NCBI GenBank assembly: GCA_963702845.1
Contig: OY969763.1
Span: forward strand, 320,001-384,000
Source of the DNA: an uncultured Verrucomicrobiae bacterium
GTDB lineage: Bacteria; Verrucomicrobiota; Verrucomicrobiia; Limisphaerales; Palsa-1400
DNA: 64,000 bases
Reading direction: 5' to 3'
This document shows positions 1-64,000 of the stretch, one piece after another. Each line of letters begins with the position of its first letter. Position 1 is the stretch's first letter. The notes under the pieces are model-generated. The model was not told the DNA's origin. It saw nothing but the letters and a program-made list of their open reading frames with translations, and searched no databases. The position numbers and the translations under genes are program-made.

Positions 1-118
1 GAGCTTGGAGCTTTCTGCTGTCTCATACACAACGTGCTCAAATTAGGTTGTTTGAAGCCCCCATTTCTACCATAATTCCCGTATAGTCCGGCAACGTGTC
101 TGCACACAACCAACTGAC

Positions 119-1348
119 ATGAACAAAAACCTATTTGCATTACTCTGCGTTCTGTCTTTGCCTTTGGCACTACCCGCACAACCTGTCCTCGCTCCTACTC
201 CGGCAGTACCGGTATCGCCGCAATTCCTCACGGATTTACAGAGTGGACCTTTTCCTGAAACCGCTAATTCGGTTTTGATGACGATGTTAGGGCTCGCACC
301 TTATCAGGTTGGACCGGTTGCGATCCATCCGCATGCAGTCTATCGGTTGATGTATAGTACCGGATTGCAGGATCAGCCCGGACATCCGCAATCGTCGGTG
401 ATCAACGAAATCACGCCTGGATTGCTACTTGCGATTGGTACCCACTGGTCAGTGGATTATAGCCCGAGCTGGACCGTCTACTCGAACGAACATTTCCAAA
501 ATAGTCTTGGCCAGTCGCTTCGGCTTTCGGGCGGAGCAAGTTATCGTGACTGGCTCTTTACCCTCAATCATAGCTATCAGGCTTCGTCGACTACACAGAC
601 CGAAACGGCTCAGCAGACCGATGAGGAAGTGCACGACACGAAAATCACGGCCAATTACCAGTTTAACAGCAGCTTTTCTATAGAGTTGGAGGCCGCACAG
701 AACATCAGGTTGGCCAGCGGCTTCAGTAGCTCGTATAATTGGTCAACTATGGACTGGCTCAATTATGACCTCGGTGCGCGGTTTCAATTTGGGCTGGGAG
801 CTGGTTTTGGGTACGATGAAGTCCCGAGCAGCGTGAACATGTCGTCCGAGCAATTACAGGGTCGCCTTAGTTGGCGGACATCGGATAAAATTTCACTCCA
901 AATCAACGGCGGGGCGGAGGATCGCCAGTTTCTCGGTTCGAATGTTCCGGATCTGATTAGTCCCACATTTGGCGTAGGCCTGTCATATCAACCTCTTCGA
1001 TATACCAGTCTTTCGCTGAACGCAAACCGCTCCATAACGCCATCTCTTTTCCAGGAGCAGGCCACCGAATACACCATATTCAGTGCAACCGTGACGCAAC
1101 GTCTGCTCAAACATTTCACTGCCAGCGTAACTGGCGCATATAATAATGCGCAGTACATCGCCACCTCACAAGCGGTGAGCGCGGGTCGAACCGATAACTA
1201 TTATTCAATCAATACCCGGCTCAGTTGGGTCTTGTTGAAACAGTTCTCCATGTCATTGTTTTACTATTACAGTTCTAACTCGTCGACAAGCGCCGGGTTT
1301 GGCTATTCGAGCAGTCAGACAGGATTTGAAGTCGGCTATCGTCTATAG
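119..1348 (+). CDS. Outer-membrane beta-barrel protein, exosortase/EPS-locus associated
   Basis: Signal peptide, alternating amphipathic beta-strand pattern, C-terminal GFEVGYRL barrel-type ending; directly upstream of exosortase. Confidence 0.75.
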   Translation: MNKNLFALLCVLSLPLALPAQPVLAPTPAVPVSPQFLTDLQSGPFPETANSVLMTMLGLAPYQVGPVAIHPHAVYRLMYSTGLQDQPGHPQSSVINEITPGLLLAIGTHWSVDYSPSWTVYSNEHFQNSLGQSLRLSGGASYRDWLFTLNHSYQASSTTQTETAQQTDEEVHDTKITANYQFNSSFSIELEAAQNIRLASGFSSSYNWSTMDWLNYDLGARFQFGLGAGFGYDEVPSSVNMSSEQLQGRLSWRTSDKISLQINGGAEDRQFLGSNVPDLISPTFGVGLSYQPLRYTSLSLNANRSITPSLFQEQATEYTIFSATVTQRLLKHFTASVTGAYNNAQYIATSQAVSAGRTDNYYSINTRLSWVLLKQFSMSLFYYYSSNSSTSAGFGYSSSQTGFEVGYRL

Positions 1349-1370
1349 TTGACCATTTACGGATTCATCA

Positions 1371-2309
1371 ATGCAGCAATTGCAATCAAGTCGGGCAGTC
1401 CAAACCTCCAGTGCACACAGCCGCACTATCGTGCGTCGTTGGCTGATTGCGTTTTTGGTTGCCGCAGCTATTTTTTATCGTCCCTGTCGCGAACTCGTGC
1501 GCTTCGCTGCGCATAGCGAGCTCTACTCGCACATCTTCTTAATCCCGGTCATCTGCTTTTATCTCGTTTGGATAAACCGACGAACGACGCCGGTTGGAAA
1601 ATCGTCGTTCGTTGCCGCACTGCTCGCCTACATTCCGGCACTGATTCTTGTCGGATTGTACTTTGGACATCCTGCGGCCGGCTTCTGGCACGTGAAGAGC
1701 AATTACCTGTCGGCGATGATGGTCGCGATGGTCCTGATGTGCATCGGTAACTTGTTTGTTTTGCTCGGGAAAGATTTCGTTCGCGCCGCCTTGTTTCCGA
1801 CCTTGTTTTTAATGCTCATGGCCCCGTTTCCCGAGGGGGTTTTGAACGACATCGAGACTTTCTTTCAACATTCATCCGCCTGGACGGCTGGCGTTATGTT
1901 CGATATCACCGGCACAACCGTCCTGCACAATGGCCTTTTCTTTCAATTGCCCGGAATCACTTTGCAAGTCGCACAGGAATGCAGCGGCATTCACTCCAGC
2001 CTTGTCCTGATGCTCACTGCCTTGATCGCCGGGTATTTCTTTTTCCCGTCGTATCGCTTTCGCGTGTTGCTGGTGCTGTTTATCATCCCGCTCGGCATTG
2101 TTCGTAATGCCTTCCGCATCTTCGTTATCGGCCAGCTTTGCTCGCATGTCAGTCCCGACATGATTCACTCCTACATTCACCATCATGGCGGCCCGATCTT
2201 CTTCGCTTTATCGCTGGTTCCCTTCTTCATTTTATTGCATTATTTGCGAAAGATTGAATCCCGGAAGATTCAAGCGCCTCAGGCAAACGTCAGCGTTGTC
2301 GGTCAATAG
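1371..2309 (+). CDS. Exosortase (possibly the verrucomicrobial XrtC type)
   Basis: Multi-pass membrane protein with YSHIFLIP, catalytic VAQECSG (Cys), RNAFRI (Arg) and HHHGGPIFF (His) motifs. Confidence 0.9.
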   Translation: MQQLQSSRAVQTSSAHSRTIVRRWLIAFLVAAAIFYRPCRELVRFAAHSELYSHIFLIPVICFYLVWINRRTTPVGKSSFVAALLAYIPALILVGLYFGHPAAGFWHVKSNYLSAMMVAMVLMCIGNLFVLLGKDFVRAALFPTLFLMLMAPFPEGVLNDIETFFQHSSAWTAGVMFDITGTTVLHNGLFFQLPGITLQVAQECSGIHSSLVLMLTALIAGYFFFPSYRFRVLLVLFIIPLGIVRNAFRIFVIGQLCSHVSPDMIHSYIHHHGGPIFFALSLVPFFILLHYLRKIESRKIQAPQANVSVVGQ

Positions 2310-2316
2310 AATCCAT

Positions 2317-5300
2317 ATGCTTACACTGCGTCACATTTCATTGATTCTCGTTGCAACCACGGCCTTGCTCGCCGGCTGCTCGAAGGAAGCAAAAATCGCG
2401 CGATATCGCCAACGCGCCAATAAAGATTTCACCGCTGGCCAATATGCCCAGGCCGAGGTCGAATACATGAACCTGCTCCGGTCCAACCCGAGCGATCCCG
2501 TCGCGATTCGCCAGCTTGGCTTCGTGTTTTTTGAGCAGGGCCGCCTGCCGCAAGCGCTGCAGTTCCTCATCAAGGCTCACGAACTGGAACCGGATAACAT
2601 TGAAACTTCCGGCAAACTCGGCAGCGCCTACATAGCCGCACAACAATACAAATTGGCCGAACAAATCGCGCTTCACACGTTGGAGAAGGAACCCGCCAAC
2701 GAAAGCGCTCTGATGCTCCTGGCTGACACCGCGGACGCTGGTGAAAAGCTCAAAAACCTGCGTGCTCGCGTCACTGGCCTTCAGGCGTCGAACCCTGATC
2801 TTGCCGCGTTCCACATTGTCCTCGGTGAACTCTCGCTTCGTGAACGAAACCTGACGAACGCCCTGTCGGAATTGCAAAAAGCCGTTGCTCTCCAGCCCAC
2901 CAATGCCCTTGCACAACTCGCGCTTGGGAATGTTTACGAGATGCAAAAGGACCAGGCGAATGCCGACAAAGCGCTCAAAGCCGCTGCTGACAATTCGCCA
3001 TGGCGTTCAGCCACGAAGCTGAGGTATGCCGATTTCAAAGTGCAATCCGGCAAAGTCGACGAAGGCAAAGCCATCATTAACGAAATGATCAAGCAAGCGC
3101 CAGATTACATCCCTGCATATGCCTCGATGATGAATCTATCGTTCAGCGCTCGTGACTACGACGAATGCGCAGCGTGGGTCGAAAAAATTCACACTCGCGA
3201 CCCGATGAACTTCGAAGCTCTTATCACCAGCGGTCGTCTCAAGCTGGCCAAAGGCGACTTCGACCACGCCATCGAAGTACTGGAAAAGACTGCCAACATC
3301 TACGAACGGGCACCGTTGGTTCACCACACTCTCGCGCTCGCCTATCTCGGCAAAGGCGATTTCAGCAAAACAATGCTCAACCTTAATCACGCCATTTCTG
3401 CTAATCCTGATTACGTCCCCTCGATCATGGTGGTCGCTGAGATCAATCTAACCAAAGGCGATTTTGCCAACGCAACCTCGGCCCTGTTGCAATTAATTCA
3501 ACACCATCCCGAATTGGAGAATCCTTACCTCCTGCTCGCGCAAGCCTATCTCATGCAGCGCCAGTACGATGAAGCCGCTGTTCAGTATCGCCGCGTCATC
3601 GAACTTTTCCCCAACGTCCCGGAGCCATACTACTATCTCGGGACTGTTCTCGCCGTTGAAAAGAAAAACGCGGAGGCACGTCAGGCTTTCGAGAAAGCTC
3701 TGGAAGTTTCTCCAACCTATCTTCTCGCCCTCGAACAGCTCGTCGATTTGGATATCAAGGAGAAAAATTATTCCGCCGCAATCGATCGTGTGAACAAACA
3801 ATCGGATCCGCAAAAACCATCCGCGCTGATCAACATGTTGCTGGCGAAAGTTCACTCTTCTCAAAACGATACGGCCAGTGCTGAAAAGGATTTGCTCAAA
3901 GCCATCGAACTCGCTCCGGAAAACAACAAGCCTTACATCCTCATTTCCGAATTGTACGTGCAGACGCACAAGCAACAGGAAGCGCTTGATCGCCTCAACA
4001 AATTCGTCGCCAAGACAAACGATGTCGCGGCCCTCATGCAAATCGGCGTCATCCAGCAGATGATGACCAACTTTACCGCTGCCCGTGACACTTACGAAAA
4101 ACTGCTCACCGTCCGTCCCAAATTCAGTCTCGCGTTGAACAATCTGGCCTATCTTTATTGCGAACATCTCAACGATTTGGATAAAGCCCAAAAGCTCGCC
4201 GAGACCGCGCGCGAGGTCATGCATGACGATCCTGCAACCGCCGACACGCTTGGTTGGGTTGCTTACAAACGTGGTGACTACGCACGTGCCCGCGCGCTCA
4301 TCGGTGAAAGCGCGCAACGGCTGAGCAACGAAGCCGAAATCCAATATCACCTCGGCCTGACCCACTACATGCTGGGCGAGGAACCCGCGGCTCGTGCTGC
4401 GCTCGACCACGTCGTTCAATCCACTTCCGCCAAAAAGGAACAGAAACTCGACGCGCAACAACATCTTGCTGTCCTCGACGGCACCGATGCTTCCGGTAAA
4501 CCGCTCTCGCGCGAAAGCCTCGAAAAACTTTCTGCGGAAAATCCCGATGACCCTGTTGTCCTGGCTCACCTCGCGGCTCTTTACGAAAGCGAAGGCTCCA
4601 ATGATAAAGCGATTGCACTCTACCAACGCGCGATCAAAACGAATCGCAAGAACACCACTGTTCTGCTCAAGCTCGCCCAGTATTACGCGCACGCCGGCAA
4701 CGACGCAGCGCAGGCGATCGCTCTCGCTAAGGAAGCCCACAACATTGCTCCCTACGACGTGCAAATAAATCGTCTCCTCGGCCGTCTGGCTTACGACGCC
4801 GGTGACTATTCGTGGTCGGTCAGTCTCTTGCAACAAGCGGCCCGTAACACTGCCCCGAACGGCGATCTCTTCTACGACCTCGCCTGGGCTTACTACAACG
4901 TCGGCAATCTGACGGAAGCGGAAAGCGCGATGCGCAGTGCTCTCCAAACCGGCACCGCCTCCAAAGACGACGCCACTCGCTTCCTCGCATTGATCGAGGC
5001 CTACAATAATCCGAGCCGCAATTCGAACGTCGACGCTTCTGACGCGAAATACGTCCCTGCGTTGATGGTCACTGCCGCGCGTCAACAACAGCAAGGCAAG
5101 TCCGATCAAGCCAAACCGGTGCTCGAACAGGTCCTCGCCAAAAATCCGCTGTTCGTTCCCGCGTCCCGTGATCTTGCGGTCCTGTTGACGCACGAAAATA
5201 GCGATGATGCCAAAGCTTACGCGCTCGGCGTCAAAGCACGCGAAGCATTCCCTGATGACGCCGATGTCTCCCGTGCCCTCGGCATTCTCTCCTACCGCAA

Positions 5301-5508
5301 AGGCGAATACCGCCGGGCTATCGAGTTGCTGAAAGAGAGCCAGCAAAAGCGTGCCGAAGACGGCGAACTGTTCTTCTACCTCGGCATGGCCCACTACAAA
5401 CTGAACCAGGCGCCCGATGCCAAATCAGAACTTCAGCGCGCCTTGCAATGGAAAGTTGAAACTAAACTTTCCGCGGAAGCCACCCGCGTTCTCGCCGAGT
5501 TGAAGTAA
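2317..5508 (+). CDS. Large TPR-repeat lipoprotein (PrsT-like, exosortase-system associated)
   Basis: ATG 2317, lipobox LAGC, many TPR repeats including ALNNLAYL and DTLGWVAYKRG motifs. Confidence 0.85.
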   Translation: MLTLRHISLILVATTALLAGCSKEAKIARYRQRANKDFTAGQYAQAEVEYMNLLRSNPSDPVAIRQLGFVFFEQGRLPQALQFLIKAHELEPDNIETSGKLGSAYIAAQQYKLAEQIALHTLEKEPANESALMLLADTADAGEKLKNLRARVTGLQASNPDLAAFHIVLGELSLRERNLTNALSELQKAVALQPTNALAQLALGNVYEMQKDQANADKALKAAADNSPWRSATKLRYADFKVQSGKVDEGKAIINEMIKQAPDYIPAYASMMNLSFSARDYDECAAWVEKIHTRDPMNFEALITSGRLKLAKGDFDHAIEVLEKTANIYERAPLVHHTLALAYLGKGDFSKTMLNLNHAISANPDYVPSIMVVAEINLTKGDFANATSALLQLIQHHPELENPYLLLAQAYLMQRQYDEAAVQYRRVIELFPNVPEPYYYLGTVLAVEKKNAEARQAFEKALEVSPTYLLALEQLVDLDIKEKNYSAAIDRVNKQSDPQKPSALINMLLAKVHSSQNDTASAEKDLLKAIELAPENNKPYILISELYVQTHKQQEALDRLNKFVAKTNDVAALMQIGVIQQMMTNFTAARDTYEKLLTVRPKFSLALNNLAYLYCEHLNDLDKAQKLAETAREVMHDDPATADTLGWVAYKRGDYARARALIGESAQRLSNEAEIQYHLGLTHYMLGEEPAARAALDHVVQSTSAKKEQKLDAQQHLAVLDGTDASGKPLSRESLEKLSAENPDDPVVLAHLAALYESEGSNDKAIALYQRAIKTNRKNTTVLLKLAQYYAHAGNDAAQAIALAKEAHNIAPYDVQINRLLGRLAYDAGDYSWSVSLLQQAARNTAPNGDLFYDLAWAYYNVGNLTEAESAMRSALQTGTASKDDATRFLALIEAYNNPSRNSNVDASDAKYVPALMVTAARQQQQGKSDQAKPVLEQVLAKNPLFVPASRDLAVLLTHENSDDAKAYALGVKAREAFPDDADVSRALGILSYRKGEYRRAIELLKESQQKRAEDGELFFYLGMAHYKLNQAPDAKSELQRALQWKVETKLSAEATRVLAELK

Positions 5509-5541
5509 ACAACGCAGCGGCGAACTGTCTCAGCTTTTTTT

Positions 5542-5582
5542 CTCCCTCTCCTCCTCAGGAGGAGGGCAGGGGAGAGGAGGCC
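5542..5582. repeat. REP-like palindromic element
   Basis: CTCCCTCTCCTCCT-C-AGGAGGAGGGCAGGGGAGAGG, intergenic; CTCCTCCT/AGGAGGAG inverted core. Confidence 0.55.
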
Positions 5583-5661
5583 TTCTCTTCGTGCTTCCCC
5601 TTCTTCGTTCTTCGCTCTTTCCCCCTTTTGAGTTTTTCCTCACCCGCCTGTATATTAGGGC

Positions 5662-6438
5662 GTGGTCGAAATCATCGCGCACCGTGGGGCTTCTTTTGAT
5701 GCGCCCGAAAATACTCTGGCCGCCTTCCGTCTGGCTTTCGAACAGAAAGCCGACGCCATCGAACTCGATGTCCAACTCAGTCGCGATGGCCGGATTGTCG
5801 TCATTCACGATTTTACGACGCATCGCATCGGCGGCGTCGACAAAGCAATCCGCGAGCAAGACCTCTGCGATCTCAAGCTCCTGGACGTCGGCCGCTGGAA
5901 AGACCTGCGCTGGATGAGCGAACGGATTCCGACCCTGCGCGAGTCTTTGCAAACCGTCCCGCCCGGAAAACGCGTTTTTATCGAGATAAAATCAAGCGCC
6001 GAAATTATTCCTGAACTCGAACGCGTCATCGGCACTTCCGGTTTGCGCACCGAACAGGTCGTCATCATCGGTTTTGATTTCGACACCATTGTCAAAGCCA
6101 AGAAATGGATGCCGCAATACGAATGCGCCTGGCTCATCGGTTTCAAACCGGACGCCCGACGTCCTGATCCCGAAGTGCTCTGCCAGGAAATTATCCAACG
6201 AGCGCACTGCGCCGGCCTCGATGGTTTAGACCTAAATCACACCGGGCCGATCACGTCGGAGTTTATGCAGAATATCCGTGCGGCCGGCCTGAAGGCTTAT
6301 GGCTGGACCATCGACAATGTCGAGTCCGCGCGAAAGATGATCGATCTTGGCGTCAACGGCATCGCCACGAATCGCCCCGCCTGGCTGCGTGAACAATTGT
6401 CTTCGTTCGCAGTCCCCGCTTCAGCCAGTCGCGCGTAA
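5662..6438 (+). CDS. Glycerophosphodiester phosphodiesterase
   Basis: IIAHRGAS..APENTL, IELDV, IHD, IEIK, GIATNRP motifs. Confidence 0.92.
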   Translation: MVEIIAHRGASFDAPENTLAAFRLAFEQKADAIELDVQLSRDGRIVVIHDFTTHRIGGVDKAIREQDLCDLKLLDVGRWKDLRWMSERIPTLRESLQTVPPGKRVFIEIKSSAEIIPELERVIGTSGLRTEQVVIIGFDFDTIVKAKKWMPQYECAWLIGFKPDARRPDPEVLCQEIIQRAHCAGLDGLDLNHTGPITSEFMQNIRAAGLKAYGWTIDNVESARKMIDLGVNGIATNRPAWLREQLSSFAVPASASRA

Positions 6439-6454
6439 GATTTTCAGCGCGCTT

Positions 6455-7777
6455 TTAGCTGACCGCTTCCAGCACCGGCGGTTTCAGTTTCTTGTCTTGC
6501 GGATGTGCTCCGACTTCCCCGCGGTACTTCGTATCGCGACTAAACTTCAACGCCGCTTCCCGACTCTCTTCCCCATCGGCCGCCGTCGCCACTGCCGGCA
6601 ACGAATAATTTCCGTCCGGTAACGAAAAGCGAAAACTAAACGTCCCGTCCGGTCGCAATTTGATTTTCCTGTCGCCAATCGTCACGGTCGCATCCGGCTC
6701 AGTCGCGCCGTAAACAATCAGCTCGGCGTTTACGTTGAACCAAAAACTGCGGCGCTTCTCCATTCCGCCCATCGGACTGGACCAGCTCGCGCCCATCGAA
6801 CTCGGCAAGGAAACGAGCGCACCGCTCCAGGAAGATGATTCGCCTCCCAATTGGCGTCGCACCAGCTCGGTGATTTCCAACGAACCGATCCACACGCGTC
6901 GCATCTTGTCGATCGAAACGACCGAGGCCAGCGCCTTTTCCTGTTCCGGACTCCACGTGCCGTAAACTTCCTTCGGCAAATTGGCAAAACCTTGCGCGCG
7001 CATTTGCTGCAATGCTTCAATCAGCGGCACATTTTCCATCACCGCCGCTTTGACGAGTGCGAGCAGTTGTTCGAACGGCACATCAGGCGGGAGAGTGGCA
7101 AATCGAACGGAAGTGTCGTCCGCCAAACTATCTGGCGGTGTGAAGGTCGCGCTCGATTTCGAAATGATGACCCATCTGCCCTGAGAATCTTCGTAACCCA
7201 ATTCGGCGAGATACTTCGCTCCCGCTTCCGGCACTGGAATGAACCAATTGCGCGATTCGGGATGCACGTGAATCTGCGATAGCGGCTCGCCTGAAATCTC
7301 GTTTTTGAACACGCGCAATTGCAGATGTCCATCGGCCGACTGCGCATTGTATTCCTTCAACTGTTCACTGGTCAGGTCCCACGTGGCGTAGACCCAATGC
7401 GGATCGCGCGCGGTGATGAACAGGCGTTTTGTGCCGTAAGCTTCCGGCAACGATTCGCCGACTCCGGCGAAATGTTGTGCCGGCGGCGTCGGTCCCAACG
7501 AATAGCGTTGTCCTGGTCCGCTGACGGGCGGCGCACTCGGCGCATCGCCTTCCAACAAAATCGGCGGGATCTTTAAAGTTGTTTTGCGGGTCTTCTTCGG
7601 CGCGGCTTTTTCAGAGGCTTTCTCTGAACCTGCCTTGGGTTTCGATGCCGCTGAGCGTGGGCTCGCACTGGGCTTACGTTTCTTGGCCGCAGCCGCGGGT
7701 TTCGCCTTAACTTCGGGCTTAGTGGCTTTGGGTTTGGTCGCGCGTGAACGCGAGCCGCCGGAATTCTTTGGTTTCAT
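6455..7777 (-). CDS. DUF4912-domain protein with Lys/Ala-rich N-terminus
   Basis: LPEAYG..ARDPHWVYATWD motif and C-terminal ELIVYGATEPDA...LRPDGTFSFRF; ATG 7777 chosen. Confidence 0.8.
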   Translation of the reverse strand: MKPKNSGGSRSRATKPKATKPEVKAKPAAAAKKRKPSASPRSAASKPKAGSEKASEKAAPKKTRKTTLKIPPILLEGDAPSAPPVSGPGQRYSLGPTPPAQHFAGVGESLPEAYGTKRLFITARDPHWVYATWDLTSEQLKEYNAQSADGHLQLRVFKNEISGEPLSQIHVHPESRNWFIPVPEAGAKYLAELGYEDSQGRWVIISKSSATFTPPDSLADDTSVRFATLPPDVPFEQLLALVKAAVMENVPLIEALQQMRAQGFANLPKEVYGTWSPEQEKALASVVSIDKMRRVWIGSLEITELVRRQLGGESSSWSGALVSLPSSMGASWSSPMGGMEKRRSFWFNVNAELIVYGATEPDATVTIGDRKIKLRPDGTFSFRFSLPDGNYSLPAVATAADGEESREAALKFSRDTKYRGEVGAHPQDKKLKPPVLEAVS

Positions 7778-7869
7778 AAAAAATTGTGCAGGGGGGCACA
7801 ACCACGGTTCCTGCCGGAAACTATGGACGGCTGGCGCGATGACGTCAAGAGGGTGGTGGAGGGGGAATC

Positions 7870-7901
7870 GTGAGTCGGTGAGTCGGTAAGTGGGTGAGTC
7901 T
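7870..7901. repeat. Four tandem octamers (GTGAGTCG-like)
   Basis: gtgagtcg gtgagtcg gtaagtgg gtgagtct. Confidence 0.7.
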
Positions 7902-8104
7902 GACAAATGTGTAACGTGTTGGTGCGCGTTTCGTTGAGGCATGTTGATCGCACCATTATCGGGAGCCTATACGGTTTTGGGTGTTGCGATGGCAGGGGCT
8001 TGGCCATCAATACGCTTGACTGTCTACTGGCAAGTGTTGACACTTGTCTCACCCTGGCTTCGAGTCCCAACCCGGCAACTGCAATTTCGTTGATAAGGAA
8101 TTTT

Positions 8105-11100
8105 ATGAGAAATAGTTGGTTCGTCTCAATTCTCTCTTGTGTGGCTGGGTTTGCATTGTTGATGCCCCAAGGCGGGCGCGCCGATTGCCCAACGTTCACG
8201 GTCGGGCCCTCCAATTTGCCGGTTGCGGTAGTCGGCATGAGCTATCTTCAGCCGACGGCGAATCGGACCTGGACGAGCGCCAGTTCAATGGTTAGCCCCC
8301 GCCAATTCCCGATCGGGAGCGTGTTGAATGATGGCCGGGTTTTTGTGTGCAACGGTTTTTGGGCGTCAGGGGATTATGCGAATTGCGAGATTTATAATCC
8401 GACGAACGGGGAATGGACGTCGACGCAGCCGATGATCCAAAGTGTCCGCGAGCGTGGCGGCGGTTTTTCGGCGACGGTTTTGCAAAATGGCAAGGTGTTG
8501 GTTTTTGGCGGGGACGAATCGTTCGGCACGAGTGATGCGACGGAAATTTATGATCCGGCAACGGACAGTTGGGAATCGGCTCCGACGCCTGCCGCCGCAG
8601 TGCGGTGGTCTCACACAGCTACGTTGTTGCAAAGCGGTAACGTTCTTGTGACCGGCGGACAGGACCTCAACAGCAGTGAGGGCAACCTGTTGCAAACAGC
8701 GTGGATTTTTAATCCTACAACTGAGAGCTGGACGCAAACGGGTTCGATGCATGTCGGGCGCGCGTTTCATCACGCGACGCTTTTGTTGGATGGCCAGGTG
8801 TTGATCACGGATGATGGCGGTGTGGCGGAATTGTTCAATCCGTCAACCGGTAATTTCGTTCTGACGGATGCACCGTCTGAGGTAACGGGCACGTGCGTAA
8901 CATTGCTGCAAAACGGAAATGTTCTGGCCTGCGGCGGCGCGAACGACGGGGGGCGGGCGGCGATTTTTGATTGGACGACCAAGACCTGGCGAGAGACGGC
9001 TCGGTTGCACTACCCACGATGGAACCATAGTGCGACGTTGCTTGCCGATGGCCGGGTGATGGTTTTTGGCGGGACGGACGAGACCAACGGTGTTGTGCAC
9101 GCTTGCGAAATGTTTGACCCGGCGACGGAGTTGTGGACGGTGGTCGATTCATCATCGCTCAATGGCGGCACGGTCGTTTCGCTGAACGACGGAACGGTGC
9201 TCGCCTTTGGCGACGGCTCAAACGACGCGCAGCTGTTCGGGGCCGTCGCGGTAAGCGCGATTGGCAATGCGACGCCTGTAACATATCAGGTTACGGATGG
9301 GTCGTTGCCTCGCGGGGTGACGTTGACGAAGACAGGCATATTGGTCGGGAGTGCATTCCAGATCGGAGACTTCACTTTTACGATTACTGGAACAGATGGT
9401 TCAGGGTGCACAGGCGATGGCACGGTGTCGATTAAAGTGAAAGCGGCCGGGGCGATCACGTTGAGCGATCTGACGCAAAATTATGATGGGAATCCGAAAT
9501 CCGTTTCGTTCACTACGGTTCCGGCGGGTTTGAATGTGCAGGTGTCTTACAACGGTTCAAATACGCCACCAACGGAAACCGGGACTTACAACGTAGTGGC
9601 AATTATCGACGACCCTGTTTACGCCGGCATGGCATCGGCGAAGTTTTCGATTAATTGCGGAGCGGATCTGGCGCATGTGATTCCGTTGCCTGCTGTTTAC
9701 TTTGGCAGCAATTTTTCGATTACACTTGGCGGTGTGATGGAGGGTGGGCACACATCCGTCCAACGCGAGCGGCACACGGTGACGATATTGCAGGATGGAC
9801 GTTTCCTTGCGGTAGGCGGCTCACATGTTTGGTACGAAGATTCAGAGAGCCTGCAGACGGCCGAGGTTTGTGATCCAAACACCGCCCTATGGACGACTGT
9901 TGCTCCCCCGTTGGCGCAACGTGGGGATCATTGCGCAGCGTTGCTGAACGATGGTCGGGTGCTGATCGCCGGCGGCAGAACGGCGCTTTTTTATCATTGG
10001 TGGCTGCAGACGGCTGAAATTTATGACCCCATTTCAAACAAGTGGACCGCTGTTAACAGGTTGATGCTGACGAATCACCCGGCCGGGACGGCCACTACTT
10101 TGCCGAATGGAAAAGTTTTGGTTGCTGGCGGAGGAACGTCCGAGTTGTTTGATCCTGCGACTGGTTCGTGGGGAACGTTAACGCCGATGAATGCTCCACG
10201 GGCACCTCAATCCAGTCCGTGGACGGGAGAACCGCCGATCAGCCCAAATACCGCGATTTTGTTACCGAACGGCAAAGCAATGGTCATCGGGTACGGTTCG
10301 GCGGAAATTTATGATCCGGCCGCGAACACCTGGATGCTCACAAGCGCAATGCATTCGACGTCGAGTGGTGGAGCGATGCTTCTTCCGAACGGAACGGTGT
10401 TGGTTGTGGCCGGTGCTGTGACAGAAATTTATGACCCGGCGACGGATGTTTGGACGCAGAAAACCACGCAGCCGTTTTTGCGCGATAAGCCGACATTAAC
10501 GATGCTGCCGAGCGGAAAAGTTTTGGTTGAAGGATGGGGTGGTGTTTCCGATCAACTGGAGTTTTATGACCCCTCAACAGATACATGGACCGGCGGTGAA
10601 CGTGAAATTCCGTGGCGCTGGAACAGCATTGCGGAGCTTTTGCCGTCGGGCGCGGTGCTTTTCATCGGTGGCCAGACCTATCAGGCAGAACAAGTTCCTT
10701 GCTCAATGTATGTGCCGATCGAAGGCGTTGGTCCATTCAGTTACTGGGCGTCGGTGCCAAGCGGGATGACGTTGGCCACCGATGGCGGTGGGCCAGCGAA
10801 CTATTCAATCACTGGATTGGCGCAGTCGATCGGAAGCACGATCATTCCCGTAACGGTAACGGATTGGAATGGATTGCGGACTTGTCTGACCTTTAAATTT
10901 ACCACGCTGCCAAGCGGGTCGTCGGCTGATACGACGTCGCCAAGCGTTGCGATTACAAATCCGAAATCCAGCAGCGCAACTGTCTCGACCGAATTCATCA
11001 ACATTACTGGCACTGCGGTTGACACGGGTGGTTCAGTGAACACCGGGGTCGCGATGGTGCTGTATTCGTTCAACGGTGGAGCGACACAGGTTGCTTCCAC

Positions 11101-12478
11101 GACCAATAATTTCACGAATTGGTACACCGGCGTTTTACTGAATGTCGGCGCGAATACGTTCACGGCTCAAAGCTTCGATTATCGTGGGAACGCATCGCCC
11201 GTTGTCACCTGCACGATCAATTACCAATGGTATGCGCCCCTATCTGTCCTGACGAGCGGCCTCGGCACGGTGTCGATTCGTAACGGAACGCGATTGGCAG
11301 GAGAGCACGCCTATTCCATCAAAGCGACGCCCGGCAGACAGCACATGTTCTCGAACTGGGTGGATAATGCCACCGGGCTGCCTCTGACGTCATCAGCGCA
11401 ATGCACGTTTGTGATGAAGCGTAATCTGACGCTGTTGGCAAACTTTGTTCCTAATCCAATCGCGGTGAACAAACTCAATGGCAGTTACAACGGTCTTTTC
11501 TTCGAAACGAATGGCATCGCGGAAAAGAGCGCGGGGGCCATTTACAATCTGGCGGTGAAAGCAAATAGCACGTATAGCGGAAAATTGTATTTGGCCGGCG
11601 GTATTTATTCATTGGCGGGAACGTTTGACGTCTCCGGAAGCGATTCACAAACGATCACGCGCGGGGCGGGTGCGGTGAATGTTGCTCTGCACATGGATTG
11701 GAGCACGGATAGCAAACAAATCACCGGCACGGTGTCTTGCGTTAGCGAGAATTGGACGGCGCCGCTGGTTGCCGACCAAGCGGTATTTGGGTTGGGAAAT
11801 CCATATTCGGCGCATCGCTGCACGATGGCGCTCGCGCCTGCCCCGGATGCGCCGACAAATTCGCCATCGGGTTATGGATATGGAGTGATCAACATTCCAG
11901 CCAACGGGATAGTTCAATTGTCCGGAAAACTCGCCGACGGCACATCATTCGCGCAGAAGGTCCCACTTTCGAAGGACGGTAATGCGGCGGTCTATTGCGA
12001 TTTATATAATCATCGAGGGCTCATTGCCGGTCGGCTTTCTTATGCTTCCGGTCGTCCGATGGGCTCATTGACCTGGGTTGCGCCAGCAAACGTAGTTCCG
12101 GGTTATTCGGCCGGTTTCAACAAAACCACCGACGTCATCGGATCAATTTACACGCCGCAATCACCGGCTCTGAATTTGCCGACAGCAACTCTCAACATAG
12201 CTGGCGGCTTTGGCGGTGAAGCGCCACTTCAGTTCAAAGTCATCGTGAATAACAACAACACGATAACAAAAGACACTTCGTCAAAAGCGAACGGGTTCAA
12301 CTCGACGAATTCGGTTAGTGGAAATATCCAGACTTCGACAGGATTGATTACGCTCAAATACCTTCCGACGGGCGCGTCGCAAAGCCGCAACGTTTTCGGA
12401 GTGGCGCTGCCCAATACCAATTGCGCTTATGGTGCATTTGCGACGCCGTCGGGAAGCGGGTCGGTCAGCTTACATTGA
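8105..12478 (+). CDS. Large secreted Kelch-repeat protein with Ig-like, MBG-like and B-repeat-like domains
   Basis: Signal peptide from ATG 8105; two sets of Kelch repeats (HTATLL.GxVLV.GG, EIYDPAT..W); YDGNPKSVS..T.PAGL MBG-like motif. Confidence 0.85.
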   Translation: MRNSWFVSILSCVAGFALLMPQGGRADCPTFTVGPSNLPVAVVGMSYLQPTANRTWTSASSMVSPRQFPIGSVLNDGRVFVCNGFWASGDYANCEIYNPTNGEWTSTQPMIQSVRERGGGFSATVLQNGKVLVFGGDESFGTSDATEIYDPATDSWESAPTPAAAVRWSHTATLLQSGNVLVTGGQDLNSSEGNLLQTAWIFNPTTESWTQTGSMHVGRAFHHATLLLDGQVLITDDGGVAELFNPSTGNFVLTDAPSEVTGTCVTLLQNGNVLACGGANDGGRAAIFDWTTKTWRETARLHYPRWNHSATLLADGRVMVFGGTDETNGVVHACEMFDPATELWTVVDSSSLNGGTVVSLNDGTVLAFGDGSNDAQLFGAVAVSAIGNATPVTYQVTDGSLPRGVTLTKTGILVGSAFQIGDFTFTITGTDGSGCTGDGTVSIKVKAAGAITLSDLTQNYDGNPKSVSFTTVPAGLNVQVSYNGSNTPPTETGTYNVVAIIDDPVYAGMASAKFSINCGADLAHVIPLPAVYFGSNFSITLGGVMEGGHTSVQRERHTVTILQDGRFLAVGGSHVWYEDSESLQTAEVCDPNTALWTTVAPPLAQRGDHCAALLNDGRVLIAGGRTALFYHWWLQTAEIYDPISNKWTAVNRLMLTNHPAGTATTLPNGKVLVAGGGTSELFDPATGSWGTLTPMNAPRAPQSSPWTGEPPISPNTAILLPNGKAMVIGYGSAEIYDPAANTWMLTSAMHSTSSGGAMLLPNGTVLVVAGAVTEIYDPATDVWTQKTTQPFLRDKPTLTMLPSGKVLVEGWGGVSDQLEFYDPSTDTWTGGEREIPWRWNSIAELLPSGAVLFIGGQTYQAEQVPCSMYVPIEGVGPFSYWASVPSGMTLATDGGGPANYSITGLAQSIGSTIIPVTVTDWNGLRTCLTFKFTTLPSGSSADTTSPSVAITNPKSSSATVSTEFINITGTAVDTGGSVNTGVAMVLYSFNGGATQVASTTNNFTNWYTGVLLNVGANTFTAQSFDYRGNASPVVTCTINYQWYAPLSVLTSGLGTVSIRNGTRLAGEHAYSIKATPGRQHMFSNWVDNATGLPLTSSAQCTFVMKRNLTLLANFVPNPIAVNKLNGSYNGLFFETNGIAEKSAGAIYNLAVKANSTYSGKLYLAGGIYSLAGTFDVSGSDSQTITRGAGAVNVALHMDWSTDSKQITGTVSCVSENWTAPLVADQAVFGLGNPYSAHRCTMALAPAPDAPTNSPSGYGYGVINIPANGIVQLSGKLADGTSFAQKVPLSKDGNAAVYCDLYNHRGLIAGRLSYASGRPMGSLTWVAPANVVPGYSAGFNKTTDVIGSIYTPQSPALNLPTATLNIAGGFGGEAPLQFKVIVNNNNTITKDTSSKANGFNSTNSVSGNIQTSTGLITLKYLPTGASQSRNVFGVALPNTNCAYGAFATPSGSGSVSLH

Positions 12479-12548
12479 CCAATAGAGCACTGGTTCCTGG
12501 GGCAGTGTTTGGCTATCGTTGGCGCGTTGTGGGTAAGCCGATTCTAAC

Positions 12549-14588
12549 ATGAAATTTAGTCGCAAATATTTGGGCCGTTTGTGTGGCTTCGGTCTTTGGC
12601 TGCGAGTTTTGGTTTTGCTCGCTGTTGTTCTGGCACTCCCCGGGACGGTGGCAGCGACGCCCGCGATTATTCCGCTTCCGCAGGTGATGCAGGTGCAGCC
12701 GGGGACTTTTACGCTTTGTCCGTCTCAGTTAACAATAGTTGGACTGTCGCCGGCACTGACGAAAATTCTGGTTGAGCCGCAATTGCGGCATGAAGGCGAG
12801 TATTTGGCGGCGCAGTTGTTGAGGTCTACCGGGTTTAGATTTGAAGTTTCTACGAACACTGCGTTAGCTGTACAAACTACGATTCTGCTGACGAGCAGCA
12901 CTGTTACCAATTTGGGAACGGAGGGATACGAGTTGACGGTGGATACGAATGCGGTCGTGATTCGTGGACAGTCGGCGGGTGTTTTCTACGGGATTCAAAC
13001 ACTGTTGCAATTGTTGCCGCCGCAAATTTATTCACAGCGTCCAGTCACAAACATTGCGTGGACGGCGCCGTGCATTTACATCCAGGACGTGCCGCGATTT
13101 TCGTGGCGTGGGTGGATGGTGGATTCAGCACGTCATTTTTTCACCAAAGACGAGATCAAACACTTTCTCGATTCGATGGCGATGCACAAGCTGAACACGT
13201 TTCACTGGCATCTGGACGATGATACGGCCTGGCGGATTGAGATTAAAAAGTGGCCGCTGTTGACGCAGGTCGGTGCATGGCGCAACGGTGTGGATTTTGG
13301 ATTGAATCCACGGTCGTCGACTGCTTTCAACGATGCGGGTAAGTACGGCGGTTTTTACACTCAGGACGACATTCGCGAGATTGTAAGTTATGCAACACAG
13401 CGGCACATCACCGTCGTGCCGGAGATCGAAATGCCGGGACATTCGCTCGCGGCTTTGACGGCCTATCCGCAGTTCGGATGCGGTTGTGCTAGTTGTCAGA
13501 ATGGGCCGTATGGAAATCTCGACGTGGTTAACTCCAATGGCAGCGGCGTGTTTTGTCCCGCGCGACCGGAAACGTTGTTGTTTCTTCAGGATATTCTCAG
13601 TGAAGTGATGGACCTGTTTCCTGGGCAATACATTCATATCGGCGGAGATGAAGTGACGTTCTACAATTGGGCCAGACATCAATTGGACATCGACCTCGGC
13701 AACAGCCTTGGCATCGGGACGACGCAGAAGTATCAGGCGTATTTTGCACAACGTATCGCGAACTTCGCTGCTACCAAAGGGCGGACGATCATTGGTTGGA
13801 GTGAACTGATGAATGGTGGTTTTGTCACGAACGCGGTTTTGATGGACTGGCTTACCGGGAGTTCGAGCAGGGCGACGTTTGCAGCGACGAACGGCGGCAA
13901 AGCGGTGATGACGCCCACGAGCGCTTGTTATATTAATTTTCTGGAGACCTCCTCGACCGGTCAGTGGGTTTCGGAACCACCGTGGCAATCCGGCACTGTA
14001 TCGTTGTCGACCGCGTATGCCCTGAATCCAATTCCGGCTTCGCTCCCGGCTGCCTATACTAACAACATTCTCGGCGCACAGGGAAATTGCTGGGCCGAAT
14101 ATATACCTTCACGCGTGGACATGGAGTTTCGGGCTTTTCCACGGTTGTGTGCATTGGCAGAGGTGAATTGGACTGCGTCGGCGCTGAAGAACTACATGGA
14201 CTTTACCAATCGCCTCGTGCTCCATGAGCAACGGCTGGATTACGCAGGTTTTAGTTACAATCCGCATGCCGATCCATCTGTGATCGCCAGTTGGTCGAGC
14301 GCGCCATTGAGTTATTCTCCAATCGATTGGGACATCACTAGCAGCATCAGTGCGGGCGATTTTGTTACCAGCTTTAAAACCACCTCTGGCAGTTCGATGG
14401 CCATCCAGTCGGTCGCGCTATTGGAGAATGGGCTGCAAATTGATTCGCAGACCAACAGTGGCACTCCGACCTACATCTTCCGCGTCCCCGGTGTGCGACG
14501 TGGCGCAACTTACACGCTGCGTGGTTCGGTTCAGGCGGCCACGACGAATTCGATTGGGCTTATCTACCACCCGACAAAATGGAACTGA
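12549..14588 (+). CDS. Beta-N-acetylhexosaminidase (GH20)
   Basis: DxPRFSWRG, DSARHF, FHWHL, PEIEMPGH, HIGGDE catalytic motif, GAQGNCWAE, FPRLCALAE. Confidence 0.95.
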   Translation: MKFSRKYLGRLCGFGLWLRVLVLLAVVLALPGTVAATPAIIPLPQVMQVQPGTFTLCPSQLTIVGLSPALTKILVEPQLRHEGEYLAAQLLRSTGFRFEVSTNTALAVQTTILLTSSTVTNLGTEGYELTVDTNAVVIRGQSAGVFYGIQTLLQLLPPQIYSQRPVTNIAWTAPCIYIQDVPRFSWRGWMVDSARHFFTKDEIKHFLDSMAMHKLNTFHWHLDDDTAWRIEIKKWPLLTQVGAWRNGVDFGLNPRSSTAFNDAGKYGGFYTQDDIREIVSYATQRHITVVPEIEMPGHSLAALTAYPQFGCGCASCQNGPYGNLDVVNSNGSGVFCPARPETLLFLQDILSEVMDLFPGQYIHIGGDEVTFYNWARHQLDIDLGNSLGIGTTQKYQAYFAQRIANFAATKGRTIIGWSELMNGGFVTNAVLMDWLTGSSSRATFAATNGGKAVMTPTSACYINFLETSSTGQWVSEPPWQSGTVSLSTAYALNPIPASLPAAYTNNILGAQGNCWAEYIPSRVDMEFRAFPRLCALAEVNWTASALKNYMDFTNRLVLHEQRLDYAGFSYNPHADPSVIASWSSAPLSYSPIDWDITSSISAGDFVTSFKTTSGSSMAIQSVALLENGLQIDSQTNSGTPTYIFRVPGVRRGATYTLRGSVQAATTNSIGLIYHPTKWN

Positions 14589-15868
14589 ACCCTTCAAAAG
14601 CATTCATGTTGGTGTCGCTGATTTGCGGCGCTGTTGCATTTGGCGGGCGCGCTCAGTCCGTGCAACTTTCTTCGCTGGCCGGTAGACCACTGCCGGGCGC
14701 GGTCGATGCGCTGAGTGACGATGCGCAATTTAATTGTCCAACCGGAATCGCCGTTGGCACCGACGGCACTATCTTTGTTGCCGACACTCAAAACAGCACC
14801 ATTCGAAAAGTCACCAACGACGGCACGGTGACGACGTTCGCTGGTCTGGCTGGTGCGGTTGGCAGTGTCGACGGCACTGGAACCAACGCACAATTCAACG
14901 CGCCGCAGGGTGTTGCTGTGGACAGCGCCGGTTTCGTTTACGTGGCCGACACGGGGAATTCGACGATCCGCAAAATCAGTTCCTCCGGCGTAGTGAGCAC
15001 GCTTTCTGGCGTCGCAGGTTATCCCAATCCATTTGATGGCATCGGAACAAACGCCCAATTCAATCATCCGCAAGCGCTGGCTATCGACAGTGCCGGACAA
15101 ATTTACGTTGCAGATACATGGAACTACACCATCAGAAAAATCGTAGCCAACGGAACGGTAACCACCCTTGCCGGGCGCGCCGGCTATTCGGGAAGTGTGG
15201 ATGGAGCGACCAACCGGGCGCGGTTCAACGGGCCTACTGGCATCGCTGTCGATAACACTGGCACTGTTTTTGTGACTGAGTTCTGGAGTCACACAATACG
15301 GCAAATCAGTGCGGCGGGCGCTGTGACGACAATCGTCGGAAAGGCAGGTAGTTGGGGTGACAGCGACGGAGTCAATGACAGCGCGCGTTTTTTCCAGACG
15401 ACCGCGATTGTTTCAGCGGGCAGCGGAAATCTTTTCGTTCTCGATTCCGGCAATCAAACTCTTCGCCAACTCACTCTTAACGGTACCAACTGGAACGTTG
15501 CAACGGTTGCGGGTGTTTCCGGACTCGCTGGAAATTTAGACGGCACCGGGGCCTCTGCGCAGATGTATTTTGCGGCGGGGTTGGCGATCGACAGCAACGG
15601 TTTGCTGTATCTCGCCGACACCGGAAACAACACGATCCGCATCAGCTCCTTCGTTCCGCCGCAAATCCACGCGAACCAAACCGCTAGCGCAGTTTCGCTC
15701 TCATGGCGGACGTCAGCTCCAAATTATTCAATTGAATCAACCTCGAACGTGACTGATTCGACTTCGTGGACGTCGGTCTTTGGGCCTGCGGTAGTAGCGG
15801 GCGACAGAATTATTGTAACAAACTCGCCAGCTTCAACGCCGGCCTTCTACCGCCTCCGCGCAAACTAA
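14579..15868 (+). CDS. Secreted NHL-repeat beta-propeller protein with C-terminal 'FYRL' domain
   Basis: Repeated FNxPxGIAVD..G..YVADTGN.TIRKI; signal-like N-terminus (start could be 14606). Confidence 0.88.
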   Translation: MELNPSKAFMLVSLICGAVAFGGRAQSVQLSSLAGRPLPGAVDALSDDAQFNCPTGIAVGTDGTIFVADTQNSTIRKVTNDGTVTTFAGLAGAVGSVDGTGTNAQFNAPQGVAVDSAGFVYVADTGNSTIRKISSSGVVSTLSGVAGYPNPFDGIGTNAQFNHPQALAIDSAGQIYVADTWNYTIRKIVANGTVTTLAGRAGYSGSVDGATNRARFNGPTGIAVDNTGTVFVTEFWSHTIRQISAAGAVTTIVGKAGSWGDSDGVNDSARFFQTTAIVSAGSGNLFVLDSGNQTLRQLTLNGTNWNVATVAGVSGLAGNLDGTGASAQMYFAAGLAIDSNGLLYLADTGNNTIRISSFVPPQIHANQTASAVSLSWRTSAPNYSIESTSNVTDSTSWTSVFGPAVVAGDRIIVTNSPASTPAFYRLRAN

Positions 15869-15889
15869 ATCGGACCGGCATCGCGATGC

Positions 15890-17585
15890 CTATTTCGGTT
15901 GCAGCTTTGTCAACTTGACGGGTTCCGTCCAGAGTTTCGGACCTTTACCATCGCGTGCGATGTAAATGTTTTTCAACCAATTGGCGTTGTCGGTTTTTTC
16001 GAAGTCGGTGCGGTAATGGGCGCCGCGGCTGTCTTCGCGGGCCAAGGCGCTGCGGGCGATCAGCTCGGAAGAGAGGAGCATGTTGCGCATGTCGAGCGCT
16101 TGTTGCCACGTGAGATTGAATTCGCGATTGCCGGTCACGGCGACGGCTTCGTTGCGTTCGTTCAAGGCGCGAATTTCTTCGATGCCTTTGGACAGGTCTG
16201 GGCCATTTCGCACAATGCCGACTTTTTCCCAGGTAACTTTGCCAAGTTCATCGCGCAATGGCCACGGGCTCTCGCCTTTGCGATTCAAAAATTTTTCGGA
16301 CTCGGCAATCGTCGACGCGACCTGATCTTTTTGCGGTTCGGCGAAATCGTTTTCTTTTACCCAATCGGAAACCGAATCACCAACGCGCGCTCCGTAAACG
16401 GTCGATTCGGCTACACCATTGCCGCCGAGTCGATTCGCGCCATGCACACCGCTTGAGTCTTCACCCGCGGCGAATAACCCAATCAAGTTTGTGAAGCCGT
16501 CGCGATTGATTCGGACACCGCCCATGTTGAAGTGCGCGGTCGGGCAAACTTCCACGCGTTCGCGCGCCAAATCGTATCCGATGCGCAAACAGCGATCGCG
16601 CATACCCACAAAGTTTTTCTCCACGAATTCCGCGCCGAGATGCGTCACATCGATCAGCACCGCGCCATTTTCGGTGCCGCGTCCGGCCATGATTTCCATG
16701 AAGCCGGCACGTGAAACGCGATCGCGCGTCGACCGCTCTTGTTTTTCCGGGTCGTAGCGCTGCCATGTAGCGCTCGCCTTTGCCGTTGAACAAATGCGCG
16801 CCCGCACCGCGCAAACCTTCTTCGAGCAAAGCGCCATTGAGCCGCGAGCCTGGCACGACGAGTCCGGTCGGATGAAATTGGACCATTTCCATGTCCATTA
16901 GATGCGCGCCGGCGCGATACGCCATGGCTGGCCCGTCAGAACTTTTTTCCTGCGCACAGGCGGCACGTTGATACATCAGCGGACCCGCGCCGGTCGCGAG
17001 AATGACCGCTTTGGCTTTCACCACGATGTAAGTGCCGGTTTCGATTTCGAGCAACACCGCGCCGATGACACGTTTGCCATCGGCTGACGTCAACAACTCC
17101 AACCCACGGGTCGATTGCAAACAGGGGATGCCCGCCGCCATCACTTGATCGCGCAAACGCGACATAATTTCGATGCCGGTCAAATCACCAACGTGGACGG
17201 TGCGATCGAAACTTTGCCCCGCAAAAGCTTTCTGGTGAATCTGTCCATCGGCGGCGCGATCGAACATACAACCGATGCGATTTTCCAACTCGCGAACGAC
17301 CTTCGGCGCGTCTTGCACGAGGTGCCACGCGAGGTCCTGGTCGTTGATATAGCCGCCGCCTTTGACCGTGTCCTCGAAATGCGCCTGGACCGAGTCCTTG
17401 GGATTGAGCGCGACATTATAGCCGCCTTGCACCATGCGCGTGCAGCCGCTTTTGCCGAGCATCCCCTTGCTCACGAGCAAAATATCCTGACGCGGATCGC
17501 GCCAACGGGCGTGCAGCGCTGCCATGAGGCCGGCGCCGCCTGTGCCAAGGATGAGGATGTCAGTCGAGAGTTGCTGGGCGGTCAT
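15890..17585 (-). pseudogene. SdhA/FrdA/NadB-family flavoprotein with one +1 frameshift (probably a sequencing error)
   Basis: GTGGAG, QFHPT, EGLRG, HFNMGG, HGANRLGGN, EDSRGAHYR; removing one base near 16763 joins the two ORFs as GERYMQRYDPE. Confidence 0.88.
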
Positions 17586-17630
17586 AATAAACTGGGCGCG
17601 GTAGGTTACGAAGAAGCAGGGGAAGAGAGA

Positions 17631-17658
17631 AGTTAGAAGTTAGGAGCTAGAAGTTAGA
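17631..17658. repeat. Four tandem heptamers (AGTTAGA-like)
   Basis: agttaga agttagg agctaga agttaga. Confidence 0.7.
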
Positions 17659-17714
17659 GCGGATCGGCGAAAATTTTGATTTCAACCGCTCGCAAATCGT
17701 TTAGTTTCCCCGCC

Positions 17715-18017
17715 ATGTTTTCGCACGTTGTCATCTTTTGGACTGATCCCAAGAATCCGAACGCCGCCGACGAACTCATCGCCGGCATGGAAAAATATTT
17801 GCGCCCGATTCCGGGTGCATTGCAAATGCACGTCGGCAAAATGGTGACGAGCCCTCGGCCGGTGGTGGAACAATCGTATCAAGTTGCACTCAACCTCATC
17901 TTCGCCAACAAAAAGGCTCAGGACGACTATCAGGTGCATCCGATGCACGTGGAGTTCGTCAACGGCGTCTTCAAGAAAACCTGCCAGCGCGTTGTCGTTT
18001 ACGATTTCGAAGGTTAA
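17715..18017 (+). CDS. Dabb family stress-responsive A/B barrel protein
   Basis: HVVIFW...YQVHPMHVEF...VVVYDF pattern. Confidence 0.85.
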   Translation: MFSHVVIFWTDPKNPNAADELIAGMEKYLRPIPGALQMHVGKMVTSPRPVVEQSYQVALNLIFANKKAQDDYQVHPMHVEFVNGVFKKTCQRVVVYDFEG

Positions 18018-18095
18018 GAGAGCAGGGCGGGTCACGCGCGCCGTTCCTTGATTCTACTTGGCATTCCGTGGGTTTGAATTAAAACATGCGCAGGC

Positions 18096-19357
18096 ATGAA
18101 TACGGTCACTTCCCTCAAGACAATCAAAGCCAACGTTCAACCCCTGGTTGAAGCCGCACTTGCAGAATCCGGCGGTCTTTTGCGACTCGCCCCGTGCTGG
18201 GTGCCGCGCTCCTTTCTCCAGCCCGGCAAGCGCCTCAAGCTGCATCCCGATGACCTTTACGCGTTCGGCTTGAACCGCGGCGGCATCGACGAGCGCTGGT
18301 TCGCCTCCACCACGCCCGCCGCCAACGAAAATCGCACGCCCGACGAAGGCTTGAGCTATGTCGTCGTCGGCAAACAACGCTTCACCCTGCAAGAAGCCGT
18401 TGCCGAATGCGGCGAAGACATCATCGGCTCAGCCATTTGGAAGAAATACAAAAAATGGCCGGTCTATTCGAAGTTCTTCGACAACATGGGCCCGATTCCC
18501 GCATCACATGCATCAAAGCGCCAAGCAGGCCGCGTTGCTTGGTCTGGAAGGCAAACCGGAATCTTATTATTTCCCGCCGCAACACAACAACGTCGGCAAC
18601 AATTTCCCCTACACCTTCATGGGCCTCGAGCCCGGCACGACCAAAGCCCAGGTCCGCCGCTGCCTCGAAAACTGGAACAAAGGCGACAACGGCATTCTCG
18701 ACCTCAGCCGCGCCTATCGCCTGAAACCCGGCACTGGCTGGCTGATTCCGCCGTGCATTCTTCACGCGCCCGGTTCGCTTTGCACTTACGAGCCGCAATG
18801 GGGCAGTGACGTGTTCGGCATGTATCAATCGCTCGTCGAAGGCCGCGAAGTTCCGTGGTCGTTGCTCGTGAAAGACATGCCCCCGAAAAACCACAAAGAT
18901 CTCGATTTCCTCGTCGACCAGCTCGATTGGGAAGGCAACACCGACGAAAATTTCAAAGACAATCACTACCTCGAGCCCATCCCGGTCGCCGACACCAAGA
19001 AGGAAGGCTACATGGATCGCTGGATCGTTTACGGCAAAGTTGCCGGCGAACAATTGTTCACCGCCAAGGAACTGACGATCGAGCCCGGTGCAAAATGCAC
19101 CATCAAAGACAGCGGCGCCTACGGCCTGATCTACTGTCCAAGGCAAAGGCAAAATGAACCGATTCAACCTCGATTGCCCGAAGCTGATCCGCTTCCACGA
19201 AATGACCGAGGACGAAGTGTTCTGCACCGAAGCCGCCGCCAAAGCGGGTGTCGTTTTCGAGAACACGAGCAGAGTCGAACCGCTGGTTGTGTTGCGTTAC
19301 TTCGGCCCGGAGGTGAACCCGCATGCTCCAAGCGTGGGCGCTTACAAAAGACGTTGA
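18096..19357 (+). pseudogene. Cupin-fold protein (mannose-6-phosphate isomerase-like) with two +1 frameshifts
   Basis: Three overlapping ORFs join into ERW...KFFDNMGPIPHHMHQ...GKPESYY...LHAPGS...YEPQ after removing single bases near 18499 and 19132. Confidence 0.7.
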
Positions 19358-19383
19358 TTACTGCATCGCGGCGCGTGAGCCCG

Positions 19384-20106
19384 TTATGAAGCGGGTGTCT
19401 CTGCAGCAGGAGCCTCAGGTGCAGCTGGCGCAGCATCCGGGTTCGGCGCTTGGCCTTGCACATCGGTCAATGTCATTTGCTCCGTAGGTTCCGGAGGCGC
19501 AGTCGCTAATCCGGGCTCTGCTGTAACGAGTGCTTCCGGTTTGGTCACTGGGATGCGGCGCAGTTCGTCGGCGGCTGGCAAATCTTCCAAACTGCGCAAA
19601 CCGAAATATTCGAGAAACAATTGCGTGGTGCCGTACGTCATCGGACGTCCGACAACTTCTGCACGGCCAACTTGCTCTACCAATCCACGTTCCAGCAATG
19701 TCTGCATCACGCCGTCCACAGCCACGCCGCGGACTTGTTCGATTTCTGTGCGCGTAATCGGCTGGCGATACGCAATGATGGCCAAAGTCTCCAAAGAAGG
19801 CTGAGTCAGGCGTGGCGGGCGGCTCTTCTGTCCGAGCAGGGCCAATAACCATGGCGCAAATTCCGGTTGCGTCACGAACTGCCACGCCCCGGCCACACAC
19901 GCCAAACGATAACTGCGCGCCGCCGTCTCGTGCTCTTTCTGAAGCTCCTCTAGCGCCGCCACTAGGTCGGGTTCCTTCACCTTGGCCCACGGCTTCGCTT
20001 CCGGGCTGCCTTCAGCGGCGGTGGCGAGAAGGTCGCGCAGCTCTTTTGGGCTGAGCGGCTTTTGCGCCGAGAACAGGATCGATTCGAGGATGAACTTCAG
20101 GTCCAT
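19384..20106 (-). CDS. scpB: SMC-Scp complex subunit ScpB
   Basis: LETLAIIAYRQPITR.EIE.VRGV, GRP..YGTT..FLEYFGL.SL.DLP. Confidence 0.96.
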   Translation of the reverse strand: MDLKFILESILFSAQKPLSPKELRDLLATAAEGSPEAKPWAKVKEPDLVAALEELQKEHETAARSYRLACVAGAWQFVTQPEFAPWLLALLGQKSRPPRLTQPSLETLAIIAYRQPITRTEIEQVRGVAVDGVMQTLLERGLVEQVGRAEVVGRPMTYGTTQLFLEYFGLRSLEDLPAADELRRIPVTKPEALVTAEPGLATAPPEPTEQMTLTDVQGQAPNPDAAPAAPEAPAAETPAS

Positions 20107-20115
20107 GATAAAAAA

Positions 20116-20907
20116 TCAGTTTTGGGCTTCCACAGGTGTATCGGAAGCCGTTGTAGGAGCAGGTTGCTCGGGCGCTTTCGCAATATCAATTTCGCCGAAA
20201 TCTTCCGATTGGATGCACAACAGTTTCTTCATGCGGATCATTTCTAGCAATGCCAGAAACGTGCAAACAACTTCCGCCCGGCTGGTCGCAACTTCAAAAA
20301 GCTCAGAAAACTTCACCCGTTCGCGGGTGGCAGTCAGTTCATGCAAAAATTCAATCTTCTGGCTGACGCTCCACTTGTCTTCGAAAATCTCGCGCAACTC
20401 TTCCCGTTGCGAAACCCGTTTCAGGACGGAATTGACCGCGTTAATCAGGTCAAACAACGTCGCTTCCGCCTTCTTCGGCGCGTAACCATTGCCGGCCTGC
20501 AATTCTCCGAGGTCCGGCTTAATCGGCAAACGTGGGAAAATACTTTCCTGGTCGATCTCGCGCTGTTGCAGTTGCGCGGCGGCGTCTTTGAATTTTTTGT
20601 ATTCAACGAGCTGCCGGATCAGTTCCCAGCGCGGATCTTCCTCGTCCTCTTCCTCGCCAGCGGCAACCTGCTGTTCCTTCGGAAGCAGCTCGCGGCTTTT
20701 GATATACATGAGCGTCGCAGCCATCACGAGGAATTCACCCGCGAATTCCAAGTCAAGCAAACGCATCACGTCTAAATACTCGATGAATTGGGTGGCCAGC
20801 TTGGTGAGATTGACCTCATAGATGTCCACCTCTTCTTTTTTGATGAGATAGAGAAGGAGATCGAGCGGCCCTTCGAAGACCTCGAACTGAACTTTATACT
20901 CCGCCAT
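20116..20907 (-). CDS. scpA: Segregation and condensation protein ScpA
   Basis: FEGPLDLLLYLI, EFLVMAATL..IKSR.LLP, TFLALLE. Confidence 0.96.
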   Translation of the reverse strand: MAEYKVQFEVFEGPLDLLLYLIKKEEVDIYEVNLTKLATQFIEYLDVMRLLDLEFAGEFLVMAATLMYIKSRELLPKEQQVAAGEEEDEEDPRWELIRQLVEYKKFKDAAAQLQQREIDQESIFPRLPIKPDLGELQAGNGYAPKKAEATLFDLINAVNSVLKRVSQREELREIFEDKWSVSQKIEFLHELTATRERVKFSELFEVATSRAEVVCTFLALLEMIRMKKLLCIQSEDFGEIDIAKAPEQPAPTTASDTPVEAQN

Positions 20908-21092
20908 GCACTTTGGTTATGTGCGGCGACTTTAGCGTTTGAGCGCAAGCTTTAGCAATGAAGAAGTCGATAGAAAATCGCGCGTTTGGTTGACGAAAGT
21001 TCGAAGTAAGTCGCGCGTTCGAGCTATAACTCTCTGGTAACTCGACTGAAGCATTTGTTTGACTTAGAGCATCAAAAGAAACGGTTTCGACG

Positions 21093-21120
21093 TTGACTTT
21101 AACGGCCAAGTAACTACTAT
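21093..21120 (+). promoter_or_regulatory. Sigma70-type promoter for candidate sRNA
   Basis: TTGACT (21093-21098), 16 nt, TACTAT (21115-21120). Confidence 0.6.
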
Positions 21121-21126
21121 CGTCAT

Positions 21127-21247
21127 TGGATTTTGATTCGGGTAGCGGTACGTTTCTTCAGCGGGGTTCCCCACCCCCACCTCCTTGGCGTCTGTTGCCC
21201 GAATCTCTCTTTAGCCCCGGTAGAAATACCGGGGCTGTTTTGTTTTT
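21127..21247 (+). ncRNA. Candidate small RNA with anti-SD (CCUCCUU) loop
   Basis: Promoter upstream; 14-bp stem 21135-21148/21192-21205 with G-U pairs; C-rich loop; own terminator; flanking genes both on the minus strand. Confidence 0.6.
21213..21246 (+). terminator. Intrinsic terminator
   Basis: AGCCCCGGTA-GAAA-TACCGGGGCT then GTTTTGTTTTT. Confidence 0.85.
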
Positions 21248-21342
21248 ACCGCTGCTGTCCGAGGCTACTATTAACCCCGATGTCGCGATAAAGTTTCGGA
21301 GGTGGGGCGCGTCGCTCCGCGCGCGCCGCCCGTGATCGAAGC

Positions 21343-23850
21343 CTACCGAACCACTGCCAACTGATTAGTGCGAATCCACCCGGTATGATGGGCCGCATCA
21401 GCGACTTGGAGCCAGTTGTCTTTGGAATCGACCACCAGCAATTCGGCTCCATCCCGGACGGTGAAGGCGCTTTGGGATTCGTCGAAGGGCCCGCGCCGAA
21501 CAACCGCTTCGGCTGTGGTGATCACACCGGATTTGGTTTGGGCGTTCGTATAATCGAAATAGAAGCATACCGCGAGACAGGCGGTTACCAGACCCAACGC
21601 GAATGTCGGTGCCTTCAACACTTTGCGGGTAGCTGGCCAATGTTGTTGGGTCGCCATGACGATAAAAAACACGCCGAGACTCACGCTGGCCGCGACAGTC
21701 CACTCGTTGACCGAAATATGGTTCATCCAACGCGTCCAACGGTTACCGGGCAGGGCAGGGATGTAATTGGCGACGTGATTGCGCGCGAACTGCAAATTGG
21801 CGCGGATATCCGGATCACGCGGCGCGAGTTGTTCGGCTTTCCGATAAGCGACGATGGCGCGACCGACCTGACCTGCCTTAAACCACGCGTTGCCGGCATT
21901 GAAGTAGAGCGCGGGCGAAACCACGCCGACTTGGATCAAATTGTCATAAGCTGCGGCCGACTCAGTGAATTTGCCCTGTTCATAAAGACGATTGGCCTGG
22001 CTGAATATGCTTTCGAGGTCCTGCGCATTCGCTCCGAGCACCGACGCAAGCAGCACAAGCGCGATGGCAGCCGTGGCCGTGCGCGATTTGTTTACTGGCT
22101 TGGCTTCAATGTTTTGCAGAACCCCTAGTGTCGCCTTGAGCTTGTCGATAACCGACTGCAACTCAGCCGAGCTTTGCTGGCGGGCGTAACGGTATTGATT
22201 GCACAACTGGAACAACTCCTGGACCTGCGCCGATTGCTCGCTGCTCAGAGGCAAGTCAGTGACGACTGACTCCGTAATCGCCGAAGCGGGCACATCAAGG
22301 CGTTCGCCGATTTGTTCCTGTAACAGGCGGAAAACCGTCGCATAAAATTCGGCGGGCTTGTTCGCCTGGGCATGCTGTGAAAGCTCGGCCAATCCGGCGT
22401 CAATCTTGCGCGCCACTTCCCGTTGCCGCAGCAGACGCGGATTGTTGGCGATCTTCTCTTTACGCTGACGCCACGCGAACGCGAAAATAAACGCCAGCGC
22501 CGGCACCGCTTGCGCGGCGATGAAGACGGGTTTTTGGATAAGCAGGTGCGTCCCACGAGTGACTGTGCCCAGCGACTGCTTGATATGCACAATTTCCTGC
22601 GCGTTCGACTGCTGCTGGTCCGATGGCGGGCTCGTTTGCACGATCGTCGGTTGCGGCGTGGCGGCGGTCGGACGCACCACGACCGGTAGCGGCGCATGTT
22701 CCAACGTGCGAAACGCGCGTGCATTCGGGTCGAAGAAACTGAAGGTCAGTCCGGGGATCTCTTTGACATCGGCGTTCTCCGGCGTGATGACCTGCTCGAA
22801 ATACTTCGAACCATCAATCTGCATCTGGTCGCGTGTCTCGACCTTTGCCGTCGGCGGATACAACTTGAACTCGCGCCAATCCGCTGTCGTCGGCGCCGAT
22901 GGAATCGAGACCGTATCCCAACTGCCTTGCCCCGCGATGCGGATCTTCAAAGTAATCGGGTCACCCACAGCAACATTCGTCGGCCCGGCCTGATATTGCG
23001 CCAGTGTGAAATTCCCAACCGCACCGGTAAAGTTCGCCGGAGCATTCTTAGTGGGGAGGGGCAAAACGTTCACGTCAACCGTATCGCTTTGCACCGTCAC
23101 CGGACGCGCCTGGGCGAAACCGAAAAAGTCCGGGTTGCCGGTGATTAGATTCATGCTCCAATTTGCCGGCCCAAGTGTGAGCGGACCGATGCGCGTGGCG
23201 CGGACCGGCACGCGAAACGTGAGCAAATTATAGATATTCGCGCCAATCGTCACGCGCGGCGCTTGCTGACGATAATCCGGCACCTCACCCACCATGAAGC
23301 CTTCGCTAGCGAGCACTGGCTTTTGAACTTCACGCGCGCTCTGCACGTAGCATTGCAGTTCGACCGGAACGACTTCGCCGACGTAAAACTCCTTCTTCGG
23401 AATGACGAGCCGGACGAAGACTGGTTCAGTTCCCGCCGGTTTGACGATGCTGCCGGCCCTTTCCACCTTCAGCTTCAACGGCTGACTCGCCACCGGGCGG
23501 CCGTCAATGTCGGATTGAATGGCCGGAATAGTGAACTCGCCCACCTTTTGCGGTTTGAGTTCAAACGTGTAAGTGGCCGTCATTTGCGGCACGCCATTGA
23601 TGAGGCTGATGTTTTGGCTCGTGCCGGTTGAGCCGTATTCGATATCCGGAATCGGCGGAGCAGTTGGTTGATTACGCGGAGTTCCGCCTTCGAAAGTCAG
23701 CGACAGCGTGACCGCTTCGCCCAAGCTGATCGTTTCGCGGTCGAGGCTTGCGGAAAAATTCGGCGCAGCCGCGGCCATTAAGGGCATCAGGCAAAGCAAA
23801 CCCCACGCAGGCAAGAACCTGCGTATTACGGAGAATAATCTGTTTATCAT
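21343..23850 (-). CDS. BatD-family protein fused to BatE-like TPR+SH3 module
   Basis: Signal peptide, BatD Ig-like repeats (FTGAVG.F, VGDPITL.I.I.G.G), TM segments, TPR (LYFNAGNAWFK..PRDPDIRANL), C-terminal SH3 (GWI). Confidence 0.8.
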   Translation of the reverse strand: MINRLFSVIRRFLPAWGLLCLMPLMAAAAPNFSASLDRETISLGEAVTLSLTFEGGTPRNQPTAPPIPDIEYGSTGTSQNISLINGVPQMTATYTFELKPQKVGEFTIPAIQSDIDGRPVASQPLKLKVERAGSIVKPAGTEPVFVRLVIPKKEFYVGEVVPVELQCYVQSAREVQKPVLASEGFMVGEVPDYRQQAPRVTIGANIYNLLTFRVPVRATRIGPLTLGPANWSMNLITGNPDFFGFAQARPVTVQSDTVDVNVLPLPTKNAPANFTGAVGNFTLAQYQAGPTNVAVGDPITLKIRIAGQGSWDTVSIPSAPTTADWREFKLYPPTAKVETRDQMQIDGSKYFEQVITPENADVKEIPGLTFSFFDPNARAFRTLEHAPLPVVVRPTAATPQPTIVQTSPPSDQQQSNAQEIVHIKQSLGTVTRGTHLLIQKPVFIAAQAVPALAFIFAFAWRQRKEKIANNPRLLRQREVARKIDAGLAELSQHAQANKPAEFYATVFRLLQEQIGERLDVPASAITESVVTDLPLSSEQSAQVQELFQLCNQYRYARQQSSAELQSVIDKLKATLGVLQNIEAKPVNKSRTATAAIALVLLASVLGANAQDLESIFSQANRLYEQGKFTESAAAYDNLIQVGVVSPALYFNAGNAWFKAGQVGRAIVAYRKAEQLAPRDPDIRANLQFARNHVANYIPALPGNRWTRWMNHISVNEWTVAASVSLGVFFIVMATQQHWPATRKVLKAPTFALGLVTACLAVCFYFDYTNAQTKSGVITTAEAVVRRGPFDESQSAFTVRDGAELLVVDSKDNWLQVADAAHHTGWIRTNQLAVVR

Positions 23851-23927
23851 CGTTTGCTGCACGGGTAGATAGACAAATAAGTTTCGTGATTGTTCACCCC
23901 GGAAGCAAGCTTCGAGGCGCTCGTTTT

Positions 23928-24042
23928 CGGAATGCGGACGTCCTCGCCCGCAGCAACGTAAAATGCCAACGACAGCGCACGAATTAACCCCGGCGGTGGC
24001 CTGCAAGACTGGCATCGCTGCGGACGAGGAAGTTTGCACCCG
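23928..24042. repeat. REP/MITE-like element with imperfect ~27-bp terminal inverted repeats
   Basis: CGGAATGCGGACGTCCTCGCCCGCAGC ... GCTGCGGACGAGGAAGTTTGCACCCG; a further arm at 28132-28157. Confidence 0.65.
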
Positions 24043-24127
24043 ATTTTTGCGCTCCACGGATTGCTCCTACCCCGCAACCGAGCTTGCTTTGGACCGCATC
24101 ATACTTACGAAACGCGCCGAACCAATC

Positions 24128-24682
24128 TTACAACCCCTGTTTCTGCAGGAAAATACCACGATCAAGCTTCGCGAAAAATTCCTGGTAGACTTTCCCGTCG
24201 ACGATTGGGCCGGCCTGCGTGTTGAGGGCGGGCGTGCCGTAGTATCCGTAGAAGCCGCCAACCGTTGTAATCACCCGTTGCAGACCAATGCGCACTTTTA
24301 TACCGGAGGTAACGGGCGTGATGTTTGCCGTCGCTTCAATTTTCGCGGTGCCACCATTCACCCGAAGGCCAGCGGCTCCCGGGAAAAAGTTGCCAGTGAC
24401 GTTGAACAGCAAATCGCTCGTCCCGGTGATGGTCTTGGTCGCGTGCAGAATTCCCATTTCAATGTGCGCGTAATCGACGATGAACCCGTCGTCCTGCAAA
24501 ACATTGAGCACGGTTTTCAACATCGATTTGGGATCCTGCAACGCGTAGCTGCGGGTTTGGATGGCGCGCAGCTCTGTCGGCGGCAACGCCGCAGCATCTG
24601 GGGAGTTGAAGGTGGAAACGCAACCGCTTGCCGCGATGGCGGCGAGCAACAGCGCCACCTTCCACGTGTGGGAAAGTTTCAT
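24128..24682 (-). CDS. Hypothetical lipoprotein
   Basis: Lipobox ASGC; LRAIQTR...VLQDDGF...YQEFFAKL; downstream partner of a similar lipoprotein. Confidence 0.75.
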   Translation of the reverse strand: MKLSHTWKVALLLAAIAASGCVSTFNSPDAAALPPTELRAIQTRSYALQDPKSMLKTVLNVLQDDGFIVDYAHIEMGILHATKTITGTSDLLFNVTGNFFPGAAGLRVNGGTAKIEATANITPVTSGIKVRIGLQRVITTVGGFYGYYGTPALNTQAGPIVDGKVYQEFFAKLDRGIFLQKQGL

Positions 24683-24691
24683 GGGCGCGCC

Positions 24692-25174
24692 TTAGAAGCG
24701 GGTGGAGTTGTAGGCGACGGATTCGACTTTGTGATCGGGCGCGAACTTGATGATCACCGTCAAGGTGCGCTGGGTGATGCTGGCTGCGGCGGCGGATTTG
24801 GAATAGGAGCCAGCGAGGTGTCCGGAAATCGGGCCGTGATCAATCGGAGGGAAGTTATAACTGCCAGGATTATTCAGTTCGTTGCCCGCCAATGTCGCGG
24901 CGATGTTGCCATTGTCCTGGGAAAAGGAAGCTTCCGAGGCGATTTTGTCGTAAATCCACGTCTCGCGTTGTTCGTTGTCGCCGGTGACGATGTTCGGCGA
25001 GCCGAGTGCGGCAGCGACGTCGGCGGCGGATACGCCGGGTTTGACGCTTTTCTGGACAATACCGAGCGTCAAAGCGCGGTCATTGGCGGAGCTGAGTTGT
25101 TGCGCGTGTTGCGCGGCCGTCATGCATCCGGCGAGAACAGCGCAGAGGGGGAGCACTAACAGGAGTTGTTTCAT
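24692..25174 (-). CDS. BamE/SmpA-like lipoprotein
   Basis: Lipobox LAGC; G.S..DV...LGSP...ETWIY...LTVIIKF...V pattern. Confidence 0.7.
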   Translation of the reverse strand: MKQLLLVLPLCAVLAGCMTAAQHAQQLSSANDRALTLGIVQKSVKPGVSAADVAAALGSPNIVTGDNEQRETWIYDKIASEASFSQDNGNIAATLAGNELNNPGSYNFPPIDHGPISGHLAGSYSKSAAAASITQRTLTVIIKFAPDHKVESVAYNSTRF

Positions 25175-25324
25175 TGGTTGAATGTTTGGTTGTTTGAGAC
25201 TGAATTTGGTGCGCGCGATATTGCCATGGCGTGCGAAACCGTCAAGTTGAACGTGACGCCGTTTGATTATGGTCAACTGCGCAATGTCTTGAACTGGTGA
25301 ACGGCCAGACCGTAATACTCTGCG

Positions 25325-27112
25325 ATGCGCACTGCTGCTCTCCGCAAACTCATTGGGATTTCACTCGGACTCGTTGTCGCATTCGGATGCGAGCGCGTGT
25401 TCAGTGCGCAAGCGGCAACGAACGCAATCAAACAGTGCGAGGTGCGATATTTTGATTTTCCTGCCGTGTCAGTGACGAACACCGCGCCGGGCCGTTGGTT
25501 TGTGGATTTCGGGCAGGACGCGTTTGGATATTTATCGGTGCGTGGCGGAGCCGGATTCGCGGGAAGCAACGTCGTTGTGCGGTTTGGCGAGATGCGCAAA
25601 GGAAATGCGGTCGAGACGAAGCCGCAGGGTCTGGTGCGCTACGGGACCAACGCGTTCGCGTTCCAAAGCGACAAGGCCATCTACGACATTCACCCGCCGC
25701 ATATAGGTGGAGCCGTGAATCCGCCGACGAACTTCGGTTCGGTGATGCCGTTTCGATATGTCGAGCTGCGGAATTTTCCGGGAACACTCACGAATACGGA
25801 TATTGTGCAGCACAGATTGGCTGCGGATTTTGATACGAACGCGGCGCGGTTTGAGAGCTCGAGTGAAGCGCTGAATTCGATTTGGAATCTCTGCCGCAAT
25901 TCAATGCAGTGGCTGACATTTGACGGCGTTTACATCGATGGCGATCGCGAACGCAAACCATACGAGGCCGATGCCTACATTCAACAGCTCAGCACTTACG
26001 CGGTGCAAAACGATTTCAAAATGCCGCGCTGCTCGTTTGAGTATCTGGTCGCGCATCCAACGTGGCCAACGGAATGGAGTTTCCACATGGTCTTCATAGC
26101 GTGGGCTGATTACATGCAGACGGGAAACAAGGATTTGTTGCTCAAGTATTACGACGTGCTGAAGAAGAAGTGCCTGCTCAATCACGCGCGCGCTGATGGA
26201 TTGATTCGTGGCAACGGAAAGAATGATGTCATCGATTGGCCACCGGCCGACCGCGACGGCTACGACATGAAACTGGAATACAAAGCGGTGGTGAACGCGT
26301 TTTATTACCGCTGCATGGTCATCATGGAGCAAGTGGCGCGAGTGACTGGCCACAACAAAGACGCAGGGGATTTCAAGCATTGCGCGGCCAACGTGTACAA
26401 AAGTTTCGACAAAGTGTTTTGGAACGAGGGTAGCTACGTCGATGGCGAAGGTTCGATGCATTCGTCGGCGCATGCGAATTTTTTCCCACTCGCATTCGGG
26501 TTGGTGCCACAGGAAAAGCGCCCGGCTGTGCTCAAGTTTCTGCACGGTCGCACCGAAGCGAATGGCGGGATGGTGCCGAGTGTTTATGGTGCGCAATATT
26601 TGTTGGAGGCGCTTTTTGAAAATGACGACACGGACACGGCGTTAGGTCTGATCACGACGAACAGCCCACGCAGTTGGCTGAACATGATGAACGCGGGTTC
26701 GACGCTCACGACGGAAGCGTGGAGTTTTGCCGATAAGGCGAACCAGGATTGGAACCACGCATGGGGCTCGGCGCCGGGAAATTTAACCGCGCGTTATGTG
26801 CTAGGCGTGCGGCCGTTAAAGCCGGGCTTTAGCGAAGTGGTCATTCAACCGCGGCTCGGCACGACGTTGCAATTTGTGAAGGGAACTGTTCCGACGATTC
26901 GCGGGCCGATTGAGATTAGCGTGCGAGAACACGACGGCGACATGGATGTGTCGTTGAAAATTCCGGCGAGCGTGACTGCGACTGTGGTGCTGCCGACTAC
27001 GAACAAGGAAGTCGTTCTAGATGGCAAAATAGTTTCCGGCAGCAGATCAAATCAGTGGCTGGTGCTTAAAAATGTCGGCGCGGGATCACACGACGTTCGC
27101 GCCAAACGTTAA
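25325..27112 (+). CDS. Alpha-L-rhamnosidase (GH78 family)
   Basis: VDFGQ, FRYVE, IDGDRER..YEAD, DWP, TTEAW, NHAWGS, LGVRP..PGF, PTIRG.I. Confidence 0.88.
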   Translation: MRTAALRKLIGISLGLVVAFGCERVFSAQAATNAIKQCEVRYFDFPAVSVTNTAPGRWFVDFGQDAFGYLSVRGGAGFAGSNVVVRFGEMRKGNAVETKPQGLVRYGTNAFAFQSDKAIYDIHPPHIGGAVNPPTNFGSVMPFRYVELRNFPGTLTNTDIVQHRLAADFDTNAARFESSSEALNSIWNLCRNSMQWLTFDGVYIDGDRERKPYEADAYIQQLSTYAVQNDFKMPRCSFEYLVAHPTWPTEWSFHMVFIAWADYMQTGNKDLLLKYYDVLKKKCLLNHARADGLIRGNGKNDVIDWPPADRDGYDMKLEYKAVVNAFYYRCMVIMEQVARVTGHNKDAGDFKHCAANVYKSFDKVFWNEGSYVDGEGSMHSSAHANFFPLAFGLVPQEKRPAVLKFLHGRTEANGGMVPSVYGAQYLLEALFENDDTDTALGLITTNSPRSWLNMMNAGSTLTTEAWSFADKANQDWNHAWGSAPGNLTARYVLGVRPLKPGFSEVVIQPRLGTTLQFVKGTVPTIRGPIEISVREHDGDMDVSLKIPASVTATVVLPTTNKEVVLDGKIVSGSRSNQWLVLKNVGAGSHDVRAKR

Positions 27113-27120
27113 AGCTGCCG

Positions 27121-27645
27121 TTACTTTTCAACGATACTCTTGAGTGACGCGAGGCCTTTGGCGAAATCTTTGCCGCACATGTCTTCGCAGTTCATGAAAA
27201 GGCCGAAGATTTTGAAAGCAGTGTTGGTTTTGCCGGTCATGGTCCATTTGACGTCCGTTTGAGAGGCTTCTGGGTCGAAACGGAACTCGGCCATGTTCGT
27301 GGCGGCGAAGGGACGGAAGAATTCGAGTTTAAAGCGGATGAAAGTGCTCGGGCGATTGTCGGTGATCGTCATGCGGCCAGCGCCGACTTTTTTGTTTCCT
27401 TCCCATGACATGATCGCGCCAGGCCCAGCGACCGGGCCTTCGAAGTTGTATTTGCAAGTGGGGTCGAGTTTGGCCCAGGGCGACCAGGCGTCCCATTGGT
27501 GCAGATCGTTGACGTGCGGGAAAATTTTTTCTGGTAGAGCGGAGATTTTTGTCGAGCGACAGACGGCAAATTCATCAGGCACACCGGCAATGATGACGAT
27601 GAAGAGAATCGCGATGATGACGAGAGCGAGGATGATCGGGAGCAT
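27121..27645 (-). CDS. SRPBCC / polyketide cyclase-like protein
   Basis: N-terminal TM; VNDL..W.AWSPW..LDP, GNKKVG.G.M.I, GKDF..GL..LK. Confidence 0.88.
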   Translation of the reverse strand: MLPIILALVIIAILFIVIIAGVPDEFAVCRSTKISALPEKIFPHVNDLHQWDAWSPWAKLDPTCKYNFEGPVAGPGAIMSWEGNKKVGAGRMTITDNRPSTFIRFKLEFFRPFAATNMAEFRFDPEASQTDVKWTMTGKTNTAFKIFGLFMNCEDMCGKDFAKGLASLKSIVEK

Positions 27646-27675
27646 GGCGGAAAAAAGTTAGGAATTAGAATGTTT

Positions 27676-28062
27676 TTAGTTGAGCAACTCAGCGAATTTG
27701 GCGCGGGCGGTCCATAACAAGAACAGCGCGAGGACGATGACGACAATGAGCATGGGGTTCAGAAAACTTTGAGGACCCGCAATAAACGCGCTGTTAGCGA
27801 TGATGTTCACGATGATCGGTCCAAGAATGAGGAGGCCGATGTTACGCAGGCGCGGGATCATGACGAGGATGCCGCCGACAAGTTCGAAAACTTTGACGAA
27901 TGTGAAATAGCCGGTTGGTCCGAATGCGGCCATGAAGTGAGCGATAGGTGTGCCTTCCTGGAGTGTCGGCATCGGAACGAGATGGAGCAGGAACGGAATG
28001 CTCGCGGCGAGAAAACAGAGGCCGAGCAAAATTCCGGCGATGTTCGGGAGAATTTTTTTCAT
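27676..28062 (-). CDS. DoxX-family membrane protein
   Basis: Four hydrophobic helices; TGY..FVK.FEL.GG.L, L.PIIVNI. Confidence 0.75.
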   Translation of the reverse strand: MKKILPNIAGILLGLCFLAASIPFLLHLVPMPTLQEGTPIAHFMAAFGPTGYFTFVKVFELVGGILVMIPRLRNIGLLILGPIIVNIIANSAFIAGPQSFLNPMLIVVIVLALFLLWTARAKFAELLN

Positions 28063-28157
28063 GGATGCGTGGGGATTATAGCGATGCATTGAGTCAACTC
28101 AAGGCCGCTGTCATCGTTGCACTTTTCCGGCGTACGGACGAGGACGTCCACGCCCCG

Positions 28158-29582
28158 CTAGTTGTGCGGTTGACCGATCCAATATTGCCGGGCGTGTGCG
28201 AAACAAGCGGTTCCGATTTGGCGACCGAGAACGCGCGAGTTGAGATCGCCTTGTTCAAAGTGGATGCCACCATAACGACGCGACATGCCGGCTTCATCGG
28301 CAGCGTCGGAAAAGGTTGCCCATGACAATTTCAGAATTTGCGCAGGCACCGCGCCCGGTTCTACTTTCGAGGAACCTGCAGCAATCGTAACGGAGTAGTT
28401 GAAAACATCGCTGCCGGTGAATTCTTTTAATACTTCGGCTCCCGCGGCGCTAAACGCGCTGTGCCCAGAGCAGTATTCAGCGAAAGCCGGTGTGACGACG
28501 GTGAGTGGTTGATAGGGAATCCAATCTTCGCCATTGATGACTTTAGCGCCCTGATAGGGGCCGGCCCAGACGCGGATTTTTTTGCCTTTTTTGAGGAAGC
28601 GAATGGCGGTGATGGGACGCTCGGAATCGTAAACACGTTTGCATTCCCAAACGGCGATGCTGGCATCAAGCATGGCGTTGCCGAGTGCGAAAAACAGTTT
28701 TACATCGTCATCGATCGACATGTGATCGCGTTTTGAAATGACTTGCGCGAAGAGGTTCCAGTGGCCGGGCGGGAGTTCGGAATTCGGACCATCGGCCCAA
28801 TATTCGGCGATCATTTTTGTGCGGTCATCAAGCTTTTCGCTCAGGTGAATGAGCGCTTCGGCCTGGGCGATGTATTGGCCGTTCGGAAATCGAATCGGCT
28901 CTTCCGGGCGAAGTGCAGAGCCGTTCGGCATGGCAAATGGAAAGACGTTTGACCAAAACGGCGCGACGAATTTTTGGATGGTATAGCCGCCGTGGCCGTC
29001 GGAAACGGCCAAGGGTTGCCAGCGATTTGGATCGATGATTTGGTCGGGAGTGTTGATTGGAGCGTAGCCGGTGTAATCGGAATAGGCGCCCGCATGAAGG
29101 TCGCCGAGTTGATTTGCGCCATCGTGATGCCGGAATTGGAGGACAGCGGCTGCGGCGACATTGCCAATTCCAGTGGGCGTGCTGGTGTCGGTCGTCGTGT
29201 CGTTCGGATCGAAACCCATGCTTTGCATGAGTGAATCGGCCATCGGTTTTTGCGTCGGAAATAAATCCACCATGGCGCGGTACGCTGCGTAGCTGATGGC
29301 TTTTTGTTTGTTCGCTTCAGTGCGTTCACTCGCGGGACGACGGAGCGTTGCGCCGAGACGCGTGCCGGCGGCATTCGCGTCATACGCGGTCCAGGCTTCG
29401 TATTCGCAGGTTTGAACGATGGCCAACATGCGCGCGACCATCGGCGGACCGGGTTTGGTGACGCGGATGGCCTGGAGCGTGGCGTCGTTCCAATCGGTGA
29501 CGAGGGAATCGGCGAAGGTGTGTGCAGCAAAAGAGAAGACCACAGACGCAAGCAGGGCCTTGAACGAAATCCTGAGTTTCAT
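28158..29582 (-). CDS. Secreted vanadium-dependent haloperoxidase (PAP2 superfamily)
   Basis: W.CK..YD..RP, P.F.EY.SGHS, SR.YGGIHF vanadate-binding motifs; signal peptide. Confidence 0.9.
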   Translation of the reverse strand: MKLRISFKALLASVVFSFAAHTFADSLVTDWNDATLQAIRVTKPGPPMVARMLAIVQTCEYEAWTAYDANAAGTRLGATLRRPASERTEANKQKAISYAAYRAMVDLFPTQKPMADSLMQSMGFDPNDTTTDTSTPTGIGNVAAAAVLQFRHHDGANQLGDLHAGAYSDYTGYAPINTPDQIIDPNRWQPLAVSDGHGGYTIQKFVAPFWSNVFPFAMPNGSALRPEEPIRFPNGQYIAQAEALIHLSEKLDDRTKMIAEYWADGPNSELPPGHWNLFAQVISKRDHMSIDDDVKLFFALGNAMLDASIAVWECKRVYDSERPITAIRFLKKGKKIRVWAGPYQGAKVINGEDWIPYQPLTVVTPAFAEYCSGHSAFSAAGAEVLKEFTGSDVFNYSVTIAAGSSKVEPGAVPAQILKLSWATFSDAADEAGMSRRYGGIHFEQGDLNSRVLGRQIGTACFAHARQYWIGQPHN

Positions 29583-29769
29583 GAATTGGTTTATCTGACA
29601 ACCGAAGCTCAACGGGATGTCGAGGTGGAGTGTGGGAGTTCCAAAAAAAGCAGTCGAGCAGCTTCGGATCAGAGTGGGCCTGTTTGATGCGTCAGGTTTT
29701 CCTGTAAGTTAAACGGCTCGTTCTAAATCGTTGACCACATCCGCGGTCGCTCATATAAACAGCGACACC

Positions 29770-30447
29770 ATGCGTTCAAGATTTTTTGGTCCCGCGTTCA
29801 TCGCGTTGTTGTCGTCAACCCTCATTGCCAGTGCCGCGCCGAAATGGACGGTTCTTTTCGACGGCAAAAATGCCGATCAATGGCGCGGATATCATCGCGA
29901 CGGATTTCCGAGTGATTGTTGGGTGATTGAAAACGGCACATTGCGCACCTTGCCGGGCAAACCCGGTCCGGTCGACCTGATCACGAAAGAAAATTACACT
30001 GATTTTGAACTGGAGCTGGAATGGAAGGTTACGCCCGCGGCGAACAGTGGAGTCATTTATCGCGCGTCGGAAGAATTTGATCACTCTTGGAAAACGGGCA
30101 CCGAATATCAAGTGCTGGACGACGAAAAGAACGGCGACGGCAAAGATCCCAAACGGAGCGCTGGATCGTTATACGCTCTTATTGCCCCGACGAACAAACA
30201 CCTCAAGCCGGTCGGCGACTGGAACAAGGCGCGAATTGTTTTCCATAAGAACCACGTCGAACATTGGCTCAACGGCAAGAAGGTCGTCGAATACACCTGG
30301 GGAAGCCCTGAGCTGAAGGATTTGATCGCCAACAGTAAATTTAGCAGCATGCCGAAGTTTGCGACCGAATCGACCGGTCACATCTGCCTGCAACACCATG
30401 GCGGCGATGTGTCGTTCCGCAAAATTCGTATTCGCAAGCTCGACTGA
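29770..30447 (+). CDS. DUF1080 (3-keto-disaccharide hydrolase family) protein
   Basis: LFDGK, DFELELEWK..NSG, EYQVLD, GSLY, EHWLNG, LQHHG..V.FR.I. Confidence 0.92.
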   Translation: MRSRFFGPAFIALLSSTLIASAAPKWTVLFDGKNADQWRGYHRDGFPSDCWVIENGTLRTLPGKPGPVDLITKENYTDFELELEWKVTPAANSGVIYRASEEFDHSWKTGTEYQVLDDEKNGDGKDPKRSAGSLYALIAPTNKHLKPVGDWNKARIVFHKNHVEHWLNGKKVVEYTWGSPELKDLIANSKFSSMPKFATESTGHICLQHHGGDVSFRKIRIRKLD

Positions 30448-30498
30448 GATCCGAATTGGAAAAAAAGCGCCGAATTCAAAGTTTAAAATAAATTTGTA

Positions 30499-31233
30499 AT
30501 GAAACGTCATTTGTTGGTGCTTGGGGCTTTGATCTTATCTGGTGCTTGCAGCCTGGTGTTTGGAGCTTCTGAGCCGAACACGTTGACGGACGCTGAGAAA
30601 TCCGCCGGCTGGAAACTTCTGTTCGCCGGCAGGACCTTCGACGGTTGGCGCTCCTTTCACTCCCCCAACATTCATTCGAACTGGGTTGTATCCGATGAGT
30701 GCTTGCATCACATCCCAAAGGACAAAGGCGGACACGACTTAATCAGTGACGCCATGTTTGGCGATTTTGAATTGGAGTGGGATTGGAAAATTGCGCCGAA
30801 AGCGAACAGCGGCGTGAAATATTTCATTACCGACGACGGCAAACAACCGCTAGGCTTCGAATACCAGATGATCGATGATGAACATTGGGACCCGAAACAT
30901 TCGTTACATCAGACGATGAAGGGGACGGGCTCCCTCTACGATATGTTGCCGCCTAAGGGTGTGCACACCTCGCCAGTTGGCGAATTCAATCATTCGCGTA
31001 TTGTAGTTTCAGGTAATCACATTGAGCATTGGCTCAACGGAGAAAAGGTGGTTCAGACCGACCTAGGAAGTACCACGTTGAAATCCGCAATCGCCCGAAG
31101 CAAGTTCAAGGACGTGCCCCGATTCGGTGAATACAAAAGAGGGCACATCTTATTACAGGACCATGGCGATGAGGTATGGTTCAGAAGTTTGAAGATTCGA
31201 ACGACTGGGCAAGCAGTGAGAAAAAGTGAATAA
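30499..31233 (+). CDS. DUF1080 protein, second paralogue
   Basis: NTLT.AEK..GW.LLF, DFEL.W.WK..NSGVKY, EYQ.ID, LQDHG..VWFR. Confidence 0.92.
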   Translation: MKRHLLVLGALILSGACSLVFGASEPNTLTDAEKSAGWKLLFAGRTFDGWRSFHSPNIHSNWVVSDECLHHIPKDKGGHDLISDAMFGDFELEWDWKIAPKANSGVKYFITDDGKQPLGFEYQMIDDEHWDPKHSLHQTMKGTGSLYDMLPPKGVHTSPVGEFNHSRIVVSGNHIEHWLNGEKVVQTDLGSTTLKSAIARSKFKDVPRFGEYKRGHILLQDHGDEVWFRSLKIRTTGQAVRKSE

Positions 31234-31246
31234 GTCGAAAAAGTCT

Positions 31247-31660
31247 ATGGCAAGACAGGATCGAGTGCAGTTCAGCTCTGAAGAAACGCCGGAATTTAAC
31301 AATCCGTTTGCGAATCTGCAGATTGATCGGTTGCCGCTGGGCGAACCCGATAAGCAACAACCATTGGAGCCATCAGAGCAATCGCGTGCGGAGGCTATCT
31401 TTTCGGCGGGTTTGAAACTCGGGCGCGTCGTGCTGCGGCGTGAAACGGCGCATCGCGGTGGAAAAGTGGTGGTTGTGATCGATCAATTCGCGCCGAACAT
31501 CAGCGCTAAACAAATCCAGGCGCTCGCCAAAAAGCTCCGTAGCGCGTGTGGATGTGGTGGGACGACCAAGGAGCGAAGCATTGAACTACAAGGGAATCAC
31601 GTGGAAAAAATCCGCCAATTGCTCGAGCAGGAAGGTTTTCGAGTCGCTGGGGTGAGGTAA
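31247..31660 (+). CDS. Translation initiation factor SUI1/YciH family
   Basis: RGGK.V..I, LAK.L...CGCGGT.K...IELQG. Confidence 0.85.
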   Translation: MARQDRVQFSSEETPEFNNPFANLQIDRLPLGEPDKQQPLEPSEQSRAEAIFSAGLKLGRVVLRRETAHRGGKVVVVIDQFAPNISAKQIQALAKKLRSACGCGGTTKERSIELQGNHVEKIRQLLEQEGFRVAGVR

Positions 31661-31712
31661 TCGCCTCTCGATTTAGTTAGAGCAGGGTCAGGTCTGCTGC
31701 TACGCTGTTCGG

Positions 31713-32468
31713 GTGCAGCAGTTGCTGAACATCATCCACGAAGACGCTGATCTATTGGTCGTTAATAAACCCTCCGATCTCGTCTGCCATCCGACCAAAG
31801 GTGATGAATATTCCAGTTTGATCTCTCGCGTGCGACTCTATCTTGGGCCGGACGTGTCGTGTCATTTGGTGAATCGGCTCGATCGCGAGACCAGCGGAGT
31901 GACTTTTCTGGCGAAGAGTTCTGCGGTGGCAGGCCAGCTTGGGAAACTTTGGGAAGCGCGCGCGGTGGAGAAAGAATATTTAGCGATCGTTCACGGAACT
32001 GTCTTGGATGAAACGGGAACCATTGAGCTGCCCTTAGGTAAGGACGAAAAGAGCATCATTTCGGTGAAGGATTGCGTTCGTCCCGACGGCACGACGGCGA
32101 AGACGCAATTTTTCGTTTTAAAACGGTTCACGCGCGAGATTTTTGGATTCGAAGGGATGCAGCCATTTACGTTGTTGCGAGTCGTTCCCAGAACAGGCCG
32201 CAAACATCAAATTCGGATTCATCTTCAGGCCATCGGACATCCGATCGTCGGCGATAAATTATATGGTGGCGATGAGGACCTGTATCTAGCGCTGGCGCAG
32301 CAGCGGCTGACCGATGAGCAACGCACGCGATTGATTTTGCCGAATCAGGCGTTGCACGCAGCGGCGATTCGACTGACCTGGCAAGGCGAAAATCGGGAGT
32401 TTACGGCTGCGCCGGAAGAGTTCTTCACGTCATTTGCCAACGACGGGGTCACCGCGATTCCCGGCTGA
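31713..32468 (+). CDS. RluA-family pseudouridine synthase
   Basis: VNKP, RLDRETSG, TGR.HQIR.HL..IGHPIVGD.LYG. Confidence 0.93.
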   Translation: MQQLLNIIHEDADLLVVNKPSDLVCHPTKGDEYSSLISRVRLYLGPDVSCHLVNRLDRETSGVTFLAKSSAVAGQLGKLWEARAVEKEYLAIVHGTVLDETGTIELPLGKDEKSIISVKDCVRPDGTTAKTQFFVLKRFTREIFGFEGMQPFTLLRVVPRTGRKHQIRIHLQAIGHPIVGDKLYGGDEDLYLALAQQRLTDEQRTRLILPNQALHAAAIRLTWQGENREFTAAPEEFFTSFANDGVTAIPG

Positions 32469-32526
32469 CAAACCCGCCGAAGCGCGTTACAACACGCGCA
32501 TCAAACACGATCAGTTCAAAATTCCG

Positions 32527-33669
32527 ATGCAGATGCAGGCGGTGGTTTATCGCGGCCGTGATGACTTGCGCGTTGAGACCGTCCCGGTTCCGAAGATCGA
32601 AGCCGGCGAGTTGCTGGTAAAAGTCGCGGTTTGCGGCGTTTGCCCAACCGATATCAAAAAAATCCATTACGGAACCGTGCCGCCACCAAGAATTTTCGGA
32701 CACGAAACATCCGGCACGATTGTGCAGATTGGGCGCGGGGTGACGAAGTTTCGCGTTGGTGACCGAGTCGGGCTGCACCATCACGTGCCGTGTTTGGATT
32801 GTCATTATTGCCGGCATCACGCGTTCGCGCAGTGTGCGGGATACAAGCGGACGGGAATAACGGCTGGTTTTGAACCGGCTGGTGGTGGTTACGCCGAGTA
32901 TGTGCGCGTCATGCCGTTTATTTTGCCTGGCGTCGTCAAAATTCCATCGCGGAACACATTTCTCGAGGGCGCGATGCTGGAGCCTGTGAATACCGTGCTC
33001 AAAGGAATCAAGCGCTTGAATATTTTGCCCGGTGACAACGTATGCGTGATGGGGCAGGGGCCAATCGGCCTGTTGTTTACAAAAATACTTTCCCTGCAAG
33101 GCATCAATGTCGTTGCCACTGATTTGATGACAACGCGGCTGAAGCTGGCTGAAAAATGGGGAGCGAAGAAGGCATTCAACGCCGCCGACCCGAATCTCGT
33201 CGCAACTGTCAATAAATGGCTAGGTCGAAAGTCGAAGGTCGACAGTCGAGGGCACGCCAAATCAGGCTTTCGACCCTCGACCCTCGACTCTCGACCTTTT
33301 CTCCCTTTATTTGACGCTGCCGTCGTCGCAGTTCCTGCCTCGTCGGCGGTTGACCAGGCGTTCCAGCTCGTCCGCGGCTCTGGTCAGGTGGTTCTCTTCG
33401 CCCATACCAAGCCGGGCGATCCCCACCCTATAGACCTGTCAAATGTGTGTTTGCACGAAAAAGATCTAATCGGTAGCTACTCGGCAGACTTTCTGCTACA
33501 AAAGGAAGTCGCAAGACTAGTATTTTCCGGTCAAATAGACATGGAAAAGCTGGTGACACATCGGTTCCCGCTCAGTGAGACCGCGGCGGCCGTGGGTTTG
33601 GCGTCAAAGCCAAGCCCTGAATCGTTGAAAATAGTTGTCAATCAGCTGGCGGGGTCGGTGAATAGCTGA
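32527..33669 (+). CDS. Zn-dependent alcohol/polyol dehydrogenase (MDR family) with a repeat-derived insertion
   Basis: CGVC.TD, GHE, C..C..C...C zinc motif, G.GPIG. Confidence 0.9.
   Translation: MQMQAVVYRGRDDLRVETVPVPKIEAGELLVKVAVCGVCPTDIKKIHYGTVPPPRIFGHETSGTIVQIGRGVTKFRVGDRVGLHHHVPCLDCHYCRHHAFAQCAGYKRTGITAGFEPAGGGYAEYVRVMPFILPGVVKIPSRNTFLEGAMLEPVNTVLKGIKRLNILPGDNVCVMGQGPIGLLFTKILSLQGINVVATDLMTTRLKLAEKWGAKKAFNAADPNLVATVNKWLGRKSKVDSRGHAKSGFRPSTLDSRPFLPLFDAAVVAVPASSAVDQAFQLVRGSGQVVLFAHTKPGDPHPIDLSNVCLHEKDLIGSYSADFLLQKEVARLVFSGQIDMEKLVTHRFPLSETAAAVGLASKPSPESLKIVVNQLAGSVNS
33223..33296. repeat. Inverted heptamer-array element within a CDS
   Basis: 4x RGTCGAV, 18-nt spacer, 4x YTCGACY. Confidence 0.85.
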
Positions 33670-33833
33670 CAACGAGGTAAGAAAAAAAGAGCTTTACTTG
33701 TCTTGCGGTAGATACGAATAATAAGAACACATTTATTGCAATGAACACGTCAAAAAAAAGGTTAAATAACCCGTTGACATGGCGGTTGCAATTTGAGACT
33801 CTTGATACCACACACGGTAACTAAAAACACCAT

Positions 33834-34472
33834 ATGAGAACAAAAACACTAATCCTATCGGCGCTACTCGGCGTGGCGGCACTTCCATCATTTGCCCAAA
33901 CCAACGTTTACTCTGTGAACGCAGTTGGTTATGTGCAGATATCCTTCCCTCAAGGCCAATATAAATTATTTGCCAATCCGCTGAACACCACCAATAACTC
34001 GATTGGTAGTTTGATCAAAAACGCTCCTGATTTTAGCAATCTTTATAAGTGGAATGGGACAGCTTACCAGACTGCTACTTATGCTAGCTTCCTCGGTGGT
34101 TGGGATCAGCCTGCGATCACGTTGAATCCTGGTGAAGGCGCCTTTTTCAACGCTAACGGTCCATTCACTAACACGTTTGTTGGTGAAGTGTTGCAGGGTT
34201 CCTTGAGCAACAGTGTTCCTGTTGGTTATTCAATTCGCTCGTCACAAGTCCCTCAAGCTGGTCCTGTGAGCGCAGTTTTGGGTTTGTCCAATCTGTCTGA
34301 CTTCGATAACCTGTATCAATACACTCCTGGAGTTGGCTACACCACCTACACCTATGCGTCATTTCTCGGCGGTTGGAACCCTTCTGAACCGAACCTCGCG
34401 GTTGGTGAAGCTGTGTTCTTGAACACTGCTGCTGGCGCTCAATGGAATCGTACTTTCTCAGTTAACAACTAA
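33834..34472 (+). CDS. Secreted hypothetical protein (VYSVNAVGY-type N-terminus, internal duplication)
   Basis: Signal peptide; two copies of DF.NLY...Y...TYASFLGGW...L..GE..F.N. Confidence 0.8.
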   Translation: MRTKTLILSALLGVAALPSFAQTNVYSVNAVGYVQISFPQGQYKLFANPLNTTNNSIGSLIKNAPDFSNLYKWNGTAYQTATYASFLGGWDQPAITLNPGEGAFFNANGPFTNTFVGEVLQGSLSNSVPVGYSIRSSQVPQAGPVSAVLGLSNLSDFDNLYQYTPGVGYTTYTYASFLGGWNPSEPNLAVGEAVFLNTAAGAQWNRTFSVNN

Positions 34473-34518
34473 GAGACACACTCAAACATTTCACCTCAAA
34501 CCTAAGACCTCAGTATAT

Positions 34519-35058
34519 ATGAAAAAACAATTAGCAATCATCCTGACCTTGGCCGCTGTTGCGGTAAGCGCAAACGCCCAAGGATTCTTCAACTTCGCCA
34601 ACGGTGCGTCTGGCGTAAATGCTCCGGTCAAAGAGACCGACAACACGACCCTGCTCTCCGGTGGTGGCGCCTACAAGGCAGACTACTACTTTGGTGCAGC
34701 CGGAGTTGTCGACCCGAACGCGCTTGTGTCAGGCGGACAGGCTGTTTCCTTTAGCGGTAACGGCATTTTCCTTGGCGGCACGCAGATCATTAGCGGTCAA
34801 ACCGGAACGGTGACGATGCAAGTGCGTGCATGGCGCGCCAGTGACGGTGCTTCCTACGCAATTGCGTCTGGAGTGAATGGCGCGCACGTTGGATCTGGCA
34901 ACCTGATTCAAGTTGCACTGGGAACGGGCGCTGCAACTGTCCCGAACATGGTCGGTCTGCAAGGTTTCAACCTTACTGTTGTTGGACCAGAGCCGGCGAC
35001 GATGGCCCTCGCTTTGATGGGTGCTGGTGCGCTTTTCATCCGCCGCCGCAAAGTATAA
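34519..35058 (+). CDS. PEP-CTERM protein, copy 1
   Basis: Signal peptide; C-terminal GPEP + TM helix + RRRK. Confidence 0.9.
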   Translation: MKKQLAIILTLAAVAVSANAQGFFNFANGASGVNAPVKETDNTTLLSGGGAYKADYYFGAAGVVDPNALVSGGQAVSFSGNGIFLGGTQIISGQTGTVTMQVRAWRASDGASYAIASGVNGAHVGSGNLIQVALGTGAATVPNMVGLQGFNLTVVGPEPATMALALMGAGALFIRRRKV

Positions 35059-35081
35059 TTAGTTAACGTGTGTTTGTTCTC

Positions 35082-35109
35082 AAGCCCCGCTTCGGCGGGG
35101 CTTTTTTTT
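35082..35109 (+). terminator. Intrinsic terminator
   Basis: AAGCCCCGC-TTCG-GCGGGGCTT then T-run. Confidence 0.92.
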
Positions 35110-35150
35110 GTACTTTACAGGGCTGTCCTAGGCCGTCAAAGTTCCCACCC

Positions 35151-35678
35151 ATGAAGGGCTATCTGGCATTGATGACGGCGATGACTCTGGTTTTGTCCAT
35201 GGAATCAAGAGGTCAAGGTTTCTTCAACTTCGCCAACGGCGCGTCTGGTGTTAATGCTCCTATCACGGAAGCGGGGACACCTCTCGCTGGTTCGGGCTAC
35301 AAGGCAGACTACTATTGGGGGCCAGCTGGAGTTATCGACCCAAATTCGCTTGTATCAGGTGGGCAGGCTGTTTCTTTTACGGCCAATGGCTATTTTTTTG
35401 GCGGCACGCAGACGATCAACAGTCAAACGGGCACTGTTACCCTGCAGGTTAGAGCTTGGCGCGCAAGCGACGGAGCTACTTGGGCAGCTGCAGCGGGAAC
35501 TATTGGTGCGCACGTCGGTCAGGGCAACCTGATTCAAGTTGCACTGGGAACGGGCGCAGCAACTGTCCCGAACATGGTTGGTCTTCAATCCTTCAACCTT
35601 TTAACACCGGAGCCCGCTACCATCGCGCTCGGTTTAATGGGTGCAGGTGCGCTTTTCATCCGCCGCCGCAAGGCATAA
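35151..35678 (+). CDS. PEP-CTERM protein, copy 2 (paralogue of copy 1)
   Basis: ATG 35151; mature part closely similar to copy 1; C-terminal TPEP + TM helix + RRRK. Confidence 0.88.
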   Translation: MKGYLALMTAMTLVLSMESRGQGFFNFANGASGVNAPITEAGTPLAGSGYKADYYWGPAGVIDPNSLVSGGQAVSFTANGYFFGGTQTINSQTGTVTLQVRAWRASDGATWAAAAGTIGAHVGQGNLIQVALGTGAATVPNMVGLQSFNLLTPEPATIALGLMGAGALFIRRRKA

Positions 35679-35702
35679 TTAAATTAACGTATGTTTGTTC
35701 TC

Positions 35703-35730
35703 AAGCCCCGCTTCGGCGGGGCTTTTTTTT
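35703..35730 (+). terminator. Intrinsic terminator (identical duplicate)
   Basis: Same hairpin and T-run as 35082-35109. Confidence 0.92.
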
Positions 35731-35915
35731 GTACATCTTAAGAGCCCAAAAGCTTTAAGTTGCCGAACTAAATCCGAACTGAGTCGCGCCTTTGCGTTGC
35801 CCTAGGGTGGCTTTAAACGCAGGCTACCCTCTAGAGACATTCAACTTTCGGTCCAACGCTCGTTGCGCCAGCGGAACTTTGGTGTCGAGTTGGTGTTAAA
35901 TCTGCTCGCAAACGT

Positions 35916-36863
35916 ATGATGATCGTGTATTTTATGGGGGTGCTGAGGAGACATCTATTCTGGTTACTGCTGGTGACCACGCTGGCGTACACAAGCATGT
36001 CTAGTTTCGGGATTGCTCAGGACCAACCCACTGGTTCAGTTGACACTACTGCTGATCAAACAGCACCTGTTGCTGATGATGCCAATCCATATTCTGCCAT
36101 CAGTAGAGCGAACGTGTTTCATCTGACGGAGCCACCGAAACCGGCGGAAAGACCCGATCAGTCGTTGATAAATTTGCCGAAGGTTAACATCTCCGGATTC
36201 GTTCGGCACGCCGACGAACCTGTTCGTGCTTTGTTTGCAACTGTTCCGAAAGACCCCAAGGAATCGCCCCGTTACTTCAATTTGGCCGAAGGTGAGAAGG
36301 AAGATATTCTGCAAGTAACAAAGATTTACCCGAACCAGGAAGCTGTTGACGTCATCATCGCCGGAACAGCCGTCACTCTCACGACAAAGAGCAATAGTTT
36401 TGTGCAGCCGCTTCCGCCGCCGCCGAAAGGTGGAGTTCCAGCAGCGGCAAATCCAGGCGTAGTAGCTTTTAATCCGCCGGCACAACCCGCACCTGCGCAG
36501 ACGCCGTATTCCGGTGGAGTCATTGTCGCAGGAGGTGGTGCAACGGCAGCTGCCGGTGGGAGCAGCGTGACCACAATTGGTTCGAATAACGGCAACCCCG
36601 GGTTTTCAGGTGGCACAACAGTTTCAGGTGGAGCAACATCATTTGGCGGAAGTCCGGGAATCGCGTCTGCGTCTGCCACCCAGGGCGGAAATTCTGCGTT
36701 TCATCCAATTCCCATGCGCGGTCAGCTAACTCCGAATTTTCCGCCGGATTACCATCCTCAATCCCCAGTGGAATCGGCCGCGATGATGGCAATCGACTCG
36801 CAACGCCATGAAGCCGAAATTCAAGCGGGCCGATATCCGCCACCGCCTCCGTTACCGCAATAG
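35916..36863 (+). CDS. Exported Pro/Gly-rich hypothetical protein (possible GspC/PilP-like domain)
   Basis: Signal/TM segment; N.F.L..P, then a short beta-rich domain (ISG..ALF..LAEGE....V..I) and a low-complexity tail. Confidence 0.6.
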   Translation: MMIVYFMGVLRRHLFWLLLVTTLAYTSMSSFGIAQDQPTGSVDTTADQTAPVADDANPYSAISRANVFHLTEPPKPAERPDQSLINLPKVNISGFVRHADEPVRALFATVPKDPKESPRYFNLAEGEKEDILQVTKIYPNQEAVDVIIAGTAVTLTTKSNSFVQPLPPPPKGGVPAAANPGVVAFNPPAQPAPAQTPYSGGVIVAGGGATAAAGGSSVTTIGSNNGNPGFSGGTTVSGGATSFGGSPGIASASATQGGNSAFHPIPMRGQLTPNFPPDYHPQSPVESAAMMAIDSQRHEAEIQAGRYPPPPPLPQ

Positions 36864-37103
36864 TAATGCGATAGCGATGCCAGCCATCGCCTGACTTGGC
36901 ATTTCAACCCCGCAGCGCAGGCCACCACTCCATCAAGTGGCTTGACGTATGCCGCTACTTCATTCTAACGTTATGCTGCTGCTCAATCGTAGCTTCAGGC
37001 CGAAACCTGAAAAGTTCTTTGAAAATTATTGAAAATGACATGGATTTGCGCCGGATAACGTTAAAGCGGGGCGCGCAACCCTAGAATCGGGCTGAGTCGA
37101 AAA

Positions 37104-37202
37104 TAGCAACTCAGTAGCAACTCGTTGCTACTTGTAGTTGTATGTAGCTATTAGTAGCAACATTCCGGATGACAAATCATCGCGGTGTTTGCGTTTAGCA
37201 AC
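37104..37202. repeat. Cluster of five TAGCAAC motifs, direct and inverted
   Basis: 37104, 37115, 37124 (inverted), 37155, 37196; palindrome AGTAGCAAC-TC-GTTGCTACT. Confidence 0.75.
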
Positions 37203-37259
37203 CTTTTCTCAATTGTTTGTTGAGACTTGTCAGGTTGTTGCGCAAAATACTCAGACCCT

Positions 37260-37976
37260 ATGGGCGCTCAATGGAAACAAGCTGGCCGTGAGGCCAATGC
37301 ACAGAAAAAAGGTCAGATGGTCGTCAAGTTGGTGCGCGAAATCATGGTCGCGGCCAAGCTCGGCGGACCTGATCCCGACATCAATCCACGGCTTGCCGCT
37401 GCCGTTGAAAAGGCGCGCAAGAGTTCTGTTTATCGCGACACGATCGAACGCGCCATCAAGAAGGGCGCGGGCCTCGACGACGAAAAAGTTATTTACGAGA
37501 CGGTGATTTATGAGGGGTTCGCACCGCACAAAGTGCCGGTGGTGGTGGAGTGTTTGACCGATAACCGGAATCGCACAGCGCCGGAGATTCGGAGTTTGTT
37601 CAAGGCGGGATCGCTTGGCCAACCCGGCAGTGTAGCATTCTTCTTCAATCACCTTGGAGTCGTCGAAGCATCGCATACGGATTCGAATCGCGATGCTGAG
37701 TCCGATGCAATCGAATCGGGCGCGCAGGAAGTCGAACCGTTCGACGAAGAAATTCCTGAGGGACACAAAGGCGCGCGCTTCTTGTGCGAAATTCGCGACC
37801 TGGATGGCGTTTCCAAAGCGCTAAAGGCTGCAGGCTGGAAAATTATCGCAGCGGAAATGCGTTACATCGCGAAGAACGCCGCTTCACTGAATGACAATCA
37901 ACGCAAAGAAGTGACGGATTTTCTCACGGCAATCGATGATCATGACGATGTTCATCGGGTTTACGCCGCGTTGTAA
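37260..37976 (+). CDS. yebC: YebC/PmpR family protein
   Basis: GGPDP..NPRL, IERAIKKG, YEG.AP, TDN.NRT, DDHDDV..VY. Confidence 0.93.
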   Translation: MGAQWKQAGREANAQKKGQMVVKLVREIMVAAKLGGPDPDINPRLAAAVEKARKSSVYRDTIERAIKKGAGLDDEKVIYETVIYEGFAPHKVPVVVECLTDNRNRTAPEIRSLFKAGSLGQPGSVAFFFNHLGVVEASHTDSNRDAESDAIESGAQEVEPFDEEIPEGHKGARFLCEIRDLDGVSKALKAAGWKIIAAEMRYIAKNAASLNDNQRKEVTDFLTAIDDHDDVHRVYAAL

Positions 37977-37993
37977 TTGGCGGCATAAACATC

Positions 37994-38344
37994 GTGAAAG
38001 GAAATAAACTTCTTCCACGATTTCGGGTGTTGCGCGGTGCTTCGATTGCGCTCGGGCCTGGCAAGGCCGAACTCCTGCAATTGCTTCTCGAAACCGAATC
38101 CCTCAACCAGGCGGCCAAGCGTCTGGACATGTCGTATATGCGCGCGTGGAAGTTGATCCAGACGATGAATAAATGTTTCCGGGAGCCGGTCGCTGTTTCG
38201 GAACGCGGTGGGAAAGCGGGCGGTGGGATGAAGCTTACGAAGACAGGACGGCGCGCCTTAGAGTTGTATCAATGCATCGAAGCTTCTGCTCTCAAATCCT
38301 CAGAGGGGTCGTGGAGGGATCTGCAAAAGCTTTTGCGCGATTAG
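37994..38344 (+). CDS. modE: Stand-alone ModE-type winged-HTH regulator (no TOBE domain)
   Basis: LGPGKA.LL..L....S...AA..L.MSY.RAW.LI..MN..F..P......GG..GGG..LT. Confidence 0.85.
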   Translation: MKGNKLLPRFRVLRGASIALGPGKAELLQLLLETESLNQAAKRLDMSYMRAWKLIQTMNKCFREPVAVSERGGKAGGGMKLTKTGRRALELYQCIEASALKSSEGSWRDLQKLLRD

Positions 38345-38345
38345 T

Positions 38346-38369
38346 CATTATATTTGACGGAATATAATG
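38346..38369. promoter_or_regulatory. ModE-box-like operator overlapping a promoter
   Basis: Perfect inverted repeat CATTATATT-N6-AATATAATG; contains TTGACG (38354-38359), with TAAGAT 18 nt downstream. Confidence 0.75.
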
Positions 38370-38391
38370 GGCTCTCCTAAGATATTGGCTC

Positions 38392-39123
38392 ATGGTAGCC
38401 AGCCTCCGAAAATTCAAGACGCGACAACTGTGTAATGCGCTTGCGCCCGCATTTACGCTGATCGAGCTGTTGGTGGTTATTGCGATCGTCGCCATCCTGG
38501 CCAGCTTGCTATTGCCTGCGCTTGCCAACGCCAAAGCGAAGGCGAGGTCAACTCAATGCCTGGATCAATTACATCAATGGGGCATCGCCATGCACATGTA
38601 TGCTAACGCCAACGACGATGCGATTCCGCGAAGAGGCCAAGGGGTCCGGCCTCTGGCGCAATTGGATCGTCCGGAGGATTGGTTCAACGCGCTTGCGCCG
38701 GAAGTAAGCCAGCAAGGTTTCGGCGACTTCATCAAGAACGCCGGATTAAACAGCAATTCGCCTCCGCCCATGTATGTCTGCCCGGAGGCACGACCAGCTC
38801 CTGGCCGATATTTTCTTACATACGCGATGAACATGTATTTGTCACCTTGGAACCTTCCGGAGCCGCATGAGACGAGCAAAGTTCCGACGCCGGCGAAGGT
38901 TGTATTTTTGCAAGATGGCGGTGTGGGTTATTGCTCCGCGTTTCCGGCCGTTGCGGAATACAGTCCGCAAGCGCGTCACCGTGAGCGAGCCAATATCGCT
39001 TTTGTTGATGGCCACGCGGAAAGCTGCAAAGGCGATGATGTCGGATGCAATACAGGCGTCATAAAACGTCCCGACGTGATCTGGCAATTCGATACAAATC
39101 TCACTGTGGGAAACAACCAATGA
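38392..39123 (+). CDS. Prepilin-type N-terminal cleavage/methylation protein with H-X9-DG motif (DUF1559-like)
   Basis: [26 protein letters not shown]-terminal [12 protein letters not shown]. Confidence 0.93.
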
Positions 39124-40028
39124 AAACTGTTCTTCTTTCAATTGCTCTATTTTCGGCATCGCTGGCGCATGGAGCAATGTTTACAAACGCCGTGTCTGTC
39201 GATTCGTTTGTGCGCGCGAGTGCCCCGACCTCAAATTATGGCGCCGCCGGCGCCAATTCGGTTTCTGGCGCAAGTGCCACGAACAACTTGGGTGCAGCAA
39301 ACGGCGCATTTGATTCGTTCATCCGGTTCAATACTTTTTCGATGGTGACGAACTTCAACGCGCTTTATGGCGCGAATGGTTGGGCAATCAACGGGGTGAC
39401 GTTACAGGTGAGCGAACAGGGTGCGCCGAACAATGCAATTTTCAATCGCGGCAAAGGCGCGTTCGAGATTCGATGGATTGCGAATGACAATTGGACGGAG
39501 GGGACGGGCAATCCAGCGACCCCAGGCACAACTGGAATTGTTTACACCAATGAGCCCGGACTGCTGAATGTCGCGAGCGATGTCAGCCTGAGAATTTACA
39601 CTAATGCCGAAGCCGACGTAGTCGAAACGTTTTCTCTGCCACTGGCGAATTCGATGGTAAGTGACATGCAAGCAGGGGGCGAGGTGGGGCTTTTCATGAC
39701 CGCAGTGGATGCGAATGTCGGTTTCACATTCAGTTCGCGCAGTTTTAGTCCAACGACCGGCCGCCCATTTCTGATCGTATCGGCTGTGCCGAAGCCCGGG
39801 ATTCAGAGCGTTGCTGCCTCGGGAAATGATTTGTTGTTATCCTGTGCAAACGGAGTGGCAGGTGGAACATATAAAGCGCTAATAAGTACAGATTTGACGC
39901 AACCGCTGAGCCAGTGGACTCCGGTAGCTACGAATGCAGTAGCGAGTGATGGCGCATTCAATTTGACGATTTCGAACGCACTTGCAAATCCGTCGGCACA
40001 ACATTTCTTCATCGTGCAGAAGCAGTGA
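39120..40028 (+). CDS. Secreted protein, DNRLRE-like domain plus verrucomicrobial C-terminal domain
   Basis: Signal peptide; DSFV....PTSNYG, SFIRF, W.EGTG, RP.L.V; C-terminal STDL..P.SQW...FF.V; ATGA overlap. Confidence 0.7.
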
Positions 40029-40864
40029 AAAAGTTTTGGTGCAACGTAATTTCGTTCTGTCTACTGACTGCGGCCCTCTCCTGCAGTCGCAATGATGCTC
40101 CTGCTGACCCGCACGTGGTTCGTTGCGCGGTAATTGGCGGGATGACCATGACCGGTTTGTGGCCGGAGATCGCAAAACAGTTTGAGGCGAAAACAGGCTA
40201 TCGCCTCGAAACAGTAGTCACCGGGCCGCGACCCGATTTGGATAAAGCGATGCGCGAAGGCAAGGTCGACCTCCTCACCATGCACTCGGGCGATATTACA
40301 ACGGACCTCGTTGCGGACGGTTTCGGAATGAATATGCGGCCATGGACCCGTAATGAATTGTGCATCGTCGGACCACCGGAGGACCCGGCGCATGTGCGCG
40401 GCATGACAAATGGCGCGGCTGCGCTGCGTAAGATTGCGGAAGCGAAGGCGCACTTTGTCGATTTTCAGGGAATCGGCAGCCGAGAGTTGGCGCACAATTT
40501 GTGGCATGCCGCGGGAGTGGAGCCCAAGGGAGATTGGGTCATCCGTGACGATACGGTTTCCAAATGGAACATCCTGCAATTTGCTCGCACGAATAACGCA
40601 TACGTCGTTGTTGGTTACATCCCCGCACACATGCAGAAAATGAATGCCGCGGGTATGGAAATACTGGTGAAGAACGATCCTATAATGCGGCGTCCGTTCA
40701 TTGTCATGGAAGCCAATCCGAATAAGGTTCCAAGACCGAACGTGGCCGGCGCACAAGCGCTTTCAGATTTTTTGCTTTCCGCAGAGATTCAGAAATTCCT
40801 GCTCGAATTTGGAACGCGCACGAACGGGCTCGGTGCGCTTTTTTTTCCGGTTATAATAGATTAA
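40025..40864 (+). CDS. Tungstate/molybdate-binding-like lipoprotein (TupA-like periplasmic binding protein)
   Basis: Lipobox LSC; TGL...I...FE..TG, G.VDL..MH, N...IVGP..DPA.V.G, E...LW..AG; GTGA overlap. Confidence 0.75.
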   Translation: MKKFWCNVISFCLLTAALSCSRNDAPADPHVVRCAVIGGMTMTGLWPEIAKQFEAKTGYRLETVVTGPRPDLDKAMREGKVDLLTMHSGDITTDLVADGFGMNMRPWTRNELCIVGPPEDPAHVRGMTNGAAALRKIAEAKAHFVDFQGIGSRELAHNLWHAAGVEPKGDWVIRDDTVSKWNILQFARTNNAYVVVGYIPAHMQKMNAAGMEILVKNDPIMRRPFIVMEANPNKVPRPNVAGAQALSDFLLSAEIQKFLLEFGTRTNGLGALFFPVIID

Positions 40865-40868
40865 GCAG

Positions 40869-41462
40869 CTAGTTCGCTTGTGCGCGGATGCGGATAAAGA
40901 CGTTTGTGCCCGGTGGTCGGCCGCAAATGGTTTCGTTGGTGCCTCCGAAAAATCGATTGCTGGTGACGGTCAACGCGTACCAGTTGGTAGCCGCGAGGTC
41001 AGTGCTGAATTCCGGGAATAAGTTCGTCTCGTTTGCGCCGGTCGAGAGCAGCACGAGGTTGGTGCTGAGCGAGATTGAAATCAATTCGATTGGCGGAGAT
41101 ACCGGATCAACAAAGGTGAAGGAATTGCCGAAACCGTGAACCGAGCACTCGTAAAACGCGTTCTGGGCGTCAGCCGGCACATGATAGGTAATCACTCCGG
41201 AGTTGATGTTGTTGTTATCCACTGTATCTCCCGGAATAATCTCGAATGGGTGGCTGAAATCAGTGTTGATATTAAAGGTATAGGTTCGGCCTCGTTCCAA
41301 AGTGATGCCCGGATTTGGGTTCGGGTCGTCATTGATGAGGTAATAGTAGTCAGGTGAGACAACATTGAAATCGTCGGTAGACTGTGCGTGACCGGTCAGC
41401 GCGCCGACAGCGGCAACAATCACTGCGACGATGCATTTTCGAGCAAAGATTCGGTTTTTCAT
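40869..41462 (-). CDS. Secreted cupredoxin-like protein with verrucomicrobial C-terminal domain
   Basis: NP.ITL.RG.TYTF...HPF.I...Y.C..H; C-terminal STDL...W...FIRI. Confidence 0.6.
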   Translation of the reverse strand: MKNRIFARKCIVAVIVAAVGALTGHAQSTDDFNVVSPDYYYLINDDPNPNPGITLERGRTYTFNINTDFSHPFEIIPGDTVDNNNINSGVITYHVPADAQNAFYECSVHGFGNSFTFVDPVSPPIELISISLSTNLVLLSTGANETNLFPEFSTDLAATNWYALTVTSNRFFGGTNETICGRPPGTNVFIRIRAQAN

Positions 41463-41572
41463 GGTGCAGGCCCAGCCTTAAGAGGTATGTTTTAAGTGAG
41501 ATGCTTCCGTGGGCGTTTTGTTCCCGGCTCTCGTTCGTTTGCTTCATTGGCGGACTTCTGCGAGCATCAAGC

Positions 41573-42004
41573 GTGTCTCACAAGACGGAAAAGGTTTTTG
41601 AACTTCTCAACGGCATCGACGCAAAAGGGCATGACCCGCGTTACGCAGGGTATTTCGAATTATTCAATCGCGGGCAGTATTATGAGGCTCACGATGTGCT
41701 GGAGGATCTTTGGTTGCCCGTTCGAAAAGAGCAGCAGGGGGATTTCTACAAAGGATTGATTCAATTGGCCGGCGCGTTTGTGCATTTAAAGAAGGAGCGA
41801 TTGCGACCGGCGGGGGCGCTCTTTAAATTGGCGCGAACGAATTTGTCAAAGTTTACGCCAGAATTCCGACATCTGGATTTGATGAAGGTGATCGAGGTCA
41901 TCGATCGCGCCATGAAAAAATTGGAGGACTCAGAATTTTCGGAGAATCCCTTGAAAGACGGCGCACCGCACTTGTCGCTGAATCAGTTGCCGAGACCGGT
42001 GTAG
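41573..42004 (+). CDS. DUF309 protein
   Basis: LFN.G.YYEAHDVLE.LW...KGLIQLA..FVH; GTG start assumed. Confidence 0.85.
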   Translation: MSHKTEKVFELLNGIDAKGHDPRYAGYFELFNRGQYYEAHDVLEDLWLPVRKEQQGDFYKGLIQLAGAFVHLKKERLRPAGALFKLARTNLSKFTPEFRHLDLMKVIEVIDRAMKKLEDSEFSENPLKDGAPHLSLNQLPRPV

Positions 42005-42690
42005 AGGGTGTTGACGCAAAAGAGGTGGATGGTGGGATACGCGATATTGAACAGGCGCCATGCGATAATCAGTCCAATCATGTTCATGGCCGGAGTCCCT
42101 AGCATCGTCCAGTATTTCACGGCATTTTCGTTTGATAAAAACAGCAAGGGAATGCTGCTGCCGTCGAGTGGCGGGAAGGGGATGAGATTGAAAATGAAGA
42201 GGAGCAGGTTGAGCGAGAAAAAAATACTGAGCAGAGTCGCGGCGAGCAACGGGGCGCCATGGCCAGCAGTGGCTTCGACGATATGTGCGGTGCTGATTTG
42301 ATCCGGGAGTTCGAACCAGCCGGTAGCGATGCCAAGACGGATGAGTCCAGCAGCGATGAGCATGAGTAGGAGGTTCGAGGCTGGTCCGGCCATTGCCATG
42401 ATTCCGGCGCGGCGCGGATGGCGGTGTGCCCAGGTCGGATCGTAGGGAGCGCTGGCCCAGCCGATCATCCAGCCGCCGAGCATGTAGGAGACGATCGGAA
42501 TGACGACCATGCCAAACGGTTCTCGTTTTATGTGCGGCGTGGGATCGAGCGATACCTGGCCTCCGCGATAAGCGGTGTCGTCGCCGAGACGATATGCGCT
42601 CAACGCGTGGCTGGCCTCGTGCACGGTCGTGGAAAAGAGAAACGCCACATACCAACACGCGCCGTCAAAAAATGAGATGTCGTGACCCAT
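41983..42690 (-). CDS. Site-2 protease (M50 family)
   Basis: HEASH, LGD.T, AGP.SN, FNLIP.PPLDG. Confidence 0.92.
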   Translation of the reverse strand: MGHDISFFDGACWYVAFLFSTTVHEASHALSAYRLGDDTAYRGGQVSLDPTPHIKREPFGMVVIPIVSYMLGGWMIGWASAPYDPTWAHRHPRRAGIMAMAGPASNLLLMLIAAGLIRLGIATGWFELPDQISTAHIVEATAGHGAPLLAATLLSIFFSLNLLLFIFNLIPFPPLDGSSIPLLFLSNENAVKYWTMLGTPAMNMIGLIIAWRLFNIAYPTIHLFCVNTLYTGLGN

Positions 42691-42698
42691 CGCAGAAA

Positions 42699-42726
42699 AG
42701 TATGAAGCAGGAAGTATGAAGGATGA
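42699..42726. repeat. Four tandem heptamers (AGTATGA-like)
   Basis: agtatga agcagga agtatga aggatga. Confidence 0.6.
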
Positions 42727-42964
42727 AGCGAAGAATTTTTCGGTCACCATCGCTGGTATGGGAGTTGCACGATGCGCATCGATGCCGCCGTTCTCACGTA
42801 TGATCGTTATTTTGAGCTTATCCCCGGCTTGCGCAGCATTGATAGAATCAGCGACTAATCGGGGGCTGTTACATACCGTTGTCCTTTCATCGGGCGAATT
42901 CCTCATGTATACTAGTCAGATTGCTTAATTGCAAAATTCGGGCGGAAGTTCCGCCTCCCGTTGT

Positions 42965-45853
42965 ATGGCACAGGAATTCATCAAAATAGGCGGCGCGCGT
43001 CAGCATAATCTCAAGAATCTGACGCTCTCAATCCCGCGCGACAAGCTGGTGGTCATCACCGGGTTGAGCGGTTCGGGAAAGTCGTCGTTGGCGTTTGATA
43101 CGATTTACGCGGAAGGACAGCGCAAGTACGTGGAGTCGTTGTCGGCCTATGCGCGGCAATTCCTCGATCAGATGGAAAAGCCGGAGGTTGATTTCATCGA
43201 AGGGTTATCGCCGTCGATTGCCATTGAGCAACGAAGTTCCGGTTCTAATCCACGTTCCATCATCGCGACCACAACGGAAATTTTCGATTACTTGCGGTTG
43301 CTGTTCGCGAATATCGGACAGGCGCATTGTCCGACGAGCGGTGAACCGATCACGCAGCAGACGACGAGTGACATTGTCGACAAGATTTTGGCGCTGCCAG
43401 TGAAGACAAGGGTAATGGTGCTCGCGCCGGTGGTGTCGCAGCAAAAAGGCGAGTTTCGCGATGTGATTGAACGGCTGGCACGCGAAGGTTTTGTTCGAGC
43501 ACGGGTTGATGGACAGATTGTTGAACTCAGCGCCAACGTTCGCGTGAAGCTGGATGCGAAACAGCGGCACACGATCGAAACGGTTGTGGATCGGTTAGTG
43601 ATCGATGAAAAAATTCGCATTCGTTTGAGCGATTCGGTTGAGACGGCGTTGAAGTGGGGAGAAGGGCGACTGCTGTTGCTGCAGCAACCCGAAGGCACTG
43701 ACATTTGGAACGAGACGCTTTATTCGAATCGAAACTACAGTCCGGCGACGGGCATGAGTTTCGATACGCTGACGCCGAAACATTTTTCGTTCAACTCACC
43801 AATGGGTGCGTGTTCGGTGTGTCACGGTATCGGACAGAAAATGGTTTTTGATGAGCACCTTGTTGTGCCGGATGCGGACAAGTCGCTCGAGAAAGGCGCG
43901 GTCCTTCCGTGGCGGCGCGGCAACAAGCGGATGATTGTTTATTACAAGAGCATGCTGAAGGGCTTGGCCGAACAATATAAACAGAGCATGGAAGTGCCTT
44001 GGCGCGAGTTGCCGGAGGATTTCAAAAAGAAGCTTTTGCGCGGAACTGGTGAGGAGGAATTCGAATTCACATTTTGGCGCGCGGGCAAGGCGAGCAAGAT
44101 AAAGCGGCCCTTCGAGGGAGTAGTTCCAAATCTCGAACGGCTTTACGCAGAGAGCGAAAGCGAGTTCACCAAGAACCGGCTGAAAGCTTTCATGAATCCG
44201 CAGCCGTGCGATGCGTGCGGTGGGCGGCGGTTGAAGCCGGAAGTCCTTGCTGTGACGGTAGGCGATAAACCTGTGCCCGGGCGCAAACCACAGTTTCCTG
44301 GTCTGTCGATCATGGATGTTTGCGCACTGTCGGTTCTAAGGGCAGATGAGTTTTTTGCCGGGCTCAAGCTCACGGATTTTCAACTGAAGATTGCCGCGGA
44401 GTTGATTAAGGAAATTCGTTCGCGACTCGGATTTTTGAAGAATGTCGGTCTCGGTTATCTGACGCTCGATCGCGAAAGCGGCACGTTGAGTGGCGGCGAA
44501 GCACAACGTATTCGGTTGGCGACGCAAATTGGTGCGGGGTTGGTGGGCGTGCTTTATATTTTGGACGAGCCGAGCATTGGTTTGCACCAGCGCGACAATG
44601 ACCGCTTGCTCAAATCGCTCGAAGGGTTGCGCAATCTTGGGAATTCCGTTTTGGTGGTCGAGCATGACGAGGACACGATTCGGCGGGCTGATTATATTTT
44701 GGACCTTGGTCCCGGTGCGGGCGTGCGCGGCGGCGAACTGGTTGCTGCTGGCACGTTGAAAGAGATCGAAGCCAATTCCCGATCTCTGACTGGTCAGTAT
44801 CTCAAAGGGGAATTGAAGATAAACGTCCCAAAGCACCGCGTTAAGCCGTCGCCGGATAAAGGTTGGCTGGAGGTGATCGGTGCGACGGAAAATAATCTCA
44901 AAAATATCGATGCGCGGATTCCTTTGGGCACCTTGACGTGCGTTACCGGAATGAGCGGGTCGGGTAAGAGCACGCTGGTTGATGATATTTTGCGACGCGC
45001 GTTGTTCCGAAAATTTTACGGGTCAAAGGAGCACCCCGGCGCACACAAAGCGTTGCGAGGATTTGAAACGCTCGACAAAGTTATTGTCATCGACCAGACA
45101 CCGATTGGCCGCACACCGCGCAGCAATCCGGCAACTTACACGGGAATGTTTAACCAGATTCGCGACCTGTTCGCGAAATTGCCGGCGGCGAAGATTCGTG
45201 GTTATGAGGCCGGACGTTTTAGTTTCAACGTCAAAGGCGGACGTTGCGAGAAGTGTCAGGGCGACGGGTTGATCAAAATTGAGATGCACTTTTTGCCGCC
45301 AGTCTATGTGACGTGCGAGGCCTGCAATGGGCGGCGATATAATCGCGAGACGTTGGAGATTAATTACAAGGGAATGAATATCGCGGATGTTCTCGATATG
45401 ACGGTCGATGAAGCGGTGACATTTTTTCGGGCGATTCCAAAGATTTATGATCCATGCTTAACGTTGGCCGAGGTGGGATTGGGATACGTTCGCCTCGGTC
45501 AATCAGCGACGACGCTGAGCGGTGGTGAAGCGCAGCGCATCAAGCTTGCGTCGGAGTTGCATCGCAAATCGACCGGTCGCACGTTTTACATTTTGGATGA
45601 GCCTACGACAGGACTGCATTTTCACGACGTTGCGAAGTTGCTTGAAGTGTTATTCAAGCTCCGCGATGCCGGCAACACGCTGCTTATTATTGAGCACAAT
45701 CTCGACGTAATCAAAACGGCAGACTGGGTGATCGATCTCGGTCCTGAAGGCGGCGAGGGCGGTGGACAGATTTTAGCGGAAGGGCCGCCGGAGAAAATTG
45801 CACAGACGGCCGGAAGTTACACGGGACAATACCTTGCGCCCTTGCTGAAATAA
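42965..45853 (+). CDS. uvrA: Excinuclease ABC subunit A
   Basis: [16 protein letters not shown], two LSGGEAQR signatures, Zn fingers. Confidence 0.98.
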
Positions 45854-45855
45854 CG

Positions 45856-46566
45856 ATGCATTACCTCGATCGCACGCTCGACTCGCCTACTGCCAATCTG
45901 GCACTTGACGAGGCTTTGTTGGATCAGTGCGAAGAGGGAGGGCCAGAGGCGCTACGATTTTGGGAGTCGCCGGAATACTTCGTCGTTCTCGGCTATGCCA
46001 ACCAGGTGGAGACCGAGGTAAACGTTCCAACATGCCTTGCACGCAACGTTCCGATACTTCGACGATGCAGCGGCGGCGGGACGGTTTTGCAAGGGCCGGG
46101 GTGTTTGAATTATTTGTTGGTTTTGAATTTTGAGAACAATCCGCAGCTGCAGACGATTCCGGGAGCGAACTGCTACATTATGCAGCGCAATGCGGAGGCG
46201 CTTCGGGCTGCTTTTGGTTTAGATGCCGAGGTTTGCGGGATTACGGATCTGGCTGTCGGTGCTCTAAAATTTTCCGGGAATGCACAACGGCGGAAGCGGC
46301 GCGCGCTGATTTTTCATGGAACGTTCCTGCTGACGTTTAATTTGCAGCTCGTTTCCGAGTTGTTGCGCTCGCCGAGTAAAGAGCCGGAGTATCGCGCTGG
46401 TCGGTCGCACGGGAACTTTATAACGAACTTGCACGTGGATGCTGCGCTGATCAAAAAGGGACTGCGGACTGCCTGGGGTGCGAATGATGAGTTACGAGAT
46501 ATTCCTGATATAACAACATTGATGCAGGAGAAGTATTCGACGGATGAGTGGAATTTGAAGTTTTGA
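45856..46566 (+). CDS. Lipoate-protein ligase family protein
   Basis: NLALDEALL, RR.SGGGTV, KFSGNAQ, HGT.L. Confidence 0.9.
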   Translation: MHYLDRTLDSPTANLALDEALLDQCEEGGPEALRFWESPEYFVVLGYANQVETEVNVPTCLARNVPILRRCSGGGTVLQGPGCLNYLLVLNFENNPQLQTIPGANCYIMQRNAEALRAAFGLDAEVCGITDLAVGALKFSGNAQRRKRRALIFHGTFLLTFNLQLVSELLRSPSKEPEYRAGRSHGNFITNLHVDAALIKKGLRTAWGANDELRDIPDITTLMQEKYSTDEWNLKF

Positions 46567-46580
46567 CGTGGGCAGGAAAT

Positions 46581-46625
46581 AGGGCGGTCGGAGAATGGAA
46601 ACCCATTTCCCGGTCGCCCTTTTTT
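46581..46625 (+). terminator. Intrinsic terminator after uvrA-ligase
   Basis: AGGGCGGTCGGAGAATGG / CCATTTCCCGGTCGCCCT stem (G-U pairs) then T-run. Confidence 0.75.
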
Positions 46626-46817
46626 GAACGCAGGAGGAACTACGATTCAAATTCTTTTAAAGTGAGCGCTCCCAAGTGCAACCAATCACCTGGGAGCGCC
46701 CTGTTTATCCCCCCAAACAACGGTGCCACTCTAGAGACTGCGTGTGTTTGCAACAATCAGGCTGGTGCTGTTTGATATGTCGAGGATTCCACTAAATTTA
46801 CTTTACAGAAGAGCGGC

Positions 46818-47297
46818 TCACGATTGGCCATCTTTCAAAAACACGACTTTGACTTTACGCTCGGGCTGCGTGGTGATCTGGTCCAGCAAACTGGGAGCGG
46901 CCTTTGCGGGTTCTGCCGGTTTGGAAGAGGGTTCGAGGGCGGCGTGCAATGCGCTCTCGACGAGCTGGGTGCAGTGAAGTTTCACCGGAGGGAGCGGCCC
47001 GAGGTCGGGGGCCAGATCCGTTGGCGTCATTTTCAAAACTTCTTCCGCAGTTTTTCCACGGATGACTTCGGTTGCGAGGCTGGCGACGGCGATGGCTGTT
47101 TCGCAGCCGAAACTTTGGAATGACGCGCGGTCAATGACCTTCCTGCCATTCTCTTCTTTGAACTTGAGCCAGAGGCGGACCATGTCGCCGCAACCAGCGC
47201 TGCCGGCGGTGCCGACGGCGTCAGCGTTTTCCATTTCGCCGAGGTTCTTCGGGTTGCGAATGGCGTCTTCGACTTTCTTTGCGAAATCGTTTTCCAT
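46818..47297 (-). CDS. IscU/NifU-type Fe-S scaffold protein
   Basis: NP.N.G, CGD, FGC..AIA, LPP.K.HC (three Cys). Confidence 0.88.
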   Translation of the reverse strand: MENDFAKKVEDAIRNPKNLGEMENADAVGTAGSAGCGDMVRLWLKFKEENGRKVIDRASFQSFGCETAIAVASLATEVIRGKTAEEVLKMTPTDLAPDLGPLPPVKLHCTQLVESALHAALEPSSKPAEPAKAAPSLLDQITTQPERKVKVVFLKDGQS

Positions 47298-47298
47298 A

Positions 47299-47835
47299 TC
47301 AGACGAGTTCGAGTTTGTACCGTGGGATCTTGGAATCCACTTCTTTCGACCACGCATCGAGGCCGCCGCGCAAGGTGCGGACGTTTTTGAAACCCTGCCC
47401 CAAAAAATAGGCCGCGGCGTCGAGGCCTTGCTGGCCGCGATGATCGTAAATGACGATGGCTTGTTCACGCGGCCACTTCGATAGAATTTCCTGCATGGTG
47501 GCTTGTGACATCAGCATGGCGCCATCTAGATGAGTGGCTTCGTATTCTTCGCGACTACGAACGTCGATTAGGCGCACCGTCGGCAAAACTTTTGCGAGTT
47601 CCTTGGGCTCGACTAAAAGTTCGAGGTCCTGTTCGTGGCTTTTTTCGAGATGCGCGATGATTTCAGCCGCATTGAGACTATTGCGTTCGGCGAGTTGTTG
47701 GACGGTTTCACCGGGTTGGAAGGCGCAACTGCTGCAGCCGCCGATGTGGAATTTGCGAAACAATGCGCGCTGCGCGCCGGGCATCACCTGGAGCACACGT
47801 TCCATCGGCATATCTGCTGTTAGTTTTTCGCTCAC
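47299..47835 (-). CDS. Rhodanese-like protein with N-terminal GGCxxC domain
   Basis: FHIGGCSSC; IDVR..EY, YDH.G (Asp at the catalytic Cys position), L.GG.DAW. Confidence 0.82.
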   Translation of the reverse strand: MSEKLTADMPMERVLQVMPGAQRALFRKFHIGGCSSCAFQPGETVQQLAERNSLNAAEIIAHLEKSHEQDLELLVEPKELAKVLPTVRLIDVRSREEYEATHLDGAMLMSQATMQEILSKWPREQAIVIYDHRGQQGLDAAAYFLGQGFKNVRTLRGGLDAWSKEVDSKIPRYKLELV

Positions 47836-47836
47836 G

Positions 47837-49072
47837 TCAGGCTCTGAAAAATTTTTGGATTTCCGCAATGACTTCGACCATGCGGTCGACTTCGGCGGTG
47901 GTGTTGTAAAAATAGAAACTGGCGCGGGCGGTCGAGGAAACGCCCAGTTTTTTCATAAGGGGCTGATTGCAATGATGGCCGCCACGCAACGCAACCCCGC
48001 GTTGGTCGGCGAAGGTGACGACGTCGTGCGCGTGGACGTCGTTGAGTAGAAAACTCACAACACCAGCGCGTCCCTTTTTTGGACCGAACAAGCGAATGTT
48101 TTGCAGGCCAGTGAGTTTGTCGTAGGCGTAGGCGGAGAGTTCCTCGTCGTGATGTTGGATGCGGTCGCGGCCGATTTCATCCAAATAGTCCATCGCTGTG
48201 CGCAAGCCGATTGCACCGGAGATATCCGGTGTGCCGGCTTCGAATTTGTGCGGAATGTCTTTCCATGTGCTCTCGAAGAAATCGACATTCGAAATCATGT
48301 CGCCACCGCCGTGGAAGGGCGGCATGGATTCGAGCACTTCGGCGCGGCCGTAGAGAAGCCCGATCCCGGTCGGGCCGCACATCTTGTGACCGGAGAGGGC
48401 AAGGAAATCACAGCCGATTTCCTGCACATCAACTTTACGATGGCCAATGCTTTGCGCGGCATCCACCAATGTCGTGATGCCGAGCTTGCGCGCGCGCGCG
48501 CAGAATTCGGCAGCGGGATTGACCGTGCCGAGTGTGTTGGAAATGTGCGTGAAGGAGAACAGTTTTACTGATTTGTTCAGGAGCGTATCGAGCTTCGACG
48601 TGTCGAGCAGGCCATCATCGCCAGTGACAGGAACGTAGGCGAGTTTGGCGCCGGTGCGTTCGGCGATCATCTGCCACGGAACGATGTTGCTGTGGTGCTC
48701 CATCTCGGTGAGCAAGATTGTGTCGCCTGGTTTGAGGTTCTTTGCGGCCCAGGTGTTCGCGACGAGGTTGATCGATTCGGTAGTGCCGCGCGTGAAGATG
48801 ATTTCGTTGGAGCTGCGAGCGTTGAGGAACTTTGCGGCGCGTTCGCGAGAGTCTTCGAAAGCAACGGTGGAGCGGTTGCTTAGTTCGTGGATGCCGCGGT
48901 GGACGTTGCTGTTGTCGCGAAGATAATAATGATCAAGCGCTTCGATGACTTGTTTTGGTTTCTGCGTCGTCGCGGCGTTGTCGAGGTAGACCAAGGGATG
49001 GTCATGGACTTTCTGATCTAAAATCGGAAAGTCCTTTCTGATCGTCATCCAATCTTTTGTCGTGGTCTGCAC
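47837..49072 (-). CDS. sufS: Cysteine desulfurase SufS
   Basis: YLDNAATTQKP, NVHRG, SGHKM.GPTG.G, FEAGTP, RGGHHC.QP. Confidence 0.96.
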   Translation of the reverse strand: MQTTTKDWMTIRKDFPILDQKVHDHPLVYLDNAATTQKPKQVIEALDHYYLRDNSNVHRGIHELSNRSTVAFEDSRERAAKFLNARSSNEIIFTRGTTESINLVANTWAAKNLKPGDTILLTEMEHHSNIVPWQMIAERTGAKLAYVPVTGDDGLLDTSKLDTLLNKSVKLFSFTHISNTLGTVNPAAEFCARARKLGITTLVDAAQSIGHRKVDVQEIGCDFLALSGHKMCGPTGIGLLYGRAEVLESMPPFHGGGDMISNVDFFESTWKDIPHKFEAGTPDISGAIGLRTAMDYLDEIGRDRIQHHDEELSAYAYDKLTGLQNIRLFGPKKGRAGVVSFLLNDVHAHDVVTFADQRGVALRGGHHCNQPLMKKLGVSSTARASFYFYNTTAEVDRMVEVIAEIQKFFRA

Positions 49073-49088
49073 AGATCTCCAACGTAAA

Positions 49089-49625
49089 CTACATCAGCCC
49101 GAGTTCCAACTTGGCGGCTTCGGATAACATATCGCGGTTCCAGGGTGGGTCCCAAACGAGATGGACCTGGGCTTCTTTTACTTCGGGTAAGTCCAACAAT
49201 TTTGTTTCGACATCCTGTTGCAAAACGGGGCCCATGCCACAACCGGGAGCGGTTAAAGTCATTTTCACTTCGACGCGATTGGTTCCTTCGGGCAGCGGCG
49301 TGATTTGCACGTCGTAAACGAGGCCGAGGTCGACGATGTTCACCGGAATTTCCGGGTCGTAACACGTGCGCAAGATGCCCATGACCGTTTGTTCTTCCAG
49401 CGGGCCGCCTGGCTTGGTGCTTTCGGCCTTCGTAACTTCTTTGCCGATGGCGTCGGCATCTTTGGCGTCAATGCGCGCCATGTTGCCGTGGATGATAACG
49501 GTATAGCTGCCGCCGAGCGCCTGCGCGATGGTCACGGGTTCGCCGGACTGCAATGTGATCTTCGTGCCGGCCGGGATGAGGACGGCTTCGCAATCGCGTT
49601 TTAGAATGATTTCGTCGCCTTGCAT
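49089..49625 (-). CDS. sufT: Fe-S assembly protein SufT (DUF59)
   Basis: DPEIPVNIVDLGLVY, TLTAPGCGMG, WDPPW. Confidence 0.92.
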   Translation of the reverse strand: MQGDEIILKRDCEAVLIPAGTKITLQSGEPVTIAQALGGSYTVIIHGNMARIDAKDADAIGKEVTKAESTKPGGPLEEQTVMGILRTCYDPEIPVNIVDLGLVYDVQITPLPEGTNRVEVKMTLTAPGCGMGPVLQQDVETKLLDLPEVKEAQVHLVWDPPWNRDMLSEAAKLELGLM

Positions 49626-49626
49626 A

Positions 49627-50094
49627 TCAGAACCCCGGGGTTTTGGATTCTTCGGTCGAAACGATTTTGTTTTCGCCTTTTAAACCTGCCACGAGGGCGT
49701 GCCATGGCAACACGGCGCATTTGACGCGCATTGGAAACGTGTGGACGCCGGCAAATGCATAAAGTTTGCCCATCGTTTCTTCGTCGGCCTTGCCGGTGGT
49801 GACCATTTGCTGATAAAGGGCAAAATATTTTTGCGCTTCAACCACGGTCTTGCCTTTTAAAAAATCGGTCATGATGGACCCGGCGGCTTTGGAAATGGCG
49901 CAGCCGGAACCTTCGAAACTGACGTCTTTGATGACGTCGCCTTCCAGCTTGAGATAGACGGCGTAATTGTCGCCGCAGAGCGGGTTGTTGCCGTGTGCGG
50001 TATGGTTGGCGTCAGCGAGTTTGCCGAAGTTGCGAGGCTTCCGGCTGTGATCGAGGATCACCTGCTGATAAAGCTCGTTTAATTCATCTGTCAT
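49627..50094 (-). CDS. sufU: SUF system SufU
   Basis: LYQ.VILDH...PRN.G, NPLCGD, GCAIS, RVKCA.L.W. Confidence 0.92.
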   Translation of the reverse strand: MTDELNELYQQVILDHSRKPRNFGKLADANHTAHGNNPLCGDNYAVYLKLEGDVIKDVSFEGSGCAISKAAGSIMTDFLKGKTVVEAQKYFALYQQMVTTGKADEETMGKLYAFAGVHTFPMRVKCAVLPWHALVAGLKGENKIVSTEESKTPGF

Positions 50095-50095
50095 A

Positions 50096-51451
50096 CTAAC
50101 TCGCAAATCTTTCCAGCAACACCTTGTCCAATTCCTCGCGGATTTCGGGCAAGCTGATTCGTTCGATGACTTCGCTGGCGAACGCGTAAATCAACATCCG
50201 CCGCGCCATGGCGATCGGGATGCCGCGTGCCTGCAGATAAAATAGCGCTTTCTCGTCCAATTGCCCAACGGTTGCGCCATGGGTGCATTTGACGTCGTCG
50301 GCGTAAATCTCCAATTGCGGCTTGGTATCGATGACGGCGTCGTCGGACAATAAGAGGTTGCGATTGGTTTGTTTCGCGTTCGTTTTTTGTGCGTCCTTGC
50401 GAACGAAAATCTTGCCGTTGAATACGCCGCGAGCGCGATCGCTGAGAATGCCGTGATAATATTCGTGGCTTTCGCAATGCGGCTTGGAATGGTCCATCAC
50501 GGTATGATGGTCGACGAGTTGTTCCCCGCGACCGAGATATAAACCGTTCATCGTGCATTGTGCGCCGCTGTCGGCCAGCACGGTTTGAATCTGATTGCGG
50601 GCAATACGTGCGCCAGTCGAAATCGAGTGTGACGTCCAAACGCTGCTCCTGGCTTGATGCGCCTGGATGGTGGCGATGTGAAAAGCGTTTTCGGATTCGG
50701 CCTGGAACTTGCAATGTTCAACCAAGGCTTCCTCGCCGAGGATGAGTTCGGTAACAGCGTTGATGAGATATGGTTCAGCGGAACCGTTCCCGAGCGTGAC
50801 ATAACTTTCGATCACCTTCGCCGAACTGCCGTCGCCGGCGACGATCAGATTGCGCGGTTGGAACACAGCTCCAGACTGCGGTTCCGTGACGATGTGCAGA
50901 ATGTGAACAGGACGTTCCAAGACGCGACGACTTGGAATGGAAACGAAAACGCCGTCTTGGAACAGGGCGGTGTTCAACGCCGCAAAGCCGTTCTCTTCAA
51001 AACTGGCGTGACGCGCCAGATTGCGCTCAACCCACGGTGACGTGAGGGCGCTACGCAGATTCAAAACATCTACGCCATTGCCGCTCGCATTGGAAAGTTC
51101 CGGCACGAAATGGCCGTCGATAAAAACGATGCGGCGCGTGTTCAGATCGCCGAACAAAAACGGTTTGAGGTCCGCTTCGGAAACATTACGGGCGGGTTTG
51201 TCCGTGCCATGGAGGGACAGTTCCAGAATCGGGGCGACGTTGGTGAACTTCCACTCTTCGTCTTTGGTGGACGGAAAACCGTGCGTGATAAATTTGTTGA
51301 GTGCGGAAGCGCGCAGGACCTTCAACCAAGGCGGGTTCAGGTCAGCGGGCAAGAGCCGGAACTTATTGAGGAGATCGTCGCTCCGTCCGTGATGCGGCGG
51401 ATGAGATGGCGCAGATTGCTTGCGCGAGGGGGCGTTAACAACTTGCGTCAT
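50096..51451 (-). CDS. sufD: Fe-S assembly protein SufD
   Basis: EEWKFT, VFNGKI.V...AQKT.A.Q, P.LEIYADDVKC.HGAT.G. Confidence 0.93.
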   Translation of the reverse strand: MTQVVNAPSRKQSAPSHPPHHGRSDDLLNKFRLLPADLNPPWLKVLRASALNKFITHGFPSTKDEEWKFTNVAPILELSLHGTDKPARNVSEADLKPFLFGDLNTRRIVFIDGHFVPELSNASGNGVDVLNLRSALTSPWVERNLARHASFEENGFAALNTALFQDGVFVSIPSRRVLERPVHILHIVTEPQSGAVFQPRNLIVAGDGSSAKVIESYVTLGNGSAEPYLINAVTELILGEEALVEHCKFQAESENAFHIATIQAHQARSSVWTSHSISTGARIARNQIQTVLADSGAQCTMNGLYLGRGEQLVDHHTVMDHSKPHCESHEYYHGILSDRARGVFNGKIFVRKDAQKTNAKQTNRNLLLSDDAVIDTKPQLEIYADDVKCTHGATVGQLDEKALFYLQARGIPIAMARRMLIYAFASEVIERISLPEIREELDKVLLERFAS

Positions 51452-51452
51452 G

Positions 51453-52208
51453 TTACTTTGCTCCTGCACCTGCCAAAAGCCAGTCATAGCCGCGTTCTTC
51501 CAATTCGAACGCCAATTCCTTGCCGCCGGACTTGACGATCTGGCCTTCGGCCAAAACGTGCACGAAATCGGGCACGATATAATTGAGCAAGCGTTGGTAG
51601 TGCGTAATAACAATCGCCGAGTTATCGGGCCGGCGCAACTTGGTGACGCCACCGGCGACGATTTTCAAAGCGTCGATGTCGAGGCCGGAATCGGTTTCGT
51701 CGAGAATGGCGAGTTTGGGTTCGAGGACGGCCATTTGGAAAATCTCGTTGCGCTTCTTTTCACCGCCGGAAAAGCCTTCGTTGACGGGGCGGCTAAGCAG
51801 ACTCGGGTCAAGATCGAGCAGTTTCATCTTCTGCTTTACGAGCGCGAGGAACTCGATGGCGTCCAGTTCGGATTGGCCCTTGGCTTTGCGGCATTCGTTG
51901 AGGGCGGCTTTCAGGAAATAAGTGCTGTTTACGCCGGGAATTTCGACCGGGTATTGGAACGCGAGAAAAATGCCCTGTTGCGCGCGTTCTTCGGGTTTGA
52001 GTTCGAGCAGGTCTTTGCCTTCGTAGGTGATGCTGCCGCTGAGGACTTCGTAGTCGGGTTTGCCCGCGAGGACGGAGGCCAAGGTGCTTTTGCCGGAGCC
52101 ATTTGGGCCCATGACTGCGTGAACTTCGCCCGGTTTGACGGTGAGGTTAAGGTTTTTAAGGATCTCCTTGCCGTCGACGCCGGCGCACAAATTGCGAATC
52201 TCTAGCAT
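51453..52208 (-). CDS. sufC: Fe-S assembly ATPase SufC
   Basis: GPNGSGKST, FQYPVEIPG, FSGGEKKR, LDETDSGLD. Confidence 0.96.
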   Translation of the reverse strand: MLEIRNLCAGVDGKEILKNLNLTVKPGEVHAVMGPNGSGKSTLASVLAGKPDYEVLSGSITYEGKDLLELKPEERAQQGIFLAFQYPVEIPGVNSTYFLKAALNECRKAKGQSELDAIEFLALVKQKMKLLDLDPSLLSRPVNEGFSGGEKKRNEIFQMAVLEPKLAILDETDSGLDIDALKIVAGGVTKLRRPDNSAIVITHYQRLLNYIVPDFVHVLAEGQIVKSGGKELAFELEERGYDWLLAGAGAK

Positions 52209-52221
52209 ATAAAATTGAAAT

Positions 52222-52238
52222 CGGACTAATTTAGTCCG
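52222..52238. promoter_or_regulatory. Palindromic operator upstream of sufC (Rrf2-type candidate)
   Basis: Perfect CGGACTAA-T-TTAGTCCG, 13 nt upstream of the sufC start. Confidence 0.65.
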
Positions 52239-52472
52239 CTTAGCAAGCTTAGGACATTCGAGGTGCTTGTCAAACCTCTGACGTGGCCGCCTAGAAGGTT
52301 TACCGACCACCATGGTTAGGTGAAAGCGCAAACCGCCTCCGAAACACCCGACAAAGACGCCGCCGTGCAAGTCTTACCTCGGTCTTAAACGAGCGGGCCC
52401 GTCATGCTCGCCAATCCCGAAACAACCTTGGCAACATTGCCTGGCTGTCCTATTCTCAGGTAGAAAGGCACA

Positions 52473-55400
52473 ATGACCTCTGGCATCCAGTTCATCCTCA
52501 ACGGGGAATCGATCGAATTAGCCGACTGTTCCACAAACCTGACTTTATTGGAATATCTGCGCGCCAGTGGTCGCACAGGTTCCAAGGAAGGCTGCGCGGA
52601 AGGCGACTGCGGCGCGTGTTCTGTCGCAATTGTCGATCGCGATGCCGATGGTCACGCAGTTTACCGCGCCATCAATAGCTGCCTTGTTCCGGTCTGTTTG
52701 ATGCACGGCCGCGAAATCGTGACCGTTGAAGGCGTCGCTGGTGGATGCAAAGAACTTCATCCCGTCCAGCAAAGCATGGTCGAAAATTTCGGCTCCCAAT
52801 GCGGCTACTGCACACCTGGTTTTGTTGCCTCTCTTTTCGAAGGCTACCATCGCAAAGACATCAAGACACGCGATCAACTCGACGATCAACTTTGCGGCAA
52901 CCTCTGCCGTTGCACCGGTTATCGCCCAATCGTCGATGCCGCAATTCAAGCCTACGCGAACAAGAGCGCGAACAGCCTTGCTCCCGAGTTCAAAGGCCTC
53001 GCCACTGCCCGCTACGAGCACAACGACGAAACCTTCCTTCGTCCGACCACGATAAAAGATCTCCTCTGTGCCATCGGCGAATATCCACAAGCCAAGCTTA
53101 TCGCCGGCGCAACCGAACTCGGTCTGGAAATCACCAAGAAATTTAAAAAACTGCAAACGCTCATTTCCGTCGAAGCCGTTTCCGAGTTGAAGGAAATCAA
53201 ATGCACGGAAGCGGAGTGGCACATCGGCGCCGCCGTCACGCTCACCCAAATTGAAGAAAAACTCGCGCAGGAATATCCCGCGCTCGGTGACATGCTCCGC
53301 GTTTTCGGCTCACGCCAGATTCGCAACCGCGCAACAATGGGCGGCAACATCGTCACCGCTTCGCCGATCGGCGACAGCGCTCCCGTGCTGCTCGCGCTCG
53401 ACGCGAGCGTTGTATTGGCCTCAACCAATCGCGAACGCACACTGCCCATCGACCAATTCTTCGTCGCCTATCGCAAAACCGCTCTGCAACCCGGCGAAAT
53501 TCTCAAGACCATCATCATCCCGCGCGCCATCTCGGGTAGGGACGATCGCGCTGCGTCGTCCACTCTGAACCGTAAATTTTGGTGGCACAAAGTTTCCAAG
53601 CGCCGCGAGATGGACATCAGCACCGTTGCCGGCTGCTTCGTTCTCGATCTCGATGCCAACAACATCATCCGCCATGCCCGTTTGTCTTACGGCGGTGTTT
53701 CCGCGCTGCCGAGTCGCGCGCGCAAGACCGAAGCCGCCTTGCTCAACAAACCATGGACCAGGGCCACGCTCGACGAGGCGTTGTCCATTGTTGAAACAGA
53801 ATTTACGCCGATCTCGGACGCCCGCGGCACCGCCGAGTATCGCCGCGGACTTATTAGCAGCTTGTTGGAAAAGTTTTTCGTCGAATACGAACCCTCCGAT
53901 TCGCGCCGTACGAAATCGCCGGCTCTCCCCGTCTCAACGAAGCCGCAATGCACTCCGCACGAGAGCGGCCACAAGCACGTCTCGGGCTCAGCAGTTTATG
54001 TCGATGACCAAATTGCGCCACGTCACGCCCTCGAGGTGTGGCCTGTCTGCTCGCCACACGCCCGCGCAAAAATCCTGAAACGCGACGCCGCCAACGCCCG
54101 CAAGATGCCGGGTATCAAAGCCGTGTTGCTTGCCGAAGATGTCCCCGGTTTGAACGACATCGGCATGAAAAACGACGAGCCCTTGCTCGCCACAACAGAC
54201 GCCTTATTTCACGGTCAAATCATCGCGCTCGTCGTCGGTGAAACGCTCGAGGCCTGCCGCGCCGCCGCGGAAAAAATCATCGTTGAATACGAACCGCTGA
54301 AGCCCATTCTCACCTTTCCTGAGGCAATGGCTGCCGGAAGTTTTCACAACGAACCCAATTTCATCCGTCGCGGCGACATCGATTCCACCCTCAAAAACGC
54401 GGAGCATTCCATCGAAGGTGAATTCGAATTCGGCGGCCAGGAACATTTCTATTTAGAAATGCAGGCTGCGTGGGCCGAACCCGGTGAAGACGGGACGATG
54501 CTCATTTCATCCTCCACCCAGCACCCAAGCGAAGTCCAACTCGTTATCTCACACCTGCTCCACACACCGTCCAACAAAATCGTTGTCCAGTGTCCACGGA
54601 TGGGTGGCGGTTTCGGCGGTAAAGAAACTCAAGCCGCAACACCAGCCGCACTCGCTGCATTGGCTGCATCGAAAACCGGTCGTGCCGTTCGCGTTCATTT
54701 CAATCGCGATCAGGACATGATGCTCACCGGCCATCGTCATCCGTTCCACGCGAAGTTCAAAGTCGCTTTCAACACAGCCGGCGAACTACTCGGCGCACGC
54801 GTCCATTTGACCTCCAATGGCGGTTGGGCTCAGGACCTGTCGCAAGCCGTCACCGACCGCGCATTATTTCATCTCGATAACTCTTATTACATTCCATCCG
54901 TCGAGTTCCGCGGCCAGGTCGCCAAAACCAATCTTTCGTCGAACACCGCGTTTCGCGGTTTCGGCGGCCCGCAAGGCCTGTTGGTCATCGAAGAAATTAT
55001 CGATCGCGTTTCCCGCAAACTGAATCTCTCACCCGAAATCGTTCGCGAACGAAATCTCTATCGCGGTAAAGGCGAGACCAACACCACTCATTACGGCCAG
55101 GAGATTGAAGACAACCGCATCCAAACCGTCTGGCATGAATTGAAGAAAACCAGCGACTTTGCGCAACGCCGTGCAGAAATCACGAAGTGGAACGCCGCAC
55201 ACCCGAATCACAAACGTGGCCTCGCCATGACACCGGTGAAGTTCGGCATCAGCTTCACCGTCACGCACCTCAACCAGGCGGGTGCGTTCGTCTTGATCTA
55301 TCAAGACGGCACCGTCCAGGTAAACCACGGCGGAACGGAAATGGGGCAGGGGTTGCACACCAACATCCGTATCATCGCCGCTAAAGAACTCGGCACGACC

Positions 55401-56252
55401 TTGGACACCGTGCGCGTGATGACGACAAGCACCGACAAAGTTCCCAACACCTCCGCCACCGCCGCCAGCGTTGGCACCGACATCAACGGCGCTGCCGTGC
55501 AGAATGCCTGCGAAATCTTGCGCGACCGTTTAATTCCCGTCGCCAAAGTTTTGTTAAAGGAGAAGTTCAACATCGACGCCAACACGATCGTTTTCCAGGA
55601 CGGCAAAGTTTTTTCTCCCACTCACCGACTGCCAGACTCATCAACTCACGTCTTAACTTTCGCCGAGGTCGCCAAGAAAGCCTACATTCTCCGCACGCCC
55701 TTAAGCGCCACCGGCTATTACGCCACGCCCGGAATCCACTGGGATCGCGTTGCCGGCAAAGGCAAACCCTTCCACTACTTCGCTTACGGCGCGGCAGTGT
55801 CCGAAGTCGAAATCGACCGTTTCACCGGCATGCATCAAGTCCTCCGAGTCGACGTTCTCCACGACGTCGGAGGCGCGGTCAACGAAGGTATCAGCAAAGG
55901 CCAAGTCGAAGGCGGTTTTGTTCAAGGCATGGGTTGGCTGACGACCGAAGAATTGAAATGGGACGACAAAGGCCGCTTGCTCACGCACTCGCCCGACACT
56001 TACAAAATTCCGGCGATTGGCGACACGCCGCAAATCTTCAATGTCAACTTGCTCAAAAATGCGGCGCAAAAAACGGTTATCTACGGCAGTAAAGCAGTCG
56101 GCGAACCGCCGTTCATGCTGGCAATCTCCGTTCGCGAAGCCATCCGCGATGCTGTGGCCGCCTTCGGCGCTAACGGCGCAGTCCCGCTCGCTTCACCGGC
56201 AACGTGTGAAGCCATTTGGATGGCCATTCGAAATGGCCGCGTGGCCGCTTAA
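52473..56252 (+). CDS. xdhAB: Xanthine dehydrogenase, fused XdhA-XdhB (2Fe-2S, FAD, Moco)
   Basis: GC.EGDCGAC, QCGYCTPG, GNLCRCTGY, FAD domain, GGGFGGKE, AFRGFGGPQG, SKAVGEPP in one ORF. Confidence 0.95.
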   Translation: MTSGIQFILNGESIELADCSTNLTLLEYLRASGRTGSKEGCAEGDCGACSVAIVDRDADGHAVYRAINSCLVPVCLMHGREIVTVEGVAGGCKELHPVQQSMVENFGSQCGYCTPGFVASLFEGYHRKDIKTRDQLDDQLCGNLCRCTGYRPIVDAAIQAYANKSANSLAPEFKGLATARYEHNDETFLRPTTIKDLLCAIGEYPQAKLIAGATELGLEITKKFKKLQTLISVEAVSELKEIKCTEAEWHIGAAVTLTQIEEKLAQEYPALGDMLRVFGSRQIRNRATMGGNIVTASPIGDSAPVLLALDASVVLASTNRERTLPIDQFFVAYRKTALQPGEILKTIIIPRAISGRDDRAASSTLNRKFWWHKVSKRREMDISTVAGCFVLDLDANNIIRHARLSYGGVSALPSRARKTEAALLNKPWTRATLDEALSIVETEFTPISDARGTAEYRRGLISSLLEKFFVEYEPSDSRRTKSPALPVSTKPQCTPHESGHKHVSGSAVYVDDQIAPRHALEVWPVCSPHARAKILKRDAANARKMPGIKAVLLAEDVPGLNDIGMKNDEPLLATTDALFHGQIIALVVGETLEACRAAAEKIIVEYEPLKPILTFPEAMAAGSFHNEPNFIRRGDIDSTLKNAEHSIEGEFEFGGQEHFYLEMQAAWAEPGEDGTMLISSSTQHPSEVQLVISHLLHTPSNKIVVQCPRMGGGFGGKETQAATPAALAALAASKTGRAVRVHFNRDQDMMLTGHRHPFHAKFKVAFNTAGELLGARVHLTSNGGWAQDLSQAVTDRALFHLDNSYYIPSVEFRGQVAKTNLSSNTAFRGFGGPQGLLVIEEIIDRVSRKLNLSPEIVRERNLYRGKGETNTTHYGQEIEDNRIQTVWHELKKTSDFAQRRAEITKWNAAHPNHKRGLAMTPVKFGISFTVTHLNQAGAFVLIYQDGTVQVNHGGTEMGQGLHTNIRIIAAKELGTTLDTVRVMTTSTDKVPNTSATAASVGTDINGAAVQNACEILRDRLIPVAKVLLKEKFNIDANTIVFQDGKVFSPTHRLPDSSTHVLTFAEVAKKAYILRTPLSATGYYATPGIHWDRVAGKGKPFHYFAYGAAVSEVEIDRFTGMHQVLRVDVLHDVGGAVNEGISKGQVEGGFVQGMGWLTTEELKWDDKGRLLTHSPDTYKIPAIGDTPQIFNVNLLKNAAQKTVIYGSKAVGEPPFMLAISVREAIRDAVAAFGANGAVPLASPATCEAIWMAIRNGRVAA
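53536..53561 (+). repeat. GTAG-type REP hairpin within xdh
   Basis: GTAG-GGACGA-T-CGC-GCT-GCG-TCGTCC. Confidence 0.55.
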
Positions 56253-56286
56253 CGGCGCTACGCATTGATCTTTGACATAAAAAAAT

Positions 56287-56318
56287 GAAAAACCGGAGCA
56301 GCTTGCGCTACTCCGGTT
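56287..56318 (-). terminator. Intrinsic terminator of the YsnF-like gene
   Basis: Minus strand AACCGGAGTAGC-GCAA-GCTGCTCCGGTT, whose 3' end runs into a T-tract. Confidence 0.8.
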
Positions 56319-56341
56319 CAGACTCCGTTCGTTAAATCAGT

Positions 56342-56983
56342 TTATTTTTGATCCGGAGCTTGTTGTTGTTGCGGAGCTTGGGCGCCGGAGGCTTCATTGA
56401 TGTTGCCTCGGACTTCCACGTTCGGATTGCCGTTCTTATCAATGGAGACATCCTCCTTGCGAACCTGCGATTGGATGTTGACCTGTTGCGTTGACGAGTC
56501 CTTATGCGCAATCACAGAGCCAGTTTGAACAGTTTGTTTTTGAATAACGGGCTGTTCATTCTGCAGCTGGATAGCCACGGATTTGTCCTGGAACGCTTGG
56601 CCCTGCGCTGCACTGCTGGTAGCTGCGCCGGCTGGTGCGCGTTCAACAACGACATGTTCATGACGCAACTCCACTGGCACACTCACCGTTTCGGTGGTTG
56701 TGAATTTGCGAAGTTGCACCTCGCTGGGAACCTCCTGCTTCCCGACGTTCACCCGCTCTTCATACAACGGGATGGCTACCTCGTTGCCAGTCGCCGCTGT
56801 TGGAGCCGGCATGGCTTGAGCGCCGCTTGCTTCAGACGTTGTCGTCGTGCTATAGGCCGTTTGCCCGCATGGTTGTTTCTCTCCGCATGGTTCGTTCGAT
56901 GCGTAGTGATGATGAGTTGCACATGCTGACAAAAAGCCAGCTACCGAGATGATTCCTGTCACATAACTTAGTTGTTTGATCAT
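56342..56983 (-). CDS. YsnF/AvaK (DUF2382) domain lipoprotein
   Basis: Lipobox LSAC; IPL.EER..V.K, V.LRK, V.L..E.V.VER, VRKE.V; strong SD AAGGAGG. Confidence 0.85.
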   Translation of the reverse strand: MIKQLSYVTGIISVAGFLSACATHHHYASNEPCGEKQPCGQTAYSTTTTSEASGAQAMPAPTAATGNEVAIPLYEERVNVGKQEVPSEVQLRKFTTTETVSVPVELRHEHVVVERAPAGAATSSAAQGQAFQDKSVAIQLQNEQPVIQKQTVQTGSVIAHKDSSTQQVNIQSQVRKEDVSIDKNGNPNVEVRGNINEASGAQAPQQQQAPDQK

Positions 56984-57157
56984 ATTGTATTCCCTCCTTA
57001 TGCCGACATTCGATGACATACCTTTTTCACGCAACCTACTGTTTACCTGATTGTGAGGGTAAAGTTCCTGTATCCACCTGTAGTGGCATGGATGATGATT
57101 GCATGTGCGTTCTTTAGTTATTCCATTGGTCAATCGTGATGCGTTAGACTGAGGTGC

Positions 57158-58865
57158 ATGAGGAATCTTAATCATCGCCTCGCTGTTGCACGCGGGGAAA
57201 TTCCTGCCGAACTCGTCTTCAAAAACGCTCGCATCGTCAATGTTCTTAGCGGCGAAATTCACGAAGGAAATGTCGCTGTCGACGGTGGTCGCGTCATTGG
57301 TGTCGGCGATTACAAAGGGCGCAAAACGATCAATCTTCGCGGCGCTTATCTCGCCCCCAGTTTGATTGATGGCCATTTCCATATCGAAAGCGCGCAGTTA
57401 ACCGCCGTCGAATTCGCCCGCGCCGTAGTACCCTCATGGCACCGGCGCTCTGGTCATTGATCCGCACGAATACGCCAACGTTCTGGGCCTCGACGGTATC
57501 CGCTACGTTTTGGAATCGACGAAAAATTTGCCGCTCGATTTTTTCATCATGCTCCCATCCTGCGTCCCGGCGACTCATCTCGAGACAGCCGGCGCGCGCA
57601 TCACTGCGGACGACCTGCGCCTGATGATTTCTGACGAGCGCGTGGCCGGCGTTGCTGAATTGATGAACTATCCGGGCGTTTATCTCGGGACCAAAAGTGA
57701 GTTGGCCAAAATCGAAGTGGGTAAAGGCAAAGCGGTCGATGGACATGCGCCGGGTTTGCGCGGCAAAAATTTAAATGCTTATGCGCTGGCGGGCGTTCGT
57801 TCCGATCACGAATCCACCGAACTCGACGAAGCCCGTGAAAAGCTTCGGGTCGGAATGCATCTTCTCGTGCGGGAAGGCAGCACCGAACGCAATCTCGAAC
57901 ACATCATCGGCCTAGTGACTCCGCATAATGCGGCGAATTGTTCTTTTGCGACCGACGACAAACTCGCTGGAGATCTGGTCAACGAAGGCCATATCGATTT
58001 CGCCGTCCGCAAAGCGATCTCGCTCGGTGTCGCGCCGATTAGCGCGATTCAAATGGCCACGATCAATACCGCGCGCCATTATCGCTTACATAATCTAGGG
58101 GCGATCGCGCCGCGTTATTGGGCTGACTTCATCGTTTTTGACGACCTCAAGAAATTCAAGGTCCGCCAAACGTATAAAAAGGGTCTGCTGGTTGCTGAGG
58201 ATGGAAAATATTTGTGCAAGAATATCGCCGCAACGCCGTTACCGCGCAGCACGATGAATCTTCGTTACAAACCTCGCGATTTCGTGGTCGCCGCTAATGG
58301 CAAAAAACGCATCAAGATCATCCAGATTGTTCCAAATCAAATCGTCACAAAACAGGTCATCGAAAAACCAACGGTCTTTAACGGCGAAGTTGTCCCCGAC
58401 ACAAAACGTGACATTCTGAAACTGGTCGTGGTCGAACGCCATCATGCGACAGGCAACGTCGGCGTCGGTTTTGTGCGAGGGTTCACATTGAAAGAAGGCG
58501 CGATTGCCTCAACGGTCGCCCATGACGCTCACAACGTGGTGGTTGCCGGAACGAACACGGCTGATATTTGTGTGGCAATCGAACGTCTGGAACGACTGCA
58601 AGGTGGCCAGGTCGCAGTTCGCGATGGCAAGGTCATCGCGGAACTTCCGTTGCCGATCGCCGGTTTGGTTTCGGACTGTCCGCTCGACGAAGTGATCAAA
58701 CGTCTCGATAAGCTGAATGCGGCCGCTCGCGCCATGGGTTGTAAACTGGAAGCGCCATTTATGACACTGTCGTTCCTAAGTCTTTCGCCCATCCCGGAAT
58801 TGAAGTTGACCGACCAGGGATTGATAGACGCCACCCACCTGCGTAAAACGACGCTTTTCGTTTGA
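57158..58865 (+). pseudogene. ade: Adenine deaminase with one +1 frameshift (probably a sequencing error)
   Basis: IDGHFHIES, DPHE.ANV.G, PSCVPAT, DGHAP, SDHE, AHD.HN, FLSL..IPE; extra C near 57432 (VVPHGT restored). Confidence 0.92.
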
Positions 58866-58902
58866 ACTTTCAACCATTAACCCCAAACCCTAAACTGAAC
58901 CG

Positions 58903-59388
58903 ATGCAAGATAGTGCCAAGCAGGATTTGAAATTTATCGAGGCAGCGATTCGTTTGTCCGGCGAACATATGCGCGCAAACGACGGCGGACCTTTCGGGGC
59001 AGTCGTCGTTAAAAATGGCGAAATCGTCGCTACAGGGTGGAATAGGGTTACCTCGACGAATGACCCGACCGCGCACGCCGAAGTCACTGCTATCCGCAAC
59101 GCCTGCTCTAAACTCAACACGTTTCAACTCAACGGTTGCGTTCTTTATACCAGTTGCGAGCCGTGCCCGATGTGTCTTGCGTCCGCTTATTGGGCGCGGG
59201 TTGATCGGATTGTTTTTGCCGCCACACGGCAAGACGCGGCCAAAATTGGTTTCGACGACGAATTTCTTTACCAGGAAATCGCCTGCGCGTTGGAGAAACG
59301 GAAAATACCTACCCAACAACTTTCGCGCGAAGATGCCACGAAGATTTTTGCTGAATGGGAAGCGAAAACTGACAAGATTCGCTACTGA
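58903..59388 (+). CDS. guaD: Guanine deaminase (cytidine-deaminase fold)
   Basis: GGPFGAVVV, DPTAHAE, CEPCPMC, GFDD..Y; adjacent to ade and xdh. Confidence 0.88.
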   Translation: MQDSAKQDLKFIEAAIRLSGEHMRANDGGPFGAVVVKNGEIVATGWNRVTSTNDPTAHAEVTAIRNACSKLNTFQLNGCVLYTSCEPCPMCLASAYWARVDRIVFAATRQDAAKIGFDDEFLYQEIACALEKRKIPTQQLSREDATKIFAEWEAKTDKIRY

Positions 59389-61913
59389 TGAATCGGCTGA
59401 CTCGATGTTTGATCGCGGCGCTTGCTTGCGTTTGCATTTCTACATTCGGAACACAACTGCCCGGCCCTCTGCCTGACGGCGGTGTTCAATTGCCCAACCA
59501 ATGGCAATTGCGTCCAGCGGGAAAACAAATTCCTCTCGACAACTACCCGGTCAACATTGCGATGCATCCGAGCGGCAAGCAGGCCATCGTTTTGCATTCC
59601 GGTTATGGTCCACACGAGTTGGTGGTCGTTGATCTTCAGTCGGAAACAGTCACGCAACACGTTGCGCTAAGCGAAGCGTTTTATGGCGTTGTCGTTTCGG
59701 CCGATGGTAAACAGGCTTATTGCAGTGGTGCGGGAGATGAAGTCGTGCACCGATACGATTTCGTGCGCGGACAGTTGACCAATGGCACTTCGATCAAAAT
59801 TCACGACAAAGTTCTTCGGGGAGTGCCGAGCGGGCTCGCCTTGAATAAGGCGCAAAATCATTTGTTCGTCGCAAATGTTTGGGGCGATTGCATCAGTGCC
59901 GTTGACCTTCCGTCGGAGAAGGTGATCGATATTCTTTTAGGCACGCGGCCGTTATCGAAGACGCTCAATCCCGTTATCCCGTCTGAGAAATTCGACACTG
60001 CCGAAGGCGCGGAGCGGCGCTTTGAAATCGGTTTTTACGAAACGTCACCAGACGATTCTTGCCCATATACGTGCCTCTTGGATGAAAAAACGCATCGCCT
60101 GTATGTCAGCCAATGGGCACAGGCGTCGGTGCGAGTGATTGATTCTAACTCTCTCAAGCCAATCGCCGCATGGCGTTGCGAAGAGCATCCATGCGAAATG
60201 GCGCTGACGCGCAATGGCAGTTTGCTCTATGTGGCTAACGCAAATCTGAACACGGTGACTGTGTTCGACACAAAGTTTGGCCGCGCAATCGAAACGTTGT
60301 CGGCGAGCCTGTATGCCAGTTCACCTCCCGGGTCCACACCGAACAGCCTCGCCCTTTCGCCCGATGAAAAAACTCTCTACGTCGCCAACGCAACGCTCAA
60401 TGCGATTGCTGTTTTTGATGTCAGCACTAAAGGCAAAGGCCGTTCACTGGGTTTTATTCCTGTCGGGTGGTATCCGACGTCTGTTCGAGTGACGCCCGAT
60501 GGCAAACGTCTGATCGTCGCGAACGCGTGCGGCGTGACGGCTAAACCGAACTACGTTCACGGCGAAAGACTCAAAATCCAAACCTTGTTCCCAGGCACCT
60601 TGGACATCATCGATCTTCCGCATGGGAAAGATGCTGAAGGGCAATTTTCCAAATGGACCGCTGAGGTTTATCAGTGCTCGCCGTTGAAAGATAAAGCTGC
60701 GGCACCTCCGCCGTCGTCCCCCGACAATCCGGTTCCCGCTCGAGTTGGCGATGCCAGCCCGATTAAATTCGTTCTCTACATCGTCAAAGAGAATCGCACT
60801 TACGATCAAGTGCTAGGCGACATGAAGGAAGGAAATGGCGAGCCGAAGATTTGCATTTTCGGCGAGCAGGTCACCCCGAACCAACACAAGATTTCGCGTG
60901 AATTCGTTCTGCTCGATAATTTTTACGCGGACGCGGAAGTCAGTGCCGACGGTCACGAATGGAGCATGGGCGCGTATTGCACTGATTTCGTCGAGAAGAT
61001 GTGGCGTATGAATTATGGCCACAACCGAAACGGCAAGTTCCCTTACGCAGCGGAAGGCTATTTTGAAATCGCCACGCCAGCGGGAGGTTATTTGTGGGAT
61101 ACGGCCAAACGCGCTGGCGTGAGCTATCGCAGTTACGGTGAGTTCGTCAGCTACGATCAACCGGCTGATAAACCCGCCCGCCCGCGTGTGAAATCGTTGG
61201 ACGGTCACATCGATCCAATGTACCGCGCGTTCGACATGAGCTATCGCGACGTCGATCGCACCAAGCGTTGGATCTCGGAATTTAATCGGCTGGAAAAAGC
61301 CGGTGAAATGCCGCGCCTGCAGATCATTCGTTTACCGGGAGATCACACGCATGGAACCAGCCCGAGATTCCAGTCCCCGGCCGCGTTCGTCGCCGAAAAT
61401 GATTATTGCGTGGGACAAATTTGTGAAACGGTAAGCAAGTCGTCGCTTTGGCCGCAAACGGCTATTTTCATTATTGAAGATGACGCTCAAAGCGGCTCCG
61501 ATCACGTCGATGCTCATCGAACTACGGCTTATGTCGTGAGTCCGTATACGCGTTTGGGGAAGACGGATTCGACGATGTATTCGACCAGTAGCATGTTGCG
61601 CACAATGGAACTCATTCTCGGCATGCAACCGATGAGCCAATTCGATGCAGCGGCGCGTCCGATGTATAATTCGTTCCAGGCAAAAGCAGACGTGCGTCCA
61701 TACGAGATCGTTCAACCGCAAATGGACATTAACCAAAAAAATGTCGCGGGCGCTTACGGTTCTGATTTCAAATTCAACTTCGCCAAAGAAGACGCGTGCG
61801 ATGACATTCTGCTGAACGATGTTATTTGGAAATCGGTGCGAGGTCGCGATTCAGTAATGCCCGCGCCGGTTCACGCTGCGTTTGTCTACAGTCATGTCGC
61901 TGACAACGACTAG
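59388..61913 (+). CDS. YVTN/YncE beta-propeller fused to a phosphoesterase/alkaline phosphatase-like domain
   Basis: PVGWYP, IVKENRTYDQVLGD, SADGH.W, EDDAQ.G.DHVD.HR. Confidence 0.88.
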   Translation: MNRLTRCLIAALACVCISTFGTQLPGPLPDGGVQLPNQWQLRPAGKQIPLDNYPVNIAMHPSGKQAIVLHSGYGPHELVVVDLQSETVTQHVALSEAFYGVVVSADGKQAYCSGAGDEVVHRYDFVRGQLTNGTSIKIHDKVLRGVPSGLALNKAQNHLFVANVWGDCISAVDLPSEKVIDILLGTRPLSKTLNPVIPSEKFDTAEGAERRFEIGFYETSPDDSCPYTCLLDEKTHRLYVSQWAQASVRVIDSNSLKPIAAWRCEEHPCEMALTRNGSLLYVANANLNTVTVFDTKFGRAIETLSASLYASSPPGSTPNSLALSPDEKTLYVANATLNAIAVFDVSTKGKGRSLGFIPVGWYPTSVRVTPDGKRLIVANACGVTAKPNYVHGERLKIQTLFPGTLDIIDLPHGKDAEGQFSKWTAEVYQCSPLKDKAAAPPPSSPDNPVPARVGDASPIKFVLYIVKENRTYDQVLGDMKEGNGEPKICIFGEQVTPNQHKISREFVLLDNFYADAEVSADGHEWSMGAYCTDFVEKMWRMNYGHNRNGKFPYAAEGYFEIATPAGGYLWDTAKRAGVSYRSYGEFVSYDQPADKPARPRVKSLDGHIDPMYRAFDMSYRDVDRTKRWISEFNRLEKAGEMPRLQIIRLPGDHTHGTSPRFQSPAAFVAENDYCVGQICETVSKSSLWPQTAIFIIEDDAQSGSDHVDAHRTTAYVVSPYTRLGKTDSTMYSTSSMLRTMELILGMQPMSQFDAAARPMYNSFQAKADVRPYEIVQPQMDINQKNVAGAYGSDFKFNFAKEDACDDILLNDVIWKSVRGRDSVMPAPVHAAFVYSHVADND

Positions 61914-63466
61914 TTCTTCCAATCGTCGGTGCGAAATGGCGTCGCTGGAAGGCCTGCGCCATTATATAAGCTGAATTCAGGATTGGCGGCCCACGCGTAA
62001 CGCACCGCTATCGGATGCTGGACGTCCGGATGAGAGATGATGACGTTGTTTCCCTCGATTTTGGCATTCGCGCGAGTCCATTTATGATCTGCACCGGCGA
62101 TCGCAAATCCTTTCAGGGCCTGGCCATTTGTCGTCAGGCCGCCATTCGCATATTTGAATGAAACGACGACGTTGCTGCCTTTGATTCTGAAACCAGTCGG
62201 TAACGGCCCGGAAGCAATAGCGCCCTTGTCACTGTAAACATCCGAGAGCGCCCACATCGCCAGACGCTTGCCGACGTCTTGTTTGTTTTTTGGATGGATA
62301 TCCCTCGCGTCGCCGAGCCCTAGAGTGATTGCCATTCCAGTGTGAGAAACGTTTAACGTTTTGAGCATTTCGTCGCGAACGGTTGGCCAGCCGCCCGGCT
62401 CGACGGGTTCGCGTTGCGGTTCCAGAAACTCAGGCAGCTGCACCCAGGCAAATGGAAAATCGTAGCTCCAACGCGCGCGCCAGTCCGCGATCATCGTTCT
62501 GAGCTGCAGACCATAGATTGTTGGGAATTTCCCGACCGCATTGTTTTCGCCCTGATACCAAACAGCACCGCGAATGGCATATGGAATCAAAGGTGAAATC
62601 ATGCCATTGTAGAGATTCGCTGGAAAATTTTGGTTAAGACGCGGGTTCGTTGGCTTTTGCGGCTCGCGCGGCGGAGTCGTGTGTTCACGCTTGGCTTTCT
62701 TCACAGCCGCGACCCAACGCGTTTTTTGTTGTTCGTAGTCCGCAGTCGCTTTGGCTTCGTCCCAATTCTTGGAGGTAAGTTCGAACCAATCAGCCGAGAT
62801 CGTGAGGAATTCGGGCAAAGGCGTTTGTGCATTCATACTGGTCCACGCTTCGATGGCCGTTCCGCCCCAGGACGAATTGATCAGGCCGACAGGCACCTTA
62901 AGATGTTGATGGATTTCGCGGCCAAAAAAGTAAGCCACGGCCGAAAATTTTCCAACGGATTCCGGAGAGCATATCACCCATGCGCCGGTGCACTCGGATT
63001 GCGCCGTCGCGCGGGAATTTGGTCCAACGGTGAACATTCGGATCGATGGAAAATTGGCCGTTGCTTTTTCAGCATCGAAATTCTTGCTGCTTTCGACAGT
63101 CATGCCCATGTTGGATTGGCCCGAACAAAGCCAGACTTCGCCGATCAATACATCGTGCACCAAGATTTTATTTTTGCCCTCAACGCTCAACGTGGTGGGT
63201 GCGCCGGTTTTGAGCTTTTTTAGTTTCACCATCCATTTTCCATGCTTATCGGCCCGCGTGCGTTGAACCTGCTCCTCTATTTTGATGGTCACTTCCTCAC
63301 CTGGATCGGCCCAACCCCAAACTGGAACAGTGACATCGCTCTGCAAAACCATATGGTCGCTGAACATCGCCGGCAGCCGGACATCGGCAAATACATTTGT
63401 CGCGGCGAGAATGAACGTGATTACGGTTGCATACCAGCAAGCGCCATAGTGTTGCGAGGTCCTCAT
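61910..63466 (-). CDS. Sialate O-acetylesterase family (SGNH) protein
   Basis: MVLQ, GEVWLCSGQSNM, WGGT.IEAW, WYQGE.N, DIHP.NK, VRYAW, PFRTD. Confidence 0.93.
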   Translation of the reverse strand: MRTSQHYGACWYATVITFILAATNVFADVRLPAMFSDHMVLQSDVTVPVWGWADPGEEVTIKIEEQVQRTRADKHGKWMVKLKKLKTGAPTTLSVEGKNKILVHDVLIGEVWLCSGQSNMGMTVESSKNFDAEKATANFPSIRMFTVGPNSRATAQSECTGAWVICSPESVGKFSAVAYFFGREIHQHLKVPVGLINSSWGGTAIEAWTSMNAQTPLPEFLTISADWFELTSKNWDEAKATADYEQQKTRWVAAVKKAKREHTTPPREPQKPTNPRLNQNFPANLYNGMISPLIPYAIRGAVWYQGENNAVGKFPTIYGLQLRTMIADWRARWSYDFPFAWVQLPEFLEPQREPVEPGGWPTVRDEMLKTLNVSHTGMAITLGLGDARDIHPKNKQDVGKRLAMWALSDVYSDKGAIASGPLPTGFRIKGSNVVVSFKYANGGLTTNGQALKGFAIAGADHKWTRANAKIEGNNVIISHPDVQHPIAVRYAWAANPEFSLYNGAGLPATPFRTDDWKN

Positions 63467-63647
63467 ATTGGTTCGGGATTTGATGTGCGAAACTGTGGCC
63501 GAAATTTCACTTCAGCGAAATAGTTTTGTGGAGTTGCCTTCTAATGTTCGTTGTCTTTATGCCCTATGGAGGATCGAATGAGCGTTTTTCACCTGAAATT
63601 ATTGATTTTCTTTGAAGAAGAACGCTGGCCGTGCCATCAAAGAGGGG

Positions 63648-64000
63648 ATGCCATCCGCTCCCTTTAGACGAAGTGTTCCTGCTGTTTTAGTTTTGGTCGT
63701 GGTTTGTTGGTTTTTTCGCTCGCTTGCAGCAGCCGAAGCAGCCCCATCAGGTTCGGCACTGCCGAAAGTTCAGCCGGGCTGGAAGGTTTCGCTCGTTGCC
63801 GAACCGCCCCAATTGATTCATCCGAGCGTGGTGTGTTGTGTGCCGGATGGTCGGGTCTTTGTTGCGCAGGACCCGATTGATATGGGGTTGCCGAGTAATT
63901 CTTCTGGCGACAGCATCCTGTGCTTTCATCCCGATGGGCATGTCACTCTTTTTGCGACGAATCTCCACGCCGTGTTTGGTCTGGCCTATATCGATGGGAA
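63648..64000 (+). CDS. PVC-type membrane-bound dehydrogenase-like beta-propeller protein, N-terminal part (truncated by window end)
   Basis: Own translation: signal peptide, then PKVQPGWKVSLVAEPPQLIHPSVVCCVPDGRVFVAQDP...TLFATNL..VFGL; not in ORF track because there is no stop in the window. Confidence 0.7.
   Translation, partial: MPSAPFRRSVPAVLVLVVVCWFFRSLAAAEAAPSGSALPKVQPGWKVSLVAEPPQLIHPSVVCCVPDGRVFVAQDPIDMGLPSNSSGDSILCFHPDGHVTLFATNLHAVFGLAYIDG

What the first reader, a model, noticed from the sequence alone, without database searches (positions are those of the whole stretch)
21093..21247. Unannotated small RNA candidate exposing an anti-Shine-Dalgarno sequence
Seen: between two minus-strand genes is a complete plus-strand unit. 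It has a TTGACT/TACTAT promoter, a 14-bp stem (21135-21148 with 21192-21205, three G-U pairs that work only on this strand), a C-rich loop CCCCACCCCCACCTCCTT and a GAAA-tetraloop terminator whose T-tract is on the plus strand only. CACCTCCTT matches the 16S rRNA anti-SD tail. Established: CCUCC-loop sRNAs such as the alphaproteobacterial cuckoo RNAs block ribosome-binding sites. Inference: a trans-acting translational repressor. Many genes here lack an obvious SD, but the YsnF-like gene has AAGGAGG and is a possible target.
Basis: partly seen in the sequence, partly recalled or inferred. Interest (0 to 1): 0.8.

Follow-up and report, generated by a model that had tools for sequence, protein, structure and literature searches.

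The report
New Verrucomicrobial anti-Shine-Dalgarno small RNA
This spot is one copy of an uncatalogued, strongly conserved small RNA gene of Verrucomicrobia that displays the same letters as the ribosome's messenger-docking tail and has also been picked up by some phages and by tiny bacteria whose own ribosomes lack that tail, so it probably controls translation, although neither its transcript nor its partner has been shown.

Summary
The unit is real. Promoter, 14-bp stem, three G-U pairs and terminator sit where stated. The 'C-rich loop' is really a bubble plus a covarying 5-bp inner hairpin, and only ACCUCCUU is clearly exposed. It belongs to a family with no Rfam match. It is found in 55 of 60 relatives, 26 of 27 genomes of a family from another order, other classes (Kiritimatiellae and Lentisphaerae labels), five viral contigs, and four Patescibacteria-type genomes. 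It was not found in several other families. Stems covary strongly (91% paired, score 0.55 against 0.18 shuffled), and ACCUCCUU is exact in 87 of 103 copies. It has its own promoter and variable neighbours, so it probably acts in trans. It is not a cuckoo RNA, 6S, SRP or tmRNA, and the genome has no Hfq or Ro60 match. Only about 7% of confident starts here carry an SD, and the Patescibacteria carriers' 16S lacks the anti-SD altogether. Best reading (0.45): it silences the SD-led minority of mRNAs. A 16S-tail decoy is the main rival. Expression is unproven. The scan reported this family earlier on other genomes (e1-7762755, e1-7761664).

The parts
21093..21120 (+). sigma70-type promoter, TTGACT-16-TACTAT
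   Evidence: TTGAC at a matching distance in 79 of 111 homolog loci against 2 in a control window
21127..21134 (+). inferred start and short leader (GGATTTT); absent or shorter in many homologs
   Evidence: inference from the distance to the -10 box and; no 5' end was measured
21135..21154 (+). 5' arm of closing stem P1 (14 bp, a bulged U, 5 bp); inner end CGUU is sequence-conserved
21155..21162 (+). 5' strand of the bubble (UCUUCAGC), pyrimidine-rich, moderately conserved
21163..21177 (+). inner hairpin P2, GGGGU-UCCCC-ACCCC; loop UCCYC; absent in a reduced form of the family
   Evidence: 5 of 5 pairs with two-sided changes, 98% paired; reduced form in L100, L248, L417
21178..21186 (+). 3' strand of the bubble, CACCUCCUU, identical to the 16S anti-SD tail
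   Evidence: ACCTCCTT exact in 87 and CTCCTT in 97 of 103 copies; predicted unpaired
21187..21205 (+). 3' arm of P1; in most homologs followed directly by a T-run, so P1 probably doubles as terminator
21212..21247 (+). second hairpin: GAAA-loop intrinsic terminator with T-tract; genus-specific here
20116..20907 (-). scpA, divergent neighbour; also divergent upstream in L033, L039, L072 and L501, but not a fixed partner
21343..24057 (-). BatD/TPR/SH3 gene, convergent neighbour (context only)

Best explanation
A stand-alone, sigma70-driven non-coding RNA of about 80 nt (up to about 120 nt here if it reads on to the second terminator). A long closing stem protects both ends and holds open a pyrimidine-rich bubble that displays a copy of the 16S anti-SD (ACCUCCUU), with a second C-rich patch (UCCYC) on a small inner hairpin. 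Most likely it pairs in trans, without Hfq, with AAGGAGGU-type Shine-Dalgarno sequences. In this SD-poor organism those mark only a small, clustered minority of mRNAs (many of them stress-type or accessory genes, and any incoming foreign or phage mRNA), which the RNA would keep silent. Shown: gene anatomy, structure, conservation, exposure of the motif, SD scarcity. Inferred: transcription, pairing with mRNA, repression and target identity.
For: Covariation with an invariant unpaired motif. Own promoter and T-run, variable neighbours. Even the reduced form without P2 keeps CUCCUU. Only 7.2% of 1,016 confident starts have an SD of 5 nt or more against 1.7% in a control window, the ribosomal-protein starts printed mostly have none, and SD-led genes cluster (53 close pairs against 34.6 +/- 5.1). 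Of the 27 genes with a 7-8-nt SD, 9 belong to families that I recall as general-stress types (PfpI, DUF2267 twice, DUF308, PRC barrel, low-affinity iron permease, DUF3185, DUF937, erythromycin esterase), against 1 (BON) of 20 random SD-less genes; the stress label is my recall. Precedent: NfeR1 silences many mRNAs through anti-SD motifs (10.1101/2025.11.14.688489, abstract).
Against: No conserved or extended target: AAGGAGGT-N3-8-ATG is near control level across 41 order genomes and no 10-13-nt seed near a start stood out. The 40-nt core is identical in 26 of 29 relatives' loci and bubble plus P2 is 93% identical pairwise (tRNA-Asp 99%), more constraint than an 8-nt seed needs. Four Patescibacteria-type carriers have a 16S without anti-SD, so there is no ribosome-SD pairing to compete with. 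Presence does not track SD use: it is in SD-rich classes and not found in SD-rich f50, f51 and f55 genomes. Expression not shown.
Confidence: 0.45

Rival explanations
1. A mimic of the 16S 3' tail that binds a protein: a decoy or regulator for factors that grip the anti-SD (30S platform proteins such as bS21, bS18 and bS6, assembly or hibernation factors) or for a nuclease that cuts the anti-SD.
For: tRNA-like constraint on the whole bubble and the flanking CGUU/GGCG pairs while the outer stem drifts. Housekeeping-like setting: strong promoter, tRNA-Asp(GTC) next door in 26 of 56 loci. Carried by viral contigs. Anti-SD-gripping proteins exist in SD-poor Bacteroidetes (PMC7797042, passages). 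An anti-SD-removing toxin exists (PMC12274833, search listing only). This genome has two bS21 genes.
Against: The mimic lacks the GAUC that precedes the tail and has no free 3' end. No protein gene travels with the RNA. Patescibacteria carriers have no anti-SD of their own to protect.
Confidence: 0.25
2. A housekeeping or structural RNA of another, unknown function, in which the match to the anti-SD is incidental to a pyrimidine-only bubble.
For: All three single-stranded parts are pyrimidine-rich. Presence does not follow SD use.
Against: The exact 8-mer is kept across classes, phages and Patescibacteria while the other bubble strand changes. 6S, SRP and tmRNA are encoded elsewhere and Ro60 was not found.
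Confidence: 0.13
3. An anti-SD supplied in trans: the RNA docks on ribosomes whose own anti-SD is hidden or missing and helps them start on SD-led mRNAs, acting as an activator or adaptor.
For: It occurs in SD-poor lineages. It was gained and kept, with compensatory stem changes between the orthologous G361 and G367 copies, in a family where 26 of 26 16S ends read lack CCTCC.
Against: It also occurs in classes reported as 60-63% SD-led (PMC10783764, table passage). Carriers in the Patescibacteria-type family show no excess of AAGGAGG-N4-9-ATG (50 against 52 control; 36 non-carriers 492 against 288), the opposite of what an activator predicts, though four related genomes are weak evidence. No pairing site on rRNA beat shuffles. 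I know of no precedent.
Confidence: 0.07
4. A cis element, a plain terminator, or the leader of a small minus-strand protein (the reverse strand reads AAGGAGGT-GGGG-GTG), as in a type I toxin-antitoxin pair.
For: An SD-plus-start reading exists on the minus strand in 91 of 103 copies. scpA lies divergently upstream in several genomes.
Against: Those minus-strand frames run from 4 to over 130 codons with no common length. Promoter, T-run and G-U pairs all point to the plus strand. Neighbours and their orientation vary.
Confidence: 0.05

Closest known systems
Cuckoo RNAs (RSs0680/CcsR, alpha-r14, NfeR1) of Alphaproteobacteria (PMC4615179, abstract and sections 6 and 7 part 1 read; 10.1101/2025.11.14.688489, abstract read)
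   Same: Small stand-alone RNAs with single-stranded anti-SD-like motifs on stems of variable sequence; paralogues occur; some lie next to tRNA genes.
   Different: Cuckoo RNAs are 2-4 adjacent hairpins, each with CCUCCUCCC in the terminal loop, found only in Alphaproteobacteria, and one is Hfq-bound. This RNA is one rod with ACCUCCUU in an internal bubble, in an SD-poor host with no Hfq match, and hits no Rfam model.
C-rich-loop sRNAs of Gram-positive bacteria: RsaE/RoxS and actinobacterial 6C (recalled, no paper read)
   Same: Hfq-independent pairing to G-rich ribosome-binding sites through exposed C-rich patches.
   Different: Different structure and taxa, no Rfam match; their hosts are SD-rich, this host is SD-poor.
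16S rRNA 3' tail, and its sequestration in Bacteroidetes (PMC7797042, passages read)
   Same: Nine identical bases (CACCUCCUU) after a short hairpin; host lineage is SD-poor with an intact 16S anti-SD, as in Bacteroidetes.
   Different: The copy is internal, lacks GAUC and has no free 3' end. The two bS21 genes here have no strong SD, unlike rpsU in Flavobacteriia.
6S RNA and Y RNA (rod with central bubble; recalled)
   Same: Closing stem from both ends and a central single-stranded bubble; housekeeping-like conservation.
   Different: Less than half the length of 6S, which is encoded elsewhere; no TROVE/Ro60 match in the genome.

Membership tests
Cuckoo / alpha-r14 | 2-4 adjacent hairpins | tested here: not met
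   one long stem with a bubble and nested 5-bp hairpin; definition from PMC4615179
Cuckoo / alpha-r14 | CCUCCUCCC in each hairpin loop | tested here: not met
   loop is UCCYC; ACCUCCUU lies in an internal loop
Cuckoo / alpha-r14 | Alphaproteobacterial distribution and Rfam model match | tested here: not met
   record titles mostly Verrucomicrobia, Lentisphaerae, Kiritimatiellae; no match near a gathering score
Anti-SD trans-acting sRNA (functional kind) | own promoter and terminator, independent of neighbours | tested here: met
Anti-SD trans-acting sRNA (functional kind) | conserved, single-stranded anti-SD motif | tested here: met
Anti-SD trans-acting sRNA (functional kind) | a discrete transcript exists | tested here: inconclusive
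   homologs lie in contigs of 4 of 4 RNA runs laid, but the contigs run on into flanks, so DNA cannot be excluded
Anti-SD trans-acting sRNA (functional kind) | pairs with and represses target mRNAs | not testable with these tools
   seed and pattern searches gave no specific target
6S RNA | ~185-nt rod matching RF00013 | tested here: not met
   the genome's 6S lies elsewhere; no match here
Bacterial SRP RNA / tmRNA | match to RF00169 or tmRNA model | tested here: not met
   both lie elsewhere in the genome
Y RNA | Ro60 (TROVE) partner in the genome | tested here: not met
   no PF05731 match in a genome 90% complete
Type I toxin-antitoxin | conserved small toxin frame antisense to the RNA | tested here: not met
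   antisense frame lengths 4 to over 130 codons

The most novel reading that the evidence does not exclude
A free-standing, mobile copy of the ribosome's anti-SD tail with a housekeeping role. It either marks SD-led (non-self or stress) mRNAs for silencing in cells that start translation without SD, or lends an anti-SD in trans to ribosomes that hide or lack one. Phages and anti-SD-less Patescibacteria would have taken it up to steer their own or their host's translation.
Probability: 0.2. Interest if true: 0.9.

Novelty: new variant of a known kind. Interest (0 to 1): 0.7.

Why it matters
No Rfam family and none of my ten paper searches describes this RNA, yet it is nearly as invariant as a tRNA in an abundant soil and freshwater lineage. 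It bears on an open question raised in PMC10798248 (passages read): why Verrucomicrobia keep an anti-SD while hardly using SD sequences. Its retention in bacteria whose 16S has lost the anti-SD, and its presence next to phage genes, make its function testable and suggest more than a routine regulator.

Tried and rejected
Expression: 13 runs on record as RNA (11 studies) hold 3-4 of 8 sampled words. Four were laid: cover is limited to 21131-21212, at depth 2-8 per contig, and most contigs continue into unlike flanks on both sides, so DNA carry-over cannot be excluded; no conclusion. One contig in X3 joins 21205 back to 21131 (depth 4); a single weak hint at the ends. Pairing of the 5' bubble strand with start codons: significant on all ATG starts (p 7e-4) but not on confident starts (p 0.18); rejected. 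Pairing with 16S rRNA around nt 1170-1190: 32 of 60 shuffles did as well; rejected. Minus-strand peptide: rejected. Presence tracking SD use: crude SD excess 0.06 in 14 same-class non-carriers, 0.19 in 12 carriers of other classes, 0.27 in 8 same-phylum genomes without a listed match (20-40 kb each, longest-ORF starts); five of those eight re-searched with R2 gave only two weak hits in one genome (folded); no simple link. Multi-copy pattern hits in f38 and f35 lie in repeated, insertion-sequence-like reading frames (my reading) and score 14 bits or less with R2; not members. Loose class-wide pattern was at control level. Dropped before alignment A1: L099, L101 and the plus-strand partial copy in L074. 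G1060's pattern hit is not a member, nor is G475's. Isolated phages: only a 25-base chance match. Eleven of 13 further viral loci scored under 25 bits. A first 16S-end pattern found nothing in 60 Patescibacteria-type genomes; a looser one worked. Supplements of the motif-discovery papers (PMC11109978, PMC8632094, 10.64898/2026.10.21.760802) were not seen and could list this RNA.

Full report
Observation. It lies between scpA and a BatD/TPR gene, both on the minus strand. The region 21125-21250 folds at z -6.6, and the core folds better on the plus strand than on the minus. CACCTCCTT equals nine bases of the genome's 16S end. Two corrections follow from the homologs: part of the 'loop' is a 5-bp hairpin, and the second hairpin is not part of the family.

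Family and distribution. The genome holds one copy. BLAST found it at E 1e-10 or better in 55 of 60 relatives from the same genus, family and order, and the 40-nt core is identical in 26 of 29 fetched loci. From this I infer that the host is a Limisphaerales member. In 200 genomes of the class, a tight pattern hit 29 of 31 own-order genomes (one of these hits is not a member) and 26 of 27 genomes of family f120 from another order, all with one invariant core; f36 gave 1 of 27 and f38 1 of 13, both chance-like. Diverged members occur in f119 and f124, and a reduced form without the inner hairpin in f39. A covariance search hit 16 of 150 other phylum genomes, 15 of them in other classes (only 29 candidates scored per genome). 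It was not found in ten genomes re-searched more deeply. So it is widespread but patchy. Paralogues occur, ten in one bin with 7% contamination.

Structure. On 103 model-aligned copies 91.2% of cells pair, 21 of 24 pairs show two-sided changes, and the covariation score is 0.549 against 0.183 for shuffles and at most 0.129 for slid partners. On the unfitted 71-sequence alignment the figures are 86.2% and 0.358. These controls do not remove relatedness. The RNA is one rod: a closing stem of about 19 bp, a pyrimidine-rich bubble, and a 5-bp hairpin with a UCCYC loop. ACCTCCTT is exact in 87 of 103 copies and CTCCTT in 97 (copies were partly found through this motif, so the count is biased upward). 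The motif is predicted unpaired at 0.83-0.97 per base.

A gene of its own. TTGAC lies upstream in 79 of 111 loci against 2 in a control window, and TTTT follows the stem in 75 against 5. Neighbours and their orientation vary. tRNA-Asp(GTC) is adjacent in 26 of 56 loci, and scpA is divergent upstream in four others. The window's second terminator occurs in 1 of 29 relatives' loci. The antisense SD-plus-start reading gives no conserved frame.

Not a known RNA. Rfam gave only chance matches for the window region and for 15 diverged loci. SRP, 6S and tmRNA are encoded elsewhere. Hfq and Ro60 were not found in this 90% complete genome. Ten full-text searches listed nothing that describes it. The main texts of three motif-discovery papers do not mention Verrucomicrobia (term searches only); their supplements were not seen. 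Cuckoo RNAs are defined by 2-4 hairpins with CCUCCUCCC loops in Alphaproteobacteria (PMC4615179), and none of these features is met.

Host translation. With my own gene caller (4,892 genes), 7.2% of 1,016 confident starts have an SD of 5 nt or more against 1.7% in a control window. This fits reports of SD scarcity in Verrucomicrobiales (PMC10798248, passages) and 10-15% in Spartobacteria and Methylacidiphilae, whereas Kiritimatiellae and Lentisphaeria are given as 63% and 60% (PMC10783764, passages). SD-led genes cluster. Of the 27 with a 7-8-nt SD, 9 fall in families that I recall as general-stress types, against 1 of 20 random SD-less genes. A further 28 genes with a 6-nt SD, from regions that I picked by eye, include LigD, DUF72, DUF883, BON and two transglycosylase-associated proteins; that set is biased. 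The YsnF-like gene has DUF2382 and an AAGGAGG but nothing marks it out as the target.

Copies outside the phylum. One record titled Patescibacteria led to a family of 0.4-1.4-Mb genomes in which 4 of 151 carry the RNA at 62-78 bits; 0 of 400 further genomes of that phylum matched the pattern. The copies sit among native-looking genes such as rpoB and L27, and three have a clear TTGACA promoter. G361 and G367 share promoter and terminator while their stems differ by compensatory changes and ACCUCCUU stays intact. All 26 16S ends read in this family, the four carriers included, lack CCTCC within 50 bases, as reported for a Parcubacteria subgroup (PMC9297842, passages). Carriers show no excess of AAGGAGG-N4-9-ATG over the reversed control (50 against 52) whereas 36 non-carriers do (492 against 288); four related genomes and a noisy control make this a lead only. 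Five viral contigs hold six copies at 59-87 bits, three beside a DNA polymerase, terminase or primase gene; some may be proviral flanks.

Expression. Inconclusive. Homologs lie in contigs of the four RNA runs laid, but the contigs run on into flanking DNA.

Mechanism. The simplest use of an invariant, exposed ACCUCCUU is pairing with AAGGAGGU, as NfeR1 does (abstract). In an SD-poor cell that would single out the SD-led minority and incoming foreign mRNAs (0.45). Against this: no conserved target, constraint on far more than the seed, and retention where the ribosome has no anti-SD. A protein-binding mimic of the 16S tail (0.25), another housekeeping role (0.13), an anti-SD lent in trans (0.07) and a cis element or peptide leader (0.05) remain. 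Start-codon pairing and 16S pairing were tested and failed.

Earlier notes. Two reports of this scan describe what reads as the same family on other genomes; I saw only their summaries and they are not independent support. My data support wide spread but not presence throughout the phylum. A note on an anti-SD-less Parcubacterial 16S led me to check the carriers' 16S ends.

Verdict. A real, uncatalogued RNA family that looks like an anti-SD sRNA but is not a member of any described one. New variant of a known kind, interest 0.7.

Noticed in passing
G000:C1:673581-673730 and 4615883-4616035 (outside the window): Two bS21 (rpsU) genes; neither has a strong SD, unlike rpsU in Flavobacteriia.
   Followed up: partly
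G000 16S 3' end: The spacer right after the 16S tail begins TCTAAGGAG and could fold back on the anti-SD in the precursor.
   Followed up: no
L010, L013, L016, L066, L074 and others: The tRNA-Asp(GTC) gene beside the RNA is often followed by integrase-like frames, so it looks like an integration site. The window's copy has no tRNA-Asp beside it.
   Followed up: no
run X3, window 21205 to 21131: One contig joins the stem's 3' end to its 5' end (depth 4); could be a circular or ligated form, or an artefact.
   Followed up: no
window 15890-17585 (-) and 18096-19389 (-): An FAD-dependent oxidoreductase-like gene and the gene after scpB are each split over two overlapping frames, suggesting frameshifts or assembly errors.
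   Followed up: no
L340:2375-2749: A frame that looks like a ribosome hibernation factor (by recall) lies 1.9 kb from the RNA in the Patescibacteria-type genome G361.
   Followed up: no
L100, L248, L417 (family f39): Reduced form of the RNA: same closing stem, U-rich loop, no inner hairpin, CUCCUU kept.
   Followed up: partly
L061, L039, L231 and G471:C280: Two copies of the RNA within 0.1-0.5 kb of each other.
   Followed up: no
window 56342-56977 (-): YsnF-like DUF2382 gene with AAGGAGG before its ATG.
   Followed up: yes
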